Shown one piece after another: positions 1-64,000 of a stretch of DNA of 64,000 nucleotides. Under the pieces are notes generated by a model. The model saw nothing but the letters and a program-made list of their open reading frames with translations, made no database searches and was not told the DNA's origin. The stretch is from NCBI GenBank assembly GCA_937925735.1, contig CALAMK010000018.1, positions 48,572 through 112,571 on the forward strand, in the 5' to 3' direction. Source of the DNA: an uncultured Collinsella sp. (GTDB taxonomy: Bacteria; Actinomycetota; Coriobacteriia; Coriobacteriales; Coriobacteriaceae). The position numbers and the translations under genes were made by a program. How positions within the stretch are numbered: the first letter of the stretch is position 1; every line of letters starts with the position of its first letter.

Positions 1-1
1 G

Positions 2-3000
2 ACCATTACGGTGAACGGCACTATTGATCTCAAGGGCACGGGCCTGACGGGTTTCACGCAGGATCGTGCAGACGGCTCGCAAGTTTTCTCGGGAACGTTG
101 AACGGTGGCGGCACAAATGGCAACAGCACAATCAACCTTGCCGTCGGCGAGCCGTACGGCATGCGCGGTGAAGCTGTGCTCGACGGCAATGACACGAGCA
201 ACGGCAACGGCAAAATCTACCGCCACGGCCGCTTGGGCTTGTTCGCGGCCGTCAACGGCGCAACCATCTCCAACGTCACAATCGCTGGCTCCATGAAGTT
301 CGATAACGGTTCGGCTATCGATGCTGGGTCGCTTGCGGGCGCCATCGTCGGCAACCTGTCATTGTCTGGCGTAACGTGCAAAACGAATATCGCGTGTGAT
401 GATACGTTCGGCAACGAAGTGAACATTGGTGGTATTGCGGGCAGCGTGTCGGCGGCTTCTACGGTTGCGTTTGAGGGCAACAGCAAGGCCCAGGCGACCA
501 TTGCTGCAACTAAAACGCTTAACGGTAATATGCGCATTGGCGGCGCCATCGGCAATGTGGGCGACTATACCTCGACATTCAATGTTACGCGCCTCGAAGT
601 TGGCGGATCAATCGAAACCGGCAATTGCGCTAGCGGCAAGATCGCACAGGTCGGTGGCCTTATCGGCCGCATTGTGCAGGGATCGAACGAGAAGTACGTT
701 ACCATTACCGGTCTTAGCTTTAGTGAATTTGCTATGACCGTGGGCAAGAACGGCGACAAGCTCAACGGCGCCGGTGGTCTTCTGGGCTACAGCTGGGGCA
801 ACGCCATCGTCACCATTGGCGATGCTGCTGCGAGCGCCAGCGATAACGCCTATGCCCTCAAAACTGCCAACAACACGACCGTGACCGCAAATAGTTCTAC
901 TGAGGTCGGCGGCCTCGTATACGCCGCCAGTGGCCACTGGATCATCAATAATCATGCTATCAATTTGGGCGGAACCTCCTTTGTCGCTGATAGTGCGACC
1001 ACGCTTGGTGTCCTTATTGCTCGAGGCAGTACATCCAATTCGGATAATAGCTTCGGTGCCGAGACCAACTATAACGGTCTATATCTGGAGGACAGGGCTT
1101 GGTGGGGCACCGCTTATGCTGTGGGTGGCGTGTCTATAACCGCCCCAAAGGTAAAGACATACGACGAATGGCTTGCAAATGGCGTTAAACCCAATAGCAA
1201 GCTGACCGATAACGACTGCAATGCGGTTGTCTCGCTCCACACCGAGGCCGATAACCTGGACATGAGCGGTGATCCCACTAAAGACAATAGTTATCAAAAT
1301 CGAATTGCTCCTGACAAGCTGCCACAAACAAACGGTTCTGTTCGCTACTACTACAATCTGGATAGAGCGTTGGCCGTGGTGACCAACTCAAAAAACGATA
1401 ATGCGACTGCAATGATCACGCCCGAACATCTCGTTTTATGGGCAGCGAGGCAGTATGCTCCGAGCGCGACGTACGACTATCTAACGGGCACCAAAGTGTC
1501 TATCTTTACGAACAATGTGATTGGGCTCGATCGAGGCGAACGGAAAGAAATTAATCTGACGGGTTATAGCTACTACCCTTCAAACCCAAACGGCGATAAT
1601 CCGGTGACCGTCCAAAATGTAAATATCGTCTTTTGCTACTCAAGGATAAGGGCAGAGCAGGAGAGTAATAAGAGAAACGACTCGGCTACCCAGCATGAAA
1701 ATATGCACTGCGGCCTTATTCGCACATGCGATAGGAGCATGACGGTCTCGAATGTGACGCTTTCCGGAACAATCGGCAGGGTAAAAGACGATGCCGCGGA
1801 GGAGATGGACCCAGAAAGCGTGTCGGGTGCGCTGGTGCTTCGTTGCGCCCATGGATCGTCTGGCACCGAAATGGCGAATATCAAAATCGACACTCTAACT
1901 CTTGACGGCTTGCAGGTGGATGGGGCGGAAGACAGGAAATATGCTCCGCTGTTGATCAACGCCATTACAGGGTATGTCAACCTGGACGTGAAAAATGTAA
2001 CGACGTCCAATTATGCAGGCACTTCTGGTGTCAATAAAGTTGCAGCTTCCAGCTTGTTTGGCCGATTGGGCTATGACAAAAATTCCGATCAGGTGACGGC
2101 GAAGTTTGAGCGAATCAGCTTACCCAGCCAAAATAGCAATACGATTTTCACCCATGCGAGCCTGCTGGAGAGTTTTGGCTACAAAAGTACGGGCACGGGT
2201 TCTGCAGACTACATCTTTACTAGGGCTGAAGCCGATGCGGGCAAGGTGACCTACGGATCCGAGATTGATGGGAGTACGGAGTACCCGGACAAGCAGCTTT
2301 GGTATTACGATAAGGCGACATATGGCACCAGGGAAGGGTTTGTAAATGTAAAGGGCGAGTCGACGGATGCCGAAAGGCCTTGGTTTAGCGACTATCTTCC
2401 TTATGTAGCCAAGGGAAAAGCCACCGAAAGCGGCGTTCAGTACCACGAAATCAAAGTCAACCAGCGCATCTCTAACCTGATGATGGGATGCGGTACGTAT
2501 GGCGATCCGTACACCGTTAAGGACGCGACGGAAATGTACACCATAGCTAACTACATCAACAACAGCGTGGCGTTGGATGGCTGGGAAGTCACTATTGTCG
2601 CCGATCAGTCCAGACTGTGCGAGCGGCGTAACGAAACGAAGATCGACAGCGCGAGGACCGACAACGAGGTCGTGTACGTCTATAAGCAAAACAATCCAAG
2701 CGAGAGTAAGTGGGAGAAAAAAGTAGACGATACGACCGATCCCTCGCAGACGCTGAGCGACGAAACCATGCACCGCTATGTACAAAGTGCGTATTACAGC
2801 ATTGAGCCTCCTGAGGGCAATAAGATTACCGTCGATGCGGCCTCGTTTGGCGGATTTGGCAACAAGGCTAATCCGTTCCGCGGCGTTATTGTTGGCGACC
2901 CTAAGTCCTCTGAGCCTGCAACAATTGAGATCAAAAACAACAAGGGCGAGCTTCGCGGCCTCATTCCCTATAGCTATGGCAGCGTGGTGCGCAATCTCAA

Positions 3001-6000
3001 CATCAACTATGTGAATGCGCAGGCGACTATTACTTATTCTGAGAAGGATGCGGACGGCGTCCCGACGGCGTTTTTCGGTGGCGTTATCGGCTGCATTCTT
3101 GGCGGCGATAACATTATCGATCACGTGGCCGTTAATGAGACGACGACCGAAAACCCTACAACGGGATTTACCGTCACGGGCGGTGACGACAAGACGCATC
3201 TTGTTCCCATTGGCGGCTACGTCGGTGCCATTGCGGGCGGCGGTGTGATCTTCCGCAATATGGACAAAAGCGGGAAATCTTCCTGGCGTGCTGGAACTGG
3301 TGACAAATCTCGTGGTCTGGGAAAGGGCAACTTTGATCTCTACAACAATCCCTACGTCGGTCGTGTGATTGATGGCTATGCCTTTAGCGAGGGCTGTAAG
3401 GTTGAAAACGGTGACGCTAACTACAAGATTAACCAGCTCGATGTAGACGACACCGGCTGCGTTACCACCACCGATACGTACATGAAATTCAGCTGGGGTG
3501 CCGGCCAGCAAAACAACAAGGCTCCTAAAACTACAGTTAAAGATCAACAGGGCCTGCTCGTGCTGTCTGCCATTATCAACAGTGGCGCAGGTGCCGGAGC
3601 TGCTCATACCGACGTGACTGATGGCAGGGGCACGTATCGCGGATCACATGCGTATGAGGGCAGTAGCGTTCACGGCCTCATCTCCTCGACGGGATACAAG
3701 TTCGGAAATGAACGGTATGGCAAGGTTCGCAATGCGAATTACGCTGCGGTCGGAAAACCCGACGATGCCGACGCAGCGAGAGATTTCGCGACTTCGGTCA
3801 ACGATGATCTCAAGGCGCCGGGCAACCAGAACTACCAAGGTCCGCTGGACGGCAAAGACGGACAAGATATCAACTCGCCTTACTTGGTTAAGAAATATGC
3901 GACCGATTGGCGCACTGGCTATGTGTGTGCGATGGGCGTTTGCGGCATGGATCTGCAGTTTGAGCAAGGCGTGACCTATGATATGACGAATTACGGCTCG
4001 GGGTTCTTGGGTCTTTCGGGCCGCTATTACTCAAACGCATGCGCGACCGACAAGAAGGTCAACGACAAAGATTTCATCACCCCGGGTATCGCCACTGTCA
4101 AAGGCAACGGCGCAACAATCAAAGTGTCAAACAACGCGCGCGAATACGTGGATGACGACTACTGCGTGGCAGGCGTAGGCGGTCTGTTCAGCACTATCAA
4201 GTTCTACTCGAATGCATTCAATAAGGGAAGCATCGAAGCGAATGACAACGCAAACGTAAACAATCTCAACTTCAGCGACTGCAACATTTCGCTTACCTAT
4301 GTAACTTCCAATGGGGCAGAGCAGTCCACGTCGACGAGCAATACAAACAGCGGCTCGGTGGGAGTCGGCTGCCTTGCGGGCTCAACGGCAAACCAGGGAG
4401 TTTATGACAAGGTTACCTATGGCGTGTTCAAAAACGTCGGCATTTCTAACAGCACCGTAGTCGGAGGCTGCACGGCTGGCGGCCTCATTGGAAGTGCTGG
4501 CCTTATGTCGCGCAGCACCGATGGCGCCAACGGTTCGATTGTGAATTATGGGGGAACGTCCTCTCCTGTGCAGCTCCACGACTGCTCATATACCGACCTT
4601 AACGTCACGGGAAAGAAGAACGTTGGCGGCTACGTGGGTACGGTTGCCTCGGCGTGCGGCGTGTGGACAACCGCGGCCGAAGGAGTGGGCGAAAAGACTG
4701 TTGGCGCGAACTCGACCATAACTGCTACGGGACTAGCCTCAGAATGCCGTGCGGGCGGTGTGTTCGGTTATACCTCCAGCAACGTATCGGTGAACACCAA
4801 TATTGGCACCACGGTAGCCGCCGCATCGAGCACGGCGGTCATCTCCAAGGTCGATGTGCTCATCACCGGAGAGACTGCGGGGCAGTCGGAAGAACAATTG
4901 AAAAATATGGGTGCCGGCGGCGTGGTCGGAAACGCCTATAGCGGTGTTATCTCCATGAGCAACGTGCGCATTGAAGCCGGAGGCGGCACCGAGAACGCCA
5001 CTATTGGCGATAAGACCGGAAAGAATTCGAAGATTCGCAATGCGGGCGGCCTGATCGGGAAGGTTACGAGCGGTGGTAGCGGTTCCAACGCGTACTGGTT
5101 CAAGGACTGCGGCGTCAAGAATATCAACATCGCTGGCACCTACCAATGTTCAGGCGGGCTTATCGGCTACTACTTCAGCAATTTGGGCATAGCCTGCAAC
5201 AACATCGCAATTGAGGGCGCTACGATCAAGGGCAGCTGGAGCGGCGGTCTACTTGGCGCGATTAACAGAGGTTCCGACGTCATCGACGTCACCAACACAA
5301 AGGTTTCTAACACCACGTTTGGCGGAACATCCAACGGTGGCATCGCGGGCGACGGCCGCGGCCAGTTTCATCTGGTAAACGTGCTCATGGACAGCAATAT
5401 CTATAAATCTGACGCTAAGCAGGGTGTGCTCTTGGGCGAGGTCGACACAGGCGGCTATAGCCTTTCCGCAGCGGGCGTGGACGTAAAACCCGGCAAGGGC
5501 AAGACCACGAGCGACCTGCCGCCGATGGTTTACACGACCAATACGGCTGCGGTTAACAAGAAAACCTACATCGCGTTCGGAGACTACAACGACAGGCTCG
5601 ACGTACCCGGCAAGGACACCACACTCTACGGTGCGGACGATGCCGCCACAACGGCGGCAAGCCCGTACGTGACTACGAGCCCCGTGAGCACGCTGGCGGT
5701 GCGTGCCTCCAACGACGACACCACTGATCGCTATCTGTTTGGCGACGGTGTCGCCATTGACACCGCGACGACCATCCAGAGCGAGGCAGGCACCAGTGTT
5801 GCCGGCCGCTACACCTATACCAATATCGGCGGCATCAATGATGCCGGCGCGTACCAAAACACGAGCACCTATAGCGCGGACAGCCCAAGGCCCACTTTCA
5901 ACACCAACAACGTTACTTCGGGCAAGAAGGCCGCAACCGACTTCCCTGTACTCATGATTCCCGGCAACGACACGACGACGGTCGAGAAGTATCTGAACAT

Positions 6001-8311
6001 CGTGACTAACGGCGGCTTTTCCGATGCCCGCCGCCTCAACGGCAGCGCCAAGCACGTGACCGCCACCGCCGAGGTCTTCTCGCTTGCCGATAACGGCGCC
6101 TTCGTCAAGGACGCAAACGCCTCGCAAACGCCCACGCTCAAGGTGCTCAACAACGGCACGAGCTCCATGGTTTTCCGCGCGAGTACCGACTGGGACAACG
6201 AGCGGGGCCGCTTCACGCTGCTCACGGTCACTTTTAGCGAGGCCGGCCAGATCTACCGCGTGCAGGTGCCCATTATCGTTAAGCGCATGCTCGAGATCGA
6301 CTTCACCGCTACCTATTCCGAGGGCGCGAACTTTAAGGCTTCCGACTTTGAGACTAAATACGACAAGCACGTGCTTGTGAGCAGCGGCGATACCATGACC
6401 GGCTACCTTACCTGGACCTATGGTAGCGCCCGGGCCAAGCCAGTCGCTTACGGCTGGAACACGCTGCTCGAAGCCGGCGGCTCCATGGGCCCGCTCAACA
6501 AGAGCATCACCTTTGGTGCCACGCTGCCCGAGGGCACGCAGCTTACGCTCGTGGACACTGCTCATAACAACTGTGAATACCACTGCACGGTCGGCGCAGG
6601 CGGAGCGGCGTCGGTCAAGCTCACCGACTTTGTGGATGCCGGCAACAATGCCTACGTCGAGCCGTGGCTGAGCGAAATCGTGGGCGTGAAGGCCGATGAG
6701 GCCAAGGAGGACAAGCACGGTGCCTGGGTCAAGCTCGCCAATGACGAGGTCAAGGGCAAGAGCCAGGCCGAACTCTCGAAGATGGCTGGCGCCAAGGTCG
6801 ATGGCGCGTACTACCGCGCGCGCACTTCTTCCGACATGACGGGCACGTTCTATACCCTCTCCGTTGCCGAGGAAGAGCCCAAGAGTGAGAACTTCTACTT
6901 GGTGGTGCGCACGCCGGCGGGCTCTGCGGGTGTCAACGGCTACACTGCAACTACGGTGGACACGAGCCTCAACGAGCACATCAACTACCTGCTGCGAGGC
7001 AAGAAAGCAGCCGACGGCAAGGCTGCCGAGGATGGGCACCAGAATACGCCCTCGACCTATAGCGTGGCATCAAACTACACGCACAGCCTCGTTGACAACA
7101 AGCGTAACCTCGTCGACAACAGGGACAGCATCAGCCGGATGGAGCTCAAGGAAGCCACCTATTCGCTTTCCATGAACGTGAGCGACACCGTGACGTTTGA
7201 CTCGAGCCAGCAATACACGAGCTCTGACGCGCTGTATTATCAGCTCGATTCGTCGCTTGTCACCTATCACGATGGCGTCATCGCGGGCTCGGTAGGATAC
7301 CCCACGGGCACGCAGGGCACGTATGAGTTCTACGTTAAGGTGGGTGATAACTACTACACCTGGGGCGGGTCGGGTTGGAATCTGGCCGGCACGAAGGAGA
7401 CCCCAGTGGTGTCGGGCCTTAGTTGGACTGCGAACGGTGGCGACATGTCACTGGTGCTTGCCGATGCTGAGGGTAATCCCATCGACATGTCGGGCCTGCG
7501 CGAGATCGCCAAGAACCATGTCAACGCCTTCACCGTTACCATGAGGGCCGCGCTCACCATGACGGAGCCTGCCTGCCAGGCGGGTATCGTGGCCTCGCAG
7601 AACAGCGGCGCCGACCGCTACACCAAACCCAACTACCGCGCGTACCTTTCCACGCATGCCGACACGCTCAGCACCAGTAGCAACTCGGCATACAACGATG
7701 GCGGCGCCGGCTACTACCGTATGGATGTGGGCTCATCGACCATCGCGCTCGAGGCGTCTAAGAAATCCCAGTTGGGCATCAACATCGATGACCTCAAGTC
7801 CGCTGACGGCGAGATCGCTCTGGTGGGTACCTACGACCTGAGCAAGCTCACGGGCGCCGAGGCTAAGATCGACGCCGCAAACACGGTGACCTACACGCTG
7901 AGCCTGGAGCAGCGGCAAGATAATGGCGGCTATGCTCCGGTCGGCGATATCTCGAACTACATTACGGTGCTCGGCAGCGATTACCTAGGCACGGGTGCGG
8001 CATCCGCCGACGGCAACAGCTATGTGTTCACCGACACCAAGACCAACGGCGCGTTCCTCACGCGCGACGGCAACAGCCTCGCCTTTAAGCATGCCTTCCG
8101 CGTTAAAGTGAATACGAATGTTGAGGGTGAGAACCAAACTTACGCAAACTACCGCTTGGTGCTTACGGCCAATATTATGACCGGCAACGTTGTCGACGAC
8201 ACACCGGTCAACGTTAGCAACCTTGATGGCTATTCGCACTCCGACTACGTGACGTACACGCTAGCGCGCATCAACACCGAGGGCATTCGGCACGAGACGA
8301 AAACCAACTAG
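2..8311 (+). CDS. giant secreted/surface repeat protein, 5'-truncated by window edge (at least 2766 aa); GLUG-motif-like / parallel beta-helix-type Gly-rich repeats
   Basis: Single uninterrupted ORF from window edge to 8311. Protein is dominated by repeated GGLIG/GGIAG/VGGxxG motifs and N/T/S/G-rich composition typical of beta-helical adhesin/GLUG-type repeats. No LPXTG or other sorting motif at C-terminus. Frame continues upstream of position 11, so the N-terminus lies outside the window. Confidence 0.6.
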   Translation, partial: TITVNGTIDLKGTGLTGFTQDRADGSQVFSGTLNGGGTNGNSTINLAVGEPYGMRGEAVLDGNDTSNGNGKIYRHGRLGLFAAVNGATISNVTIAGSMKFDNGSAIDAGSLAGAIVGNLSLSGVTCKTNIACDDTFGNEVNIGGIAGSVSAASTVAFEGNSKAQATIAATKTLNGNMRIGGAIGNVGDYTSTFNVTRLEVGGSIETGNCASGKIAQVGGLIGRIVQGSNEKYVTITGLSFSEFAMTVGKNGDKLNGAGGLLGYSWGNAIVTIGDAAASASDNAYALKTANNTTVTANSSTEVGGLVYAASGHWIINNHAINLGGTSFVADSATTLGVLIARGSTSNSDNSFGAETNYNGLYLEDRAWWGTAYAVGGVSITAPKVKTYDEWLANGVKPNSKLTDNDCNAVVSLHTEADNLDMSGDPTKDNSYQNRIAPDKLPQTNGSVRYYYNLDRALAVVTNSKNDNATAMITPEHLVLWAARQYAPSATYDYLTGTKVSIFTNNVIGLDRGERKEINLTGYSYYPSNPNGDNPVTVQNVNIVFCYSRIRAEQESNKRNDSATQHENMHCGLIRTCDRSMTVSNVTLSGTIGRVKDDAAEEMDPESVSGALVLRCAHGSSGTEMANIKIDTLTLDGLQVDGAEDRKYAPLLINAITGYVNLDVKNVTTSNYAGTSGVNKVAASSLFGRLGYDKNSDQVTAKFERISLPSQNSNTIFTHASLLESFGYKSTGTGSADYIFTRAEADAGKVTYGSEIDGSTEYPDKQLWYYDKATYGTREGFVNVKGESTDAERPWFSDYLPYVAKGKATESGVQYHEIKVNQRISNLMMGCGTYGDPYTVKDATEMYTIANYINNSVALDGWEVTIVADQSRLCERRNETKIDSARTDNEVVYVYKQNNPSESKWEKKVDDTTDPSQTLSDETMHRYVQSAYYSIEPPEGNKITVDAASFGGFGNKANPFRGVIVGDPKSSEPATIEIKNNKGELRGLIPYSYGSVVRNLNINYVNAQATITYSEKDADGVPTAFFGGVIGCILGGDNIIDHVAVNETTTENPTTGFTVTGGDDKTHLVPIGGYVGAIAGGGVIFRNMDKSGKSSWRAGTGDKSRGLGKGNFDLYNNPYVGRVIDGYAFSEGCKVENGDANYKINQLDVDDTGCVTTTDTYMKFSWGAGQQNNKAPKTTVKDQQGLLVLSAIINSGAGAGAAHTDVTDGRGTYRGSHAYEGSSVHGLISSTGYKFGNERYGKVRNANYAAVGKPDDADAARDFATSVNDDLKAPGNQNYQGPLDGKDGQDINSPYLVKKYATDWRTGYVCAMGVCGMDLQFEQGVTYDMTNYGSGFLGLSGRYYSNACATDKKVNDKDFITPGIATVKGNGATIKVSNNAREYVDDDYCVAGVGGLFSTIKFYSNAFNKGSIEANDNANVNNLNFSDCNISLTYVTSNGAEQSTSTSNTNSGSVGVGCLAGSTANQGVYDKVTYGVFKNVGISNSTVVGGCTAGGLIGSAGLMSRSTDGANGSIVNYGGTSSPVQLHDCSYTDLNVTGKKNVGGYVGTVASACGVWTTAAEGVGEKTVGANSTITATGLASECRAGGVFGYTSSNVSVNTNIGTTVAAASSTAVISKVDVLITGETAGQSEEQLKNMGAGGVVGNAYSGVISMSNVRIEAGGGTENATIGDKTGKNSKIRNAGGLIGKVTSGGSGSNAYWFKDCGVKNINIAGTYQCSGGLIGYYFSNLGIACNNIAIEGATIKGSWSGGLLGAINRGSDVIDVTNTKVSNTTFGGTSNGGIAGDGRGQFHLVNVLMDSNIYKSDAKQGVLLGEVDTGGYSLSAAGVDVKPGKGKTTSDLPPMVYTTNTAAVNKKTYIAFGDYNDRLDVPGKDTTLYGADDAATTAASPYVTTSPVSTLAVRASNDDTTDRYLFGDGVAIDTATTIQSEAGTSVAGRYTYTNIGGINDAGAYQNTSTYSADSPRPTFNTNNVTSGKKAATDFPVLMIPGNDTTTVEKYLNIVTNGGFSDARRLNGSAKHVTATAEVFSLADNGAFVKDANASQTPTLKVLNNGTSSMVFRASTDWDNERGRFTLLTVTFSEAGQIYRVQVPIIVKRMLEIDFTATYSEGANFKASDFETKYDKHVLVSSGDTMTGYLTWTYGSARAKPVAYGWNTLLEAGGSMGPLNKSITFGATLPEGTQLTLVDTAHNNCEYHCTVGAGGAASVKLTDFVDAGNNAYVEPWLSEIVGVKADEAKEDKHGAWVKLANDEVKGKSQAELSKMAGAKVDGAYYRARTSSDMTGTFYTLSVAEEEPKSENFYLVVRTPAGSAGVNGYTATTVDTSLNEHINYLLRGKKAADGKAAEDGHQNTPSTYSVASNYTHSLVDNKRNLVDNRDSISRMELKEATYSLSMNVSDTVTFDSSQQYTSSDALYYQLDSSLVTYHDGVIAGSVGYPTGTQGTYEFYVKVGDNYYTWGGSGWNLAGTKETPVVSGLSWTANGGDMSLVLADAEGNPIDMSGLREIAKNHVNAFTVTMRAALTMTEPACQAGIVASQNSGADRYTKPNYRAYLSTHADTLSTSSNSAYNDGGAGYYRMDVGSSTIALEASKKSQLGINIDDLKSADGEIALVGTYDLSKLTGAEAKIDAANTVTYTLSLEQRQDNGGYAPVGDISNYITVLGSDYLGTGAASADGNSYVFTDTKTNGAFLTRDGNSLAFKHAFRVKVNTNVEGENQTYANYRLVLTANIMTGNVVDDTPVNVSNLDGYSHSDYVTYTLARINTEGIRHETKTN

Positions 8312-8318
8312 CTACGCG

Positions 8319-8356
8319 AGGGGCGGCAACCACCCGGTTGCCGCCCTTTTTCTTGT
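8319..8356 (+). terminator. rho-independent terminator of the giant gene
   Basis: GGGCGGCAACC-ACC-CGGTTGCCGCCC hairpin followed by TTTTTCTTGTT, 8 nt after the stop. Confidence 0.8.
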
Positions 8357-8387
8357 TCGCTTGGCCTACTGCTGCCCCAGCTCTCCA

Positions 8388-8490
8388 CCAACTTTCCAGC
8401 TGTCCACTTAACTTACCACTCAAGGTGGAAAGCTGGAAAGTTAAGTGGAAAGCTGGTAAGTTAGGTGGAAAGTTGGAAAGTTGGGAGGTT
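8388..8490. repeat. structured ~80-100 bp repeat, copy A (imperfect palindrome plus iterated GGAAAG(C/T)TGG units), overlaps RBS/start of downstream gene
   Basis: Sequence ccaactttccagctgtccacttaacttaccactcaaggtggaaagctggaaagttaagtggaaagctggtaagttaggtggaaagttggaaagttgggagg. Left arm is the reverse complement of the right arm (CCAGCTKTCCACTTAACTT...). GGAAAG unit repeated 5-6 times. About 92% identical to copy B at 9993-10074. Confidence 0.85.
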
Positions 8491-8494
8491 CGGC

Positions 8495-9964
8495 ATGAAT
8501 GAGGAGTGGTTGGCGCAGGTCATCCATCATCTGCGGACAATAGGAAACGACACCCAGCAGTACGAAGTAAAAGAAGCCAAGGGCGCGCTCCCCAAAAGCA
8601 TCGTCGAGACGCTTTCGGCATTTTCCAACGCGCAGGGCGGCTTTATCATCCTCGGCATTTCCGAAAAGAACGGGTTTATGCCCGTCGAGGGTTTTGATGC
8701 CCGCAAGATGCAAGACGCCCTCTCTTCTGCATGTGAAGAGCTGACGCCCGTTGTGAGGCCGGATATCCAAGTGCTCCCCTTCGAGGGTAAGCTGGTGCTT
8801 TGCGCGCGCATCAAAGAAATGCATCCACGCGATAAACCCTGCTATATTGCGGCACGCGGAATGTACGATTCGTCCTTTATCCGTACGGGCGACGGCGACC
8901 GGCGCATGACTCCCTACGAAATCGATCGCTTTATGGAGGAGCATGTTCAGCCTACATACGACGACGAGCCGGTCGAAGGTGCCACGCTCGATGACCTTGA
9001 CGCCGATCTTTTGCAAGGGTTTATAAAACGCCAGCGCGAGCTACACCCTAGGCTTTTGGGCACCAGAAGCGACGATGAGATTCTTCTTGACCTGCATGTG
9101 ACCAAAAGGGTGGACGACGCAATCGTGCCGACGCTTGCTGCAATTGTCGCGATGGGACGGTTTCCGCAAAAGTTCTTCCCACGTCTCAATGTGACCTTTA
9201 CGGCGTACCCCGGGACCACAAAAACGCAGCGAGTAAGTGATAACAAGCGTTTTGTGGATTCTCAGACCATTTTGGGTCCGATCCCTTTCATGATTGAGGA
9301 CGTGCTTGCCGCCGTTGCGAGAAACACCCGAAACGCAGCGGTTATCGAGGGCGCGTTCCGGAAAGATGTGCCCGATTATCCGCCCGTGGCGCTGCGCGAG
9401 GCGGTGGCGAACGCGCTCATGCACCGCGACTACTCTTCCGCCGCGCGCGGCTCACAAGTGCAGGTCAACCTGTATATCGACCGCGTCGAGATTCTCAATC
9501 CCGGCGGGCTGTACGGCGACGTAACGATCGATTCGCTGGGAGTTTCTGGGGTTTCGTCATCCAGAAACCAGTTCCTTTCAAATATCCTCGAGACCACGCC
9601 GTACCCAGACGGTGGCTACGTGGTCGAAAATCGCGGCACTGGTTATCAGGAGATAGGTGAGCAGCTCGAGCGGGCAAACATGTCGCCGCCCGAACCAAAG
9701 AACTCGACAGTTTCTTTTTCGTTGACGTTCGATAAGCGAAAGATAATGCGGGCGGAACAGGTGACGTCTGTGGGGCATGTGGACGAGGCAATCTTGGATT
9801 ACCTGGCAACACATTCTTCGGCTTCGACCAAGGAGCTCACCGACGCTTCGGGTTTGAGCAGGAGCGCCGTTTCCAACCACATAAAAGGCTTGATTGGTGC
9901 GGGCAAGATTGAGGCGATGGAGCCTCCGCGCAGCCCGCGACAACGGTATCGACTCGCGAAGTAG
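8495..9964 (+). CDS. Schlafen/AlbA_2 (divergent AAA) domain + HATPase_c_4-like + C-terminal winged-helix putative DNA-binding ATPase/regulator (the family often mis-annotated RecG-like)
   Basis: Start ATG 8495 preceded by GGGAGG. N-terminal pattern ...VKEAKGALPKSIVETLSAFSNAQGGFIILGI... matches AlbA_2/Schlafen-like domain. C-terminal HTH-like segment (...LDYLATHSSASTKELTDASGLSRSAVSNHIKGLIGAGKIE...). The ORF-track start 8465 lies inside the repeat. Confidence 0.7.
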   Translation: MNEEWLAQVIHHLRTIGNDTQQYEVKEAKGALPKSIVETLSAFSNAQGGFIILGISEKNGFMPVEGFDARKMQDALSSACEELTPVVRPDIQVLPFEGKLVLCARIKEMHPRDKPCYIAARGMYDSSFIRTGDGDRRMTPYEIDRFMEEHVQPTYDDEPVEGATLDDLDADLLQGFIKRQRELHPRLLGTRSDDEILLDLHVTKRVDDAIVPTLAAIVAMGRFPQKFFPRLNVTFTAYPGTTKTQRVSDNKRFVDSQTILGPIPFMIEDVLAAVARNTRNAAVIEGAFRKDVPDYPPVALREAVANALMHRDYSSAARGSQVQVNLYIDRVEILNPGGLYGDVTIDSLGVSGVSSSRNQFLSNILETTPYPDGGYVVENRGTGYQEIGEQLERANMSPPEPKNSTVSFSLTFDKRKIMRAEQVTSVGHVDEAILDYLATHSSASTKELTDASGLSRSAVSNHIKGLIGAGKIEAMEPPRSPRQRYRLAK

Positions 9965-9992
9965 GGCTGTCCGTCGCCCATGCTTCGGTCTC

Positions 9993-10074
9993 CCAACTTC
10001 TTTCCAGCTTTCCACTTAACTTACCACTTAAGGTGGAAAGCTGGAAAGTTAAGTGGAAAGCTGACATGTTAGGT
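9993..10074. repeat. structured repeat, copy B (direct-orientation copy of 8388-8490)
   Basis: cccaacttctttccagctttccacttaacttaccacttaaggtggaaagctggaaagttaagtggaaagctgacatgttaggtg; same orientation and same internal palindrome as copy A, beginning 29 nt after the stop of the Schlafen-like gene. Confidence 0.85.
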
Positions 10075-10328
10075 GCGGACTGACGAGGGGTTAATAATTG
10101 CACAAACCATACCAGCCAAACAAAAAGATACCCATCTGGTTGGTAAAACACCGTCAATGAGTCGCGAGCCAACTAGCTGCGTAAATAAAGCCTAAAGAAC
10201 CGTTGCAAATGAATGGCAAATACCCAGATGCCGCTGTTACGATTTTCAATTAACTGTTACGCGGGAACAGCAAAATGCTACTATCTAACAAGCACGTAAG
10301 AAAGCAGATTAACGGTTAAGGCTAAGAA

Positions 10329-10733
10329 GTGGCAGGTATGTCGGAAGCAACTAGGACTCGCACGCATGCGCCCGAGGTTAGGCAGCGCGCCGTCGAGATC
10401 CTCCAAGAGGGGGTCGGTCACCGCGCCCTCGCCGCAAAGCTTGGCATTCCCCAGGCCACGGCTCGTCAGTGGGCCCGCGCATATGCCGTGGGCGGTACCG
10501 ACGCCGTGCTCAATGCGGGCGCTCGCCATCACACCTATTCGTACGACGTAAAGCTCGCCGTGGTTAAGGACCGTTTGGAAAACGGCCTGACGGTTCGCGA
10601 GGCTATGATCAAGCACAAGATTCCCAGCGAGTCTTCAGTCAAGGCTTGGTGCCGCCAGTATCGCGAGAGCGGTGAGTCCGCGCTGGTCGATAAGCCGCGC
10701 GGTCGCAAGCCGCGCGTTAAAAAGGCGGAATAG
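10329..10733 (+). CDS. stand-alone IS3-family OrfA-like helix-turn-helix protein (transposase helper remnant; no catalytic OrfB partner present)
   Basis: 134 aa with two HTH-like segments and a KPRGRKPR basic tail typical of IS3/IS150 OrfA. No DDE transposase ORF follows. Lies in a lower-GC tract (10060-10330 AT-rich). Confidence 0.5.
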   Translation: MAGMSEATRTRTHAPEVRQRAVEILQEGVGHRALAAKLGIPQATARQWARAYAVGGTDAVLNAGARHHTYSYDVKLAVVKDRLENGLTVREAMIKHKIPSESSVKAWCRQYRESGESALVDKPRGRKPRVKKAE

Positions 10734-10744
10734 CGAACGGGATG

Positions 10745-10770
10745 GTGCGCCCACAGGGGCGCATTTTTCT
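10745..10770 (+). terminator. terminator after HTH gene
   Basis: GCGCCC-acag-GGGCGC hairpin followed by ATTTTTCTTG. Confidence 0.6.
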
Positions 10771-10914
10771 TGCCGCCCCTCTGCTCCAATGCGGACAGAC
10801 TCCTTACCCCGCACGTACAAAACTCCCCAGTTGACCGAAAACCCGCCGCCGTTACTCCTCAATTGAGCTATAACGTTAAACAATTGCAGCGTTTTTGCAT
10901 GGGGGAGTGATGGT

Positions 10915-13797
10915 ATGACGCTACTGTATTTCCTTACCCTGTTTCCGCTGGTGCCGGCGCTGGGCATGCTGCTCGCGCGCGGTGACCGCGCCCGCGATGC
11001 GGTGGGGCTCATAGGTTCCGGCATCATTATGGCGGTGACAGTTGTAGTCGCCGTCATGTTTTTTGGCGCGGGCCCGCAGAGCTTTGAGGTTGCCTCCGGC
11101 ACCTCGCATGTGCTCTCGATCATCAGCTCCGCCATCGATGTCATCCTGTGCGCCGTCATCCTATACAACGCGTATAAATATAGGAACGCGCTCACCACGG
11201 TGCTCGGCATAGTCCAGCTGGTGGGCTCGCTCGCCTTTGCAGCCATGACGCTGCCCGCGGCCGAAGCCGTCACCGCAACGCCGCTCTACCTGGACTATAT
11301 GAGCGTGATCATGGTCCTCGCCGTCGGCATTGTCGGCAGCCTGATCTGCGTGTATGCCCTGGGCTACATGAAGGACTTCCAGGCCCACGACGAGCACGAG
11401 GCCGCGCTGCGCGGGCAGACCGCGCCCGACCGACGGCCGCAGTTCCTGGCGCTTATGTTCCTGTTCCTCTCGGCCATGTTCGTCATCGTGACGAGCGACA
11501 ACCTTGAGTGGTTGTTCTGCGGCTGGGAAATCACCACCGTGTGCTCGTTCCTCATGATTGGCTACACGCGCACGCCCGAGGCCATCAAGAACGCCTTTAC
11601 CCAGATCATCCTCAACATGCTGGGCGGCATCGCGTTTTTGGTCGGACTCATGTACCTGCACGTTAACGGCATGCCGCTGACCATCTCGGGCATGATTGAG
11701 CTTTCCGGCGCCGGAACCGCGCAATCCGCGCTGCTGGTGATGCCGGTCATTCTGCTGTCGCTCGCCGCACTCACCAAGGCCGCACAGATGCCGTTCCACA
11801 CTTGGCTGCTTGGCGCCATGGTTGCCCCCACGCCCACGAGCGCCCTGCTGCACTCGTCCACCATGGTCAAAGCCGGCGTGTTCCTGATGGTCAAGCTGAG
11901 CCCGCTCTATGCCATCTATCCCGTGACCGGCTTTATGGTCACGAGCGTGGGTGCCATCACGTTTTTGCTCGCCGCCCTCATGGCCATCTCGCAGAGCAAC
12001 GCCAAGCGCGTGCTCGCGTACTCCACCATTTCCAACTTGGGCCTCATCAGTGCCTGCTTGGGTGTCGGCGCGCCCGAGGCCGTATGGGCGGCCATCTTCC
12101 TGATCCTGTTCCACACGGTGGCAAAGTCGCTGCTGTTCCTGTGCGTGGGCACGGCCGAGCATCATATCGGCAGCCGCAATATCGAGGACATGGACGGTAT
12201 GTTCAGCCGCATGCCGCACCTGACGCGCCTGATGATGCTGGGCATCATGGGCATGTTTGTGGCGCCGTTTGGCATGCTCGTGTCCAAGTGGGGCGCCCTG
12301 GTGGCGTTCGCGCAGACCGGCAACGTGCTCATGATCATGGTGTTGGCCTTTGGCTCGGCTGCGACGTTTTACTTCTGGGGCAAGTGGCTTGCCAAGCTTT
12401 CGGGCGTCGACCCCACGGCTCAAAACGTTGAGGTCAATGTCCATAAGACCGAATGGATGGCGCTCAACACCATCGCCGCGCTGCTGATTCTGTGCTGCGT
12501 GGCCTTCCCGCTCATCTCGAGCGGTCTGGTGTCGCCTTACCTGGCCATGGTGTTTGGCCGCGTGCCGTACGTTATTGGCAAGGACGCCATGTATCTGATG
12601 GTGGTTATCGTGGCGTTTATCGCCGTGGTGCTGCTGACTTCATTCCGCGTGAGCAACAAACCGCACGTCAACGTGTACCTTTCGGGCGTGGGAACCGACA
12701 AATATCGCCATTTCCGCGGCTCGATGGGTCACGAGGTAAAGGCCGAAAAGCGCAATTGGTACTCGGAGGACGCCCTTGGCGAGAAGCGTATTGGCCCCGC
12801 GGGTAGCGTCGTGTGCTGCAGTATTATTTTGTTTGCGCTGCTGTGTTGCGCGTGGATTGGGCCCGAGCGGCTTGCCATGAGCGCGCCCTCGGTGCTGCGT
12901 GGCAAGTATTTTGAAGGTTCGGGTGTCGTGGGCATCTTTATTGGCACCGTGGCGTTTGCCCTGCTGGCGCCGCTTGTGGGCGGCCTGATCGACGGCGTTG
13001 ACCGTAAGCTTTCGGCTCGCATGCAGGGCCGTGTGGGCCCGCGCTTGCTGCAGCCCTTCTACGACGTTGCCAAGCTGCTGCGCAAGGCCCCCGCCAGCGT
13101 AAACACCATGGACGATACCTACATGGCGTGCGCGCTCATCTTTACCGTGGTGGGCGGCGGCATCTTTGTGTCGGGTTCCAACACGCTGTTGTGCGCCTTT
13201 ATGGTGACGCTCGCCGCGATCTTTGTGGTGTTGGCGTCCGCCTCGACGCAAAGCCCGTTTGCCCAGGTTGGCGCCGACCGCGAGCTGCTGCAGGTTATGA
13301 GTTACGAGCCCGCCGTTCTGCTGATGAGCGTGGGTCTGTACCTTGCCACCGATAGCTTCGATTCCATCGCCGTGACGGGGCAGTCGGCCCCCATCATCGT
13401 GTACAGCGCGCCCATTTTCCTCGCGCTGCTCGCGGTGCTCACCATCAAGCTGCGCAAGTCGCCGTTTGACCTTTCGTACTCGCATCACGCGCATCAGGAG
13501 ATCGTCCAGGGCGTTGCCACCGAGATGAGCGGCGGCACGCTGGCCAAGATGACCCTTATGCACTGGTGCGAGACCGTGCTGTTTTTGATGTGGGTGGGCA
13601 TGTTCTTTGTCTGGGACAACCCGGTGAGCTGGGTGGTCGCCCTGGTCGTGATGGCTGCGACGTACTTTGTCGAGGTGCTGATCGACAACACCTTCGCGCG
13701 CAGCACCTGGCGCAGCTGCTTTAAGCTCGGATGGGGCGTGGCGCTGGTGTTTGGCCTGCTCAACCTTATGCCCATCCTCGTCGACGTGTTTATTTAG
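10915..13797 (+). CDS. Ech/Hyc-type hydrogenase membrane subunits, fused EchA (NuoL/MnhA-type antiporter-like) + EchB (NuoH/HycD-like)
   Basis: 960-aa polytopic protein. N-terminal ~620 aa has NuoL/HycC-like signatures (WLFCGWEITTVCSFLMIGY...). C-terminal ~300 aa has NuoH/HycD signatures (RKLSARMQGRVGPRLLQPFYDVAKLLRK...SPFDLSYSHHAHQEIVQGVATEMSGG). Single frame, no stop between the two parts. Good RBS GGGGGAG before ATG 10915. Confidence 0.8.
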   Translation: MTLLYFLTLFPLVPALGMLLARGDRARDAVGLIGSGIIMAVTVVVAVMFFGAGPQSFEVASGTSHVLSIISSAIDVILCAVILYNAYKYRNALTTVLGIVQLVGSLAFAAMTLPAAEAVTATPLYLDYMSVIMVLAVGIVGSLICVYALGYMKDFQAHDEHEAALRGQTAPDRRPQFLALMFLFLSAMFVIVTSDNLEWLFCGWEITTVCSFLMIGYTRTPEAIKNAFTQIILNMLGGIAFLVGLMYLHVNGMPLTISGMIELSGAGTAQSALLVMPVILLSLAALTKAAQMPFHTWLLGAMVAPTPTSALLHSSTMVKAGVFLMVKLSPLYAIYPVTGFMVTSVGAITFLLAALMAISQSNAKRVLAYSTISNLGLISACLGVGAPEAVWAAIFLILFHTVAKSLLFLCVGTAEHHIGSRNIEDMDGMFSRMPHLTRLMMLGIMGMFVAPFGMLVSKWGALVAFAQTGNVLMIMVLAFGSAATFYFWGKWLAKLSGVDPTAQNVEVNVHKTEWMALNTIAALLILCCVAFPLISSGLVSPYLAMVFGRVPYVIGKDAMYLMVVIVAFIAVVLLTSFRVSNKPHVNVYLSGVGTDKYRHFRGSMGHEVKAEKRNWYSEDALGEKRIGPAGSVVCCSIILFALLCCAWIGPERLAMSAPSVLRGKYFEGSGVVGIFIGTVAFALLAPLVGGLIDGVDRKLSARMQGRVGPRLLQPFYDVAKLLRKAPASVNTMDDTYMACALIFTVVGGGIFVSGSNTLLCAFMVTLAAIFVVLASASTQSPFAQVGADRELLQVMSYEPAVLLMSVGLYLATDSFDSIAVTGQSAPIIVYSAPIFLALLAVLTIKLRKSPFDLSYSHHAHQEIVQGVATEMSGGTLAKMTLMHWCETVLFLMWVGMFFVWDNPVSWVVALVVMAATYFVEVLIDNTFARSTWRSCFKLGWGVALVFGLLNLMPILVDVFI

Positions 13798-13809
13798 GAG
13801 GCGGCATCC

Positions 13810-14397
13810 ATGGATCATAAAATGTCGCGCTCGCCGTGGGTTATTCATTACGACGGCTCGAGCTGCAACGGATGCGATATCGAGGTGCTGGCCTCGCTCA
13901 CGCCACTGTTCGATGCGGAGCGCTTTGGCGTGGTCAACACCGGCAACCCCAAGCATGCGGACATCTTTTTGGTGACGGGGTCGGTCAATGCCCAGAACCT
14001 GCCCGTCGTGCGCCAGATCTACAACCAGATGCTCGAGCCCAAGTGCGTGGTGGCGTGCGGCATCTGCGCGTGCTCGGGCGGCGTATTCCGCGATGCCTAC
14101 AACGTAATCGGCGGCGTGGACCGCGCGATTCCCGTGGACGTGTACGCGCCCGGGTGCGCCATTCGCCCCGAGACCGTGATCGATGCCATCGTGGAGGCGT
14201 GCGGCATCCTGGACCAGAAGGAGGCCGTGATGCGCGCCGGCGGCGACCCGCTCACCGTGGGCGGCGCCGCTACCTGGGACGGTGGCGTTGAGTTGGGCGA
14301 GGACGGGTTTGTGGCCGCGGGGGCCGGGGCTGACGGTGCCGGTGGCGCGCCTGCCGGGAAGCCCGCCGCGCCCGCCGCTGCAAAGGAGGCTGAGTAA
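13810..14397 (+). CDS. echC: [NiFe] hydrogenase small subunit, NuoB-like (EchC/HycG-type) with Gly/Ala-rich C-terminal tail
   Basis: CNGC...GNPKHADIFLVTGSV...CGICACSGG...VDVYAPGCAIRPE: the NuoB-family Fe-S cysteine pattern. RBS GGAGG upstream. Confidence 0.8.
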   Translation: MDHKMSRSPWVIHYDGSSCNGCDIEVLASLTPLFDAERFGVVNTGNPKHADIFLVTGSVNAQNLPVVRQIYNQMLEPKCVVACGICACSGGVFRDAYNVIGGVDRAIPVDVYAPGCAIRPETVIDAIVEACGILDQKEAVMRAGGDPLTVGGAATWDGGVELGEDGFVAAGAGADGAGGAPAGKPAAPAAAKEAE

Positions 14398-15113
14398 TGC
14401 AGAAGGCTATCTATACCACCGTCGGGATCGACGAGCTCCTGTCGCATGTCCAGGCGCTCAAGGGCGTCGGCGCGCGCTTTGTGCAAATGCACGCCGAGCG
14501 CAACGTCGACGACGGCACGTATCGCCTGGTCTATACGTTTATCAACGTTCGTGCTGCACAGGAGCAGATCGCTCAGGATGGTAGCTATGCGATCGAGAAC
14601 CTGGTGGTCGAGGGCATCGACCAGTACCAGGAGATTCCGTCCATCAGCTCGTACTATCCGGCGGTGTTCCCGTTTGAGAACGAGGCACACGATCTGTTTG
14701 GGCTTGCCATCACCGACATGCAGATCGACTTTAAGGGCTTTTTCTACCAGGTCTCAACGGCCGAGCCCATGAGCGTTATCACGCCCGAGGTGAAGGCCGC
14801 GCGCGAGAAGGCCATGAAGGTCCGTGCCGCCGCAGAGGCCAAGGCGCGCAAGGCTGCGGCCGAGAAGGCTGCTGCCGCTGCTGCCGCGGGGGAGGGCGCC
14901 GCGGGTGCCGGCGATGCTGCGAACGCTGTTGCCGCCCAGCCCGCTGCGGCTACCGGCTCCGATGCTCAGCATGACGATGCTGCTGCCAAGACCGCGCTCA
15001 AGGCTGCCGAGATGGAGGCAAAGCTCGCCGCCATGGATCCCGAGAAAGCGGCCAAAGTCCGCGCGGCGCTTGCCGCCAAAGCCGCCCGCGATAAGCAGAA
15101 AAAGGAGGCGTAA
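14397..15113 (+). CDS. echD: hydrogenase NuoC-like 30 kDa subunit (EchD-type) with ~100-aa Ala/Lys/Glu-rich C-terminal tail
   Basis: Start overlaps the echC stop (TAATG). N-terminal 140 aa NuoC-like. C-terminus AKARKAAAEKAAAAAAAGEG...KAARDKQKKEA is low-complexity. Confidence 0.65.
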   Translation: MQKAIYTTVGIDELLSHVQALKGVGARFVQMHAERNVDDGTYRLVYTFINVRAAQEQIAQDGSYAIENLVVEGIDQYQEIPSISSYYPAVFPFENEAHDLFGLAITDMQIDFKGFFYQVSTAEPMSVITPEVKAAREKAMKVRAAAEAKARKAAAEKAAAAAAAGEGAAGAGDAANAVAAQPAAATGSDAQHDDAAAKTALKAAEMEAKLAAMDPEKAAKVRAALAAKAARDKQKKEA

Positions 15114-15118
15114 GGTCC

Positions 15119-16207
15119 ATGGCACATCGCTCCGTTATTCCGTTTGGCCCGCAACACCCGGTGCTGCCCGAGCCGCTTCATCTGGACCTGGTGATCGAGG
15201 ACGACCGCGTTCTCGAGGCAATTCCGCAGATCGGCTTTGTGCACCGCGGACTCGAGAAGCTCACCGAAAAGCGCGACATGCATCAGTTTGGCTACATCGC
15301 CGAGCGCATCTGCGGCATCTGCGCCGTGGGCCACAGCTACGGTTATGCCAGCGCCTGCGAGCGCATGCTCGGCATCGAAGCGCCCGGCCGTGTGCAGTGT
15401 ATCCGCACCATTCTGCATGAGCTTTCGCGCATTCACTCGCACCTGCTGTGGCTGGGCCTGCTCGCCGATGCCTTTGGCTTTGAGGCGCTGTTCTATCGGT
15501 CGTGGACGCTGCGCGAGCAGATTCTCAAGATCTTTGAGAGCACCTGCGGCGGCCGCGTGATTCTGTCGATCAACGAGATCGGCGGCCTTAAGCACGACAT
15601 CGAGGACTCCGAGCTGGCGGGTATTGTCCAGACGCTCGACGCCATGCGCCCCGACTACGAGGCCCTGGTGCATACGTTTTTGGACGACAATAGCTGCGGC
15701 GAGCGCCTGCATGGCGTGGGCGTGATCAGCAAGAAGGACGCGCTGGAGCTTTCGATGGTCGGTCCGTTCGGTCGCGCCTCGGGCGTGGACTACGACGTGC
15801 GTATGTTCGGCGACGGCGCCTATGCGGATCTGGCCGCGTTTGAGCCCATCGTTGCCACAGACGGCGACTGCTATGCCCGCTGCCAGGTGCGTTGTGCCGA
15901 GGTCATGCAGGCCATGGACATTATCAAGGAGCTTGTGGGCAAGATTCCGCACGACGGTATCGGCGGGCGCACCAAGCTTACGCCGGCCGACGGCGCGCGC
16001 GGCGAGGTTGTGATTGAGCAGCCGCGCGGCGAGGCGTACTACTATGTGCGCGGCAACGGCACCAAGAATCTGGACCGTTTTCGCGTGCGCACGCCGACGT
16101 CGCAGAACCTGGCGGGTCTGACGCATGCGCTGCAGGGCGTGCTCCTTGCCAACGTGCCCATGATTATCCTGACCATCGACCCCTGCATTAGCTGCACGGA
16201 AAGGTAG
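15119..16207 (+). CDS. echE: [NiFe] hydrogenase large (catalytic) subunit, Ech-type (NuoD-like)
   Basis: N-terminal ERICGICAVGHS (RxCGxC Ni-ligand motif) and C-terminal DPCISCTER (DPCxxCxxR) both present; 362 aa is typical of group-4 energy-converting hydrogenase large subunits. Confidence 0.85.
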   Translation: MAHRSVIPFGPQHPVLPEPLHLDLVIEDDRVLEAIPQIGFVHRGLEKLTEKRDMHQFGYIAERICGICAVGHSYGYASACERMLGIEAPGRVQCIRTILHELSRIHSHLLWLGLLADAFGFEALFYRSWTLREQILKIFESTCGGRVILSINEIGGLKHDIEDSELAGIVQTLDAMRPDYEALVHTFLDDNSCGERLHGVGVISKKDALELSMVGPFGRASGVDYDVRMFGDGAYADLAAFEPIVATDGDCYARCQVRCAEVMQAMDIIKELVGKIPHDGIGGRTKLTPADGARGEVVIEQPRGEAYYYVRGNGTKNLDRFRVRTPTSQNLAGLTHALQGVLLANVPMIILTIDPCISCTER

Positions 16208-16214
16208 GCGCGGC

Positions 16215-16556
16215 ATGAGTTTACTGACATTTGCCAAGACGGCCTTGGGCTCTATGGTCAAGCAGCCGGTAACGGTGTGCTATCCGCAGGAGAAGCTGGC
16301 GGCGCCCGAGCGCTTGCGCGGGCATATCGTCAACGACATGGATGTGTGCATTTGCTGTGGTATGTGCGCACGTCGCTGCCCGGCGGGCGCGCTCACGGTC
16401 GATCGCAAGGGTGGTACCTGGTCGATTGACCCGTATGCCTGCGTGGTGTGCGGTGAGTGCATCGAAAGCTGTCCCAAACACTGCCTGACTATGGACACCG
16501 CCCGCATTCCAGTTGCGGCGGACAAGACTCCCACGGTAGAAACCAAGCCGGAGTAG
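16215..16556 (+). CDS. echF: 2x[4Fe-4S] ferredoxin-like hydrogenase subunit (NuoI-like, EchF-type)
   Basis: Two CxxCxxCxxxCP clusters: CICCGMCARRCP and CVVCGECIESCP. Confidence 0.8.
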   Translation: MSLLTFAKTALGSMVKQPVTVCYPQEKLAAPERLRGHIVNDMDVCICCGMCARRCPAGALTVDRKGGTWSIDPYACVVCGECIESCPKHCLTMDTARIPVAADKTPTVETKPE

Positions 16557-16576
16557 CGTTGGAATAGAGTTGGAAT

Positions 16577-16611
16577 AGGGGCCGGTGGGGCAAAATTGCC
16601 CCACCGGCCCC
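16577..16611 (+). terminator. strong GC hairpin after ech operon (terminator-like, no U-tract)
   Basis: GGGGCCGGTGGGGC-aaaatt-GCCCCACCGGCCCC, 14-bp perfect stem. Confidence 0.5.
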
Positions 16612-16642
16612 GCGCTTAAACGCGCGGTTGGGCCGCCGCGAA

Positions 16643-16795
16643 CAAAACTATGCCGGATTACGGGGCTGGATAGCGAACCCCCGACCATACCGAAAACCAC
16701 GAAAATAAAACCGCAGGTAGATAGCTTGCTGTTTTTCAAAAAATGAAGGTATGGATGAGGGCTCCGGCTTTAGCCCCGTAATCCGGCATAGTTTT
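16643..16795. repeat. MITE-like hairpin element unit 1 (25-bp perfect terminal inverted repeats, ~150 bp)
   Basis: Left end CAAAACTATGCCGGATTACGGGGCT at 16643-16667; right end AGCCCCGTAATCCGGCATAGTTTTG at 16771-16795. These are exact reverse complements. Confidence 0.8.
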
Positions 16796-16902
16796 GAAAT
16801 GCCACCATATCAGTACCAGCCCCTGATCTCCCGTGGACAGAGGGAAACGGATCATTTTGGTCCCGCGAGGCTTGCGGAGGCACTCGTGCAGGGCCGCCCG
16901 AA

Positions 16903-17046
16903 CAAAACTATGTCGGTTTACTACGATGAATTCGACATTCCCGACCATGACTGCATTTTTCTAAATATTGCAAGCGTTCTACCTGCGGTTTTGCAAGTGC
17001 GCAATTTGCCGTGGTCAAAGGTGGGCGATTCACCGTAGTAAACCGG
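16903..17046. repeat. MITE-like hairpin element unit 2 (26-bp TIR with 2 mismatches, ~145 bp), tandem diverged copy of unit 1
   Basis: Left end CAAAACTATGTCGGTTTACTACGATG; right end CACCGTAGTAAACCGGCATAGTTTTG. Outer 14 bp CAAAACTATGCCGG is shared with unit 1. Flanking GGGCCGCC(G)CGAA and GAAATGSCA are also duplicated, so a ~260-bp tandem duplication. Confidence 0.75.
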
Positions 17047-17116
17047 CATAGTTTTGAAATGGCATTAAAGCGGTAGCAGCCATTTTGCTATGCCGGGGTG
17101 GTCGGCCGTTGGGTAA

Positions 17117-17746
17117 TTACCCTCGCAGGTAGGCAATGGCGATCTGTGTGCGGTTGCGTAGGCCCATTTTGGCAAGGATCGAGCTGATGTGGTTGCGCAC
17201 GGTGCCTTCGCCCATGTATGCCGTGGCGGCAATCTCCTTGTTGTCGAGGCCACGGGCGATGAGCTCGGCGACTTCGAACTCGCGGTCGGTCAGGCTGGCA
17301 AAGGCGGCGGGCCGGCGGGGCGTGCTGGCATCGGCGCCTGTCCCGTCAAAATCGATGTCCTCGATCGCCTTGCCCTCGAGCACGCGTTTGCCGTCCATGA
17401 CCTGCGCCAGCGCTGGCGGAATGGCGGCGACATCGGTCTTGATCAGGTAACCGCGGGCGCCCAGCTTGAGCGCCGACACAATGTACTCGTCATCCGAGAA
17501 CGTCGTCAGAAACACCACGCGCGCTGCAGGATCACGCTCAAGGATCTCGCGTGCCGCCGAAAGACCGTCCCGCCCCGGCATCTGAATGTCGAGCAGTGCG
17601 ATATCGGGTGCGTGTTCGGCATAGAGAGCCGCTGCGTCGTTGCCGTTGGCACCGGTGCCCACCACCTCGATCTGCGGCTGGGCGCCCAGGATAATCTTGA
17701 GCGAATCGACCACTAGGCGGTCGTCGTCGACAACGATGAGCCTCAT
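17117..17746 (-). CDS. two-component response regulator, NarL/LuxR family
   Basis: REC domain (VVDDDRLV...DIALLDIQMPGRDG) plus C-terminal LuxR HTH (LTDREFEVAELIARGLDNKEIAATAYMGEGTVRNHISSILAKMGL). Confidence 0.85.
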   Translation of the reverse strand: MRLIVVDDDRLVVDSLKIILGAQPQIEVVGTGANGNDAAALYAEHAPDIALLDIQMPGRDGLSAAREILERDPAARVVFLTTFSDDEYIVSALKLGARGYLIKTDVAAIPPALAQVMDGKRVLEGKAIEDIDFDGTGADASTPRRPAAFASLTDREFEVAELIARGLDNKEIAATAYMGEGTVRNHISSILAKMGLRNRTQIAIAYLRG

Positions 17747-18888
17747 CGGCCCTCATCTCCTTGCTGCTTGGGAACGGTGGCAAACACGCGCCAGCCGGCG
17801 GCGCCGGCGCGCGGCCCGGCGGTGAAGGTACCGCCAAGCGCCTCGATGCGCTCGCGCATAGAGGCGAGCCCCATGCCCTCCGCGGCGCCGCGGCTGCTTG
17901 CTTGAACCCCGCCCATGCCATCGTCGGTAACAACGAGCTGGTAAAACGACGGATGCTCCATGCACCGTACGGTGACAGCATGGGCGCAAGCGTGGCGCAT
18001 GGTGTTGGAGAGCGCCTCGCGCAGGACTGCCGCAAAGCAGTTGGCGACGTTTGCGGGCGCATGTTCGGTCATAACTTCAAACTCAATCTGCGGGCCGCCG
18101 TCCGAGCGCGCGCCTTCGACAATGCGTTCGAGCTGCATGGAAAGGTCGACGGCGTTGTCGTTGAGCGCGTGGACGCTGGTGCGCACAAGCTGGAGCGCCT
18201 CGTCAACCGTGCGTTTGACGTCGGCGAAATCGGCGGCAACCCTGGGCTCGTCGGCGTGCACGACGCGCAGGGCCTCGGTCTGCAGTGAGGCGCGCGTGAG
18301 CTGGTGCCCGACGTTATCGTGGATTTCGCGCGCGATGCGGGCGCGTTCGGCGAGTGTCGCGAGCTCGACTTCGTAGTCCTGGCGGTCGGCAAGATCGCGG
18401 TTGCGCGCCTCGAGCGCGAGGGCTCGTTCCTGCAGCTCGTCGCGGGTGTGGCGCATGCGCTGCTGTTCGCGCTCCAACTGGGCGGTGCGTAGCGATAACA
18501 AGGTGGCGGCAACCGAAAGGATGGCGGTCAGCAGGAGCGTTCGGGCGGTGAGCACGTTGGTGCGAAGGTCCGCGACGAGCGCAAAAGCAAAGACGGAGCC
18601 AATGCCCAGCGCGACCCAGGCGCGCTCACGGCGCACGCGCCGCGCGGTGTCATAGAGGGCGAGAGGCGCAAACGGCACAAACGGCGGCACGAAGACAGCC
18701 ACGATGATGTAAGCGTAACTCGCGGCCTCGCTTGTGCGGCTCGTGCGTTCTCCCTTTGCGACCTCGGCCAGCGAGGTGGCGATAACGCCAAGGCAAAACG
18801 CCGCGACCAGGCGAGCGTCCACAGTAAGACCTATGGCGGCCGCAATGCAGCACACCAGCACAATCGATTTGTCGAAAAGCCTGTTCAT
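17743..18888 (-). CDS. sensor histidine kinase, HisKA_3 (DesK/LiaS/LnrJ-type) with N-terminal transmembrane helices
   Basis: H-box REIHDNVGHQLTRASL and a C-terminal HATPase region. Overlaps the RR start by 4 nt. Start chosen at MNRLFDKSIV (ATG 18888) where the TM region begins; the ORF is open to 19080 but that extension is Arg/Gly-rich and unlikely. Confidence 0.7.
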   Translation of the reverse strand: MNRLFDKSIVLVCCIAAAIGLTVDARLVAAFCLGVIATSLAEVAKGERTSRTSEAASYAYIIVAVFVPPFVPFAPLALYDTARRVRRERAWVALGIGSVFAFALVADLRTNVLTARTLLLTAILSVAATLLSLRTAQLEREQQRMRHTRDELQERALALEARNRDLADRQDYEVELATLAERARIAREIHDNVGHQLTRASLQTEALRVVHADEPRVAADFADVKRTVDEALQLVRTSVHALNDNAVDLSMQLERIVEGARSDGGPQIEFEVMTEHAPANVANCFAAVLREALSNTMRHACAHAVTVRCMEHPSFYQLVVTDDGMGGVQASSRGAAEGMGLASMRERIEALGGTFTAGPRAGAAGWRVFATVPKQQGDEGR

Positions 18889-19099
18889 ACGGGTATTGTA
18901 CGCGAAGCTGCGCGTGGTGGAGGGGCCGCCTGCGCAACCGTGACATTCCTCCCGCGCGGCAAATCGGCGTCGATCGCTCGCGCGAGCGGGGGTTTCGACT
19001 CCACCCCCCCCGCACTCGTGACAAAGCTCACTGGCGCGCGCCGGCGGCTCCTGCGATGATGCAATCGTACCGGGCCGCAATCAACAGGAGGGCCGCCTC

Positions 19100-20038
19100 A
19101 TGACAGACATCGTCCACGTCGAAAACCTCGTCAAGCGCTACGACGACCTTATCGCGCTCGACCACTTTAGCCTGAGCATCGCCCCCGGCGAGATCTTTGG
19201 CCTGCTGGGCCCCAACGGCTCGGGCAAGACCACGTCCATCAACTGCATTTTGCAGCTGCTTGCCTACGACAAAGGCACCATCGAGCTGTTCGGCGAACCC
19301 ATGACGCCCGCCCGCTATGACCTCAAGCGCCGCATCGGCGTGGTGCCGCAGCAGGTGGCGGTGTTTGACGAGCTCACGGTGCGCGAGAACATCGACTATT
19401 TCTGCAGTCTCTACGTTAACGATCGTAAGCGTCGCCGTGCACTGGTGGACGAGGCGATTGACTTTGTCGGGCTGGGTGACTTTACCAAGTTCCGCCCCGG
19501 CAAGCTCTCGGGCGGCCTGGCGCGTCGCCTCAACATCGCCTGCGGTATCGCGCACAAGCCCGAGCTCATCTTTTTTGACGAGCCCACGGTGGCGGTCGAC
19601 CCGCAGAGCCGCAACGCCATCCTGGAGGGCATCTGCCGCCTGCGCGACGAGGGCGCCACGGTGGTGTATACCAGCCATTACATGGAGGAAGTCGAGCAGA
19701 TTTGCAGCCGCATCATGATCATGGACGGCGGGCGCGTGCTGGCGCAGGGCACTAACGACGAGCTCAAGCGCATGATTCAGATGGGCGAGCGCGTGACGGT
19801 CGAGGTCGGCGCCGTCGAGTCGGCCACGGTCGAGCGGCTGCGCGCCCTCGAGCACGTGCTTTCAGTCGAGCTGTCCGGCGGCGAGCTCGTCTGCACCTGC
19901 GAAGCGAGCCCGCATAACCTGGTCGACATCCTCGACACGCTGCGCGCCGCCGACGTGGCGCTCGGCCGCGTGTGGAGCGAGCCGCCGACCCTCAACGACG
20001 TGTTCCTCGAGATCACCGGCCGCGAGCTGCGCGACTAG
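19100..20038 (+). CDS. ABC transporter ATP-binding protein (ABC-2/DrrA-like)
   Basis: Walker A GPNGSGKTT, signature LSGGLARRLNIA, Walker B IFFDEP. RBS GGAGGG. Confidence 0.85.
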   Translation: MTDIVHVENLVKRYDDLIALDHFSLSIAPGEIFGLLGPNGSGKTTSINCILQLLAYDKGTIELFGEPMTPARYDLKRRIGVVPQQVAVFDELTVRENIDYFCSLYVNDRKRRRALVDEAIDFVGLGDFTKFRPGKLSGGLARRLNIACGIAHKPELIFFDEPTVAVDPQSRNAILEGICRLRDEGATVVYTSHYMEEVEQICSRIMIMDGGRVLAQGTNDELKRMIQMGERVTVEVGAVESATVERLRALEHVLSVELSGGELVCTCEASPHNLVDILDTLRAADVALGRVWSEPPTLNDVFLEITGRELRD

Positions 20039-20047
20039 GGGGCAGCC

Positions 20048-21235
20048 ATGTTCAACACCATCATCACCACGGTCAAGACGCTGCTGCGCCGGCCGAGCAC
20101 GTGGGTTTGGGGCGCTCTCTTTCCCATCGCGCTTTCCACGATGTTCATGTTTATGTTTGCGAACCTCAGCTCCGACGGCACGGTCGATCCGGTGCCGGTT
20201 GCCATCGTGGCGGACGAGGCCTGGGACGCCTCGACCTTTAAGAACGTGGCGGCTTCGCTTGCCAAGGAAGGCGACGACCAACTGCTCGAGATCCACGAGT
20301 GCGACGACGCAGCCGACGCGAGCCGTGCGCTTAAGGCCGGCGAGGTCGCGGGCATCTATACGGTCGACGACGCGGGCACGCCCAAACTCACGCTGCTATC
20401 GAGTTATGACGGCTCGCGTGCGTCGTCGGTGCTCACCGATCGCAGCATCCTGGAGACGGTGGCAAGCTCGTATACACAAAATGCCGAGCTCATGTCCCAA
20501 ATTGCCCAGGACAACCCAGCGGCGCTCGCCGACCCGGAGGCGGTTGCGCGCGCCCTGTCGCTCGAGGGCGGCACCCGTCGCGTGAGCCTGACGCGTACCA
20601 CGCCCGATGGCACGGTCATCTACTACTATGCGCTCTTTGGTCTGGTGGCGATGATGTCTGCCGAGTTTGCCGCCTTGAGCGTCGTCGATCTGCAGCCCAA
20701 TCTGTCCGGCCTTGGCGCACGTCGCTGCGTGGGTGGTCTTTCCAAGACGGCGTCACTGGCCGGTATCTTTGTGGGCTCGTGGCTGGTCTCCTTTGCCTCG
20801 ATGGCGATTGCGATCGGCTACGTGCGCCTAGTCGTGGGCATCGACTTTGGCGGGCGCGATGGACTGTGTTTGGTGGGCGGCGCCGCTTCCGCGCTTGCCG
20901 CCACGGGCTTGGGACTCTTTGTGGGCACGCTTCCCGTTAAGGGCGGCAAGGCGTCCAAGTCGGGCATCCTCACGGGCTTTGCCACCACGTGCGCCCTGTT
21001 CGCCGGCCTCTACGGCGAGCCGGCGATGGCGCTTGCCGACGACGTCGCCCGCGCCTGCCCGGCCGAGTGCTGGCTCAACCCCGTCAAGCTCATCTGCGAC
21101 ATGTTCAACCGCCTGTATTTCTTTGAGGACCTGGGCCCCTTTGCCGTTCGCGCGGGCGCACTCGTCCTGATGGCCCTGGTGTTTGTCGCCGCCGCCACGC
21201 TGATCTTTGGAAGGAGCCGCTATGAGCACCTTTAA
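20048..21235 (+). CDS. ABC-2 family permease
   Basis: Polytopic 395-aa protein immediately downstream of the ATPase; ABC-2 permease-like topology. Confidence 0.65.
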   Translation: MFNTIITTVKTLLRRPSTWVWGALFPIALSTMFMFMFANLSSDGTVDPVPVAIVADEAWDASTFKNVAASLAKEGDDQLLEIHECDDAADASRALKAGEVAGIYTVDDAGTPKLTLLSSYDGSRASSVLTDRSILETVASSYTQNAELMSQIAQDNPAALADPEAVARALSLEGGTRRVSLTRTTPDGTVIYYYALFGLVAMMSAEFAALSVVDLQPNLSGLGARRCVGGLSKTASLAGIFVGSWLVSFASMAIAIGYVRLVVGIDFGGRDGLCLVGGAASALAATGLGLFVGTLPVKGGKASKSGILTGFATTCALFAGLYGEPAMALADDVARACPAECWLNPVKLICDMFNRLYFFEDLGPFAVRAGALVLMALVFVAAATLIFGRSRYEHL

Positions 21236-22427
21236 GACCGCGCTTCGCATGGCGCTCGCGCACCCGTTCTACCTGCTTATCTACACGGTGTTCATTTCGC
21301 TGATGGGTGTGTTTATCGCGGCATCGGTGAGCTGGAACTCGTCGCAGCTTACCGAGTACAAGCCCTACGATGCCAACGTGATCGTGGCCGACCGCGACGA
21401 CAGTGACCTTTCGCGTGCGCTTACCAAGCATCTGGGTTCGCGCTTTGAGCTGGTCACGGGCGTCGGCGACGACACCTACGACCTTGCGGACGCGCTTTCC
21501 AAGAGCAACAGCGCCAAGGGCAGTGCCGACTGCGTGTTCTTTATCCCGGAGGGGTTTGAGGGCGACCTCGTTGCAGCTGCCCGCGCGGGGGAGTCCCTGC
21601 CCAAGCTCGATGTGACCTACGGTGCCGGCACCATGGCGGCGGCGCTTTCGTCTGCCGAGGCCTCGCGCTGGATCTCGCTTGCGGGCGCTGCGGCGGCGCT
21701 TGAGCCCACTGCCTCCAACGGTGACGTCGCCAAGGCTGCCGATCATGCCGCTGCCGAGCGCGCCGAGGTCGAGATCGAGCGGGTCAAGGTCGACTCGATT
21801 GCCGCCGCCACGCTCGAGTCGTACTTCAACTTTGGCGCGTACGCGATTATCTCGTCGGTCATCGTGTCGGTGGGGCTGGTGTTCTCGGGCATGAACGAGC
21901 CCGGGCGCGTGCGTCGTATGGATGCCGGTCCAATCTCCGAGCGCCAGCGTTCGCTTGCCGTGTTTGCGGCCGCCGCCGTACTCACCGTCTGCATCTGGTT
22001 TGTGTCGAGCATGATGGGCGTCGTGGGCTTTGCCGGCGCGGTCGCCGAGGTCGGCGTGGGCCGTGTGTGCCTGGCGCTGGCGGCGACGTTTGCCCTTGCG
22101 TGCACGCCTCTGGCCGTTGGCTTTGCCCTTTCGAGCCTGGGTGCGCGCGAGGAGCTGCTCAACGGCGTGGGCAACCTGCTCGGCATGCTCATGACGTTTT
22201 TGGGCGGCGCCTGGATGCCGCTGTCGCTCATGGGCTCGGCCGTGCAGACCGTGGCGCATTTTGTGCCGACGTTTTGGGTGAACGACGCGATCGGCAAGGC
22301 GCTCGCCGCGGACCTGACGCCCACCGTGCTGGGCGATATCGCCTGCGATCTGGGTGTCACGGTGCTCTTTGCCGCGGCCATCGCCGCCGTAGGCCTGGCC
22401 CTCGCACGCGCCAAATCCCGCGCCTAG
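21222..22427 (+). CDS. ABC-2 family permease (second permease)
   Basis: Start ATG 21222 (MSTFKTAL) after GGAAGGAG, overlapping the previous stop. N-terminal TM then a large extracytoplasmic loop and a C-terminal TM bundle. This gives the ATPase + 2 permease arrangement of LnrLMN-type exporters. Confidence 0.65.
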   Translation: MSTFKTALRMALAHPFYLLIYTVFISLMGVFIAASVSWNSSQLTEYKPYDANVIVADRDDSDLSRALTKHLGSRFELVTGVGDDTYDLADALSKSNSAKGSADCVFFIPEGFEGDLVAAARAGESLPKLDVTYGAGTMAAALSSAEASRWISLAGAAAALEPTASNGDVAKAADHAAAERAEVEIERVKVDSIAAATLESYFNFGAYAIISSVIVSVGLVFSGMNEPGRVRRMDAGPISERQRSLAVFAAAAVLTVCIWFVSSMMGVVGFAGAVAEVGVGRVCLALAATFALACTPLAVGFALSSLGAREELLNGVGNLLGMLMTFLGGAWMPLSLMGSAVQTVAHFVPTFWVNDAIGKALAADLTPTVLGDIACDLGVTVLFAAAIAAVGLALARAKSRA

Positions 22428-22431
22428 CCGC

Positions 22432-22462
22432 CTAGTCGTTTAAGAGCGTCCCTAATGACTAG
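22432..22462. repeat. small REP-like hairpin (stop-codon-associated family, copy 1)
   Basis: cTAGTCGTT-taagagcgtcccta-AATGACTAg begins 5 nt after the permease stop. Confidence 0.7.
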
Positions 22463-22555
22463 TCTGAAATAAATCCCAAGCCTCGCCCCAAAATAGTTTG
22501 CCAAGGTTTACTATTACGCTCATAAAGTAGTACGGGGCTAACAATAGGGGATACC

Positions 22556-23269
<714 letters not shown>

Positions 23270-23277
23270 GCGGCGCC

Positions 23278-25944
23278 ATGACACCTCTCGCAAAACGTCT
23301 CCCGCGCGAGCTGCGCCGCAATATCGGCAAGTATCTGGGCATCTTTTTGCTTATGTGCGGAAGCATCGCCCTTACATCGGGCTTTTTGCTCGCGGCGCAT
23401 TCCATCGGCTGCCTTATCGACGACATGCGCGATGCGTACACGATTGAGGACGGCCGCGTGACCACCTCCTTCGAGGCCACCAAAGACCAGCTCAAGGCTG
23501 CCGAGGATGCAGCCGGCGACGTCGGCGGCGTCACGCTCTACAAGAACTTCTCCATCGACGCCATCATCAAAAAGACCACCGGCGACGACGGCACCAAGCG
23601 TACGCTGCGCACCTATGCGCACCGCACCAAGGTCGACATTGCGTCGTACAGCGAGGGCAAGGAACCCAAGGCGGATGACGAGGTGGCCATCGACCGTGTC
23701 TTTGCCACCAATAACAACCTGTCCGTGGGCGATAAAGTCGAGCTCGAGGGTCGCACCTACACCATCTGCGGCATCATGACCCAGCCCGATAGCCAGGCGC
23801 TGTTCCTCAACAATTCGGACTTTACGGTGAACACCATCACCTATGGCGTGGCCGAGGTCACCGACGCCGGCTTTGCCGCGCTCGAGGATGCCGGCGGCGC
23901 GCCTGCCTACACCTACTCCTTCACCTTTGCCGATCGCGACCTCCCCACCGCGGATCGCATCGATGCGGAGCAGGATATGGTCGAGGCGCTGACCGATTCC
24001 GACGCGCGCGTGGACGATCTGACCGACGCCGATTCCAACCAGGGCATTGGCTATGCGCGCGACGACGTGGACGGCGACTCCATGATGTGGATGACGCTGC
24101 TCGACATCATCATCGTGATCATGGCGTTCGTCTTTGTGGTCCTTACCGATGCCACCATCGAGGAGGAGAGCGCCATCATCGGCACGTTGCTCGCCAGCGG
24201 CTATCGTCGACGCGAGATCGTGTTGCACTACCTTGCGCTTCCCGCCATCGTGGGCGTGGTCGCGGCGCTTTTGGGCACTGCGCTCGGCATTGTGTTCTTT
24301 ACCGAGCCCATGCGCAGCCTCTATTACGGTTCGTACAGCCTGCCGCCCTTCCAGGTGTACTGGAGCTGGGAGATCTTTGTGAAGTGCGCCGTGGTTCCCG
24401 CCGCCGCGCTCATCCTCATCACGCTGGTGGGCCTGCTTCGCAAAATGGGCAAGACGCCGTTGCAGTTCCTTCGTTACGAGGCGAGCGGCAAATCGGGCAC
24501 CAAGCGCGGTATGCAACTGCCGGAGCGCATGGGTTTTGTTTTCCGCTTCCGCCTGCGTGTCTTCCTGCGCAATCTGGGCAACTTCGCCACGCTCTTCGTG
24601 GGCATCGCGTTTGCGTCGCTGCTACTGCTCTTTGGCCTGGCGATTCTGCCCACGATGACGCACTATGCGGACAACCTCGAGACGAGCCTGGTCGCCGAGC
24701 ACCAGTACACGCTCAAGGCGCCGCTGGAGCTCGAGGGCACCGCCGAGGAGCGCGAGCAGTGGTCGGCACTCGAGCGCTTGCAGTCGGTTGACGGCGCGCC
24801 GCTTTCCGCCGCTCAGGATGCCGATGACGAGCTTGACGACGCGGCCGATGCGGCGCAGGTGGCAGCCGATGCCGCGGCCGCATCTCCGTCTGCCGAGAGC
24901 CTGACTGCGGCGCAGGATGCGCTTGCCAAGGTCCAGGACAAGAAGGATGCGCTCTACGCGCGCCTTGACGATCTTGCCGATGCCCTCGGCTGCGACTGCG
25001 ATGAGGCTATCGACCTGATCGACAAGGGCTCTAAGATCGACGCTGACAACGACGATATCCACCCGGTCAATACGACCGACAACGGTGCGGGTGCAATCGC
25101 ACAGGCCGAGAAATACGCCGTTTACCAGCTGCAATACGACCGCGGCGATGGAAATGGCGAGGAAACGATTTCCGTCTACGGCATTTCATCCGATTCGCGC
25201 TATTGGAAAGACCTCAACGTCGGCGATGGGCGCATCGTCTTTGGCGGCGGTCTGCTCGACAAGTTCGGCTGGAGCGAGGGCCAGAAGGTCACGCTCGGCG
25301 ACAAGTACGAGGGCAAGCATTATTCCCTTGAGTACGCGGGCAAGGACTGTGCCTGGGGCTCCAAGTCGGACATGAATATCTATATGAGTATCGACGACTT
25401 TAATGAGCTGTTCGACAACGACGCCGCCTACTTTAACGGCTATGTGAGCAACGAGAAGCTCGACCTCGATGCTCGTTACTTTGCCGGCGACACCACGCCC
25501 GACGACATGCGCGCCGTGGGCGACCAGTTCATCGGCATGATGAGCAAAATGATCGGCATGATGGTCGGGCTCGCGGTGTTTATCTTCCTGCTGTTTATGT
25601 ACCTGCTGACCAAGGCCGTGATCGACCACAGCGCCCGTTCGATCAGCTACATGAAAGTCTTTGGCTATCGCGATAGCGAGATCTCGCATCTGTACATCCG
25701 CTCGATTACGCTGTGCGTGGTGGCGTCGCTCGTGCTGAGCCTGCCGGTCATTATTGGCTCACTCACGGCCATCTTCCGCTCTATGTTGCTCGCCTACAAC
25801 GGCAATATCGAGATCTACGTGCCCGCTTGGTCCATGGTTGCATGCGTCGGCATTGGCTTTGCGACCTACCTGGTCGTGGCGCTGCTACACACGCGTTCTA
25901 TCACGCGCGTGAGCCTGGCCGAGGCCCTCAAAGTCCAAGAGTAG
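23278..25944 (+). CDS. FtsX-family ABC permease with duplicated (TM-extracytoplasmic domain-3TM) architecture and internal Ala/Asp-rich low-complexity segment
   Basis: ~889 aa. TM1, ~250-aa extracytoplasmic domain, three TMs, then a second ~290-aa extracytoplasmic region containing DADDELDDAADAAQVAADAAAASPSAESLTAAQDALAKVQDKKDALYARLDDLADALG, then three more TMs. ATG 23278 preferred over the ORF-track TTG 23263. Confidence 0.7.
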   Translation: MTPLAKRLPRELRRNIGKYLGIFLLMCGSIALTSGFLLAAHSIGCLIDDMRDAYTIEDGRVTTSFEATKDQLKAAEDAAGDVGGVTLYKNFSIDAIIKKTTGDDGTKRTLRTYAHRTKVDIASYSEGKEPKADDEVAIDRVFATNNNLSVGDKVELEGRTYTICGIMTQPDSQALFLNNSDFTVNTITYGVAEVTDAGFAALEDAGGAPAYTYSFTFADRDLPTADRIDAEQDMVEALTDSDARVDDLTDADSNQGIGYARDDVDGDSMMWMTLLDIIIVIMAFVFVVLTDATIEEESAIIGTLLASGYRRREIVLHYLALPAIVGVVAALLGTALGIVFFTEPMRSLYYGSYSLPPFQVYWSWEIFVKCAVVPAAALILITLVGLLRKMGKTPLQFLRYEASGKSGTKRGMQLPERMGFVFRFRLRVFLRNLGNFATLFVGIAFASLLLLFGLAILPTMTHYADNLETSLVAEHQYTLKAPLELEGTAEEREQWSALERLQSVDGAPLSAAQDADDELDDAADAAQVAADAAAASPSAESLTAAQDALAKVQDKKDALYARLDDLADALGCDCDEAIDLIDKGSKIDADNDDIHPVNTTDNGAGAIAQAEKYAVYQLQYDRGDGNGEETISVYGISSDSRYWKDLNVGDGRIVFGGGLLDKFGWSEGQKVTLGDKYEGKHYSLEYAGKDCAWGSKSDMNIYMSIDDFNELFDNDAAYFNGYVSNEKLDLDARYFAGDTTPDDMRAVGDQFIGMMSKMIGMMVGLAVFIFLLFMYLLTKAVIDHSARSISYMKVFGYRDSEISHLYIRSITLCVVASLVLSLPVIIGSLTAIFRSMLLAYNGNIEIYVPAWSMVACVGIGFATYLVVALLHTRSITRVSLAEALKVQE

Positions 25945-25971
25945 TCGTTTAAGAACCTCCCCAACGACTAG
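25942..25971. repeat. small REP-like hairpin (copy 2), stem includes the TAG stop codon of the FtsX gene
   Basis: TAGTCGTT-taagaacctcccca-AACGACTA: perfect 8-bp stem, 14-nt loop. Confidence 0.75.
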
Positions 25972-26053
25972 GTTTCGCGCTTGACTTTGACCCTACTTTA
26001 ACGGGTACCATCCTCTATGTCTGTAACGCCATATAGACCGAGGGGATAGATCT

Positions 26054-27259
26054 ATGACCGCAACTGCACCCGCAGCACCCGCTAAGGTATACTTCACCAA
26101 CTTGCGCACGCATGCTCGCGAGAGCCAGCTCGACAAGCTCAAGCGCCTCATACGTCACGCCGGTATCGAGCAGATCGACTTCGAGAACAAGTTCGTCGCT
26201 ATCAAGATTCACTTTGGCGAGCTGGGCAATCTGAGCTTTTTGCGCCCCAACTACGCCCGCGCCGTCGCGGATGTCGTGAAGGAGCTGGGTGGCAAGCCCT
26301 TCCTCACCGACTGTAACACGCTCTACGTCGGTAGCCGTAAAAACGCGCTCGAGCACATCGATACCGCCTATCAGAACGGCTTTACCCCGTATGCCACGGG
26401 TTGCCAGATCATCATCGCCGACGGCCTCAAGGGTACCGACGAGGCACTCGTCCCGGTCGAGGGCGGCGAGTACGTGCGCGAGGCCAAGATCGGTCGGGCA
26501 CTCATGGATGCCGATATCGTGATCAGCCTCACGCACTTTAAAGGCCATGAGCAGGCCGGCTTTGGCGGCGCCATGAAGAACCTGGGCATGGGCGGCGGCA
26601 GCCGCGCCGGCAAGATGGAGCAGCATGCCGCCGGCAAGCCGAACGTCGCGACCGAGCACTGTATTGGCTGCCGTGCCTGCGAAAAGGTCTGTGCGCACAG
26701 CGCTATCTCGTTTGACGACACCCGTGAGCGCGAGCTCGCCAACGGCAACACCCGTACGGTTCACGTTGCCGCTATCGACCACGATCGCTGCGTGGGCTGC
26801 GGCCGCTGCATCGGCGTGTGCAACCAGGACGCCATCAAGCCCGGCCATGACGCTGCGGCCGACGTGCTCAACTGCAAGATCGCCGAGTATACGAAGGCCG
26901 TTGTCGACGGCCGTCCGAGCTTCCACATCTCGCTTGCCATGGACATTAGCCCCAACTGCGATTGCCATCCCGAAAACGACACGCCTATCGTCAACGATAT
27001 CGGCATGTTCGCGAGCTTCGACCCGGTCGCCATCGACCAGGCCTGTGCCGATGCCGTCATGGCATCCGAGCCGCTGCCCAATACCGAGCTCACCGATAGC
27101 GCGGCCAAGATGGAGCATAACCACGAGCATCTGGAGGGCGAGCAGGCCAAGGACCCCTTCTGCATCACGCATCCCGACACCGACTGGCGCACCTGCATTG
27201 CGCATGCCGAGAAGATCGGCCTGGGCACGAGCAAGTACGAGCTCATCGAGGTCAAGTAG
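26054..27259 (+). CDS. DUF362-domain iron-sulfur protein with 2x[4Fe-4S] ferredoxin module
   Basis: DUF362-like N-terminal half (FKGHEQAGFGGAMKNLGMG) followed by CIGCRACEKVC and CVGCGRCIGVC ferredoxin motifs. Confidence 0.65.
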   Translation: MTATAPAAPAKVYFTNLRTHARESQLDKLKRLIRHAGIEQIDFENKFVAIKIHFGELGNLSFLRPNYARAVADVVKELGGKPFLTDCNTLYVGSRKNALEHIDTAYQNGFTPYATGCQIIIADGLKGTDEALVPVEGGEYVREAKIGRALMDADIVISLTHFKGHEQAGFGGAMKNLGMGGGSRAGKMEQHAAGKPNVATEHCIGCRACEKVCAHSAISFDDTRERELANGNTRTVHVAAIDHDRCVGCGRCIGVCNQDAIKPGHDAAADVLNCKIAEYTKAVVDGRPSFHISLAMDISPNCDCHPENDTPIVNDIGMFASFDPVAIDQACADAVMASEPLPNTELTDSAAKMEHNHEHLEGEQAKDPFCITHPDTDWRTCIAHAEKIGLGTSKYELIEVK

Positions 27260-27306
27260 CACCTGTCCATTGGACATATCAAGCGCTTTTGTAGCGCAAC
27301 GTTAGC

Positions 27307-27346
27307 AAAAGCCGCCCGTGGGCACAGCGCTCACGGGCGGCTTTTT
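27307..27346. terminator. bidirectional rho-independent terminator between convergent genes
   Basis: AAAAGCCGCCCGTG-ggcacagcgct-CACGGGCGGCTTTTT: A-tract and T-tract on either side of a 14-bp stem. Confidence 0.85.
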
Positions 27347-27510
27347 GGAAGTATGCGGCAAATTTCGAGACCGCCGAGCACACGACGTTTTTTGGCAACA
27401 AAACCCCTGATAAATTGTTGGTAAAACTGTGGTCTGGTCGGCAGTTCCAGATTTTGCCGCATACTTCCGAAAATAGGGGGTCAGATAAAGCCTCAGACGT
27501 TGCTATTCGC

Positions 27511-28476
27511 CTAAAAATACTCGTCGAGGAAGTTGTTGACTGTGTTCCAGTAGAGCTCGGGGTCAACTTGCGCACTCTTGGCGTGGGTGGCGCCATGGAT
27601 GGTGAGCTTTTGCTTGACCTTGCTGGCGCACGCGTCGTAGTTTTGGTCGAGCATGCTGTACGGCACAAAGGTGTCCTGGTCGCCGTGGATAAACAGCATG
27701 GGAACCGTCGCGTGCTTGAGTTGCTCCACACTGCTCGCCTTATGAAAGTCGTAGCCCGCGCGCACGTTGCACACCAAGTTTGCTACATCGAGCAAGGGAA
27801 AGCTGGGCAGGCCGAACACGTCCTTGAGCTGCAGAGAAAACTCGTCCCAAACACTCGTATAACCACAGTCCTCGATAATGCATTTTACGTTTGCGGGCAG
27901 AGATTCCCCCGCGACGTTCATGGCAGTTGCTGCACCCATCGACTCGCCAAAGACCAGGATGCGCGCCTCGGGGTCAGCCTGAACGATCCGCCCAACCCAT
28001 GCGACGACATCGAGCCGCTCGGGCCAGCCCATGCCGATATAGTCGCCGTCGGAGCGCTCGTGGGCGCGGGCGGCAGGCGCGAGCACGTTCATGCCGCGGT
28101 CGTGGAAGCGCTTGGCGTATCGGGCCATGCCGATGGGCTCGTTGGTATATCCATGCAGGCAGACGGCATAATCGTGGGTGTTCTCCGAGGCGGCAAAATA
28201 CCAAGCGGCGAGCTCGGTTCCGTCATCTGCGGTAAGGCTGCTGCTCTCGCGATTCTCTTTAAACCACGCCCGCGCCTCGGTTTCCTCGGCATCCGGCTGC
28301 TCGCCTTCTTTGTCGTTCTTGCTATCCTGCATCATCTTCATGGTGTACGGCGCTTGGGGATTCAGCGCGAAGTCAAACAGAAAGTTGCCGGCAAATCCGA
28401 GCAGCGCAACGACAACCACCAGTGCAACGATGCCGGCTATCTTGAGCTTTCGATGGGAACGTGTGTTTTGAGCCAT
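27511..28476 (-). CDS. alpha/beta-fold hydrolase with N-terminal membrane anchor
   Basis: N-terminal TM (IAGIVALVVVVALLGFAG), nucleophile elbow GESMGAATA, catalytic-triad-like DxxV...IHGATH arrangement. Confidence 0.7.
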   Translation of the reverse strand: MAQNTRSHRKLKIAGIVALVVVVALLGFAGNFLFDFALNPQAPYTMKMMQDSKNDKEGEQPDAEETEARAWFKENRESSSLTADDGTELAAWYFAASENTHDYAVCLHGYTNEPIGMARYAKRFHDRGMNVLAPAARAHERSDGDYIGMGWPERLDVVAWVGRIVQADPEARILVFGESMGAATAMNVAGESLPANVKCIIEDCGYTSVWDEFSLQLKDVFGLPSFPLLDVANLVCNVRAGYDFHKASSVEQLKHATVPMLFIHGDQDTFVPYSMLDQNYDACASKVKQKLTIHGATHAKSAQVDPELYWNTVNNFLDEYF

Positions 28477-28662
28477 GCGGTATTCTCCTATAAGATGTTA
28501 ATACATCAACATTTAATGCAAGCGCATTATGGACGTTCGCCGTTGATGCGTCAACAGGCAAAGAATGGGTAAACAAAGGGTCACGTATGGTGCAAATTTC
28601 GCACGTACCCAGACGCTTTGATATAGTGTTGAGAACACTTTACGTTGGAGGATGTAACCGGC

Positions 28663-29346
28663 ATGTCCGATTCGAGCGACAGTTCTAAGCCGCGGCCCAA
28701 GACCGCGGCCGTTCCACACTACACGGTGGGCGAGGAGATCATGAACTCCGTCACCCATGGTGTCGGCTGCCTGCTGGGTATCGCGGGTCTGGTGCTCCTG
28801 ATCGTATTCGCCGCCCTGCGCGGCGGAGGCCCGGCCCACATGGCCGCGGCGATTGTCTATGGTGTCAGCATTATCCTCGAATATCTGGCCTCCACGCTCT
28901 ACCACGCGATTCAGCCCGCGCGCGCCAAGCGCGTGTTCCGCATTATCGACCACAGCTGCATCTACCTGCTCATAGCCGGCAGCTATACGCCGTTTTGCCT
29001 CATCACGCTCGCAAACGACGGCGGTCCTGCGCTGTTCTTTGCCGTATGGGCCATCGCCATTAGCGGTATCGCCCTCGAGTGCTTTATGCGCGAGCGTCAA
29101 CCGCACTGGGTAAGTGGCTTGGTCTACCTGCTGATGGGCTGGCTCGTTGTCTTTAAGCTGCCCGAACTTGTGGTGCTGCTCAACCCCGTGGCACTTGCCC
29201 TGCTCGCCGTCGGCGGCGTGTGCTACACCGCGGGCGTGCCGTTCTATATCGCCAAAAACGTACGCTATCTGCACAGCGTGTTTCACCTGTGGGTGCTCGC
29301 CGGCAGCATCTTCCAGTTCATGGCGGTGATCCTCTTCGTAATCTAG
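28663..29346 (+). CDS. hemolysin III / PAQR family membrane protein
   Basis: 7-TM protein with the HlyIII-family pattern (EEIMNSVTHGVGCLLG..., conserved His residues). ATG 28663 with GGAGGA 8 nt upstream is preferred over the ORF-track TTG 28645. Confidence 0.75.
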   Translation: MSDSSDSSKPRPKTAAVPHYTVGEEIMNSVTHGVGCLLGIAGLVLLIVFAALRGGGPAHMAAAIVYGVSIILEYLASTLYHAIQPARAKRVFRIIDHSCIYLLIAGSYTPFCLITLANDGGPALFFAVWAIAISGIALECFMRERQPHWVSGLVYLLMGWLVVFKLPELVVLLNPVALALLAVGGVCYTAGVPFYIAKNVRYLHSVFHLWVLAGSIFQFMAVILFVI

Positions 29347-29456
29347 CGACCACGCCTTCGCGCCCGCGTCCTCGTTTGGGCGCTGGCACAATTGCCGTAT
29401 CCGCCATCAACGTTTTACCCTAACGTCCCGAATCTTGGAGGTTCGAGAAACTCCCG

Positions 29457-30830
29457 ATGGACATAACCATCTCCCTTATCACTACCCTCGTTTTAACCCT
29501 CATCAACGGCTACTTCTCTATGTCCGAGATGGCGCTCACCACGGCAAAGCGCGCTGTGCTGGAGCACGATGCCGAGGAAGGCGACAAACGCGCCGAGCGC
29601 GCCGTCCAGCTCGCCGCAGACTCCGATCAGCTGTTGGCCACCATCCAGGTCGCCATCACGCTCGTGGGCTTTGCCTCGTCCGCCGTCGCCTCGACGAGCC
29701 TGTCCGACCCGCTTGCCACGTGGCTCATGAGCTTTGGCATCGCGCCGCTCTCTGCCATTGCGCGCGGCCTGGCGCCGGTCATCATCACCGTCGCCGTCGC
29801 CTTCGTGTCCATCGTGATTGGCGAGCTCGTGCCCAAGCGCATCGGCCTCGCTAACGCCGAGGGCGTATCCAAGCAGGTCGTGGGACCGCTCTCGGTGTTC
29901 CAAAAGATCGCCCGCCCGCTCGTGTGGCTGACCGGTGCCTGCTCCGACGGCCTGGCCCGCATCCTGCGCATCAAGAGCGCCGACGACCGCCAGAACGTCT
30001 CGGAGGAAGAGATCAAGTACATGGTCTCGGAGCAGGACGATCTGCTCGACGAGGAAAAGCGCATGATCCACGAGATCTTCGACCTGGGAGACACCGTTGC
30101 CCGCGAGGTCATGGTGCCGCGCGTGGACACCACCATGTGCGAGGACGACGAGACGGTCGCCGACGTGCTGTCCGCCATGCGCCAGACCGGCTTTAGCCGC
30201 ATCCCCGTCTATCACGAGGATCCCGACAACGTCGCCGGCATCGCGCACATCAAGGACCTGATCCAGCCTTCGCTCGACGGCAAGGGCGACCAGCCCATCG
30301 CCGACTTTTTGCGCGACGCCACCTTTGTGCCCGACACCAAGGACATCCTGCCGCTGCTGTCCGAGATGCAGACCTCGCACGACCAGATCGTGGTGGTCGT
30401 GGACGAGTACGGCGGCACGGCCGGCATCATCACCATCGAGGACATCGTCGAGGAGATCGTGGGCGAGATCGAGGACGAGTTCGATCCCGACAACAAGTAC
30501 CTCACGCGCCTTTCGCGCCGCGAGTGGCTCGTCGATGGGCGTTTTTCGTGCGATGACGCGATTGAGCTTGGTTGGCCGCTCGAGGAAAGCGATGATTATG
30601 AGACCATCGCCGGCTGGATTTTGGAGCTTTGCGACTCGGTGCCCGACATCGGAGAGGTGTTTGAGGTTGCGGGGTACAAGTTTAAGGTGCAGTCGATGCG
30701 TGGCCAGCGCATCTCGCTCATTCGCGTGATCGCTCCGGCCGAAACCGATAAGAAGGATTCCGAGTCCTCGGCAGATAAGCCGGCGGCGTCGGACGCGGGT
30801 TCTGCGGACCCGCACGATGGCGACGAGTAG
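29457..30830 (+). CDS. HlyC/CorC-family protein (DUF21 TM domain + CBS pair + CorC_HlyC transporter-associated domain); putative Mg/Co efflux or hemolysin-related
   Basis: N-terminal DUF21 (4 TM), central CBS pair, C-terminal CorC_HlyC-like domain and acidic tail. Confidence 0.8.
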   Translation: MDITISLITTLVLTLINGYFSMSEMALTTAKRAVLEHDAEEGDKRAERAVQLAADSDQLLATIQVAITLVGFASSAVASTSLSDPLATWLMSFGIAPLSAIARGLAPVIITVAVAFVSIVIGELVPKRIGLANAEGVSKQVVGPLSVFQKIARPLVWLTGACSDGLARILRIKSADDRQNVSEEEIKYMVSEQDDLLDEEKRMIHEIFDLGDTVAREVMVPRVDTTMCEDDETVADVLSAMRQTGFSRIPVYHEDPDNVAGIAHIKDLIQPSLDGKGDQPIADFLRDATFVPDTKDILPLLSEMQTSHDQIVVVVDEYGGTAGIITIEDIVEEIVGEIEDEFDPDNKYLTRLSRREWLVDGRFSCDDAIELGWPLEESDDYETIAGWILELCDSVPDIGEVFEVAGYKFKVQSMRGQRISLIRVIAPAETDKKDSESSADKPAASDAGSADPHDGDE

Positions 30831-30854
30831 GGCGAGGAAGAGTAGGGGAGAGTT

Positions 30855-31700
30855 ATGGCAGGCCTGTTCAACATCCTTAAGGTCACCGTCAGCGAGGACA
30901 AGATCTGCGCGCATGTGCTGGTGAACCCCGGCATGCCGCTCATGACCTCGGAGGACATCGAGGCTACGGCGCGCGTGTATTACCTGGTGCCCGCGATTGC
31001 CAAGCATCTGTGCCTGGGCGATTCCGGTCACGAATTCCAGGACTGCATGGGCCAGACCGAGCTTTGCCATCTGCTGGAGCACGTGACAGTCGAGCTCATG
31101 AACGAGACCGGTCTCGCTGGCAGCATTTCGTGCGGCCGCACTCGCGTGAGTGAGCACGATGAGCGCGTCTTTGAGGTCGAGCTTTCGTGTCCCGACGACG
31201 CGCTGGCCATCGGCGCGCTGTCTTCGGCGACCTTTATGATGGATTGGGCCTATCTGCATGCCGACCAGCCCGCTCCCGATGTGGACGGTACGGTTGCGGG
31301 TTTGCGCAACCTGGTACTGGGTATGCGTGCCGAGGCCGAGGGCAAGGACCCGCACGAGGCCGTCGCCGCCGCGAACGCCGAGGGCGAGCCTGGGGATGCG
31401 TCCGAGGGCGAGGCGCCTGCCGAGGCTGCCGTCGAGCCTGCCGACGAGGCGTCTGCCGAGGAGGCCGTCGAGCCCGAGCCCGCGGAGCCTCAGGGCGTCC
31501 CGAGCTTTGACGATGAGCCGCAGGAGGTAATCGATACCGAGGGCGCGACCGCTGAGAGCCATGAGGCCCCCGCTGCCGTCTACGGCGGTGCGGCGACGGC
31601 TCCGGTTGCCCCCGCGCACGAGGGAACGCTGCCGCTCGTTGACGGCGCCGGCGAGGACCCGGCCGCCACGGTGGCCATGCCGGCCATGCCGCAGGAGTAG
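30855..31700 (+). CDS. hypothetical protein: Cys/His-containing N-terminal domain with long acidic Ala/Glu/Pro-rich C-terminal tail
   Basis: Good RBS GGGGAGAG. No family recognised from sequence. C-terminal 130 aa low complexity (EAEGKDPHEAVAAANAEGEPGDASEGEAPAEAAVEPADEASAEEAVEPEPAEPQ...). Confidence 0.5.
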   Translation: MAGLFNILKVTVSEDKICAHVLVNPGMPLMTSEDIEATARVYYLVPAIAKHLCLGDSGHEFQDCMGQTELCHLLEHVTVELMNETGLAGSISCGRTRVSEHDERVFEVELSCPDDALAIGALSSATFMMDWAYLHADQPAPDVDGTVAGLRNLVLGMRAEAEGKDPHEAVAAANAEGEPGDASEGEAPAEAAVEPADEASAEEAVEPEPAEPQGVPSFDDEPQEVIDTEGATAESHEAPAAVYGGAATAPVAPAHEGTLPLVDGAGEDPAATVAMPAMPQE

Positions 31701-31830
31701 GCTCACCCGCTTATCACCATCATGTACCTGCGCCTTTACCGTACGCAGATGAGCAAGACGGCAAGCGCTGTGCTGCGGGTATAATGGACAGCATTCAAAC
31801 GGTGGGCGCCGAGGTGCCCGCAGGAGAGGA

Positions 31831-32226
31831 ATGAACATGGGTAAGACTTTCAACTTTATCTCGGGTGCGCTCTTCGGTGCTGCCGCCGGCGCCATCATCG
31901 GCGTCGCCCTGGCTCCGCGCTCGGGCGCCGAGACCCGCGCCATGGCTGCCGATATCGCCAACGACGCCTGGGATAACATGCGCGACACCTACGAGCACGG
32001 TGCCGAGGAGGCCCGCGCCGCGGTCAACGATTTTGGCCCGATGGTCGACGCCAAGACCGATGACCTGCGTGCCAAGGTTGACCTTGCCCGCGAGCGCATG
32101 GACCAGCTGCGCGAGCAACTCAACGACGCCATCTCGGGCGGTAACGTGACGCCCGCCGCCGATGTCGTGGTCGAGAACGCCGTCGAGGCCGACGCTGAGG
32201 CCGCGGAGCCTTCGACCGAGGCATAA
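31831..32226 (+). CDS. YtxH-like small membrane-associated protein
   Basis: N-terminal FNFISGALFGAAAGAIIGVALAPRSGAETR followed by coiled-coil. TATAAT at ~31783 upstream. Confidence 0.65.
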   Translation: MNMGKTFNFISGALFGAAAGAIIGVALAPRSGAETRAMAADIANDAWDNMRDTYEHGAEEARAAVNDFGPMVDAKTDDLRAKVDLARERMDQLREQLNDAISGGNVTPAADVVVENAVEADAEAAEPSTEA

Positions 32227-32981
32227 TGCGCGCCGGGGATTTTGTCGGCGCCAAGATCTATCGCAAGCCTACCGAGGATAAGCGCACCAAAAAAGACGGC
32301 ACGCCGCGCAGCCCTAAAAAGCTCGGCAAGATTCACTTTCCGGTCTTTACCCCGGGCGGTACGCGCGTGGTGGGCTTTATGGTCCGCCTGTCCGATATCG
32401 CGGGTATGATCGAGCGCCCCGACCGATTTGTGGCGCTCGATGCCATTGGCGTCTACGAGGGCGCCATCGCGGTTGATGACGTCAAGGGCACCTACGATGC
32501 CGCTGCGGCCAAGCGCCTCGACATCAACCTGGACGATTGCATTATCTGGGTTGGCATGGACGTGCGCACGGAGTCGGGCGATGTCGTGGGCTATTGTTCG
32601 GATGTGGAGTTCAAGCCGCGTTCGGGCATCGTGCAGACGTTCTATGTGACCACTGGCACTGCCTCGAGTGTGCTGGTGGGCGACACGCAGATGCCGCCCA
32701 CGATGCTGCGCGGCTATGCGGACGGCGCGATGATCGTTTCGGACGAAGTCAAGTCGCTCGGGTATTCGGGCGGTGCCGCTGCAAAGGCTGCCGAGGCAAG
32801 CGTCGTGGTGGGCGATAAGGTCAAGAAGGGCGCCAAGGTGCTCGATGACAAGGGTTCGGTCGCCGTGGACAAGGGCAGTCGCGCGCTGGGCAAGCAGCTC
32901 GGCAAGACGCGCGGTATGTTCAAGGCCTTTAAGGACGAATATCAAAAGGCGAGCGGGAGCTCGTCAAAAGCTAGCAAATAG
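32226..32981 (+). CDS. tandem PRC-barrel-like domain protein
   Basis: Two segments with PRC-barrel character (GAKIYRKPTED...LGKIHFPVFTPGGTRVVGFMV and DVVGYCSDVEFKPRSGIVQTFYVTTG); Lys-rich C-terminus. Start overlaps the ytxH stop. Confidence 0.45.
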   Translation: MRAGDFVGAKIYRKPTEDKRTKKDGTPRSPKKLGKIHFPVFTPGGTRVVGFMVRLSDIAGMIERPDRFVALDAIGVYEGAIAVDDVKGTYDAAAAKRLDINLDDCIIWVGMDVRTESGDVVGYCSDVEFKPRSGIVQTFYVTTGTASSVLVGDTQMPPTMLRGYADGAMIVSDEVKSLGYSGGAAAKAAEASVVVGDKVKKGAKVLDDKGSVAVDKGSRALGKQLGKTRGMFKAFKDEYQKASGSSSKASK

Positions 32982-33053
32982 CGACGTACCAATTGATGGG
33001 AGGCAAGCCGGAGACCTGTTGCTCCGGCTTGCTGCGTTTATGGGGGAGGGCAC

Positions 33054-34460
33054 ATGCGCCAAAACGGATCTAACTTAAACGGGCGCTCGGGTGCGCGTCC
33101 GACGGCGCGCCGCGACCTGGGGCAGCTGCCCAGCGGTCAGCGCAAGCGTCACCGTAAGCCCGGCGCGATGTATCTCAACCATAGCCGCGGCTTTAGCGAC
33201 CGCAGCGCTCGCATCGGAAACAGCCGCACGCCCCGTCGTCCGTCTCGCCTGCCCTATGCGCTCATTGCCGTGGGCTGCGCACTCGTGCTGTTTATCGCCG
33301 CCATCGTGGGCTACGTCAACCGCAGCGTGGATGTCGTCCTCAACGGCCAGGAGATTGCGGTGCGCGTCGGCTCTACGCTGCAAAATCTCATCGACGACCA
33401 GGAGCTGACCGATACCTACGACGCCGGGGACTTGCTGGCCGTTGACGACAGCGTGCTTACTCGCCATGGCGGCGAAAAGCTGTCGGTAAAAGTGGACGGC
33501 AAGCGCATAAAACAGGGCAAGTGGAAAAGCCGCGAGCTTACGGGCGGCGAGAAGGTGACGGTCAAAGACGGCCGCGACACGTATGAGAAGCATGAGGTCC
33601 AGGCGACGGTTATCGAGCCCAAGCTCAAGGTCGAGGGCACGGGTGCTATCGAGTACGTCAAGACGTGGGGCATCCAAGGTCGCTCCGAGGTGTGGGTCGG
33701 CGAGCAGTCGGGTAAGACGCAGGACCGCGGCGAGGTCGTGCCCGCCACCGATTGCGTGGTCGAGTGCGCGAGCGTGGCGCCCAAGGGCAACGAAAAGTAC
33801 GTGGCGCTGACGTTTGATGAGGGCCCGAGCGGAGCGACCAAGCAGATCTTGCAGGTGCTCAAGGAAAAGGGCGTCACCGCGACGTTCTTCCTGTCGGGCG
33901 ATGCGGCCGAGGCCTCGCCCTCCACGGCCAAGGCGATTGTCGATGCCGGCTGCGAGGTCGGCTCCAACAGTTACAGCGACGAATCGCTCAAGGGCCAGGA
34001 CCGCGATGCGGTGCGCGAGCAGGTTTCGAAGGGCACCGAGGCGATCAAGTCCGCGACCGGCGTGAAGACGATGCTTTTGCGTGCTCCCTACGCAGCCTTT
34101 GACGAGCAAAACTGGATTGATGCGATGGACCTGGTGTCTGCCGTGGTCTCGTGGAATATCGATTCGGGCGACTGGCTGCTCAACGGTGCCGACGAGCAGG
34201 TCTCGACGGTGCTCGATTCGGTGACGCCGGGCAACATTGTGTTGCTGACCGATAACGATGAATGCGCCGAGCAGACGCTCGAGGCGCTGCCGCAGATTAT
34301 CGACGGGCTTATTGCCGACGGCTACAAAATCGTGACATTGAGCGATCTGGTCAAGACGGATACATCGCTGAGCAAAAAGCTCACCTCGCTGACGAAGGCC
34401 GCCATGCCCAAAAACGCCGTGTTCCCCCAGCTCGCCGAAGATGACGACACCACAGACTAG
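33054..34460 (+). CDS. polysaccharide deacetylase (NodB-homology) family protein with N-terminal TM anchor
   Basis: NodB motifs TFDEGP, Asp/His metal ligands, RAPYAAFDE, LLTDNDE. TM IAVGCALVLFIAAIVG near N-terminus. Exact start uncertain (alternative MYLNHSRGF at ~33168). Confidence 0.75.
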   Translation: MRQNGSNLNGRSGARPTARRDLGQLPSGQRKRHRKPGAMYLNHSRGFSDRSARIGNSRTPRRPSRLPYALIAVGCALVLFIAAIVGYVNRSVDVVLNGQEIAVRVGSTLQNLIDDQELTDTYDAGDLLAVDDSVLTRHGGEKLSVKVDGKRIKQGKWKSRELTGGEKVTVKDGRDTYEKHEVQATVIEPKLKVEGTGAIEYVKTWGIQGRSEVWVGEQSGKTQDRGEVVPATDCVVECASVAPKGNEKYVALTFDEGPSGATKQILQVLKEKGVTATFFLSGDAAEASPSTAKAIVDAGCEVGSNSYSDESLKGQDRDAVREQVSKGTEAIKSATGVKTMLLRAPYAAFDEQNWIDAMDLVSAVVSWNIDSGDWLLNGADEQVSTVLDSVTPGNIVLLTDNDECAEQTLEALPQIIDGLIADGYKIVTLSDLVKTDTSLSKKLTSLTKAAMPKNAVFPQLAEDDDTTD

Positions 34461-34487
34461 TCATGTGAGAACGTCCCCAATGACTAT
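34457..34487. repeat. small REP-like hairpin (copy 3), stem includes the TAG stop of the deacetylase gene
   Basis: cTAGTCAT-gtgagaacgtcccca-ATGACTAt. Confidence 0.7.
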
Positions 34488-34780
34488 GTCACGGTTGCGT
34501 CAGCGTTTGGTATGCCTGCGATGTTTGGAGCATAAATTTGGCGCCACGGCGCGATGCTGATGCTATAGTTACTGCGGATAACAAGGGTCAAGAGAAAGGT
34601 TGCAGGTGAAATCCAAACCTCGACCATACAGTCGATGACCCCATGCAGGTGCTTCTTGCGCATGTACGGGGTGTGAGCGCCGAGCGGCGTGCCGCCCGCG
34701 CATGCGTATACATATCTAAAAGTCCACGGACGGCGTGCCGGCATGGCCGCAGTTCGAAGGGATAATGATGGGGAGCACCA

Positions 34781-36625
34781 GTGAATTATCTGAGTGAGAT
34801 GCTCAAACTGCCGGTCTTGGACGTCGATGGCGAAAAGCTCGGCGTTGTGAATGATTTTGGCATTGCTACCGGCGAAGTTTTTCCGCACGTGACGTCGCTC
34901 GCGTTCCGCGGACCCGGCAAGACGCCGTTTATGATCAGCTGGCGCAAATGGGTCGACCGTATCGACGAGACGGGCGTACACCTTAAGTCGCCGGCCACCG
35001 AAATCCGTTTTTCGTACCTGCAGCCGACCGAACTTTTGCTCGCGCGCGACGTGCTCAACAAGCAGATTGTCGACACGCAGGGCATGAAGGTCGTGCGCGT
35101 CAACGACATCAAGTTTTCCATGTCGGGCGAAAATCAGCTGCGTCTGCTGGGTGCCGAAGTTGGCGCCCGTGGTCTGCTGCGCGCGATCAGCCCCGCCCTC
35201 GAGCATGTCGTCGAGAGCTTTATGAAGCACCTGGGCAAACCGCTCGGCGAGGACATCATCGCCTGGTCCTACATGGACCTGCTCGACCGTTCGACTAAGA
35301 ACATCCAGCTTTCGGTGTCGCACAAGACGCTCGGCGAGCTGCACCCTGCTGACATCGCCGACATTATCGAACAGCTCGACCCGCGCCTGCGTGCGCAGGT
35401 GTTCGCGCAGCTCGATACCGCCCAGGCCGCCGAGGCCATCTCGGAGTTCGATGACGACGAGCTTATGACCGAGATGCTCGAAGGCTTGTCCGATACGGAC
35501 GCATCGTCGATGCTGGCCATGATGGACCCGGATGACGCCGCCGACCTGATCGACGAGCTCGATTACGAGAAGGCCGAGAAGCTGTTGCGCCTGATGGGCG
35601 TTCAGGAAGAGAAGGCGATTCGTAACCTGCTGGGCTATGAGGACAACACCGCCGGCCGCATCATGACCTCGGAGTTTGTCTCCCTGCCCGCCACAGCGAC
35701 GGTCGGTGACGCCATCGAGGCGATCCGCCAGCTCGATGAGGACTTCGAGAGCGTCTACTACGTCTATACCGAGGACCCGAGCGGCATGCTCACCGGCGTG
35801 CTTTCGCTGCGCACGCTGATCGTGGCCGACCGCGACGCCACGCTGGGCCAGCTGGCCTATCGCGACCTGGTTTATGTATCGCCCGACGATGACCAGGAAG
35901 ACGTAACGGACGAGATGACCAAGTACGACCTGGTCGCCATCCCCGTTTGCGACGAGAACCGTCACATCTTGGGTATCGTGACCTTTGATGACGCCATGGA
36001 CGTTATCGCCGAGGAGCACCAGGAGGACCTGCAGATCGCAGGCGTCGGCTCGGGCGATAGCGCGTCCGACGACTCGACGAATGTGCTCAGCTGGTTTGTG
36101 CATCGCCAGTACTGGGTTGTCGTGTGGGGCATTGCCTCGTGCATCATGGCAACAGTGCTGGGGACGGCGCTGGGCTCCGCGCATCTGGTGGTGTTTCCCA
36201 TGTGCGCCATGCCGCTCGTGTTGCTGGCTGCCTCGCGTATGGTGTCGTTCGTCAAGAACTATTTCCTGGAGTACGACGGCCATGACGATGAGCCCAAGCC
36301 GTATTTGGGATTTTTCTTCCAGAGCACGGGCATGGGCCTGATTCTGTCGCTCGTGACCTACCTGTGCGCCCAGCTGGTGCGCACCGCAGCATTCCTCGAC
36401 GCGCCCATGTTTGAGGAGCAGCTCTTTACCGGCTGCTTTAACATCGCGGCCATCGTCTGCCTGATTGGCAACATGAGCGCCGTGATTTACCTGATGGTGT
36501 TGTTCTGGCGTGACGAGCACGACCTCAATACGTCGGGCACCGCCATGAACGTCATTGCCGTCATGATTTCATGCGTGGCGTACTGCATCGCTGCAGTGCT
36601 GCTCACCATGTCGGTCATGGGGTAG
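34781..36625 (+). CDS. MgtE-like divalent-cation transporter: N-terminal PRC-barrel pair + MgtE_N + CBS pair + C-terminal TM domain
   Basis: GTG 34781. Two PRC-barrel-like N-terminal segments (LPVLDVDGEKLGVVNDFGIATGEV; IVDTQGMKVVRVNDIKF). Acidic MgtE_N-like region, CBS pair, ~170-aa C-terminal 5-TM bundle. TM domain is divergent from canonical MgtE. Confidence 0.55.
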   Translation: MNYLSEMLKLPVLDVDGEKLGVVNDFGIATGEVFPHVTSLAFRGPGKTPFMISWRKWVDRIDETGVHLKSPATEIRFSYLQPTELLLARDVLNKQIVDTQGMKVVRVNDIKFSMSGENQLRLLGAEVGARGLLRAISPALEHVVESFMKHLGKPLGEDIIAWSYMDLLDRSTKNIQLSVSHKTLGELHPADIADIIEQLDPRLRAQVFAQLDTAQAAEAISEFDDDELMTEMLEGLSDTDASSMLAMMDPDDAADLIDELDYEKAEKLLRLMGVQEEKAIRNLLGYEDNTAGRIMTSEFVSLPATATVGDAIEAIRQLDEDFESVYYVYTEDPSGMLTGVLSLRTLIVADRDATLGQLAYRDLVYVSPDDDQEDVTDEMTKYDLVAIPVCDENRHILGIVTFDDAMDVIAEEHQEDLQIAGVGSGDSASDDSTNVLSWFVHRQYWVVVWGIASCIMATVLGTALGSAHLVVFPMCAMPLVLLAASRMVSFVKNYFLEYDGHDDEPKPYLGFFFQSTGMGLILSLVTYLCAQLVRTAAFLDAPMFEEQLFTGCFNIAAIVCLIGNMSAVIYLMVLFWRDEHDLNTSGTAMNVIAVMISCVAYCIAAVLLTMSVMG

Positions 36626-36633
36626 GTGGTCGC

Positions 36634-37896
36634 GTGCAAAACACGAAACAAAAGGCGAGCACCAAGCAAAAGCTGACCATCGCGGCCATCTTTGGCGCCA
36701 TGGGTCCTGGCCTTTTGGCGGCGCTTTCGGGCAATGACGCCGGCGGCATCGCCACGTATTCCAGTGCCGGTGCCAGCTATGGCTACAAGATGCTGTGGAT
36801 GCTTCCCGTCATGACCGTGCTGCTCATCGTGACACAGGAGACTGCGGCGCGTTGCGGCTGCGTCACAGGCAAGGGCCTGGCGTCGCTCATCCGCGAGCGC
36901 TTTGGCGTGCGCAGGAGCGTGCTGGCCATGGCGGCGCTGCTGATCGCCAATACGGCCGTGACCATTTCGGAGTTTGCGGGTATCGCGAGCGGTCTTGCCC
37001 TCTTCGGCGTGCCGGCGAGCATCTCGGTGCCGCTGGTGGCACTGCTGGTTTGGATGCTTACCATGTCGGGCAGCTTCCAGCGCATCGAGAAGATTCTGCT
37101 GCTGGTGAGTTGCGTGTTTGTGACCTACATTGTCGCTGCATTTATGGCTGGTCCCAGCTGGGGCGATGTGGCGGTCGACCTGGTTGTGCCCAACATCCAA
37201 AACGACCCCAGTTACGTGTCGCTTGTGGTCGCAACGATCGGTACCACCATCGCACCGTGGATGATCTTCTTGGCGCAGAACAACGTGGTCGATAAGAATG
37301 CGGGCGAGGACGATATCGTGCTGCAGCGTATCGACACCGTGAGCGGCTCGATTGCCGCCGATGTCATTGCCGGCTTTATTATCATCACGACCGGTACGGT
37401 ATTGTTCCCCGCGGGCATTCAGATTAGCGATGCTGCCGACGCCGCTCGCGCGCTGGAGCCCATCGCGGGCCAGTGGTCTACGGTGCTGTTCGCCTCGGGC
37501 CTGGTCGCGGCGAGCTTCTTGGCCGCCTGTGTGCTGCCGGGTGTTACGTCGAGTGCTATCTGCGAGGCATTTGGCTGGGAGCGCGGTGCCGATCGCAGCT
37601 GGGACGAGGCCCCGGTCTATCGCGGCATTATTACGGCCATCATTGGCATCTCTGCCATGCTGGTGCTCATGCCCGGCGTCGACCTGTTCCAGATTATGAT
37701 GACCTCGCAGGTCATCAACGGCGTGCTGTTGCCCGTGGTTTTGGTGTTCCAGGTGGTTATTGCCGCCGATCGACACATTATGGGCGCCAACCGCAACGGC
37801 CGCGTGTGGAATGTGCTCACGTGGGCGACTATCGGTGTGATTACGGTGCTGACGGTCGTCATGTTTGTGCTGCAAGCGATGGGTTACAGCGCGTAG
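36634..37896 (+). CDS. mntH: NRAMP-family divalent metal (Mn2+/Fe2+) transporter
   Basis: GPGLLAALSGNDAGGIATYSSAGASYGYKMLWMLPV matches the Nramp DPGN-motif region; 11-12 TM. GTG start ~36634, 9 nt after the mgtE-like stop. Confidence 0.75.
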   Translation: MQNTKQKASTKQKLTIAAIFGAMGPGLLAALSGNDAGGIATYSSAGASYGYKMLWMLPVMTVLLIVTQETAARCGCVTGKGLASLIRERFGVRRSVLAMAALLIANTAVTISEFAGIASGLALFGVPASISVPLVALLVWMLTMSGSFQRIEKILLLVSCVFVTYIVAAFMAGPSWGDVAVDLVVPNIQNDPSYVSLVVATIGTTIAPWMIFLAQNNVVDKNAGEDDIVLQRIDTVSGSIAADVIAGFIIITTGTVLFPAGIQISDAADAARALEPIAGQWSTVLFASGLVAASFLAACVLPGVTSSAICEAFGWERGADRSWDEAPVYRGIITAIIGISAMLVLMPGVDLFQIMMTSQVINGVLLPVVLVFQVVIAADRHIMGANRNGRVWNVLTWATIGVITVLTVVMFVLQAMGYSA

Positions 37897-37916
37897 CGCC
37901 TCTTTTGGACTCTAAA

Positions 37917-37950
37917 CAGGTCGCCGCCATGGGCTGCGGCCTGTTTTTTT
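37917..37950 (+). terminator. rho-independent terminator after mntH
   Basis: Imperfect CAGGTCGCCGCC...GGCTGCGGCCTG hairpin followed by TTTTTTT. Confidence 0.6.
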
Positions 37951-38084
37951 GCCCGCAGCCTCTTGGGGCCGGCTCAAAAAGAGCAATCTTGGGGTGGTTG
38001 CTGCGGGTGAGGGGCATGGAAACGACGCTCGGGGTGGCGCGGAGCCCAGAATTCGGCCGCGGGGAGGGGCATTCATCGGTCGCG

Positions 38085-38167
38085 TCAGGAGTGTCCCTGG
38101 GTGCCGGCACATAAGGAGCGTCCCTAACTGCCGGAGGGGGCGTCGGTTGTGGCCGACGCCCCCTCCG
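38085..38167. repeat. composite hairpin region: two GAGYGTCCCT loop-motif copies (related to the stop-codon hairpin family) plus a 15-bp perfect GC hairpin
   Basis: aggagtgtccctgg and ataaggagcgtccctaactg share the loop consensus with the 22432/25942/34457 elements but sit in a different stem (GCCGGCA / TGCCGG). Followed by CGGAGGGGGCGTCGG-ttgtgg-CCGACGCCCCCTCCG. Confidence 0.6.
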
Positions 38168-38189
38168 GGTGCAAGCGGATTTGACTGTG

Positions 38190-40406
38190 TTACTTGTCGG
38201 TGCCTAGCTTGTGCGGTTTGTAGGCGAGGGCGTTGACGAGTGCGTCGGCGGCGGACTTGACGGCTGCCGGCTGCGGATCGTTGACGTGGTCCTCGGGGTG
38301 CACGGGCAGGTCTCTCTTGACGGCATCGTGGATCAGGTTGAGGTACTCGGTCACGCCCGTGTTCGAAAGGTGCGTGCCGTCGCCGTCGAACAGGTCGTTG
38401 CGGTTGGCACTATATCCGTACCAGTCGATAACGCGAACGTTTTTGTAGCGCGTGGCGGCGTTGGCGATGGCCTGGTTCGTGGACCCGACCCACGGCTGCG
38501 GGCTACGCGTGTTAACAAATACGACGATGCGCTGATCGCCGGCATCGGCCATGATGGCGTCAATCTGGGCGTCGGTCACCAGGCCGTTGGTGCCCAGCGC
38601 AAAGACCACGATCTTGCCGGCAAGGTTCTGCTGGATATAGCCCTCAAATGTCGCGCGGCCCGCATCAAACTGGCGGCCCTTTTCGGCATCGATATGGCTG
38701 TGCGGGAACACGCCGTCAAAGGAATCGACGGCGCGCAGCGACACGGAGTCACCGATCATCAACAGGTCGTAGGAGCCATCGGGGAAGCCGTCGTTGTCCT
38801 TGTCGGTGTCGTCGGCCGCCTGCTGGTCCTGGGGTTTTGCATTTTTGGCTCCCTTGTTCAGAACTTCTGCGCCCTCGCCGCTCAGCGCAGACGTCTCGGG
38901 CACAAAGATCAGGCCGCCCAGTGCAACGACCAACACGACAGCGCAGGCTGCGCAGACAGGGACGTGCGCGCGTGCCCAGTTGACGGGCGTGGTGGTGCCA
39001 TCGCGGAATTCGGCGACGGTGCGGCCGAAGGCGCCCTTCCTAAACGGCGTTTCGATAAAGCGATAGGAGCACTCGGCTACGGCGACCACCACAAGTACCT
39101 GCAAGATGTACTGCCACCAGGGCGTATCGCTGATGTTGGCGACCGGGTTCATAAGCAGCAGCAGCGGATAGTGCCACAGGTAGATGCTATACGAGCGCTT
39201 GCCAACCCACACGAGCGGCTCGGCGGACAGTGCGCGGGCAACCATGCCCTGAGGCTGCACACATGCCGCAATAACCATGAGCGTGAGGATGGAGCATAAC
39301 AGCGTGCCGCCGCGATACTGGAACGCGGTGTAGCCGTTGGTGAGCGCGACCATGGCGGCAAGGCCAACCAGGCCCACGACGCCCAACACATCGATGGATG
39401 CGGGCGAGGACCAAAAGCGCACGAGGGCGCTCGGCTGTGCCGGGGCGGTATCGGCTGATTCGTCGGCCTTCTCGCCAGACTTGCCCTCGGCGTTCTTGCC
39501 GTGCTTGGCGGCGCCAGCCAGGCGATTGAGCCCCAAACGATGAGCGAGACGCACCGGCGCCAGGTCGCGATCGGGGATAAAGGCCATCCAGGCACCCAGT
39601 AGCAGCGAGAACACGCGGGTGTCGGTGCCGTAGTACACGCGGCTGGGGTCGGCGGCGGGATTGTAGAGCACCATCATGGCGAGGGCAGATACCGCGGCAA
39701 GGCCCAGAACCACGCGGCGCGTGTTGGGCTTGCTCACATGCATGGATACCATGGCAAACAGCAATGGCGGCCAAATCAGGTAGAACTGTTCCTCGATGGC
39801 GAGCGACCAAAAGTGCGTGAGCGGCGAGGGGTCGCCCAGAGCATTGAAGTACGAGACGTTTTGGGCAATCTGCCACCAGTTATTAAAAAACAGCAGCGAC
39901 GGCAGGATGTCGGGGCGCATCTTGGTGAGCATCACATGGTTAAAGATGGTGCACAGCGCGCAGGTCACCACCACAACGGTTACCACGGCGGGGAACAGGC
40001 GACGGATGCGGCGAATCCAGAAGCTCTTGAGGTCGATGCGGCCGGTCTTTGACACTTCGTTGATGAGCAGGCGCGTGATCAGATAGCCCGAGAGCACAAA
40101 GAAAATCGTGACGCCAAGCAGGCCGCCCTGTGCCCATGTGAGGTTGAGGTGATAGAGCACTACCGCGACGACGGCAAGCGTGCGCAGGCCGTCGAGGGCG
40201 GGGATATAGCGAGATTTGGGGCGCGTGGGCGCCTGTTCTTTTGCGGCGCTGTTGGTGTGGGTACCCTTGTTGGCGGGCGCGCGATGAGAGCCTGCGGCGC
40301 GGCGCGGCTCGGTGGCTTGTCGGTTAGCGCGCGAACGTTCGTGCGGCGCTTGTTGATCGCTCGCGTGGCGTGAGCTGCGCGAACTCGATCGCGGGAATTG
40401 TTCCAT
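38190..40406 (-). CDS. OatA-like O-acyltransferase (acyltransferase_3 membrane domain + C-terminal SGNH/GDSL hydrolase domain)
   Basis: N-terminal ~380 aa with 10 TM and acyltransferase-3 motifs (ALDGLRTLAVVAVVLYH...). C-terminal SGNH motifs GDSVS, GTNG, DGTH. Basic N-terminal extension. Confidence 0.8.
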   Translation of the reverse strand: MEQFPRSSSRSSRHASDQQAPHERSRANRQATEPRRAAGSHRAPANKGTHTNSAAKEQAPTRPKSRYIPALDGLRTLAVVAVVLYHLNLTWAQGGLLGVTIFFVLSGYLITRLLINEVSKTGRIDLKSFWIRRIRRLFPAVVTVVVVTCALCTIFNHVMLTKMRPDILPSLLFFNNWWQIAQNVSYFNALGDPSPLTHFWSLAIEEQFYLIWPPLLFAMVSMHVSKPNTRRVVLGLAAVSALAMMVLYNPAADPSRVYYGTDTRVFSLLLGAWMAFIPDRDLAPVRLAHRLGLNRLAGAAKHGKNAEGKSGEKADESADTAPAQPSALVRFWSSPASIDVLGVVGLVGLAAMVALTNGYTAFQYRGGTLLCSILTLMVIAACVQPQGMVARALSAEPLVWVGKRSYSIYLWHYPLLLLMNPVANISDTPWWQYILQVLVVVAVAECSYRFIETPFRKGAFGRTVAEFRDGTTTPVNWARAHVPVCAACAVVLVVALGGLIFVPETSALSGEGAEVLNKGAKNAKPQDQQAADDTDKDNDGFPDGSYDLLMIGDSVSLRAVDSFDGVFPHSHIDAEKGRQFDAGRATFEGYIQQNLAGKIVVFALGTNGLVTDAQIDAIMADAGDQRIVVFVNTRSPQPWVGSTNQAIANAATRYKNVRVIDWYGYSANRNDLFDGDGTHLSNTGVTEYLNLIHDAVKRDLPVHPEDHVNDPQPAAVKSAADALVNALAYKPHKLGTDK

Positions 40407-40592
40407 AAAACTTCATCCAATGACGAGAATAATCAGCACGCCTTCATTGTAGCCGCCTGCTCCTGTGAATGCTTGCTGCCGGCGCAAGCTCAAGCGCGCG
40501 TCCACATCAAAGTGAACTAAAGTTATAGAGGTGCGAGAGCGCACGATTGACGGCCAACAGCGGGTGCAGAGCCCGCGGACGAGGAGGTTTCC

Positions 40593-41570
40593 ATGGCAGA
40601 TTGCGGCATCGTTGTGGTGTTCGGCAGCATGAACATGGACCTTTCGGTGGCGTGCGAGCGCATGCCGCGTGCAGGCGAGACCGTCGGCGGCAGCGGATTC
40701 ATCACCAACGCCGGCGGCAAAGGCGCCAACCAGGCCGTAGCTGCCGCGCGCATGGGCGCGCGCACGCACATGATCGGCGCGGTCGGTCGCGACGCGTTCG
40801 GTGCGTCGCTCGTGGCGGGGCTCCAAGACGCCGGCGTGGACTGTGACTTTGTAGCGCATCGCGATGACGTGGAGACGGGAACGGCGACCATCATTCGCTG
40901 CGAGGGCGACAACCGTATCGTGCTGTCACCGGGCGCCAACCATGCGCTTGCGGGCGAGGACGTTGCCTGCGCGCTGAGACGTCTGGTGGCCGATGAGCTC
41001 GACGGAGACGCCAGCGATATTGCCCCGGCTGCCGGAAGCGTCTTTATCGCCCAGGGCGAATGTGACCTTGCGGCGACGGCCGAGGCGCTTGTTTGCGCTC
41101 ACGAGCTCGGGTTCTATACGGTCTTTAATCCGGCGCCTGCCTGCGAGTTGCCTGCGGAGGCCTGGCCTGCGGTCGACCTGGTCTGTCCCAACGAGACTGA
41201 GTGCCAGGTGCTGACGGGCATCTTGCCCGCGGATGATGCGAGCTGCGTCGCGGCGCTCAATGCCCTGCTCGCCAAGGGTGCCGGAGCTGCGGTCATCACG
41301 TTGGGCGGCGCCGGGTCGGTTACGCTCGGCGATGACGGCGAGCCGCTGCGCATGCCGGCGCTCTCGAGCACGTTGGTCGATACGACGGCCGCGGGCGATA
41401 CATTTATCGGTGCGCTTGCCGCGGCTCGCCTGGAGGGCCTGCCGCTCTTTGAGTGCATGGCGGCGGGTGCACGCGCCTCGGCGGTGACGGTGTCGCGCCT
41501 GGGCGCACAGCAGTCGATTCCCACGCGCGCCGAAGTTGATCGCGTGTTTGATTTAGACGATTTGGTATAA
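40593..41570 (+). CDS. rbsK: ribokinase (PfkB family)
   Basis: [17 protein letters not shown]/anion hole, and [15 protein letters not shown] catalytic motif. Confidence 0.8.
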
Positions 41571-41592
41571 GACGGAGAAGCGGAGTAGAGCA

Positions 41593-42567
41593 ATGGCAAT
41601 CAAGAAGCTGATCCTTGATCTGGATATGGGTGTGGACGATGCGATGGCGCTTGCCTATGCCATCGCGAGCCCCGAGGTGGAACTCGTGGGCATTACCACA
41701 TGTTTTGGCAACGTGCGCGTCGACCAGTCGGCGCATAACTGCCTGGCGGTGCTCGACCTGTTGGGCCGTCCCGAGGTGCCGGTGTACCTGGGTGCCGACC
41801 GTCCTCTGCAGGCGACTGAGCCTTATACGCCGCCGGCGTCCACCGCGCTCATTCACGGTAAGAACGGCATCGGCGGCGCGAGCGTGCCCGCGTCGCCCTA
41901 CGAGCCGGTGGGGGCGACATCGGCTGATGGCAACGCGGCGGTCGATTATCTGATCGATGCCGCGCGCACCTATGGTCCCGATCTGGTCTACGTAGCGACC
42001 GGCCCGCTCTCCAACCTGGCGCTTGCCCTGGAGCGCGATGCGGCGGCGGTGATGTCTATCGGCCGCGTGGTGGTAATGGGCGGTGCCCTGACCGTGCCCG
42101 GTAACGTGAGTGCGGGTGCCGAGGCCAACATGGCAAGCGATCCCGAGGCGGCCGATGCCGTGCTGCGCTCGGGCCGCAAACTCACCATGGTTGGTCTTGA
42201 CGTGACGCATCGCGTGGTGCTGACGCGCCGCGACATTGCCGGTTGGACGGGCTCGGGCACCATGGCGGGCTGCGCATTTGCGAGTATGGTCGAGCACTAC
42301 ATTGGCTCGTACGAGATGAACGCCCCTTACCTGGGCGGCTGCGCGCTGCACGATCCGCTTGCCGTTGCCGTGGCGATTGATCCCACGCTCGTGGGCGCAC
42401 TTGGTTGCAACTTGCGCGTCGACCTGCTCGGCGAGTATCGCGGCCGCACTATCTGCGACGAGCATCGCCTGTCCGACCCCGACAAGAGCGCGCTTGTGGC
42501 ACTCACCGTGGACGCCCCGCGCTTTCTGTCCGAGTTCAAGGCGCGCATGGCCCGCATCCTAGGCTAG
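41593..42567 (+). CDS. nucleoside hydrolase (inosine-uridine preferring, IunH/RihA-like)
   Basis: N-terminal DLDMGVDDAMAL (DxDxxxDD Ca-binding fingerprint); ~320 aa. Confidence 0.85.
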   Translation: MAIKKLILDLDMGVDDAMALAYAIASPEVELVGITTCFGNVRVDQSAHNCLAVLDLLGRPEVPVYLGADRPLQATEPYTPPASTALIHGKNGIGGASVPASPYEPVGATSADGNAAVDYLIDAARTYGPDLVYVATGPLSNLALALERDAAAVMSIGRVVVMGGALTVPGNVSAGAEANMASDPEAADAVLRSGRKLTMVGLDVTHRVVLTRRDIAGWTGSGTMAGCAFASMVEHYIGSYEMNAPYLGGCALHDPLAVAVAIDPTLVGALGCNLRVDLLGEYRGRTICDEHRLSDPDKSALVALTVDAPRFLSEFKARMARILG

Positions 42568-42684
42568 GCTCGGGATCGAAGCACGCCCATCTGCTCGATG
42601 TGGCCGCTGGCGGGCCGACATCTACCGTTCGCCAGCCCGATGGTCCCCGGGGCGGGGAGAGCGCTATAATGCATTCTGCATCTT

Positions 42685-42713
42685 GGATTGTTACTCCTGT
42701 GTGGAGGCATGCC
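42685..42713 (+). promoter_or_regulatory. RAT (ribonucleic antiterminator) site 1 for BglG/LicT-type antiterminator, preceded by TATAAT (42665-42670)
   Basis: GGATTGTTACTCCTGTGTGGAGGCATGCC matches the RAT consensus GGATTGTTACTGnnnnnnCAGGCAAAACC. Confidence 0.6.
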
Positions 42714-42730
42714 CAAGAGCAATACAACAC

Positions 42731-42790
42731 GGATTGTTACGTAAGGCATGACCGCAATAGCACTGCTATTGGCTATCATGCCTTTTTCTG
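42731..42790 (+). promoter_or_regulatory. RAT site 2 overlapping a rho-independent terminator (antitermination switch) upstream of the antiterminator gene
   Basis: GGATTGTTACGTAAGGCATGACC. Its 3' half (AGGCATGA...) forms the 5' arm of hairpin aggcatgaccgcaatagca/tgctattggctatcatgcct, followed by TTTTTCTGTG. Confidence 0.75.
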
Positions 42791-42816
42791 TGAGTGTTCT
42801 TGAAAGGAGGTTCACC

Positions 42817-43656
42817 ATGCTTGCAATTAAAAAGCTTAACAACAACGCGGTTCTTTGCCGTGACGGACAGGGGCGAGATGTCATCGCCATGGGCAGGGGC
42901 GTCGGTTTCGGCGGAGATTTTCCTCGAGAGCTCCCTCTTTCTAAAATCGAGCATACGTTTTACGACATTGATCCTAAAGGACAAGATGTCATGAGGGATC
43001 TTCCCTCGGATATCGTGATGTTTGCGGCGAAAGTTATGGACATCGTTGCCAACGAACTGCCCTACGACCTCTCGACCAATGCGACGCTGTTCATGGCTGA
43101 TCACCTGTCGTTTGCCGTTGCGCGAGCCCAAAAGGGGGTCCGCATCGCGATGCCTCTTGCCTATGAAGTGCGGGAGACGTATCCGAAGGAATACAAGGCT
43201 GCCCAGTTTATCGTCATGCGACTCGAGAAGGAGCTCGGAGAGCGGCTTCCCAAGGATGAGATTGCCAGTATTGCGATGAATCTCGTGAACGCACGGGTTG
43301 TTGAGGCCGTCAAAGCCACGGCCGAGCCCGCAAAGCAGTTCGACGATATGCTCGAGGACGTTATCGAGATTCTCGAAAGCGATTTCCGCATTATTGTCGA
43401 CCGCGATTCCTTTGATTTCACCCGCTTCGCCACGCATCTGCGGTACCTGTTCAAGCGCATTCAAGCCGGCGAGTCGCTGAACAGCGCCAACATGCAGATG
43501 TACAAGAACTTTCGTGAGGAGTTTCCGCAGTTGGCAGAGTGCGTGAAGCATATCGGTTCCTATTGTCGTGAAACGTGGGACGCCACGCTCTCCGAGGAGG
43601 AGGAACTCTATCTGATGATCCATCTCAACCGGATCATCTCCAAAAAAGGATTGTAA
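42817..43656 (+). CDS. PRD-domain transcriptional antiterminator, BglG/LicT/SacY family
   Basis: N-terminal CAT RNA-binding domain MLAIKKLNNNAVLCRDGQGRDVIAMGRGVGF followed by two PRD modules. RBS GAAAGGAGG. Confidence 0.85.
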   Translation: MLAIKKLNNNAVLCRDGQGRDVIAMGRGVGFGGDFPRELPLSKIEHTFYDIDPKGQDVMRDLPSDIVMFAAKVMDIVANELPYDLSTNATLFMADHLSFAVARAQKGVRIAMPLAYEVRETYPKEYKAAQFIVMRLEKELGERLPKDEIASIAMNLVNARVVEAVKATAEPAKQFDDMLEDVIEILESDFRIIVDRDSFDFTRFATHLRYLFKRIQAGESLNSANMQMYKNFREEFPQLAECVKHIGSYCRETWDATLSEEEELYLMIHLNRIISKKGL

Positions 43657-43722
43657 CCCGTAGCCATTCGGGGCATGACCTTTGCCGATTCGAACAGTAA
43701 GCCAAGATTGTGCAAAGGAGCC
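43648..43722 (+). promoter_or_regulatory. RAT site 3 (overlaps antiterminator stop codon) followed by a hairpin that sequesters the PTS gene RBS
   Basis: GGATTGTAACCCGTAGCCATTCGGGGCATGACC is RAT-like. Then CCTTTGC-(26 nt)-GCAAAGG, whose 3' arm contains the AAAGGAG Shine-Dalgarno for ATG 43724. Confidence 0.55.
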
Positions 43723-43723
43723 A

Positions 43724-46740
<3,017 letters not shown>

Positions 46741-46922
46741 TAACGTTAAGATGGACAAATGCGCCCGTTGGGGGAATAGTCGTGCCACTTCGCTTGACAA
46801 CAGGCTAAACTAGCTATTAAACATTTACTATTCTGTTTAGATTGAATTTGCGGTCGTTTAGTTGCCGAGCCACGGGGCGGTCAAGCCACGATGCTCGGCC
46901 GCGACCGATGCTAGGGGGAACG

Positions 46923-47933
46923 ATGGCTAAAGCAAGCGTCCGCGAGATCAGCCGCATTACCGGCTTTTCGCCCGCAACCGTGTCCAACGCGCTCAACCGC
47001 AAGCGCAGCGTGAGCGAGGAGACCGCCAAGGTCATCCTGGAGTGCGCGCAGTCGCTTGGCTATCAGCAGTCGACGCAGCTCGAGAGCATCCAGTTTGTGC
47101 TTGCGCGCAAGACGGGCGCCATCCTGGACGAGAGCACCTTCCATCCCGCGGTCATCGAGGGCGTGGAGCGCCAGGCGCGTCGCCACGGCATGAGCACGAG
47201 CTTTGTCTCGCTCGACTTTAGCGACCTGGACGCCGTGCGCCCGCAGGTCGAGGGCCTGATCGCCGACCCGTCGGCCGCCATCGTGCTGATGGGTACCGAG
47301 CTGGGCGAGGAGGACTACGCCCTGTTCGCCGACGCTGCCGCCCACCTGATTGTGCTCGACGGCTGGAGCGATCGCCAGTACTTCGATGCCGTAGTCATCG
47401 CCAACACCGATTCGGTGCTGCGTGCCGTGGATTACCTTATCGAGAAAGGCCACAGGCAAATCGGCTATCTGGCGGGCGACCTTCGGATCCGCAACTTTAA
47501 GGACCGCGAGCGCGGCTATCGCCAAGCGCTTGAGGACGCGGATCTTGAGGCCAACCCGGCATGGCACGTCACGCTGGGTACCACGCTCGAGGGCGCTTAT
47601 CACGACATGGGCGTGTGGCTCGACAACGTCTCGCGCGACGATCTGCCGACGGCTTTCTTTGCCGAGAACGACGTGCTCGCCGTGGGCGCCATGCGCGCGT
47701 TCAACGAGCACGGTATTCGCGTGCCCGAGGATGTCTCGATCATCGGCTTTGACGACCTGTCTTTGGGCGCCTTCTCCAACCCGCCGCTCACCACGGTGCA
47801 TGTTCCCAAGCACGAGGTGGGCGAGATCGCGGTGCGTCGCCTGGTGGGCAACATCCGCAACCCCAAGAGCTATACCTGCAAGACGGCCGTGTCGACCTAC
47901 TTTGTCGAGCGCCAGAGCGTGTGCGAGATCTAG
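46923..47933 (+). CDS. LacI-family transcriptional regulator
   Basis: HTH ASVREISRITGFSPATVSNALNRKRSVSEETAKVILECAQSLGY plus periplasmic-binding-protein-type sugar-binding core. RBS GGGGGAA. Confidence 0.85.
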   Translation: MAKASVREISRITGFSPATVSNALNRKRSVSEETAKVILECAQSLGYQQSTQLESIQFVLARKTGAILDESTFHPAVIEGVERQARRHGMSTSFVSLDFSDLDAVRPQVEGLIADPSAAIVLMGTELGEEDYALFADAAAHLIVLDGWSDRQYFDAVVIANTDSVLRAVDYLIEKGHRQIGYLAGDLRIRNFKDRERGYRQALEDADLEANPAWHVTLGTTLEGAYHDMGVWLDNVSRDDLPTAFFAENDVLAVGAMRAFNEHGIRVPEDVSIIGFDDLSLGAFSNPPLTTVHVPKHEVGEIAVRRLVGNIRNPKSYTCKTAVSTYFVERQSVCEI

Positions 47934-47988
47934 GCGAAGGCAACGCTGGGCCGTAGGGAGGCAAAGCTCGCTAAGGCAGCCATACATA

Positions 47989-48016
47989 ACGCTACTAAGA
48001 GAGGGTCCTTTGGGCC
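47989..48016 (+). terminator. rho-independent terminator after lacI-family gene
   Basis: AGAGGGTCC-ttt-GGGCCCTCT followed by TTTTTGA. Confidence 0.8.
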
Positions 48017-48190
48017 CTCTTTTTGATGCCCTTGTATGTTCAGTTTGTTTACATACCGTTTAGGCTGATTTCTCTACCGTCTACGGGTATTTCGCGTTAA
48101 ACTTCTAAACAGTAGAGTAAAACATTTAGTAAACAGAACAAAACGAAACATGCGTCTGTTTACTGAACATGTGATTAGGGGAGGACGTAC

Positions 48191-49591
48191 ATGGACAAGA
48201 TCAAGCTCGGTTTTGTGCCCACGCGCCGCAGCATCTTTAGCGCGCCGGACGCAATCAAGTATCGCGGCCTGACGGCTGATCGCCTGCGCGAGATCGGCGT
48301 CGACATCGTGGATATCGACGACATCAATGACGAGGGCCTGCTGTTCGACGACAGCCACATTGAGCCTATCGTCAAGAAATTCCGCGCCGAGGGCGTCGAT
48401 GGCATTATGCTGTGCCACGCCAACTTTGGCACCGAGTACGTTTGCGCTCGCCTTGCCCGCGAGCTCGGCCTACCCGTACTGCTGTGGGGCCCGCGCGACG
48501 AGCGCCCCGAGCCCGACGGCACGCGCCTGCGCGATAGCCAGTGCGGCCTGTTCGCCACCGGCAAGGTCCTGCGCCGCTTCCAGGTTCCCTTCACCTACAT
48601 GACCAACTGCCGCCTGACCGATCCCGAGTTCGAGCGCGGCGTTTGGGACTTCTTGGCCGTGTGCAACGTGGTCAAGACCTTCAAGCACACCCGCATCCTG
48701 CAGATGGCCACCCGTCCGTTCGACTTCTGGTCGACCATGTGCAACGAGGGTGAGCTGCTCGAGAAGTTCAACATCCAGCTTTCGCCTATCCCCATGACCG
48801 AGCTTGTCCAGGCTGTGCGCGACGCCCAGGCCGACGAGCAGGCCATGGCCGCCATGCTTGCCCACATCAACGACAGCTTTGAGATCTGCATCCCCGAGGA
48901 CAAGGTTCCCGCGGTCGCCGGTCTTGCCATCGCCATGAAGTGCCTGGTCGAGAAGTACGGCTGCAACGCCGGTGCCATTCAGTGCTGGAACGCTCTGCAG
49001 GACGAGCTGGGCATTATGCCCTGTGCTGCCAACGCCATCCTCAACGAGATGGGCATCCCCGTCGTGTGCGAGACCGATATCCACGGCGCCATCACCGCGC
49101 TGATGGTCGAGGCCGCCGACCTGGGCCGTCACCGCGGCATGTTCGCCGACTGGACCGTGCGTCATCCCGACAACGAGAACGGCGAGCTGCTGCAGCACTG
49201 CGGCCCCTGGCCCTGCAGCTGCGCGGCCGTCAAGCCCAAGCTCACCTACCCGCTGGCGTTCGATCACCCCGGCGCGCTGACGGCCGAGGCCAAGCACGGC
49301 GACCTCACCCTTGCCCGTTTTGACGGCGACAACGGCGAGTACTCGCTGCTGCTGGGCAATGCCCGCGGCATCGACGGCCCGGCCGGCATGGGCACCTACC
49401 TGTGGGTCGAGGTCGACAACCTCAAGCGCCTCGAGGCCAAGATCGTTGAGGGTCCCTACATCCACCACTGCGTCGCCATTCACGCCAACGTGGTGCCGGT
49501 GCTCTACGAGGCGTGCAAGTACATCGGCATTGCCCCCGACTTATACGACCCGATTGAAGAAGACGTCAAAGCCTACCTGCGAGGAGAGTAG
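48191..49591 (+). CDS. L-fucose isomerase-like (FucI/AraA-superfamily, COG2407-type) sugar isomerase of unknown specificity
   Basis: 466 aa, MDKIKLGFVPTRRSIF...; matches the short FucI-like isomerase family. RBS AGGGGAGGA. Confidence 0.55.
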   Translation: MDKIKLGFVPTRRSIFSAPDAIKYRGLTADRLREIGVDIVDIDDINDEGLLFDDSHIEPIVKKFRAEGVDGIMLCHANFGTEYVCARLARELGLPVLLWGPRDERPEPDGTRLRDSQCGLFATGKVLRRFQVPFTYMTNCRLTDPEFERGVWDFLAVCNVVKTFKHTRILQMATRPFDFWSTMCNEGELLEKFNIQLSPIPMTELVQAVRDAQADEQAMAAMLAHINDSFEICIPEDKVPAVAGLAIAMKCLVEKYGCNAGAIQCWNALQDELGIMPCAANAILNEMGIPVVCETDIHGAITALMVEAADLGRHRGMFADWTVRHPDNENGELLQHCGPWPCSCAAVKPKLTYPLAFDHPGALTAEAKHGDLTLARFDGDNGEYSLLLGNARGIDGPAGMGTYLWVEVDNLKRLEAKIVEGPYIHHCVAIHANVVPVLYEACKYIGIAPDLYDPIEEDVKAYLRGE

Positions 49592-49593
49592 AA

Positions 49594-50430
49594 ATGGCAA
49601 CTATCGAAGAGCTTGAGTCCCTGCGTTGGGACCTTCGCCGCGATTGCGTCGATATCATCATGGCTGGCGCCGGCGGCCACATCGGCGGCGACATGTCGGT
49701 GATTGACGCCCTCATGACCCTCTATGCCAACCACCTCAACATTTCGCCCGAGACCGTCGACGATCCCAACCGCGACCGCTTCGTGCTCTCTAAGGGCCAC
49801 GCCATGGAGGCTTACTACGCGGTGCTCTGCCACGAGGGCTATCTTGACCTCGACGACGTCAAGGCCCGCTTCTCCAAGTTCGGCAGCCCCTACATCGGCC
49901 ACCCCAACAACAAGCTCAAGGGCATCGAGATGAACTCGGGCTCGCTGGGTCACGGCCTGCCCGTGGCCGTGGGCATGGCGCTCGCCGGCAAGATGGACGG
50001 CCGCGACTATCGCGTCTACACCATCATGGGCGACGGCGAGCTTGCCGAGGGCTCGGTCTGGGAGGGCGCCATGAGCGGCGGCAACTACCAGCTCGATAAC
50101 CTGTGCGCGCTCGTGGACCGCAACCGCCTGCAGATCAGCGGCAGCACCGAGGACGTTATGAAGCAGGACTCGCAGGAGGAGCGCTGGGCAGCCTTCGGAT
50201 GGAACGTGCTCTCCATTCCGGGCAACGACGTCCGGGCCATCGACGCCGCGCTGACGCTTGCGGCCGAGACCTGCGGCAAGCCCACGGTCATCATCCTCAA
50301 CACGGTGAAGGGCTATGGCTCGCCTGTTATGGAGGACAAGGCCGCCTGGCATCATCACCTGCCCAATGATGAGGAATATGCCCAGATCATCGCCGATTTC
50401 GCTGCCCATAAGGAGGCCATCAATGGCTAA
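49594..50430 (+). CDS. transketolase, N-terminal (thiamine-PP-binding) subunit of a split transketolase
   Basis: GGHIGGDMSVIDALMTLY...SKGHAMEAYYAVL and GDGELAEG TPP-binding motif; 278 aa. Confidence 0.85.
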   Translation: MATIEELESLRWDLRRDCVDIIMAGAGGHIGGDMSVIDALMTLYANHLNISPETVDDPNRDRFVLSKGHAMEAYYAVLCHEGYLDLDDVKARFSKFGSPYIGHPNNKLKGIEMNSGSLGHGLPVAVGMALAGKMDGRDYRVYTIMGDGELAEGSVWEGAMSGGNYQLDNLCALVDRNRLQISGSTEDVMKQDSQEERWAAFGWNVLSIPGNDVRAIDAALTLAAETCGKPTVIILNTVKGYGSPVMEDKAAWHHHLPNDEEYAQIIADFAAHKEAING

Positions 50431-51364
50431 CAAGATCGCCAATCGCAAGGTTATCTGCGACACGCTGCTCGAGGCCGCGAAGACCGATAAGGATATCGTC
50501 GTCCTGTGCTCCGACTCCCGCGGCTCCGCATCGCTCACGCCGTTCTTTAATCAGTATCCCCAGCAGTCCGTCGAGGTCGGCATTGCCGAGCAGGACCTGG
50601 TGAGCATCGCTGCCGGCATGGCTTCGTGCGGCAAGAAGGCCTGGGCCGCCTCGCCGGCGTCCTTTGTGACCACGCGCTCGTATGAGCAGTGCAAGGTCGA
50701 CGTTTCGTACTCCAACACCAACGTCAAGCTCATCGGCATCTCGGGCGGCGTGTCCTACGGCGCTTTGGGCATGAGCCATCACTCCGCGCAGGATATCGCC
50801 GCCATGAGCGCGATTCCCAACATGCGCGTGTATCTGCCGAGCGACCGCTTCCAGACCGCCGAGCTCGTGCGGGCCCTGGTCGCCGATAACAAACCGGCCT
50901 ACATCCGCGTGGGCCGCAACCCGGTCGAGGACGTGTACACCGAGGACGAGTGCCCGTTCCAGATGGATCGCGCCACCTGGGTACGCCGCGGCACCGATGT
51001 GACGCTCGTCGCTACCGGCGAGATGGTCCGCCATGCCGTGGACGCTGCCGACCTGCTGGCCGAGCAGGGCATCTCGGCAACGGTACTCGACATGTACTGC
51101 GTCAAGCCGCTCGACGCCGAGGCCGTGATTGAGGCCGCCGGTGCCACGCGCGCCGTCGTGACCGTCGAGGAGCACAGCCCCTTCGGCGGTCTGGGCTCTA
51201 TGGTCGCGCAGGTGGTGGGCGAGCATTGCCCGCGTCCGGTCAAGTGCCTCTCCCTGCCCGACGCGCCGGTCATCACCGGCACGAGCCCCGAGGTCTTTGC
51301 ACACTACGGCCTGACGGGTGCCGGAATCGCGCAGACCGTCGCCGAATTCCTGCCCGCAGAGTAA
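50423..51364 (+). CDS. transketolase, C-terminal (pyrimidine-binding + C-terminal domain) subunit
   Basis: Start ATG 50423 overlaps the N-subunit stop. EVGIAEQDLVSIAAGMA and IGISGGVSYGALGMSHHS motifs. Confidence 0.85.
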   Translation: MANKIANRKVICDTLLEAAKTDKDIVVLCSDSRGSASLTPFFNQYPQQSVEVGIAEQDLVSIAAGMASCGKKAWAASPASFVTTRSYEQCKVDVSYSNTNVKLIGISGGVSYGALGMSHHSAQDIAAMSAIPNMRVYLPSDRFQTAELVRALVADNKPAYIRVGRNPVEDVYTEDECPFQMDRATWVRRGTDVTLVATGEMVRHAVDAADLLAEQGISATVLDMYCVKPLDAEAVIEAAGATRAVVTVEEHSPFGGLGSMVAQVVGEHCPRPVKCLSLPDAPVITGTSPEVFAHYGLTGAGIAQTVAEFLPAE

Positions 51365-51420
51365 CTGGAATGTGACAAAGGGACCGTCCCTTTGTCACAT
51401 TCATTTTGAAAGGGGTGGCC

Positions 51421-52911
51421 ATGGGCCGCTACATCATCGGAATCGATCAATCCACGCAGGGCACCAAGGCGCTGCTGGTGGACGAAGGCGGCCATTTGAT
51501 TCATCGTGCCGATCGCTCGCATCGCCAGATCGTCAACGAGGCCGGCTGGGTGAGCCATGATCCGGCCGAGATTGCCGCCAATGTGCTGGCCGTGGCGCGC
51601 GCCGTGGTGGAGGAGACCGGGGTCGATCCGGCCGACGTCGCCGGCATCGGCATCTCCAACCAGCGCGAGACCACCGTTGCATGGAACCGCACGACGGGCG
51701 AGCCGCTGTGTGACGCCGTGGTGTGGCAGTGCGCCCGCGCCCGCGAGCTGTGCGACGAGCTGACCGTGCGCGAGGGTGTGGCCGAGCTGGTGCGCGACGC
51801 GACGGGTCTGGTGCTCTCGCCCTACTATCCGGCGGGCAAGATGGCCTGGATCCTTGCGAACGTTCCCGCTGCTGCCGAGGCTGCTGCGGCAGGCGAGCTG
51901 TGCCTGGGCACCATCGATGCCTGGGTGGTCTGGACGCTCACGGGCGGCGCGGAGTTCCGCTGCGACTGGTCCAATGCCAGCCGCACGCAGCTCTTTGACC
52001 TGCGCCGTGGCTGCTGGAGCGAGCCGGTGTGCGAGGCCTTTGGCGTCGACGTGGCCTGCCTGCCACAGGTGACCGATTCCGATGGCCTGTTCGGCACGAC
52101 GGATCTGGGCGGCTTTTTGCCGGCGCCCGTGCCCATTCACGGCGTGCTCGGCGACAGCCATGCCGCCTTGTTCGCGCAGGGCTGCCATAGCCGCGGCATG
52201 GCTAAGGCGACCTATGGCACCGGCAGCTCGGTCATGATGAACGTCGGCGACGAGTTCGTTGCCAGCTCGCACGGGCTTTCGAGCTCGCTCGCATGGCGTA
52301 TGGACGGCGTGACCGAGTATGTACTCGAGGGCAACGTGAGCTACGCTGGCGCCGTCAAGACGTGGCTGCGCGACGATCTGGAGCTCATCAATAACCCCGA
52401 GGAGGTTACCGACTTGTGCTACGCCGCCAATCCGGCGAGTCGCGTCTACTTTGTGCCGGCGTTTACCGGTTTGGGCGCGCCGCACTGGGCGAGTGACGCC
52501 GAGGGCTGCGTCTTTGGCATGACGCGCACCACGGGTCGCGCGGAGTTCGTGAAGGCTGCCGACGAGTCGATCGCCTATCAGATCTTCGACGTGATCGATG
52601 CGATGGTCGAGGATTCGGGCGCGGCGCTGGCCGAGCTTCGTGTTGACGGCGGTCCCACGCGCGACGCGTACCTGATGCAGTTTGAGAGCGACTTGGTTGG
52701 CTCGCCCATCCGCATCGCGAGCAATGACGAGATGAGCGGCCTGGGTGCGGCCTGGGCCTGCGGCATTGCGCTGGGCATGTACACGCGCGATGTTGTCGAC
52801 GTCTACGGCGCCCGCGGCATCGTGGAGCCCGTGATGCCCGCCGACGAGCGCGCCAAAAAGATCGCCGGCTGGCGCCACGCCGTAGCCGCCACCATCTCGT
52901 ACACTGCCTAG
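51421..52911 (+). CDS. FGGY-family carbohydrate kinase (glycerol kinase / xylulokinase-like), specificity unknown
   Basis: YIIGIDQSTQGTKALLVDEGG N-terminal FGGY motif; HGVLGDSHAALFAQG; C-terminal FGGY domain. RBS GAAAGGGG before ATG 51421. Confidence 0.8.
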   Translation: MGRYIIGIDQSTQGTKALLVDEGGHLIHRADRSHRQIVNEAGWVSHDPAEIAANVLAVARAVVEETGVDPADVAGIGISNQRETTVAWNRTTGEPLCDAVVWQCARARELCDELTVREGVAELVRDATGLVLSPYYPAGKMAWILANVPAAAEAAAAGELCLGTIDAWVVWTLTGGAEFRCDWSNASRTQLFDLRRGCWSEPVCEAFGVDVACLPQVTDSDGLFGTTDLGGFLPAPVPIHGVLGDSHAALFAQGCHSRGMAKATYGTGSSVMMNVGDEFVASSHGLSSSLAWRMDGVTEYVLEGNVSYAGAVKTWLRDDLELINNPEEVTDLCYAANPASRVYFVPAFTGLGAPHWASDAEGCVFGMTRTTGRAEFVKAADESIAYQIFDVIDAMVEDSGAALAELRVDGGPTRDAYLMQFESDLVGSPIRIASNDEMSGLGAAWACGIALGMYTRDVVDVYGARGIVEPVMPADERAKKIAGWRHAVAATISYTA

Positions 52912-52922
52912 CATGATTTTTC

Positions 52923-53040
52923 TGGGACGGGGATTAAAAACTCATTGATCCCCGTCCCAGGTAGCTTATTTGGGACGGGGCTTTTTTGACTGGTATGATT
53001 GGTGCGACCATTCGAACCAGCTAAAAGAGCCCCGTCCCAA
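52923..53040. terminator. two consecutive hairpins built on the same GGGACGGGG stem (terminator / REP-like)
   Basis: Hairpin 1: TGGGACGGGGAT-(17 nt)-ATCCCCGTCCCA (52923-52959). Hairpin 2: TTGGGACGGGGCTTTTTT-(40 nt)-AAAAGAGCCCCGTCCCAA (52971-53040), a ~18-bp stem with A/T tracts on both sides. Sits between FGGY-kinase and luxS genes, same strand. Confidence 0.6.
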
Positions 53041-53063
53041 ATTGACTACCGAGAGGATCTGCT

Positions 53064-53552
53064 ATGGAGCGCATCGCGAGCTTTTCCGTTGACCATCTGC
53101 TGCTTGAGCCCGGCGTGTATGTGAGCCGCATCGACCGCGATCCGGCGACCGGCGCCGCCGTCACCACCTTCGACCTGCGTCTGACCACGCCCAACAAGGA
53201 GCCGGTCATGAACACGGCCGAGTGCCACACCATCGAGCACCTGGGCGCGACGTTCCTTCGCAATCATGACGAGTGGTCGAGCCGTATTGTCTACTTTGGC
53301 CCCATGGGCTGCCGCACGGGCTTTTACCTGGTCGTGTTTGGCGAGGTGACGAGCGAGGAGATCCTGCCGCTCGTGCGCGAGCTGTTTGAGTTTATCGCCG
53401 GCTTTGAGGGCGATGTCCCCGGAGCCGCTCCCGAGGAGTGCGGTAACTACCTGGACCAGAACCTCCCCATGGCAAACTGGCTCGCGCGCCGCTATCTCGA
53501 CCGCGACCTGGACGGGATCGACGAGGCACACCTGCACTATCAGCAGGCATAA
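53064..53552 (+). CDS. luxS: S-ribosylhomocysteine lyase LuxS
   Basis: HTIEHL metal-binding motif and GPMGCRTGFY with the catalytic Cys; 162 aa. Confidence 0.9.
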   Translation: MERIASFSVDHLLLEPGVYVSRIDRDPATGAAVTTFDLRLTTPNKEPVMNTAECHTIEHLGATFLRNHDEWSSRIVYFGPMGCRTGFYLVVFGEVTSEEILPLVRELFEFIAGFEGDVPGAAPEECGNYLDQNLPMANWLARRYLDRDLDGIDEAHLHYQQA

Positions 53553-53582
53553 GGCTGCTCGCAGGAATATCGTTTGTACCAG

Positions 53583-53616
53583 AAGCGTCTCCGCTCTTTT
53601 GCGGGGGCGCTTTTTC
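53583..53616 (+). terminator. terminator after luxS
   Basis: AGCGTCTCCGC-tctttt-GCGGGGGCGCT followed by TTTTC. Confidence 0.55.
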
Positions 53617-53689
53617 ATGCCGAGTGCTCAAAACAGGAAGATATTGTTCTAGAATGTTCGTACTGTCACATAAACGAACAGGAGCGAAC

Positions 53690-54334
53690 ATGCATATCTA
53701 CTCTGTTTTGGATCCCGAGTTCAAACCCTATGGTCGCGTGTGGGACGACGTCCCGTCCAGCCTGACCACCCCGCTCATGGAGGCGCTCTCCGCCACACCC
53801 GTCCCCGAGGGCAGCAAATACGTGGCCTCCGCGCCCGAGCTCGAGCAGGTTGAGGGCGCCGACACGCTCGGCCTGCTCATATACGGCGGCCGCCCCTTCC
53901 AGCTCGGCTGGTGCAACGGCCACAACACACGACTCAACTGTCTGGAGTATCACCGCGCGAGTGAGTTTAACCTGGGCGCCCGCGACTTTATCCTGCTCGT
54001 GGCGCATCGCTGGGAGATCGAGGACGGAAAGCTCGATACCGCGTTCGTCAAGGCGTTCCGCGTGCCGGCGGGCAAGGTTGTCGAGGTCTTCAACACCACG
54101 CTCCACTACACGCCGTGCATGGTCGATGAAAGCGGCTTCCAGGTGATGGTGGCGCTGCCCGCCGGTACCAACGGTCCGCGCCCCGAGGCCGCAACCGACA
54201 TGCCTGCCGCCGGTGACAGCTACTGCTACTGGAAGGCCGACAAGTGGGTCCTCTGCCATGCTGACAGCCCCAAGGCAGCCGAAGGCGGCTACGTGGGCCT
54301 CATCGGAAAGAACCTCGACATCACCGTGGACTAG
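53690..54334 (+). CDS. DUF4867-like hypothetical protein (conserved small protein often found in sugar-utilisation loci)
   Basis: N-terminal MHIYSVLDPEFKPYGRVWDD resembles the DUF4867 family start (MKIYxVxDxxFxxYGRV). RBS AGGAGCGAACA-ATG. Confidence 0.5.
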   Translation: MHIYSVLDPEFKPYGRVWDDVPSSLTTPLMEALSATPVPEGSKYVASAPELEQVEGADTLGLLIYGGRPFQLGWCNGHNTRLNCLEYHRASEFNLGARDFILLVAHRWEIEDGKLDTAFVKAFRVPAGKVVEVFNTTLHYTPCMVDESGFQVMVALPAGTNGPRPEAATDMPAAGDSYCYWKADKWVLCHADSPKAAEGGYVGLIGKNLDITVD

Positions 54335-54342
54335 AATCTTCT

Positions 54343-54531
54343 GTCTCAATCTGTAACACCTAGCGGGCTAGATCGTCTCTACCTGTTACAGATTTAGACA
54401 AACTGCAGGGGACAGGCCGAACAATCTCAATCTGTAACACCAGGCCCGGTTTTGGCGGCCTAACTGTTACAGATCGAGACAAACGGGCCCAAGCCACCAC
54501 AAAGGTGCCTGTCCCCTTTGTGGCGGCTTGG
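54343..54531. repeat. cluster of two tandem ~57-bp palindromic elements plus a strong hairpin upstream of the second phospho-beta-glucosidase gene
   Basis: Element A: GTCTCAATCTGTAACAcc-(22 nt)-cTGTTACAGATTTAGAC (54343-54399). Element B: TCTCAATCTGTAACAcc-(21 nt)-aCTGTTACAGATCGAGAC (54426-54480). Then CCAAGCCACCACAAAGG-tgcctgtcc-CCTTTGTGGCGGCTTGG (54489-54531). GGGGACAGGC (54408) and GCCTGTCCCC (54508) form an additional long-range inverted repeat. Confidence 0.75.
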
Positions 54532-54675
54532 ACAGGCGGGTATCAAAAAGTGTCAGACGGGGCGGCTGCCGGGCACCTGCGCGCGAAAAGAAGTATCGGC
54601 CTGCGCCGTTGCCGTTGAGCGGTACCCCGTTTGCAGGGATACTGAGCCTATGACAACAGCGTGCGAAAGGATTGA

Positions 54676-56109
<1,434 letters not shown>

Positions 56110-56144
56110 GGAAGCTGAGACACTCAACTTCATAGCCTCCTAGC

Positions 56145-56181
56145 CAAGGCGCCCGGCGAGTATGTGCTCTCCGGGCGCCTT
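56145..56181 (+). terminator. terminator-like hairpin after bgl paralog
   Basis: AAGGCGCCCGG-cgagtatgtgctct-CCGGGCGCCTT, 11-bp perfect stem; weak U-tract. Confidence 0.5.
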
Positions 56182-56248
56182 GCCGTCTGCGGATTTTGGG
56201 ACATGCGGCCCGCTTTTTCGACTCATCTGTCGGTACACTAAAGGGACT

Positions 56249-58132
56249 ATGGGTACCCGCGAGCGACATATCGGCCACGCGGCCGCCCGGACCGCGCCGG
56301 TTGCGGATCCCAGGGGTGGCAGGCTCTTCGCCATGCCGCGATTCCTTGTTGGCATAACACATCAGGTGTACCGTCACCGCGTCTTTGCTATCGCCGGCGC
56401 CATCACCGCGCTGTTCCTCATGCTTTTGGCGGTCTTGCCGGCGCTGTTCGCCTTCGACCCCAAACTTTCTAACGCCGTGCCCGCCTATAGCAAGGTATCC
56501 GAAGAGGTCGTGGATGCGCTCGCCCATTCGAGCTCTCTCCCGCTGCTTGTCGCCGCAATTGTATTTTCGATCTGGGGCGTATCGGTCTATCTGCGCTGTT
56601 TGGACTATGTGTTGCGCCGCCGACTTGTTGCCATCGCCACCATCTGCGCCCTGTGGATGATCGAAGTCATTCTGAAGTACAAGTCGTTCACGCCGTTCTA
56701 TGCCACCGTGCTGTGGTACCTGTACTACGTGCCCATGACGCTCATTCCGCTGCTCTACCAGTTGTGTGGCCTGCGCCTTGTGGGCCTGGAGCAACACCGC
56801 CTGGGTCGCCGCTACTGCGCTGCGCTGTGGATTGTGGCCATCCTGCTTATCGGATTTGTGCTCACCAACGATTTTCACCAGCAGGTCTTTCGCTTTGACC
56901 GCGCAAGCGACACCTGGAGCAACGATTACACGTACGGCTGGGGTTATTTCGCCGTCCTCGCGTGGACGGCCTTTAACTTCGTGGCCTTTTTTATCCTGGT
57001 TGGTCGGTCCTCGTCCTTTCGCATCCAGCGATTCTCGGGCACGGCGGCGCTCGTGCTGCTGGGTGGCGCATTCTTTGCCATCTCGTATGCTCTGCGCGTG
57101 CCCTGGGCATGGAGGCTCAACTTTTCGCTCGTCTATTGCATCCTGTGCGTGGTGGCGATGGAAATCTGTCTCGATTGCGGTGTCATTCCGTCGTATCACG
57201 ACATCGCCGGCATCTTCGACACCTTGCCGCTTGACCTCAAAGTCCTAACGCGCGACCTGCAGGAGGTCTATGCCACGCCGGTGTCAAAGCCAACGCCGGT
57301 AGGCGTGCGCGAGGAGTTGCGGACCCAGGAGCACGGCCGCGCCCATGCCTTTGCCGTGGCGTCCGATCCCAATGTGATGTACCGTGCCTTTCCGCTGCTG
57401 GGTGGATCGGCGCTGCTTGCCCAAGACGTGTCGGAGCTCAACGAGCTTAACCGTGAACTGGCACATCGTCGCATGGAGCTGCAGCGTCAAAACGAGCTGC
57501 TCGCCGCCGACTACGACCTTAAGACGCATTTGGCAGATCAAGAGGCCGAGACCTTGCTGGTCCAAGACGTGGGCCAGGCGCTTGCCCGCGCGCTCGAAGA
57601 GATGTACGACCTGCTGGGCTCGTTGCCACCGTTGACCGACGAAGCGTCTTCGCACGAGCGTTACCGCATGCTGCAGCGCGCCAAGATCCTCGTCGCCTAT
57701 TGCAAGCGCAAGGGGTCGCTCACGTTGGCACAGCACGGGGAGAGCGGTTTTGATCGCGACCGCATTCAGCTCATCGCCAACGAGCTCGCAAGTGACCTGC
57801 GCACGATCGATGTCGATTGCGCCTCGATTATCGCCATACGGCGCCCGATGCATGCCAGTACGGTAAGCGCCCTGTACGACTGCGTGTATGACTTTGCGTT
57901 TTTTGCCTATACCACCGACCATCCGGCGCTTATGTATCACTTGGGCGACCATGACCGATGCAGTGTCGAGCTGCGCGCCACGCTTTTTTCCAACGATGAT
58001 GCAGATCTTTCGCAGACGCCCGCTGCGCAAGAGCTCGAAAGCGCTTTGCAAGGGCGCAACGTGGCATATCGCCTTGAGGGCGAGCCCGGCCAGCTGCGCA
58101 TGATCGTCTTGATGCCGAGGGCGGGTGAGTGA
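56249..58132 (+). CDS. polytopic membrane pseudo-histidine-kinase (HisKA_3-like dimerisation region with His->Gln substitution and degenerate ATPase region)
   Basis: N-terminal ~330 aa with at least 6 TM helices. Cytoplasmic part has coiled-coil LNELNRELAHRRMELQRQNELL and an H-box-like segment ETLLVQDVGQALARAL. This aligns to RxHDxxGQxLS of the adjacent kinase but has Q in place of the phospho-accepting H. No recognisable G1/G2 ATP-lid motifs. Start uncertain (ATG 56249 after AAGGGAC, or 56333). Confidence 0.5.
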   Translation: MGTRERHIGHAAARTAPVADPRGGRLFAMPRFLVGITHQVYRHRVFAIAGAITALFLMLLAVLPALFAFDPKLSNAVPAYSKVSEEVVDALAHSSSLPLLVAAIVFSIWGVSVYLRCLDYVLRRRLVAIATICALWMIEVILKYKSFTPFYATVLWYLYYVPMTLIPLLYQLCGLRLVGLEQHRLGRRYCAALWIVAILLIGFVLTNDFHQQVFRFDRASDTWSNDYTYGWGYFAVLAWTAFNFVAFFILVGRSSSFRIQRFSGTAALVLLGGAFFAISYALRVPWAWRLNFSLVYCILCVVAMEICLDCGVIPSYHDIAGIFDTLPLDLKVLTRDLQEVYATPVSKPTPVGVREELRTQEHGRAHAFAVASDPNVMYRAFPLLGGSALLAQDVSELNELNRELAHRRMELQRQNELLAADYDLKTHLADQEAETLLVQDVGQALARALEEMYDLLGSLPPLTDEASSHERYRMLQRAKILVAYCKRKGSLTLAQHGESGFDRDRIQLIANELASDLRTIDVDCASIIAIRRPMHASTVSALYDCVYDFAFFAYTTDHPALMYHLGDHDRCSVELRATLFSNDDADLSQTPAAQELESALQGRNVAYRLEGEPGQLRMIVLMPRAGE

Positions 58133-58134
58133 CG

Positions 58135-59628
58135 ATGCAGATTTCGCTCATCCTTCCCCAAATCGTTGCGCTCGATGTTGTCTTTGCCCTGACTGCGTGT
58201 CTGCAGACGATCCACGTCCCGCTCATCGCATCGCGCCGCTCGTCCTATAACCGTAAGGTGATTTGCGCCTACGAGGCGAGTCTTGTGCTTCACCTGATGA
58301 TTTCGGCGCTCATCTTATTCGCGTCGTCTGGCTCGTATCTGGTGGCGCCGCTTGACGTTTGCGCCAGGGCAATGGGCGGAGCGTTGTGGCTCAATGCCGC
58401 AATCTTTGCCTATGGCGTGGTGCTTATGGTGCGCTATCGTCGCCCCGTCATGCTGGTCGAGCTGCTGCTTGTTGTCGCCGTTACACCGCCGGTGGTTTTT
58501 GCCATGGGCTCGGCGTGGACCGTTGTCCTTATCGCAGAGGGAGCGTTCTTCCTGTTCCGTTCCATCGCGGCGCTCTTGATGGACGTCCGTAACCGCCAGG
58601 AGGATATCACCGCGTTCTCGACGATCGAGACCATCAACGTGATTCCCGTGGGCATCCTGTATCTGGACCCGAGGGGCCGTCCGCTGCTCATGAACCGCTG
58701 CATGCGCAAAAACCTGGTGGAACTTCATATGCCCACCGATCTAGGTGACATGAGCGGCACATGGAACGACCTGCGCAAACTTAGCATGCAAATGCCCGAA
58801 AGCAGTAGGAACCGCGTGCGGATTAACTTGGACCGTTTTGGTGAGGCTCGCGCGGTGATCGAGATTTCTCCCGCCGAGATTCGCCTATTTGTGCACGACG
58901 AAGTTATGGTTTCGGGCCGCCTCTTTGAGCGCATTATCGGACTGGACGTGACGGAATACGCACACGCCTACGACCGCTTGGTGCAAGCAAACCACCTGCT
59001 TGAGCTTGCGGGCCAAGAGCTCCAGTCCCAGATCGAAGAAGTTAAAAAGGTTGCCGACAATGCGGCCTACCTACGTATGCGCGCCCGCGTTCACGATGTG
59101 ATCGGGCAGCGCCTGTCCATTCTTCATCGCTATTTGGATGAGGGGCGTCTGGACGATGAGTCGCTCGAGCAGATCGACCCGTTGCTACGCTCAATTGCCG
59201 CCGATTTGCGCAGTGGTGGTGCCAGCGAGCCTGCAGAGCGGCTGGGTGATATTGTCCATGCTTTTGGCCTGGTGAGTGTGCAGATCGATGTTGAGGGGGC
59301 GCTGCCTGAGGACGCGCGTGTCGCCGCAGCCTTTCTGCAGATTATCCGCGAGGCCTCGACCAATGCCACCAAGCATGCGCAGGCGCATCGGGTCCACGTG
59401 CGTCTGTGGCAGGAGGGGGCGGATGCTGGCGCCGTCGCGCGCATGACGATTTCTAACGACGGGTCTCCGGCCCCCGTATCGTATCGCGAGGGAACGGGTA
59501 TCCCAGGTATGAGGCATGTCGCGCAAGATCTGGGTGGCAGCCTAGAGGTCCACGCCGCCCCGCCCTTTACGCTTACGGTATCCATTCCGCTTAACGCCAA
59601 CGATACGTCCCAAAGGAGAAGCTCATGA
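58135..59628 (+). CDS. sensor histidine kinase, HisKA_3 family, with N-terminal multi-TM sensor domain
   Basis: N-terminal 5-6 TM. H-box RARVHDVIGQRLSIL. HATPase_c motifs IIREASTNATKHAQA (N-box) and GTGIPGMRHVAQDLGGSLEV (G2). Start overlaps upstream stop (GTGACGATG). Confidence 0.8.
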   Translation: MQISLILPQIVALDVVFALTACLQTIHVPLIASRRSSYNRKVICAYEASLVLHLMISALILFASSGSYLVAPLDVCARAMGGALWLNAAIFAYGVVLMVRYRRPVMLVELLLVVAVTPPVVFAMGSAWTVVLIAEGAFFLFRSIAALLMDVRNRQEDITAFSTIETINVIPVGILYLDPRGRPLLMNRCMRKNLVELHMPTDLGDMSGTWNDLRKLSMQMPESSRNRVRINLDRFGEARAVIEISPAEIRLFVHDEVMVSGRLFERIIGLDVTEYAHAYDRLVQANHLLELAGQELQSQIEEVKKVADNAAYLRMRARVHDVIGQRLSILHRYLDEGRLDDESLEQIDPLLRSIAADLRSGGASEPAERLGDIVHAFGLVSVQIDVEGALPEDARVAAAFLQIIREASTNATKHAQAHRVHVRLWQEGADAGAVARMTISNDGSPAPVSYREGTGIPGMRHVAQDLGGSLEVHAAPPFTLTVSIPLNANDTSQRRSS

Positions 59629-60248
59629 TCCGCGTCCTTATAGTCGAAGACCAGGCCATCCTGCGCGAGAGCCTGGCGCGCTCCGTTGGCGACCAGCCCG
59701 ATATGACCGTCGTCGCCGCGCTCGCCGATGCCTCCGAGGCCTTGGGTGTCGCGCTCAAGGAGCGCCCGGACATGATACTGATGGACGTGTGCACCGAACA
59801 CGATTCAAACGGCATCGTGGCGGCGGCGCGCATCAAGGAGCGGCTGCCCGAGTGTCGCATCATTATCATGACCGGCATGCCCGAGATCACCTTTGTGGAC
59901 CAGGCGCGCGAGGCGGGCGTCGATAGCTTTGTGTACAAGAACGTCGGTATCGACGAGCTGTTCGCCGTGATGCGCTCCACGCTGGCGGGCTATTGCACGT
60001 TTCCCAAGCCGCCCGAGAGCATTTTTTCGGGCACGGCGGCACTCGACGATGTCGAGCTGTCGATTTTGCGCCTTGCCTGCGAGGGCAAGAGCCGCCGCGA
60101 GATCGCGGCCGAGCTGTTTATGAGCGAGGGCACCATCAAGCGCCGCATTTCGGAGATCCTGAGCAAGACCGGCTACGACAACATCATGCGTCTTGCCGTG
60201 CATGCGGTGACCGAAGGCAGCATCGTCCCCAACATGGAGCGCCCGTAG
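59625..60248 (+). CDS. two-component response regulator, NarL/LuxR family
   Basis: REC domain (VLIVEDQAIL...DMILMDVCTEHDSNG) plus LuxR HTH (SILRLACEGKSRREIAAELFMSEGTIKRRISEILSKTG). ATGA overlap with kinase stop. Confidence 0.85.
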   Translation: MIRVLIVEDQAILRESLARSVGDQPDMTVVAALADASEALGVALKERPDMILMDVCTEHDSNGIVAAARIKERLPECRIIIMTGMPEITFVDQAREAGVDSFVYKNVGIDELFAVMRSTLAGYCTFPKPPESIFSGTAALDDVELSILRLACEGKSRREIAAELFMSEGTIKRRISEILSKTGYDNIMRLAVHAVTEGSIVPNMERP

Positions 60249-60286
60249 TCGGTGTGCCGCCCGTGCTCCAACGCCGAAGATAGGTC

Positions 60287-60317
60287 GCCCGCCGTTTTGC
60301 ATCTAAAAACGGCGGGC
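60287..60317 (+). terminator. hairpin terminator after the TCS operon
   Basis: GCCCGCCGTTTT-gcatct-AAAACGGCGGGC, 12-bp perfect stem. Confidence 0.6.
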
Positions 60318-60356
60318 GGCCTGCTTGTATGGGCAGTGCTGTCGGCATAAAAACGA

Positions 60357-60387
60357 CGGGGCCGCAGGATCAACTCCTGCGGCCCCG
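60357..60387 (-). terminator. rho-independent terminator of the minus-strand lipoprotein operon
   Basis: On the minus strand: GGGGCCGCAGG-agttgat-CCTGCGGCCCC followed by GTCGTTTTTAT. Confidence 0.75.
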
Positions 60388-60437
60388 CCTGGTGTGCGCG
60401 GATATGTCCGCCAATCCGCGGCTGTCGGTGTCTGTCG

Positions 60438-61280
60438 CTACGCGATGGTCGCGGTGTAGGAAGCGACGTCCTCGTAGGAATCGGTCAGGTAGGCGTCGAT
60501 GCCGATGGTCGTGTTGACCAGGTCGTCAAGGCTGTCAAGCTCGCCGCTCGAGAACGTGAACTCCTCGGTGGCGTTGGTGCCAGGCATCAGGTGAGCCGAG
60601 AACCAGGGTTCCTTCATGGTGCCGTTGACGTTGGTCTTGCCGGAAGGAGCGTAGAAGGTCAGGTCCTTGTCGCTCTTGTTGGTGATGTTGACGACAAAGC
60701 CGATGTCGCCCCAGTCGTCCTTGAACTTCTCGGTGATGGTGATGGTGCACAGATCGTCATCGGCGACGGTGACGGCGGGGGAGATTTCGACGTTCTGGAC
60801 ATCGTCGTCTTCGACGGCCTCATCGATCTCCTCTTCCTTCTCGGCCGCCTCGCGATCCTTCTTCACCGTGCCGGACAGGTCCTTGTCGGACTTGGTAAAG
60901 ACAAGATTGCCGTCATCCTCTTCGAGGATGAGCTTGCCGTCCTTGAGCTTCATGTCGTGCGACTCGTCTTCGGCGGTGATCGTTACGGTGGTGGCGTCCT
61001 TTGCCTCCCATTTAAGGTCGACAACCTCAAGGAACAGATCGAGGGCGCCTGTACCGTCCTCGTCGAGAATCAGGACGCAGTGGACACCCCAATCCTCGAG
61101 CATCTTCATGTACTCATCGGTCAGCTCTTCGCCATCCACGGTTCCACCCGAGAGTTCCCAGCTGCCGACGAAGTCGGCCTTGGGGTCTTTGGCGCCGCCG
61201 CTGCAGCCCGTCAGGGCAAAGGCGAGCGCCAGGACGCATGTCAGGAATGCGAGTACGGACTTTTTGAACGTTGTCTTCAT
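60438..61280 (-). CDS. secreted lipoprotein of unknown function (acidic, Asp/Glu-rich)
   Basis: Signal peptide with lipobox MKTTFKKSVLAFLTCVLALAFALTGC|SGG. RBS AAAGGAGGACACC-ATG. 280 aa with an EEEIDEAVEDDD acidic linker. Confidence 0.75.
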   Translation of the reverse strand: MKTTFKKSVLAFLTCVLALAFALTGCSGGAKDPKADFVGSWELSGGTVDGEELTDEYMKMLEDWGVHCVLILDEDGTGALDLFLEVVDLKWEAKDATTVTITAEDESHDMKLKDGKLILEEDDGNLVFTKSDKDLSGTVKKDREAAEKEEEIDEAVEDDDVQNVEISPAVTVADDDLCTITITEKFKDDWGDIGFVVNITNKSDKDLTFYAPSGKTNVNGTMKEPWFSAHLMPGTNATEEFTFSSGELDSLDDLVNTTIGIDAYLTDSYEDVASYTATIA

Positions 61281-61360
61281 GGTGTCCTCCTTTATCGAAC
61301 GAAACCCATAGAAGCAAATGCGGGGGTGGCGGAACCCCCGCCAATTACCAGATAAAGGGG

Positions 61361-62602
61361 CTAGGGCCTGGGTGTTCCGCAGTTGCTGCAGAACTTGCCG
61401 CCGTTTTCGCTACCGCAGTTGGGGCAGAACCACTTGGCCGGTGCCGGGGCGGGTGCGGGGCTGCCGCACTCGGAGCAGAACTTGCCGGTGTTGGTGGCGC
61501 CACAGCTGCAGGTCCATGCGCCGGCCGCAGGTGCGGCAGCGGGTGCCGGTGCGGGGGTGGAAGCCGGAGCCGGCTGCGGGGCAGCCTGCTGCTGTGCCTG
61601 GCCGGCGGCGAACAGCTGACTGGCGTTCATGCCGCCCATGCCGCCTGCCATGCCCATGCCCATAAAGCCGGCCATCGCGCCGTTGGGGTTGGCGGCTGCC
61701 GCGCGCATCGCATCGCTCTGGGCGCTGGCGATGTTGGCGGCCGCCATGGTGGGATCGCGCATGACCGCGGCCTTCTGCAGGTCCTTGATCATCTGCTCGT
61801 CTTCTTGCGAAGCGGCGATGGAGTTGACGCCAAAGCTCACGATCTCGACACCGCGCAGGTCGCGCCAGTCGGCCGAGAGGACCTCGTTGAGCGCGCGGGC
61901 GAGCTCGGTGGTGTGACCGGGGATGGCGCTGTAGCGAATGCCCATTTCCGAGATCTTGGCAAAGGCGGGCTGCAGGGCGGTGAGCAGCTCGGACTTAAGC
62001 TGGCTGTCGATCTTATCGCGCGTGTAGCTATCGGTCACGTTGCCGCACACGTTGGTGTAGAACAGCAGCGGGTTGGTGATGCGGTACGAATACTCGCCGT
62101 TGCAGCGAACGGAGATGTCGACGTCCAGGCCAATGTTGTTATCGACCACGCGGAAAGGCACGGGCGAGGCGGTGCCGTACTTGTTGCCGATGATCTCCTT
62201 GGTGTTGATGAAGTAGACGCGCTGGTCCTTGCCTGCGTCGCCGCCAAAGGTAAAGCGGCTGCCGATATTGGCGAACGTCTCCTTGATGGAGTCGCCCAGG
62301 TTGCCGCTAAAGACGCTCGGCTCGCTGCCGGTGTCAAAGACGAACTCGCCGGGCTCCAGCGCGACCTCGATGATCTTGCCGTTTTGCACCACGAGCATGC
62401 CCTGGCCGTCGTTGACGGCGATGACGGAGCCGTTGGAGATGACGTTGTCCTCGCCGCGCGTGTTGGAGCTGCGGCCGCCGGTGCGCTTGCTGCCCTTGCA
62501 GGCCAAGACGTCAGCGGGCATCGATTCGCAATAGATAAATTCCTTCCACTGGTCGGCCATGACGCCGCCGGCAGCACCCAATCCAGCTTTCAAGAGTCCC
62601 AT
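61361..62602 (-). CDS. SPFH/band-7 domain protein fused to C-terminal Gly/Met/Ala-Pro-rich linker and two zinc-ribbon motifs (YdjI-like)
   Basis: N-terminal ~300 aa SPFH-like. Low-complexity AGFMGMGMAGGMGGM...APQPAPASTPAPAPAAAP. Then CSCGATNTGKFCSECGS and CPNCGSENGGKFCSNCG (two CxxC...CxxC ribbons). Confidence 0.65.
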   Translation of the reverse strand: MGLLKAGLGAAGGVMADQWKEFIYCESMPADVLACKGSKRTGGRSSNTRGEDNVISNGSVIAVNDGQGMLVVQNGKIIEVALEPGEFVFDTGSEPSVFSGNLGDSIKETFANIGSRFTFGGDAGKDQRVYFINTKEIIGNKYGTASPVPFRVVDNNIGLDVDISVRCNGEYSYRITNPLLFYTNVCGNVTDSYTRDKIDSQLKSELLTALQPAFAKISEMGIRYSAIPGHTTELARALNEVLSADWRDLRGVEIVSFGVNSIAASQEDEQMIKDLQKAAVMRDPTMAAANIASAQSDAMRAAAANPNGAMAGFMGMGMAGGMGGMNASQLFAAGQAQQQAAPQPAPASTPAPAPAAAPAAGAWTCSCGATNTGKFCSECGSPAPAPAPAKWFCPNCGSENGGKFCSNCGTPRP

Positions 62603-62650
62603 GGTGATCTTCCTTTCTCGTCAAAGGCCGGGTGGTATTGGTCAGAATGG

Positions 62651-63973
62651 CTAATCGTCCTTGTTGTCCTTCATGACAACGGTGGTCTCGGTGTGGCTGA
62701 AGGTGTCGTGCTTCTCGGTCAGGTCGAGCTCGCCGCAGTAGCAGTCGGCGTGGGTGGCCTCGTTGGCCGTCTTGAGCTGGCCCACCAGCAGCACGTCTGC
62801 GATGATCACGATGATCAGCGGCGCGACGATGTTGATGAGGATGCCCTCGACATCAAAGGTGAGGTAATCCGGATCGAAGGCGTTCTCGCCCATAAAGAGA
62901 ATCTGGGAAAGGACAAATCCGATCGCAAAGAACAGCACCGAGGCGATAGCGAGCTTGGGCTTGGAGCAGGGAAGCTCGCCGACCATGCGGCCGGTTTGGC
63001 CGTTCATGGCAAACAGGTAACTCTTGCCGTTCCACGAGGTAGAGAGCATCCACACGGGGAACAGAGCATAATCGTTTTCTTCCCAGGTGTAGTCGAGCTG
63101 CTTGCTTTCGACCGTGGCGTCGTCGTACTCGTCGACGACGGTCTCGCGCAGGGCCGAGATCGTGCTCTCCTCCATGCGGCGCTCGGCGCGCACCTTGCAG
63201 GTTTCGCAATCCTCGTCATAGCGGTTGGCGATGTAGCCGGGCATATAGGCGACCGAGAATGGGCGCAGCGCGTCGTAGTCAAACGGCTCGATGGCGTCCA
63301 TGTGGCCGTCGGGCATCTTGGACGATCCGTCGACGGGCACGCGCTCAAACGAGATATTGCCCTTACGGTAGGCGTCGTAGTGGTCGGTGGTCGTGACGGT
63401 GCGGTCGGATTCCTCGGTCACGGTCTCGTTGGTCGCGTCAAAGTACACTTCTCCGTCAACGCGGGCGCCGTAGAGCCAAAACGGCACGTAAACGCCTTGG
63501 ACCTCGTCGATGTGGTTGCCGGTGACAAAGCTCTTGGGCAGCAGGATTTTACCCTTGTAGTGGTCTTTGAGCGCGGCCATGACATCGTCGCGCCCGAGCT
63601 TAAACGGAATCACCAGGTCGGGTGAGAAGTCGCCCGAGAGCTGGCCGGGTGCCACGGCGGAGTTGCCGCAGTACGGGCAGGTGGTGACGGCGACGGTGCC
63701 GTCGGACACGAGCTCGGCGCCGCACGACGAGCAGATGTAGCCGGCGTTTTGAGCCAGCTCCTGCACGGCATCGTCGACAGCAGGCTTGGGGGCCGCGGCT
63801 GCGGCATCGGCTTTGGCATCTGCCTTGTCCTGGCGCTCGCGATAGAGGGCCTCGACTTCTTCGACTTCAAAACGCGAATCGCAGTAGTCGCAGACGAGCT
63901 TTTGCTCGGCACTGGCAAAGTGAAGGGGGCCGCCACACGCGGGGCACTGATAGTTGACGCTCTCGAAGGCCAT
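62651..63973 (-). CDS. double zinc-ribbon membrane protein (YdjG-like), probable partner of the SPFH protein
   Basis: N-terminal CPACGGPLHF...CDYCDS and CSSCGAEL...CPYCGNS zinc ribbons. Central soluble domain. Two C-terminal TM helices (LAIASVLFFAIGFVLSQILFMG; INIVAPLIIVIIADVLLVG). Confidence 0.55.
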   Translation of the reverse strand: MAFESVNYQCPACGGPLHFASAEQKLVCDYCDSRFEVEEVEALYRERQDKADAKADAAAAAPKPAVDDAVQELAQNAGYICSSCGAELVSDGTVAVTTCPYCGNSAVAPGQLSGDFSPDLVIPFKLGRDDVMAALKDHYKGKILLPKSFVTGNHIDEVQGVYVPFWLYGARVDGEVYFDATNETVTEESDRTVTTTDHYDAYRKGNISFERVPVDGSSKMPDGHMDAIEPFDYDALRPFSVAYMPGYIANRYDEDCETCKVRAERRMEESTISALRETVVDEYDDATVESKQLDYTWEENDYALFPVWMLSTSWNGKSYLFAMNGQTGRMVGELPCSKPKLAIASVLFFAIGFVLSQILFMGENAFDPDYLTFDVEGILINIVAPLIIVIIADVLLVGQLKTANEATHADCYCGELDLTEKHDTFSHTETTVVMKDNKDD

Positions 63974-64000
63974 GATCGGTCCTTTCGCTGCCGGAGGCTA

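What the first reader, a model, noticed from the sequence alone, without database searches (positions are those of the whole stretch)
8388..10330. Schlafen/AlbA_2-type ATPase gene as a cassette between two direct copies of an ~80-bp structured repeat, in a lower-GC pocket
A 1.5-kb gene for an AlbA_2 (Schlafen-like) + HATPase + wHTH protein sits between near-identical direct repeats (8388-8490 and 9993-10074). It lies between a giant adhesin gene and the core ech operon. An AT-rich stretch and a lone IS3-OrfA-like HTH gene follow.

Flanking direct repeats plus a compositional shift are the signature of a recombination-delivered cassette or small mobile/defence islet rather than core chromosome. 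The Schlafen-like ATPase family is poorly characterised in bacteria and is recurrently found in accessory islands; its function (regulator or nucleic-acid-targeting defence) is open.
Basis: partly seen in the sequence, partly recalled or inferred. Interest (0 to 1): 0.6.

Follow-up and report, generated by a model that had tools for sequence, protein, structure and literature searches.

The report
Schlafen defence-type gene bracketed by cognate repeats
A stand-alone bacterial Schlafen-type gene in a gut Collinsella sits between two copies of a palindromic repeat array that appears to be the protein's own DNA-binding site, an arrangement conserved in relatives and apparently not described before, and recombination between the two copies repeatedly deletes the gene.

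Summary
Window 8385-8487 and 9993-10075 carry direct copies (90% over 83 nt) of a hairpin-forming array, found nowhere else in 64 kb. They bracket a 489-aa Schlafen/AlbA_2 + HATPase_c_4 + wHTH gene (8495-9964).

The organism is a Collinsella. About 60 Collinsella genomes have the same layout. Twelve have an empty site with one solo repeat, at least one a chimera of the two copies. An outgroup that keeps the HTH-ech genes has neither gene nor repeat. So the module is accessory, arrived as a unit, and is lost by repeat-repeat recombination.

The repeats are not generic recombination sites. Relatives down to 34% identity (Eggerthellaceae, Bifidobacterium, a Clostridium-class genome), in unrelated contexts, are flanked the same way. 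The repeat unit is lineage-specific, the two copies evolve in concert, the unit tracks the wHTH recognition helix, and some relatives keep only the upstream array.

Best reading: the arrays are the protein's own operators, bracketing and probably insulating or autorepressing a potentially toxic nuclease. No recombinase, integron feature or recent mobility was found. The protein belongs to the published bacterial Schlafen (pSlfn) HisKinase-HTH class; I found no published description of the bracket. The AT-rich stretch and the IS3-like HTH gene are core, not part of the islet.

The parts
8318..8355 (+). Intrinsic terminator of the upstream giant gene (context; marks the left limit of the module)
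   Evidence: Stem of 14 pairs followed by a T-run. In empty sites the solo repeat follows directly after the equivalent terminator.
8385..8487 (+). Upstream repeat array U. It is an imperfect palindrome with a left arm at about 8388-8419 (three inverted units) and a right arm at about 8425-8487 (units GTGGAAAGCT/GGWAAGTTAR with 20-nt periodicity). Its last unit runs into the RBS.
   Evidence: 105.8 bits on the + strand. The promoter-proximal part is near-invariant across Collinsella.
8483..8488 (+). Ribosome-binding site GGGAGG, 6 nt before the ATG and inside the end of array U
   Evidence: Read directly from the sequence. Homologues start at the same MNEEWL residues.
8495..9964 (+). Gene for the 489-aa prokaryotic Schlafen-type protein. 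It has an AlbA_2/Slfn nuclease-like domain (residues 20-139, with D19-x4-E24-x-K26), a linker, a HATPase_c_4 GHKL-like domain (319-412) and a C-terminal winged HTH (430-489).
   Evidence: Pfam. Invariant residues in 21 homologues. AF2 model with mean pLDDT 74.7, matching DIP2311 (3lmm), SLFN13/5/11 and SAMD9. PDB sequence hits 2kyy and 3lmm.
9993..10075 (+). Downstream repeat array D. It has the same orientation as U and starts 29 nt after the stop codon. No canonical terminator lies between it and the next gene.
   Evidence: 92.6 bits on the + strand.
10076..10337 (+). AT-rich leader of the HTH gene. This is core sequence and not part of the module; homology to the outgroup resumes at GAGGGGTTAATAATT, around 10085.
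   Evidence: GC 0.435. Conserved in outgroup L183 at 1520-1777 and retained to the right of the solo repeats.
10338..10733 (+). 131-aa HTH_28/HTH_23 protein (IS3-OrfA-like fold). It is a core gene at the head of the hydrogenase operon and not part of the module.
   Evidence: Pfam. Conserved 5' of the same operon in the outgroup, which lacks the module. Paralogues lie 5' of ABC transporters.

Best explanation
The locus is a self-contained accessory module. It holds a stand-alone prokaryotic Schlafen gene of the Slfn-nuclease + HisKinase-like + wHTH class, bracketed on both sides by two direct copies of the array that its own wHTH recognises.

Shown:
- the domain architecture;
- the two arrays abutting the RBS and the stop codon;
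- conservation of this bracket in relatives down to 34% identity in unrelated genomic contexts;
- lineage-specific unit sequences;
- concerted evolution of the two copies;
- upstream-only arrays in some relatives;
- recurrent loss of the gene leaving a solo, chimeric array;
- absence of both gene and array in an outgroup.

Inferred:
- Several protomers bind the roughly 12-bp units of each array through the wHTH.
- The upstream array, which overlaps the 5' end and RBS region, gives negative autoregulation of a potentially toxic nuclease.
- The downstream array is bound as well. Either it is bridged to the upstream one (a 1.6-kb loop, as with lambda CI at OL/OR), or it acts as a roadblock or terminator. 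Either way the gene would be insulated from outside transcription wherever it lands.
- Gene conversion keeps the two copies alike, and the same homology makes RecA-type deletion frequent.

From the literature (PMC13056530): the Slfn domain of this family is a phage-activated, Mn-dependent tRNase that aborts infection. This particular class has not been shown to defend.
For: 1. Bracket in the window.
2. The same bracket occurs in different contexts. L083 has 97 nt at 98% identity. L085 has 70 nt at 93%. L088 is also flanked. L092 (C. intestinalis) has 91 nt at 96%. Bifidobacterium sp. ESL0728 and B. thermophilum are flanked too. Acetoanaerobium noterae, at 34% protein identity, has about 105 nt at 82-91%.
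3. The upstream-vs-downstream alignment score is bimodal across 68 loci: 33-92 in flanked loci and 8-18 in the rest.
4. All lineages of the clade at 60% identity or more are flanked.
5. Units differ by lineage: GGAAAG; GGTAAGT/GGGAAGT; GTTAAG/GCGAAGT; GATGGAAAG; GTTGAGAGCT; GTGTTGAGTGTT; AGTAGTCAAATAG. They track the recognition helix: K464, N464, R464 and 'SVGGxRR' respectively.
6. In every lineage the similarity between its own two copies exceeds the similarity to any other lineage's upstream or downstream copy. The within-Collinsella permutation test gave 5 of 5000.
7. Upstream-only arrays of the same build occur in L127, L141/143, L146, L147, L151 and L153.
8. The arrays occur only at this locus.
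9. Loss: 12 solo sites, scattered on the hth-ech tree, with L066/L016 chimeric.
10. The outgroup lacks both gene and array.
11. Family identity and the tRNase precedent. D19-x4-E24-x-K26 is invariant.
Against: - No binding, promoter or transcript data exist. The sigma-70 scan finds no promoter in or before the upstream array, so overlap with the promoter is only positional inference.
- The covariation between helix and unit is confounded with phylogeny and rests on only about 10 lineages.
- An ordinary autoregulator needs only the upstream site. The reason for a near-identical downstream copy that includes non-palindromic spacer is not explained by binding alone.
- In B. eulemuris and L157 the flanking direct repeats are of a different, non-unit kind.
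- The window neighbourhood is not a defence island.
- The HisKinase fusions tested in PMC13056530 gave no protection against the phages used.
- The G1-box Asp of GHKL ATPases is Asn (N335) in all 21 aligned sequences, so ATPase activity is uncertain.
Confidence: 0.55

Rival explanations
1. The module is a mobile or excisable cassette. The encoded nuclease/GHKL/wHTH protein would act on its own flanking hairpin arrays, for example by excising a circle that carries the gene plus one array and re-inserting it. That would be a new kind of transposable or cassette element, and the solo arrays would be excision footprints.
For: - The module occupies unrelated genomic sites in different genera.
- Gene and arrays arrived together at the Collinsella site.
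- The hairpin ends are in direct orientation, as in IS200/IS605.
- The two ends are near-identical within each lineage.
- Solo copies exist.
- GC3 is lower than in core genes.
- slfn alleles are sometimes far more similar than the flanking core: 100% against 91% for L065/L075.
Against: - There is a single copy per genome and one fixed site across about 76 Collinsella genomes.
- Every pair of close relatives with usable flanks shares its context.
- There is no known transposase or recombinase fold.
- Viral contigs hold no copy of the repeat and no close homologue of the protein, and plasmid homologues are all below 35% identity.
- A chimeric solo copy with a variable crossover register fits homologous recombination better than site-specific cleavage.
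- Relatives with upstream-only arrays would be immobile.
Confidence: 0.12
2. The repeats act mainly as RNA or DNA hairpins rather than protein-binding sites. On this view there is a 5'-UTR hairpin, and a 3' hairpin that terminates or stabilises the transcript (an 'I-shaped' terminator). The hairpins might also be substrates or decoys for the Schlafen RNase, giving feedback on its own mRNA.
For: - Both copies fold strongly (z about -6.5).
- No canonical terminator follows the gene, whereas both neighbouring genes have one.
- The downstream copy starts 29 nt after the stop codon.
- The Slfn domain family cleaves structured RNA (PMC13056530).
Against: - Simple terminators do not need arrays of 3-7 phased units, lineage-specific unit sequences that track a DNA-binding helix, or a second copy upstream.
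- Unit number varies on one arm only, which weakens the stem without loss of the element.
- It is not known whether the upstream array is transcribed at all.
Confidence: 0.15
3. The downstream copy has no function. It would be a neutral by-product of duplicating the upstream operator region (for example a tandem duplication followed by loss of the second gene copy), kept similar only by gene conversion.
For: - The duplicated segment can include non-palindromic spacer (230 nt in Bifidobacterium sp. ESL0728).
- Sister lineages exist with the upstream array only.
- In B. eulemuris the flanks are another repeat family.
Against: - The bracket is present in all sampled lineages of a clade spanning Coriobacteriia and Bifidobacterium, and again in a Clostridia genome at 34% identity.
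- It persists even though direct repeats promote deletion (12 losses seen) and long palindromes are generally unstable. That persistence argues for selection.
Confidence: 0.1
4. It is an integron-type gene cassette, or a cluster of attC sites without an integrase.
For: - The gene is followed closely by a structured imperfect palindrome of attC-like length.
- GTTRRRY/RYYYAAC-like strings (GTTAAGT, GTTAGGT, ACTTAAC) occur in the window repeat.
- Empty sites keep one copy.
Against: - No tyrosine recombinase lies in the 8 kb upstream or 15 kb downstream.
- The core-like strings are a by-product of the repeat unit and are absent from the arrays of relatives.
- The cargo is always the same gene family.
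- The upstream copy overlaps the gene's own RBS.
- The repeats co-vary with the cargo protein.
Confidence: 0.02

Closest known systems
Prokaryotic Schlafen proteins (pSlfn), HisKinase-HTH class (Perez Taboada et al. 2026, Nat Microbiol, PMC13056530)
   Same: It has a PF04326 Slfn/AlbA_2 domain at the N-terminus with an acidic-x4-acidic-x-K motif (D19, E24, K26). This is fused to a histidine-kinase-like ATPase domain and an HTH. The paper reports this architecture for 19.2% of 5,930 pSlfns.
   Different: - The paper demonstrates defence and tRNase activity for the Ig-like and DUF262 fusions. The HisKinase fusions it tested gave no protection.
- It does not mention flanking repeats, operators or autoregulation.
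- The first acidic residue here is Asp, not Glu.
- The window neighbourhood is not a defence island.
Lambda-type immunity region: the cI repressor gene bracketed by the tripartite operators OL and OR, with CI-mediated looping (own knowledge)
   Same: A DNA-binding protein gene lies between two multi-site arrays of its own recognition sequence, 1.6-2.4 kb apart. Repressor and operator specificity co-vary between related elements.
   Different: - Here the two arrays are direct duplicates evolving in concert, and each is a long hairpin-forming palindrome.
- The protein is unrelated (Slfn nuclease + GHKL-like + wHTH).
- No divergent lytic promoters are evident.
- Binding and looping are untested.
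RAYT/REP (REPIN) systems and IS200/IS605 (own knowledge)
   Same: A single-copy gene is flanked by cognate palindromic hairpin repeats that co-diversify with the protein lineage. As in IS200/IS605, the hairpins at both ends are in direct orientation.
   Different: - There is no Y1 HUH transposase or TnpB.
- The repeats are not dispersed; they occur only at the gene's flanks.
- The arrays are 70-110 nt and built of phased units rather than a single short hairpin.
Integron gene cassettes and attC sites (own knowledge)
   Same: A gene is followed by a structured imperfect palindrome, a second copy lies upstream, and empty sites keep a single copy.
   Different: There is no IntI. There is no conserved R''/R' core across relatives. 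The cargo is always the same family. The repeats co-vary with the cargo.
Solo LTRs: deletion of an element by recombination between its direct terminal repeats (own knowledge)
   Same: Occupied sites have two direct copies. Empty sites keep one copy, which can be an upstream/downstream chimera. The losses are multiple and independent.
   Different: There is no reverse transcription or transposition machinery. This is an analogy for the loss process only.
DIP2311 (PDB 3lmm) and the COG2865 'RecG-like / transcriptional regulator' proteins
   Same: Best structural match over the whole chain (Foldseek E 8e-18) and a sequence match to the central region.
   Different: This is a structural-genomics entry with no assigned function, so it adds no mechanism.

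Membership tests
Prokaryotic Schlafen (pSlfn), HisKinase-HTH class | Full-length PF04326 Slfn/AlbA_2 domain (over 100 aa) | tested here: met
   Pfam SLFN_AlbA_2, residues 20-139, E 2.2e-15, 57.6 bits against a cut-off of 25.3. Fold matches to SLFN13, SLFN5, SLFN11 and SAMD9.
Prokaryotic Schlafen (pSlfn), HisKinase-HTH class | Catalytic Ex4(E/D)xK motif | tested here: inconclusive
   The motif is D19-x4-E24-x-K26, and all three residues are invariant in 21 homologues. The first acidic residue is Asp rather than the Glu of the published motif. Catalysis was not tested.
Prokaryotic Schlafen (pSlfn), HisKinase-HTH class | Fusion to a histidine-kinase-like ATPase domain and an HTH | tested here: met
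   HATPase_c_4 at 319-412 (E 2.8e-21) and HTH_24 at 430-473 (E 5.6e-6).
Prokaryotic Schlafen (pSlfn), HisKinase-HTH class | Phage-triggered tRNase or anti-phage activity | not testable with these tools
   This needs phage challenge and RNA cleavage assays. The published tests of HisKinase fusions showed no protection.
Prokaryotic Schlafen (pSlfn), HisKinase-HTH class | Location near known defence genes (typical of the family, not obligatory) | tested here: not met
   The neighbours are a giant unannotated protein, an HTH protein, hydrogenase subunits, a two-component system and ABC transporters. PADLOC gives only partial hits to pAgo/Aga fusion models for the protein itself.
Autoregulated transcription factor with cognate operator | DNA-binding domain in the protein | tested here: met
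   C-terminal winged HTH.
Autoregulated transcription factor with cognate operator | Repeated recognition units directly upstream of its own gene, with specificity co-varying with the protein | tested here: met
   The upstream array ends in the RBS. Lineage-specific units track the recognition helix. Relatives have upstream-only arrays.
Autoregulated transcription factor with cognate operator | Operator overlaps a mapped promoter; the protein binds and represses | not testable with these tools
   The consensus scan finds no sigma-70-type promoter. No transcript or binding data are available.
Integron cassette / attC | IntI tyrosine recombinase, or an array of attC-bounded cassettes with diverse cargo | tested here: not met
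   No recombinase domain among the genes scanned from 1 to 25.9 kb. The cargo is always the same family in about 140 loci.
Integron cassette / attC | Conserved R''(RYYYAAC)/R'(GTTRRRY) cores | tested here: not met
   These strings are present in the window only as part of the repeat unit. They are absent from the arrays of L116, L126, L140, L118 and L120.
IS200/IS605 or RAYT-REP | Y1 HUH transposase (or TnpB) encoded between the hairpins | tested here: not met
   The only domains found are Slfn/AlbA_2, HATPase_c_4 and wHTH.
IS200/IS605 or RAYT-REP | Multiple or dispersed copies of the element or repeat in a genome | tested here: not met
   One locus per genome for the 28-mer in the genome collection. 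There are two sites in the 64-kb window. The profile HMM finds no extra sites in 1.32 Mb of held DNA. Whole genomes were not scanned with the profile.
Repeat-mediated deletion (solo-LTR-like footprint) | Empty sites retain one copy that joins the left flank of the upstream copy to the right flank of the downstream copy | tested here: met
   Twelve solo sites lie between the giant gene's terminator and the ...GACGAGGGGTTAATAATT flank. In L066 and L016 an upstream-specific unit (GGTAAGTTAGG) is followed by downstream-specific units (GGGAAGCAAGTGGAAAGCTGACATG).

The most novel reading that the evidence does not exclude
The array-gene-array unit is an ancient, autonomous genetic element. On this reading the Schlafen-type nuclease/GHKL/wHTH protein does more than regulate itself: it works on its own flanking hairpin arrays. 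Examples would be cruciform- or hairpin-directed cleavage, excision as a gene-plus-array circle with re-integration, or ATP-driven bridging that senses DNA topology and licenses the nuclease. That would be either a new class of mobile cassette or a defence gene whose trigger is read out on its own bracket. The evidence does not exclude this. The unit sits at unrelated sites in different genera, arrived with its arrays, has direct-oriented hairpin ends homogenised within each lineage, and leaves solo arrays behind.
Probability: 0.1. Interest if true: 0.85.

Novelty: new variant of a known kind. Interest (0 to 1): 0.62.

Why it matters
Bacterial Schlafens were recently shown to be phage-activated tRNases related to human antiviral SLFN proteins. 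Their commonest architectures, the HisKinase and HisKinase-HTH fusions, have no demonstrated trigger, target or role for the HTH.

This locus suggests a concrete answer for the HTH. It would read a lineage-specific array that brackets the gene itself. That gives defined DNA sequences for binding, looping and regulation experiments, and natural specificity variants for swap experiments.

It also shows how a potentially toxic, horizontally acquired gene may carry its own control or insulation sites, and why it is lost so easily, since the bracket doubles as a deletion substrate.

There is a practical point as well. The flanking palindromes break short-read assemblies, which leaves many family members stranded on contigs of about 1.6 kb.

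Tried and rejected
- **Rfam**: only sub-threshold miRNA-precursor hairpin matches, which carry no meaning.
- **Integron/attC reading**: rejected. There is no integrase, the core-like strings are not conserved in relatives, and the cargo is invariant.
- **IS, MITE or REP reading**: rejected for lack of a transposase and of dispersed copies.
- **'6.4-kb insertions' in some Collinsella contigs**: an artefact. Collection hits are returned as adjacent 8-kb chunks, and the real spacing is the usual 1588 bp.
- **IS3-OrfA-like HTH gene and AT-rich stretch as mobility scars**: rejected. Both are conserved in an outgroup that lacks the module.
- **Resemblance of some units (TGTCCAC/TTTCCAC) to actinobacterial DnaA boxes**: considered and dropped, because other lineages use unrelated units.
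- **Viral contigs**: they hold neither the repeat nor close homologues.
- **Plasmid homologues**: all are below 35% identity. The proteobacterial ones sit inside TrlF-ATPase/type I R-M operons without flanking repeats.
- **Sigma-70 promoter scan**: it found nothing in or before the upstream array, so promoter overlap could not be shown.
- **Recent-mobility test**: I looked for close relatives in different contexts and found none among pairs with usable flanks.
- **Structure prediction**: confident only for the Slfn, linker and wHTH parts. The GHKL-like domain is poorly modelled, so I did not attempt an ATP-site analysis.


Full report
**1. The observation**

The window holds two direct copies of a structured repeat, at 8385-8467(-8487) and 9993-10075. 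They are 90% identical over 83 nt. Their shared 32-mer occurs exactly twice in 64 kb, against 0.00 expected from shuffles. All six matches of the 16-mer unit pair fall inside the two copies.

Each copy is an imperfect palindrome. Three inverted units form the left arm. The right arm has three to six direct units of the type GTGGAAAGCT/GGWAAGTTAR. As single strands both copies fold far better than shuffled controls (z = -6.7 and -6.5). Rfam offers only meaningless hairpin matches.

A profile HMM built from Collinsella copies scores the window at only these two places. It scores about twice as high on the + strand as on the - strand, so the two copies share one polarity.

Between them lies a 489-aa ORF at 8495-9964, with RBS GGGAGG at 8483-8488 inside the last repeat unit. 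The protein has SLFN_AlbA_2, HATPase_c_4 and winged-HTH domains. Its GC3 is 0.657, against 0.76-0.87 for eleven neighbouring core genes. The upstream 2766-aa ORF has no Pfam domain, so 'adhesin' is unverified. The downstream genes are a group-4-type hydrogenase cluster.

**2. Population and phylogenetic context**

A degenerate 28-mer from the repeat found 81 stretches in the species-representative genome collection, nearly all Collinsella. There is one locus per genome, typically two matches 1588 or 1608 bp apart. Mapping the window's four proteins onto these loci shows the same order almost everywhere: giant gene, repeat, slfn, repeat, HTH, hydrogenase.

Twelve genomes lack slfn. They carry one solo repeat between the giant gene's terminator and the sequence that normally follows the downstream copy. 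In L066 and L016 the solo copy is a chimera: upstream-specific units are followed by downstream-specific units. That is what recombination between the two direct copies would leave.

On a tree of the adjacent HTH-hydrogenase DNA, the empty sites are scattered among occupied ones. This implies at least about eight independent events. slfn divergence follows the flanking divergence (r = 0.75) with outliers, such as 100% against 91% identity, that indicate allele exchange.

A more distant relative keeps the HTH gene (77% identity), its AT-rich leader and the hydrogenase operon. It has neither slfn nor any repeat; a tRNA gene and a pantothenate kinase gene lie upstream instead. So the repeat is not an old regulatory element of the hydrogenase operon. 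It came in with slfn, and the solo copies are deletion footprints. The AT-rich stretch and the IS3-OrfA-like HTH gene are core sequence.

**3. The bracket is a property of the gene family, not of this site**

Homologues at 66-75% identity sit in four unrelated contexts. One is a named Collinsella intestinalis genome and one an Eggerthellaceae MAG. Each is flanked by its own pair of 70-97-nt direct repeats at 93-98% identity, and each repeat is a palindrome of phased units.

Across 68 further loci, the best local alignment between upstream and downstream flanks is bimodal: 33-92 in flanked loci and 8-18 in the rest. On a protein tree, every lineage of the clade at 60% identity or more is flanked. 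More distant clades are patchy. Named isolates confirm the pattern in Bifidobacterium sp. ESL0728 (a 230-nt duplicated flank holding two arrays plus spacer) and in B. thermophilum. A 34%-identical homologue in Acetoanaerobium noterae (Clostridia) also has direct flanking repeats of about 105 nt, each with 26-nt inverted arms.

Proteobacterial plasmid homologues (23-28% identity) are embedded in TrlF-ATPase/type I R-M operons and have no such flanks.

**4. What the repeats are**

Four results point to cognate protein-binding arrays.

- The unit sequence is lineage-specific, while the architecture is constant.
- In every lineage the two copies resemble each other far more than they resemble either copy of any other lineage. 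The Collinsella profile nevertheless still detects the arrays of other genera, so they are homologous. This is concerted evolution, and it is also detectable within Collinsella (5 of 5000 permutations).
- Unit classes track the predicted recognition helix of the wHTH. K464 goes with GGAAAG, N464 with GG[T/G]AAGT, R464 with GTTAAG/GCGAAGT, and a different helix (SVGGxRR) with GTGTTGAG-type units. This is confounded with phylogeny.
- Several more distant relatives have an array of the same build upstream only. That is the normal position for an autoregulatory operator.

The arrays occur nowhere else in the DNA examined. So the protein has no visible regulon beyond its own gene.

**5. What it is not**

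- No recombinase domain lies between 1 and 25.9 kb.
- Viral contigs hold no copy of the repeat, and only two remote matches (25-28% identity) to the protein.
- Plasmid homologues are all remote, below 35% identity.
- Every pair of close relatives with usable flanks shares its genomic context.
- The integron-like GTTRRRY/RYYYAAC strings are a by-product of the window's unit and vanish in other lineages.
- The IS200/IS605 and RAYT/REP analogies fail on the transposase and on dispersal.

**6. Protein family and likely function**

The N-terminal domain matches Schlafen and SAMD9 nuclease domains by sequence and fold. The whole chain matches the uncharacterised DIP2311 structure.

The literature now defines prokaryotic Schlafens as a defence family with a catalytic Ex4(E/D)xK motif. 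'HisKinase-HTH' fusions are its second most common architecture, at 19.2%. Defence and Mn-dependent tRNase activity were shown for the Ig-like and DUF262 fusions. The HisKinase fusions that were tested gave no protection. Flanking repeats are not mentioned.

In the window protein the motif reads D19-x4-E24-x-K26, and it is invariant in 21 homologues. The GHKL G1-box Asp is Asn (N335) in all aligned sequences, so ATPase activity is uncertain.

**7. Best explanation (confidence 0.55)**

This is a self-contained accessory module: a potentially toxic Schlafen-type nuclease gene carries its own wHTH recognition arrays on both sides.

I infer that the upstream array mediates autorepression, because it runs into the RBS. 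I infer that the downstream array is also bound. It would either be bridged to the upstream one (a 1.6-kb loop, as with lambda CI at OL and OR) or act as a roadblock or terminator. Consistent with that, no canonical terminator follows the gene, although both neighbouring genes have one. Either way the gene would be insulated wherever it lands.

Gene conversion keeps the copies alike. The same homology causes frequent deletion.

Rivals:
- an excisable or mobile cassette in which the protein acts on its own hairpin ends (0.12);
- hairpins that act mainly at the RNA level (0.15);
- a functionless duplicated operator (0.10);
- an integron-type cassette (0.02).

**8. Verdict**

The 'recombination-delivered mobile islet' reading is only partly right, because the repeats belong to the gene and look like its operators.

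The protein is a new member of a published family. I found no description of the conserved, co-evolving bracket in the searchable literature. I therefore rate it a new variant of a known kind, of moderate-to-good interest because it makes the role of the HTH in the commonest bacterial Schlafen classes directly testable.

Noticed in passing
L072:2553-3999 (Collinsella MAG CALEDY010000127.1); also L010, L049, L064; motif left of the solo repeats in L024, L034, L054, L055: An extra segment of about 1.6 kb lies between the giant gene and the slfn module. It holds a degraded AAA_14/DUF4143-type ATPase bracketed by a different 32-nt direct repeat, ATRCGTATCTGAACTARCTGTCCAGCGGGGTC (94% identity, plus one inverted copy). 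This may be a second gene type with its own flanking repeats.
   Followed up: partly
L193:2039-2268 (Streptococcus dysgalactiae plasmid NZ_CP044103.1) and L191:1918-1988 (Rhodothermus marinus pRHOM17201): Remote homologues (27-30% identity) have other unit arrays next to the gene. In S. dysgalactiae, 21 tandem copies of TAGGATACAG sit right after the stop, preceded by an inverted CCTATCC...GATAGG. In R. marinus, ATTGGGCAA-type 9-11-nt units lie at the 3' end. Neither has an upstream/downstream pair.
   Followed up: partly
L177:2700-2860 and 4487-4680 (Bifidobacterium eulemuris MWWZ01000012.1): The gene is flanked by a 114-nt direct repeat at 98% identity, but of a different family (units CGACTTCGCTCGGAATGACG...). 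The unit-type palindromic array (GATAGAAAGT/ATTAAGT) is present upstream only. L157 likewise has a non-unit flanking repeat.
   Followed up: partly
window 11-8311 (+): The giant ORF (2766 aa in the window; 3551 aa called in L001) has no Pfam hit at all. Its C-terminal 424 aa vary from 39% to 100% identity among Collinsella genomes that share the downstream genes. This is a hypervariable giant protein whose 'adhesin' label is unverified.
   Followed up: partly
window 10338-10733 (+); L182-L189: The IS3-OrfA-like double-HTH protein is a conserved head gene of the hydrogenase operon. Paralogues at 70-73% identity sit at the head of ABC-transporter operons in other genomes. It looks like a family of small regulators rather than a transposase remnant.
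   Followed up: partly
window 10915-13797 (+): The first hydrogenase-operon gene encodes a 960-aa fusion of a NuoL/Mrp-antiporter-like module (Proton_antipo_M, residues 194-481) and a NuoH-like module (NADHdh, residues 681-952) in one polypeptide.
   Followed up: no
one search hit table; L084, L086, L087, L093: About a quarter of the best 120 homologues have their longest contig at only 1.6-1.8 kb. The short Logan contigs start and end inside the flanking palindromes (L084, for example, starts at the centre of the upstream array). Short-read assembly seems to break at the bracket, which may hide the context of this gene family in metagenomes.
   Followed up: partly
L078:2395-3860; L107 and L115 (match length 1466 nt): Some Collinsella copies of the gene appear frameshifted. 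L078 has a split tblastn match, a 342-aa truncated protein cluster (P0070) exists, and L107 and L115 have match lengths that are not a multiple of three. This fits a dispensable or counter-selected gene.
   Followed up: no
L005 (CAVCKO010000036.1, labelled Treponemataceae) and L010 (CAVCHM010000017.1, labelled 'bacterium'): These contigs carry the Collinsella-type locus, with 95-98% identical slfn, HTH and hydrogenase genes. They are probably mis-binned Collinsella DNA.
   Followed up: no
L194, L196, L197, L198 (E. coli pNDM102337, Pseudomonas cerasi, Burkholderia thailandensis and Arcobacter plasmids): Remote proteobacterial homologues, which lack the wHTH part of the match, are translationally coupled to a TrlF-family AAA-like ATPase (or a DUF87 protein in Arcobacter). 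They lie next to restriction genes: type I R-M subunits in E. coli and Arcobacter, a PLD-domain restriction endonuclease in B. thailandensis. This is a different, operon-embedded subfamily in clear defence contexts.
   Followed up: no
L183:1262-1335: In the outgroup, a tRNA gene followed by a terminator occupies the position upstream of the HTH leader. In Collinsella that position holds the giant gene and the slfn module, so the region 5' of the hydrogenase operon is a variable insertion zone.
   Followed up: no

Follow-up and report, generated by a model that had tools for sequence, protein, structure and literature searches.

Results

Two palindromic units between the ech operon and a regulator gene

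The window, by which we mean the whole 64-kb stretch of DNA that was analysed, contains an operon for an Ech-type [NiFe] hydrogenase and, convergent to it, a gene for a Response_reg+GerE regulator with a HisKA_3 kinase. The intergenic region between the stop codons of the last ech gene and the response regulator gene covers positions 16557–17116. The Pfam content of the neighbouring genes (NiFeSe_Hases/Complex1_49kDa, Complex1_30kDa, Fer4, HisKA_3, ABC transporter) supports the original prediction as to the flanking genes. This prediction had also placed a pair of palindromic units in the gap. Both were found, each exactly 154 bp long and with a start-to-start distance of 260 bp (Table 1). Of the coordinates given for them, the end of the second unit had to be corrected; it had been set at 17046, which is 10 bp short of the true end at 17056.

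Table 1. Features of the ech–regulator locus (positions in the window).
Feature	Position	Strand	Basis or remark
Last ech gene, 4Fe-4S subunit	16215–16556	+	
ech terminator-like hairpin, GC-rich, perfect 16 bp	16578–16611	+	Inverted repeat, just past the ech stop codon
Left junction module: small hairpin CCGCGCTTAAACGCGCGG, then GGGCCGCCGCGAA (16630–16642)	16612–16642	+	
Unit 1, GGGGC-stem subfamily, ech-proximal type, 154 bp	16643–16796	+	nhmmer, 148 bits
Perfect 25-nt arms of unit 1	16643–16667 and 16772–16796		
Apex of unit 1, AAAACCGCAGGTAGA	16707–16721	+	Invariant and asymmetric; sets the polarity of the unit
Linker between unit 1 and unit 2, 106 bp	16797–16902	+	
Tail motif AAATGCCACCATATCAGTACCAGCC, 3' of unit 1	16797–16821	+	Flank comparison; follows units at many unrelated loci
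Unit 2, TACGA-stem subfamily, regulator-proximal type, 154 bp	16903–17056	- (core)	nhmmer, 143 bits, minus strand
Apex of unit 2, AAAACCGCAGGTAGA	16978–16992	-	Invariant
Tail motif AAATGGCATTAAAGCGGTAGCAGCC, after unit 2	17057–17081	+	Direct repeat, flank comparison
Arm-like remnant ATTTTGCTATGCCGG, sharing CTATGCCGG with the unit ends	17082–17096	+	Read from sequence
Response_reg+GerE regulator gene	17117–17746	-	

The terminator-like hairpin is the ech operon's own and lies outside the repeat; it is kept in L198, a locus that has no unit. The left junction module, which recurs ahead of unit 2, is missing from L198. Other genomes have the arm-like remnant conserved in their regulator-proximal flank.

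The arms of unit 1 (CAAAACTATGCCGGATTACGGGGCT) are exact reverse complements over 25 nt, as predicted, and are 80% complementary over 49 nt; those of unit 2 extend over 29 nt with 93% complementarity. The outer 14 bp described as common to the arms, CAAAACTATGCCGG, were detected at four arm positions in a search allowing up to two mismatches, one copy having a T at position 11. Elsewhere in the 64 kb there is one unrelated match with two mismatches, and shuffled sequences give 0.2. The immediate flanks are also duplicated as had been proposed, since both flank motifs occur as direct repeats: GGGCCGCC(G)CGAA before the units (16630–16642 and 16891–16902) and AAATGSCA...CAGCC after them (16797–16821 and 17057–17081).

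While the flanks run direct, the unit interiors are mutually inverted. The interiors are 34% identical when read on the same strand and 59% when one is compared with the reverse complement of the other; for the units as a whole, the best identity (65.6%) is reached only when one of them is reverse-complemented. Because the interiors are inverted and the subfamilies different, the arrangement is not a simple tandem duplication, and the proposal that the whole ~260-bp module had been tandemly duplicated and diverged had to be abandoned. In other Collinsella genomes, each unit is found with 86–97% conservation at the corresponding position. By sequence clustering, unit 1 falls into cluster 19 together with 17 others, of which 16 are ech-proximal and one is an ech-type unit at the regulator position of L103; unit 2 belongs to cluster 4 with 15 other regulator-proximal units.

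Folding as single strands with flanks recovered the long hairpins that had been expected and predicts them to be stable: -84 kcal/mol for unit 1 (z-score against shuffles, -6.7) and -74.8 kcal/mol for unit 2 (z-score, -5.5). The lack of coding capacity was likewise confirmed. The sole called ORF (70 aa), which spans unit 1, the spacer and unit 2, has no Pfam match, and no conserved ORF was found.

Neither a structured sRNA pair, another suggestion of the original prediction, nor a riboswitch was supported. A scan of positions 16000–17800 against Rfam 15 with E-values up to 10 returned only noise, such as miRNA models; the best scores of 22 bits (E at least 0.28) compare with thresholds of 45–107 bits, and ar35 reached 21 bits against 45. 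No sigma-70-like promoter was found within 16300–17300, and there is no consistent strand or orientation bias (see below). A simple terminator scan gave two weak central matches (6-bp stems with 3 GC pairs) versus ~1.0 expected. Reading the tail motif TGGCAC-N5 as a sigma-54 site was rejected, as the -12 TTGC element is missing.

A family of 154-bp repeats in Collinsella

Genomes representing the prokaryotic species, one for each, were searched with the 19-nt end pattern CAAAACTATGNCGGNTTAC. At least 120 genome loci were obtained, and Collinsella was the source of every match listed. Of 56 pairs of arms, 52 had a spacing of 154 bp. An nhmmer profile identified 185 units in the retrieved loci and, in the window, only unit 1 and unit 2, with no unit outside the ech–regulator locus. 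By clustering of their flanks, the loci fall into at least 13 types, whose neighbouring genes are unrelated. The other copies which the original prediction had considered possible thus exist, in at least 120 Collinsella loci. A 900-kb record of C. aerofaciens contains units in only two places. The window, too, is Collinsella DNA: a 40-mer from its ech operon is exactly present in L053, L080 and L092, and the ech flanks match at 92–95%.

Both units belong to a family of intergenic repeats, palindromic and 154 bp long, so far confined to Collinsella among the matches listed, and the family is spread over about a dozen intergenic regions per genome. It appears to be undescribed, the kind of element being well known: a full-text literature search revealed no mention of the sequences or of MITEs in Collinsella, and a search for invertons combined with Collinsella led to a paper on Bacteroides thetaiotaomicron which is not about the ech–regulator locus.

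Alignment of 105 distinct full-length copies (A2) revealed 19 conserved nucleotides at both ends, a constant length of 154 bp and the invariant, asymmetric apex AAAACCGCAGGTAGA, the columns of which are the most conserved of the interior. The inner stem exists in two alternative forms, GGGGC/GCCCC in 62 sequences and TACGA/TCGTA in 42, without any mixed unit; a GACCAY/RTGGTC pairing block is common to the aligned copies. The apex AAAACCGCAGGTAGA and the arm CAAAACTATGCCGGWTTAC are candidate protein-recognition sequences.

A second type of unit, termed ‘B’, has the same interior and different ends (CCACGAAATGGGCCCATCTACTACG); it is found at several loci, mostly one period from a canonical unit. 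The tail AAATGGCAC-N9-GTAnCAGC and the linker motif GGGGACNGAGGRAAACGGRTCATYTTGG recur at several unrelated loci. Together these elements form short arrays with a period of ~260 bp, for which the arrangements unit(+)-linker-unit(-), unit-B-unit and B-unit have been seen.

The palindrome is maintained across the family

A 44-pair hairpin model was evaluated across the family. In this model 89.7% of the cells are paired, and pairing drops to 30–42% when the 3' partner is slid by 1–3 columns. At 13 pairs, changes have occurred on both sides, including the switch between GGGGC/GCCCC and TACGA/TCGTA. The high pairing and the two-sided changes indicate active maintenance; to judge from the alignment, the palindrome is kept up by compensatory change.

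On the core strand, G-U cells exceed A-C cells (441:180). This excess stems largely from two fixed G-U pairs of the core helix and from the derivation of the structure model from that strand. The folding energies are balanced: 55 units fold more stably from one strand and 50 from the opposite one. With the G-U excess in part an artefact and the folding energies symmetric, the strand-bias test did not sustain a hairpin at the RNA level, and the balance between the strands points to a DNA-level palindrome rather than to a one-strand RNA.

Genomic settings and tests for mobility

The units are found next to argS and rho; to genes for a Mur ligase, an M24 peptidase and a DUF1667 protein; to exonuclease/phosphatase and ECF S component genes; to an ABC-F gene with a tRNA-Val/Ala/Met cluster; to the genes for RecN and RpiR; to PTS components, aldose epimerase and GH1 genes; and to genes for MarR with an ABC exporter, for a pyridoxal-type kinase, for LacI with PTS IIA and for an ABC1 kinase. 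According to GC3-validated gene calls, about four locus types are convergent gaps, about seven are co-directional with units in either direction, and one is divergent. Since the co-directional gaps hold both orientations, there is no orientation rule relative to transcription. A correlation of unit orientation with the 3' end of the right-hand gene, as would fit a terminator, was due to spurious ORFs and vanished after GC3-based calling. The ech, argS and adhesin genes (for the latter see below) each have a terminator hairpin of their own between the stop codon and the unit.

Comparison in register of the flanks of ~100 copies did not reveal any target-site duplication, for which the original prediction had proposed to look. 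Instead, the flanks often prolong the palindrome (TTT|...|AAA). A fuzzy search for distant paired arms, indicative of an autonomous partner, found none in ~1 Mb of Collinsella loci; these contain one solo arm outside the units. Among the neighbours of the 13 locus types, no transposase, RAYT (Y1 HUH) or recombinase adjoins the units. The only recombinase encountered, a large serine integrase, belongs to a prophage that is inserted next to tRNA-Ala at a distance of 130 nt from a unit. The designation ‘MITE-like’ is appropriate in so far as the units are short, non-coding and dispersed in many copies with long terminal inverted repeats, but in the loci examined neither target-site duplication nor transposase nor autonomous element accompanies them.

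A search of a phage collection gave no match to the units. A phage origin was considered on account of four IMG/VR matches and rejected: these represent the host flanks of the prophage beside tRNA-Ala and arise because it sits 130 nt from a unit. Matches in a plasmid collection are solely pieces of Collinsella chromosomes labelled as plasmids.

Two loci lacking a unit were compared with their occupied counterparts: L078, without a unit between tRNA-Met and tRNA-Ala, and L198, without a unit between ech and the adhesin gene. In both, the boundaries are those of an imprecise replacement, and among the loci compared no pair of clean insertion and empty site was found. Other locus types of the family were sought within the 64-kb window as possible empty sites, and none is present there. 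The units cluster by locus, which argues for mostly vertical inheritance. From this distribution the copies appear to be mostly fixed at their loci and passed on vertically, and the family would now be largely immobile.

Variation of the arrays at the ech–regulator locus and elsewhere

The ech–regulator comparison took in a combined 200 loci. An intergenic length of 300 or 310 bp corresponds to one unit, 570–610 bp to B plus a unit, and ~800 bp to unit, B and unit; the 560-bp form is restricted to the window and near-identical strains. Within identical flanks, three different single-unit alleles occur: a TACGA-type unit with the core on the minus strand (L080, L092), a TACGA-type unit with the core on the plus strand (L101, L138, L139) and a GGGGC-type unit (L176). 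These match the leftovers that deletion between the identical 18–20-nt arm ends of neighbouring units would be expected to produce. L140 contains a hybrid unit, the left half canonical and the right half B, joined at the apex/core.

Similar variation was seen at other loci. Two alleles were seen between argS and rho, a single unit and, in the opposite orientation, an array of B, linker and unit. In the same flanks, the core orientation differs among genomes at the regulator-proximal and argS–rho sites, and in L104 the tRNA-Met segment beside the units is inverted. No recent inversion was found among the contigs encoding an identical regulator protein: the covered parts of the 560-bp region have the same arrangement in all ten, with 0–17 substitutions. 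One contig, L126, breaks off within unit 1 and has a chimeric tail. In 21 of the 80 metagenome loci, the contig end lies within 900 nt downstream of ech.

A large adhesin gene is present or absent between the units

In 54 loci, the ech-proximal unit is separated from the B/regulator-proximal units by a 6.8-kb gene. It encodes an adhesin of 2094 aa with a VWA domain and ten Spy0128-like isopeptide (FctA) domains. The gene is absent in 19 loci and in the window. The 106-bp spacer of the window matches L015, which has the gene, in two places: at 7803–7737, after the ech-proximal unit, and at 965–887, before the regulator-proximal unit. Both matches overlap in the common linker motif (16833–16860), which contains the junction. 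As the spacer aligns with both adhesin-flanking linkers, the window has the adhesin-less allele, and by this alignment its spacer is a fusion of the two linkers which border the adhesin gene elsewhere. The junction lies in a direct repeat of ~35–40 nt; whether the gene was lost or gained is a matter of inference.

Discussion

The family is in our opinion best explained, with somewhat better than even probability, as low-copy palindromic repeats similar to MITEs, ERIC and REPIN/BIME elements, which form mosaic arrays with the B unit and the linkers and act as substrates for recombination or slippage. Each unit would be a non-coding, non-autonomous repeat of the same kind as MITEs, ERIC, REPIN/BIME and bcr1. 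As the data show, the copies are substrates for recombination or replication slippage between the conserved arms, cores and linkers, by which the number of units changes and swapped, flipped and hybrid units arise. In the lineage of the window, this process is associated with the absence of the 6.8-kb adhesin gene, which most Collinsella have between the two units. If transcribed, each unit is predicted to form a hairpin with a folding energy of about -70 to -85 kcal/mol, by which read-through from ech or the regulator gene could be stopped, and a hairpin barrier between these convergent transcripts is plausible from the folding. That the 19-nt ends and the 15-nt apex are strictly conserved suggests recognition by protein; these are probably binding sites, either of a past mobilizing enzyme or of a host protein.

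Some features sit uneasily with a selfish repeat. A MITE that is purely selfish would not usually have an invariant, asymmetric apex, and this feature hints at a host function. The copies are few, and neither target-site duplication nor clean empty site nor autonomous partner was found in the loci compared. A barrier role finds little backing in the simple terminator scan, with its two weak matches versus ~1 expected, and ech has a hairpin of its own already.

Several other explanations were considered. The units might act as structured RNA, within mRNAs or as small RNAs, and serve as terminators, 3'-end stabilizers or RNase III targets. The very stable predicted hairpins would fit such a role, as would a small central hairpin between A and T runs that resembles a bidirectional terminator (on the reverse-complement strand, most copies read CCTGCGGTTTTnTTTT), the ~4 convergent locus types as against a single divergent one, and the 441:180 ratio of G-U to A-C cells on the core strand. 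That ratio, however, is largely accounted for by two fixed pairs and the derivation of the model, and folding energy is symmetric. Moreover, no Rfam match is better than E = 0.28, with scores far under the gathering thresholds, and no promoter-like site was found in 16300–17300. The co-directional gaps hold both unit orientations (3–4 locus types versus 3), both orientations also occur at the argS–rho and regulator sites, and the ech, argS and adhesin genes already possess their own terminator hairpins. We therefore regard an RNA function as unlikely. A mere palindromic tandem duplication of local origin, without any family, would agree with the presence of only two copies in the 64-kb window, but has practically no probability left: it is refuted by the at least 120 other Collinsella loci at 13 or more unrelated positions, and the two interiors are inverted and only 65.6% identical.

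The conserved arms around an invariant asymmetric apex recall the logic of lox/dif-type sites, and the units might be inverton- or cassette-like sites at which a site-specific recombinase inverts DNA or inserts and excises it, the adhesin gene for example. The differing core orientations at the regulator-proximal and argS–rho sites, the hybrid unit of L140 joined exactly at the core, the presence or absence by genome of a large surface adhesin gene between units and the inverted tRNA-Met segment beside the units of L104 could all be understood in this way. No recombinase lies beside any locus type, though, the only one being that of the prophage beside the tRNA, and the ten strains with identical regulator protein include no orientation variants. 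Units in opposite orientation are not flipped copies but belong to different subfamilies with 65–75% identity. The adhesin-loss junction is in the linker motif, outside the units, no promoter is found inside them, and slippage or homologous recombination between the 18–40-bp direct repeats that bracket the palindromes can explain all of the variation. Site-specific recombination is thus quite improbable. It is very unlikely that the units are instead host protein-binding sites with an architectural or replication-related role, such as sites for nucleoid-associated proteins or polar fork barriers, kept for a function at the DNA level. Low copy number, positions fixed across Collinsella species, the polarity of the units and the fact that the 19-nt ends and 15-nt apex are far more strongly conserved than the rest of the unit speak for such sites. 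The free variation of unit number and orientation in the arrays at one locus and the existence of L198, without any unit, make an essential host site hard to reconcile with the data.

A broader hypothesis, that the units are recognition sites of a Collinsella recombination or DNA-binding system driving gain, loss and flipping of adjacent DNA, is in our estimate decidedly a long shot. If true, such a system would affect the pilus-type adhesin gene (2094 aa) and the tRNA modules, and would confer cassette-like variation on surface and housekeeping loci.

Collinsella is a common genus of the human gut with very high strain diversity. Under the preferred reading as recombinogenic palindromic repeats, the units mark recombination-prone gaps between genes and could help to explain structural variation among strains, for example the presence or absence of the giant adhesin with isopeptide domains. 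They may also help to explain breaks in metagenome assemblies (the 21 of 80 metagenome loci mentioned above) and spurious calls of small ORFs, and the family provides a convenient genus-specific marker. The general view of bacterial repeats is unchanged by it.

Comparison with known repeat systems

Integron attC sites are, like the units, imperfect palindromes (up to ~140 bp) with conserved ends, and may surround a gene that is present or absent. The middle of attC is variable, whereas that of the units is their most conserved part. An identification as attC was rejected, because the end boxes do not fit: the units have CAAAAC...GTTTTGA in place of RYYYAAC/GTTRRRY. Furthermore, no integrase was found in any locus save the phage serine recombinase, and most units are located away from cassette-like genes. 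Invertons resemble the units in several ways: each is a segment of ~100 bp bounded by 19–25-bp inverted repeats, belongs to a gut commensal, occurs in both orientations when genomes are compared and lies near a surface adhesin locus. In contrast to invertons, however, the units lack an internal promoter, a nearby invertase and orientation polymorphism in near-identical strains, and the palindrome runs through most of their interior.

The Correia elements of Neisseria are MITEs of 100–155 bp with a central IHF site, and their transcripts form hairpins sensitive to RNase III. Similar size, terminal inverted repeats of ~25 bp, a conserved central site and an intergenic location are shared with the units. 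Correia elements exist in hundreds of copies, duplicate a TA target, show insertion polymorphism between strains and have outward promoters; these features were not found for the Collinsella units in the loci compared.

REP units of ~35 bp and REPINs of ~80–110 bp occur in hundreds of copies in E. coli and Pseudomonas. Compared with the REPIN–RAYT system, the Collinsella units are longer (154 bp) and occupy about a dozen loci, and no RAYT gene flanked by units is present in the loci examined. The likeness to BIME, REP and REPIN elements lies in the mosaic arrays of palindromes with alternating orientation, conserved linkers and a unit number that varies between strains, in the lack of target-site duplication, in the position mostly outside coding regions and in the role as substrates of rearrangement.

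ERIC/IRU elements (enterobacterial repetitive intergenic consensus) measure ~127 bp, and bcr1 of the Bacillus cereus group ~155 bp. Their sequences are unrelated to those of the units, which belong to a genus of the Coriobacteriia and have a much lower copy number (about a dozen loci). The Collinsella units also differ by their short arrays with conserved linkers, the second unit type and the invariant asymmetric apex, and bcr1 has a TTTAT target duplication that is lacking around them. With ERIC and bcr1 the units share the character of whole-length imperfect palindromes of 125–155 bp that are non-coding, intergenic, restricted to one clade, often at orthologous positions, and predicted to form long RNA or DNA hairpins.

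A giant adhesin gene is polymorphic between the repeat units

The 154-bp repeat units downstream of the ech operon, which encodes an Ech-type [NiFe] hydrogenase, were compared among Collinsella loci (L numbers). In 54 loci, the gene for a 2094-residue surface protein is located between repeat units. The protein contains a VWA domain and 10 Spy0128-like isopeptide FctA domains. The gene is absent from the window and from 19 other loci. This giant pilus-type adhesin gene shows a presence/absence polymorphism among Collinsella loci.

Features associated with the repeat units (coordinates refer to the window or to the locus named)
Feature	Location	Strand	Remark
2094-aa surface protein gene	L015 1280-7564	-	counterpart position in the window: spacer 16797-16902
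70-aa called gene	window 16736-16948	-	metagenome annotations; spans unit 1, spacer and unit 2
tRNA cluster with units	L010 3601-4900; L104 1-1400; L078 2200-3200
IMG/VR proviruses of Collinsella	L131 2021-3911; L133 8157-10056		large serine recombinase adjoining tRNA-Ala
Unit apex stem	window 16707-16735, 16964-16992; L116 5967-6120		AACCGCAGG/CCTGCGGTT

The 70-residue ORF called over the array had no match to any family, and it cannot be conserved because the array differs among genomes. The call is probably spurious, an ORF produced by the repeat.

Possible rearrangements and assembly breaks at the repeats

In metagenome contig OLXG01004885.1 (L205), the ech operon precedes a unit that has the right flank of the PTS-IIB/aldose-epimerase locus (L050), as seen in the first 300 nt past the ech stop codon. 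The junction reflects either a chromosomal rearrangement via the repeat or an assembly chimera. Contig ends were found no more than 900 nt downstream of ech in 21 of the 80 metagenome loci (L135-L214), several contigs stopping just 11-75 nt past the ech stop codon. Short-read assemblies appear to be broken by the repeat array at this site.

In the tRNA cluster of L010, a module consisting of tRNA-Ala(GGC) and a unit is tandemly duplicated. L104 has the tRNA-Met(CAT) gene of the cluster, together with the promoter and terminator belonging to that gene, in the opposite orientation to that in L010 and L078.

The large serine recombinase of both proviruses lies 130 nt from a repeat unit, which belongs to the host flank, outside the phage. 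The PLSDB record NZ_OY725717.1 (L215), which is 900 kb long and named 'plasmid 6' of C. aerofaciens TSDC17.2-1.1, contains argS, rho and carD and is therefore almost certainly a piece of the chromosome wrongly labelled as a plasmid.

Similarity of the unit apex to 16S rRNA

Helix 45 of 16S rRNA has the stem AACCGUAGG/CCUGCGGUU. The stem at the unit apex is nearly identical to it, but the loops are not alike, and the similarity is probably due to chance.
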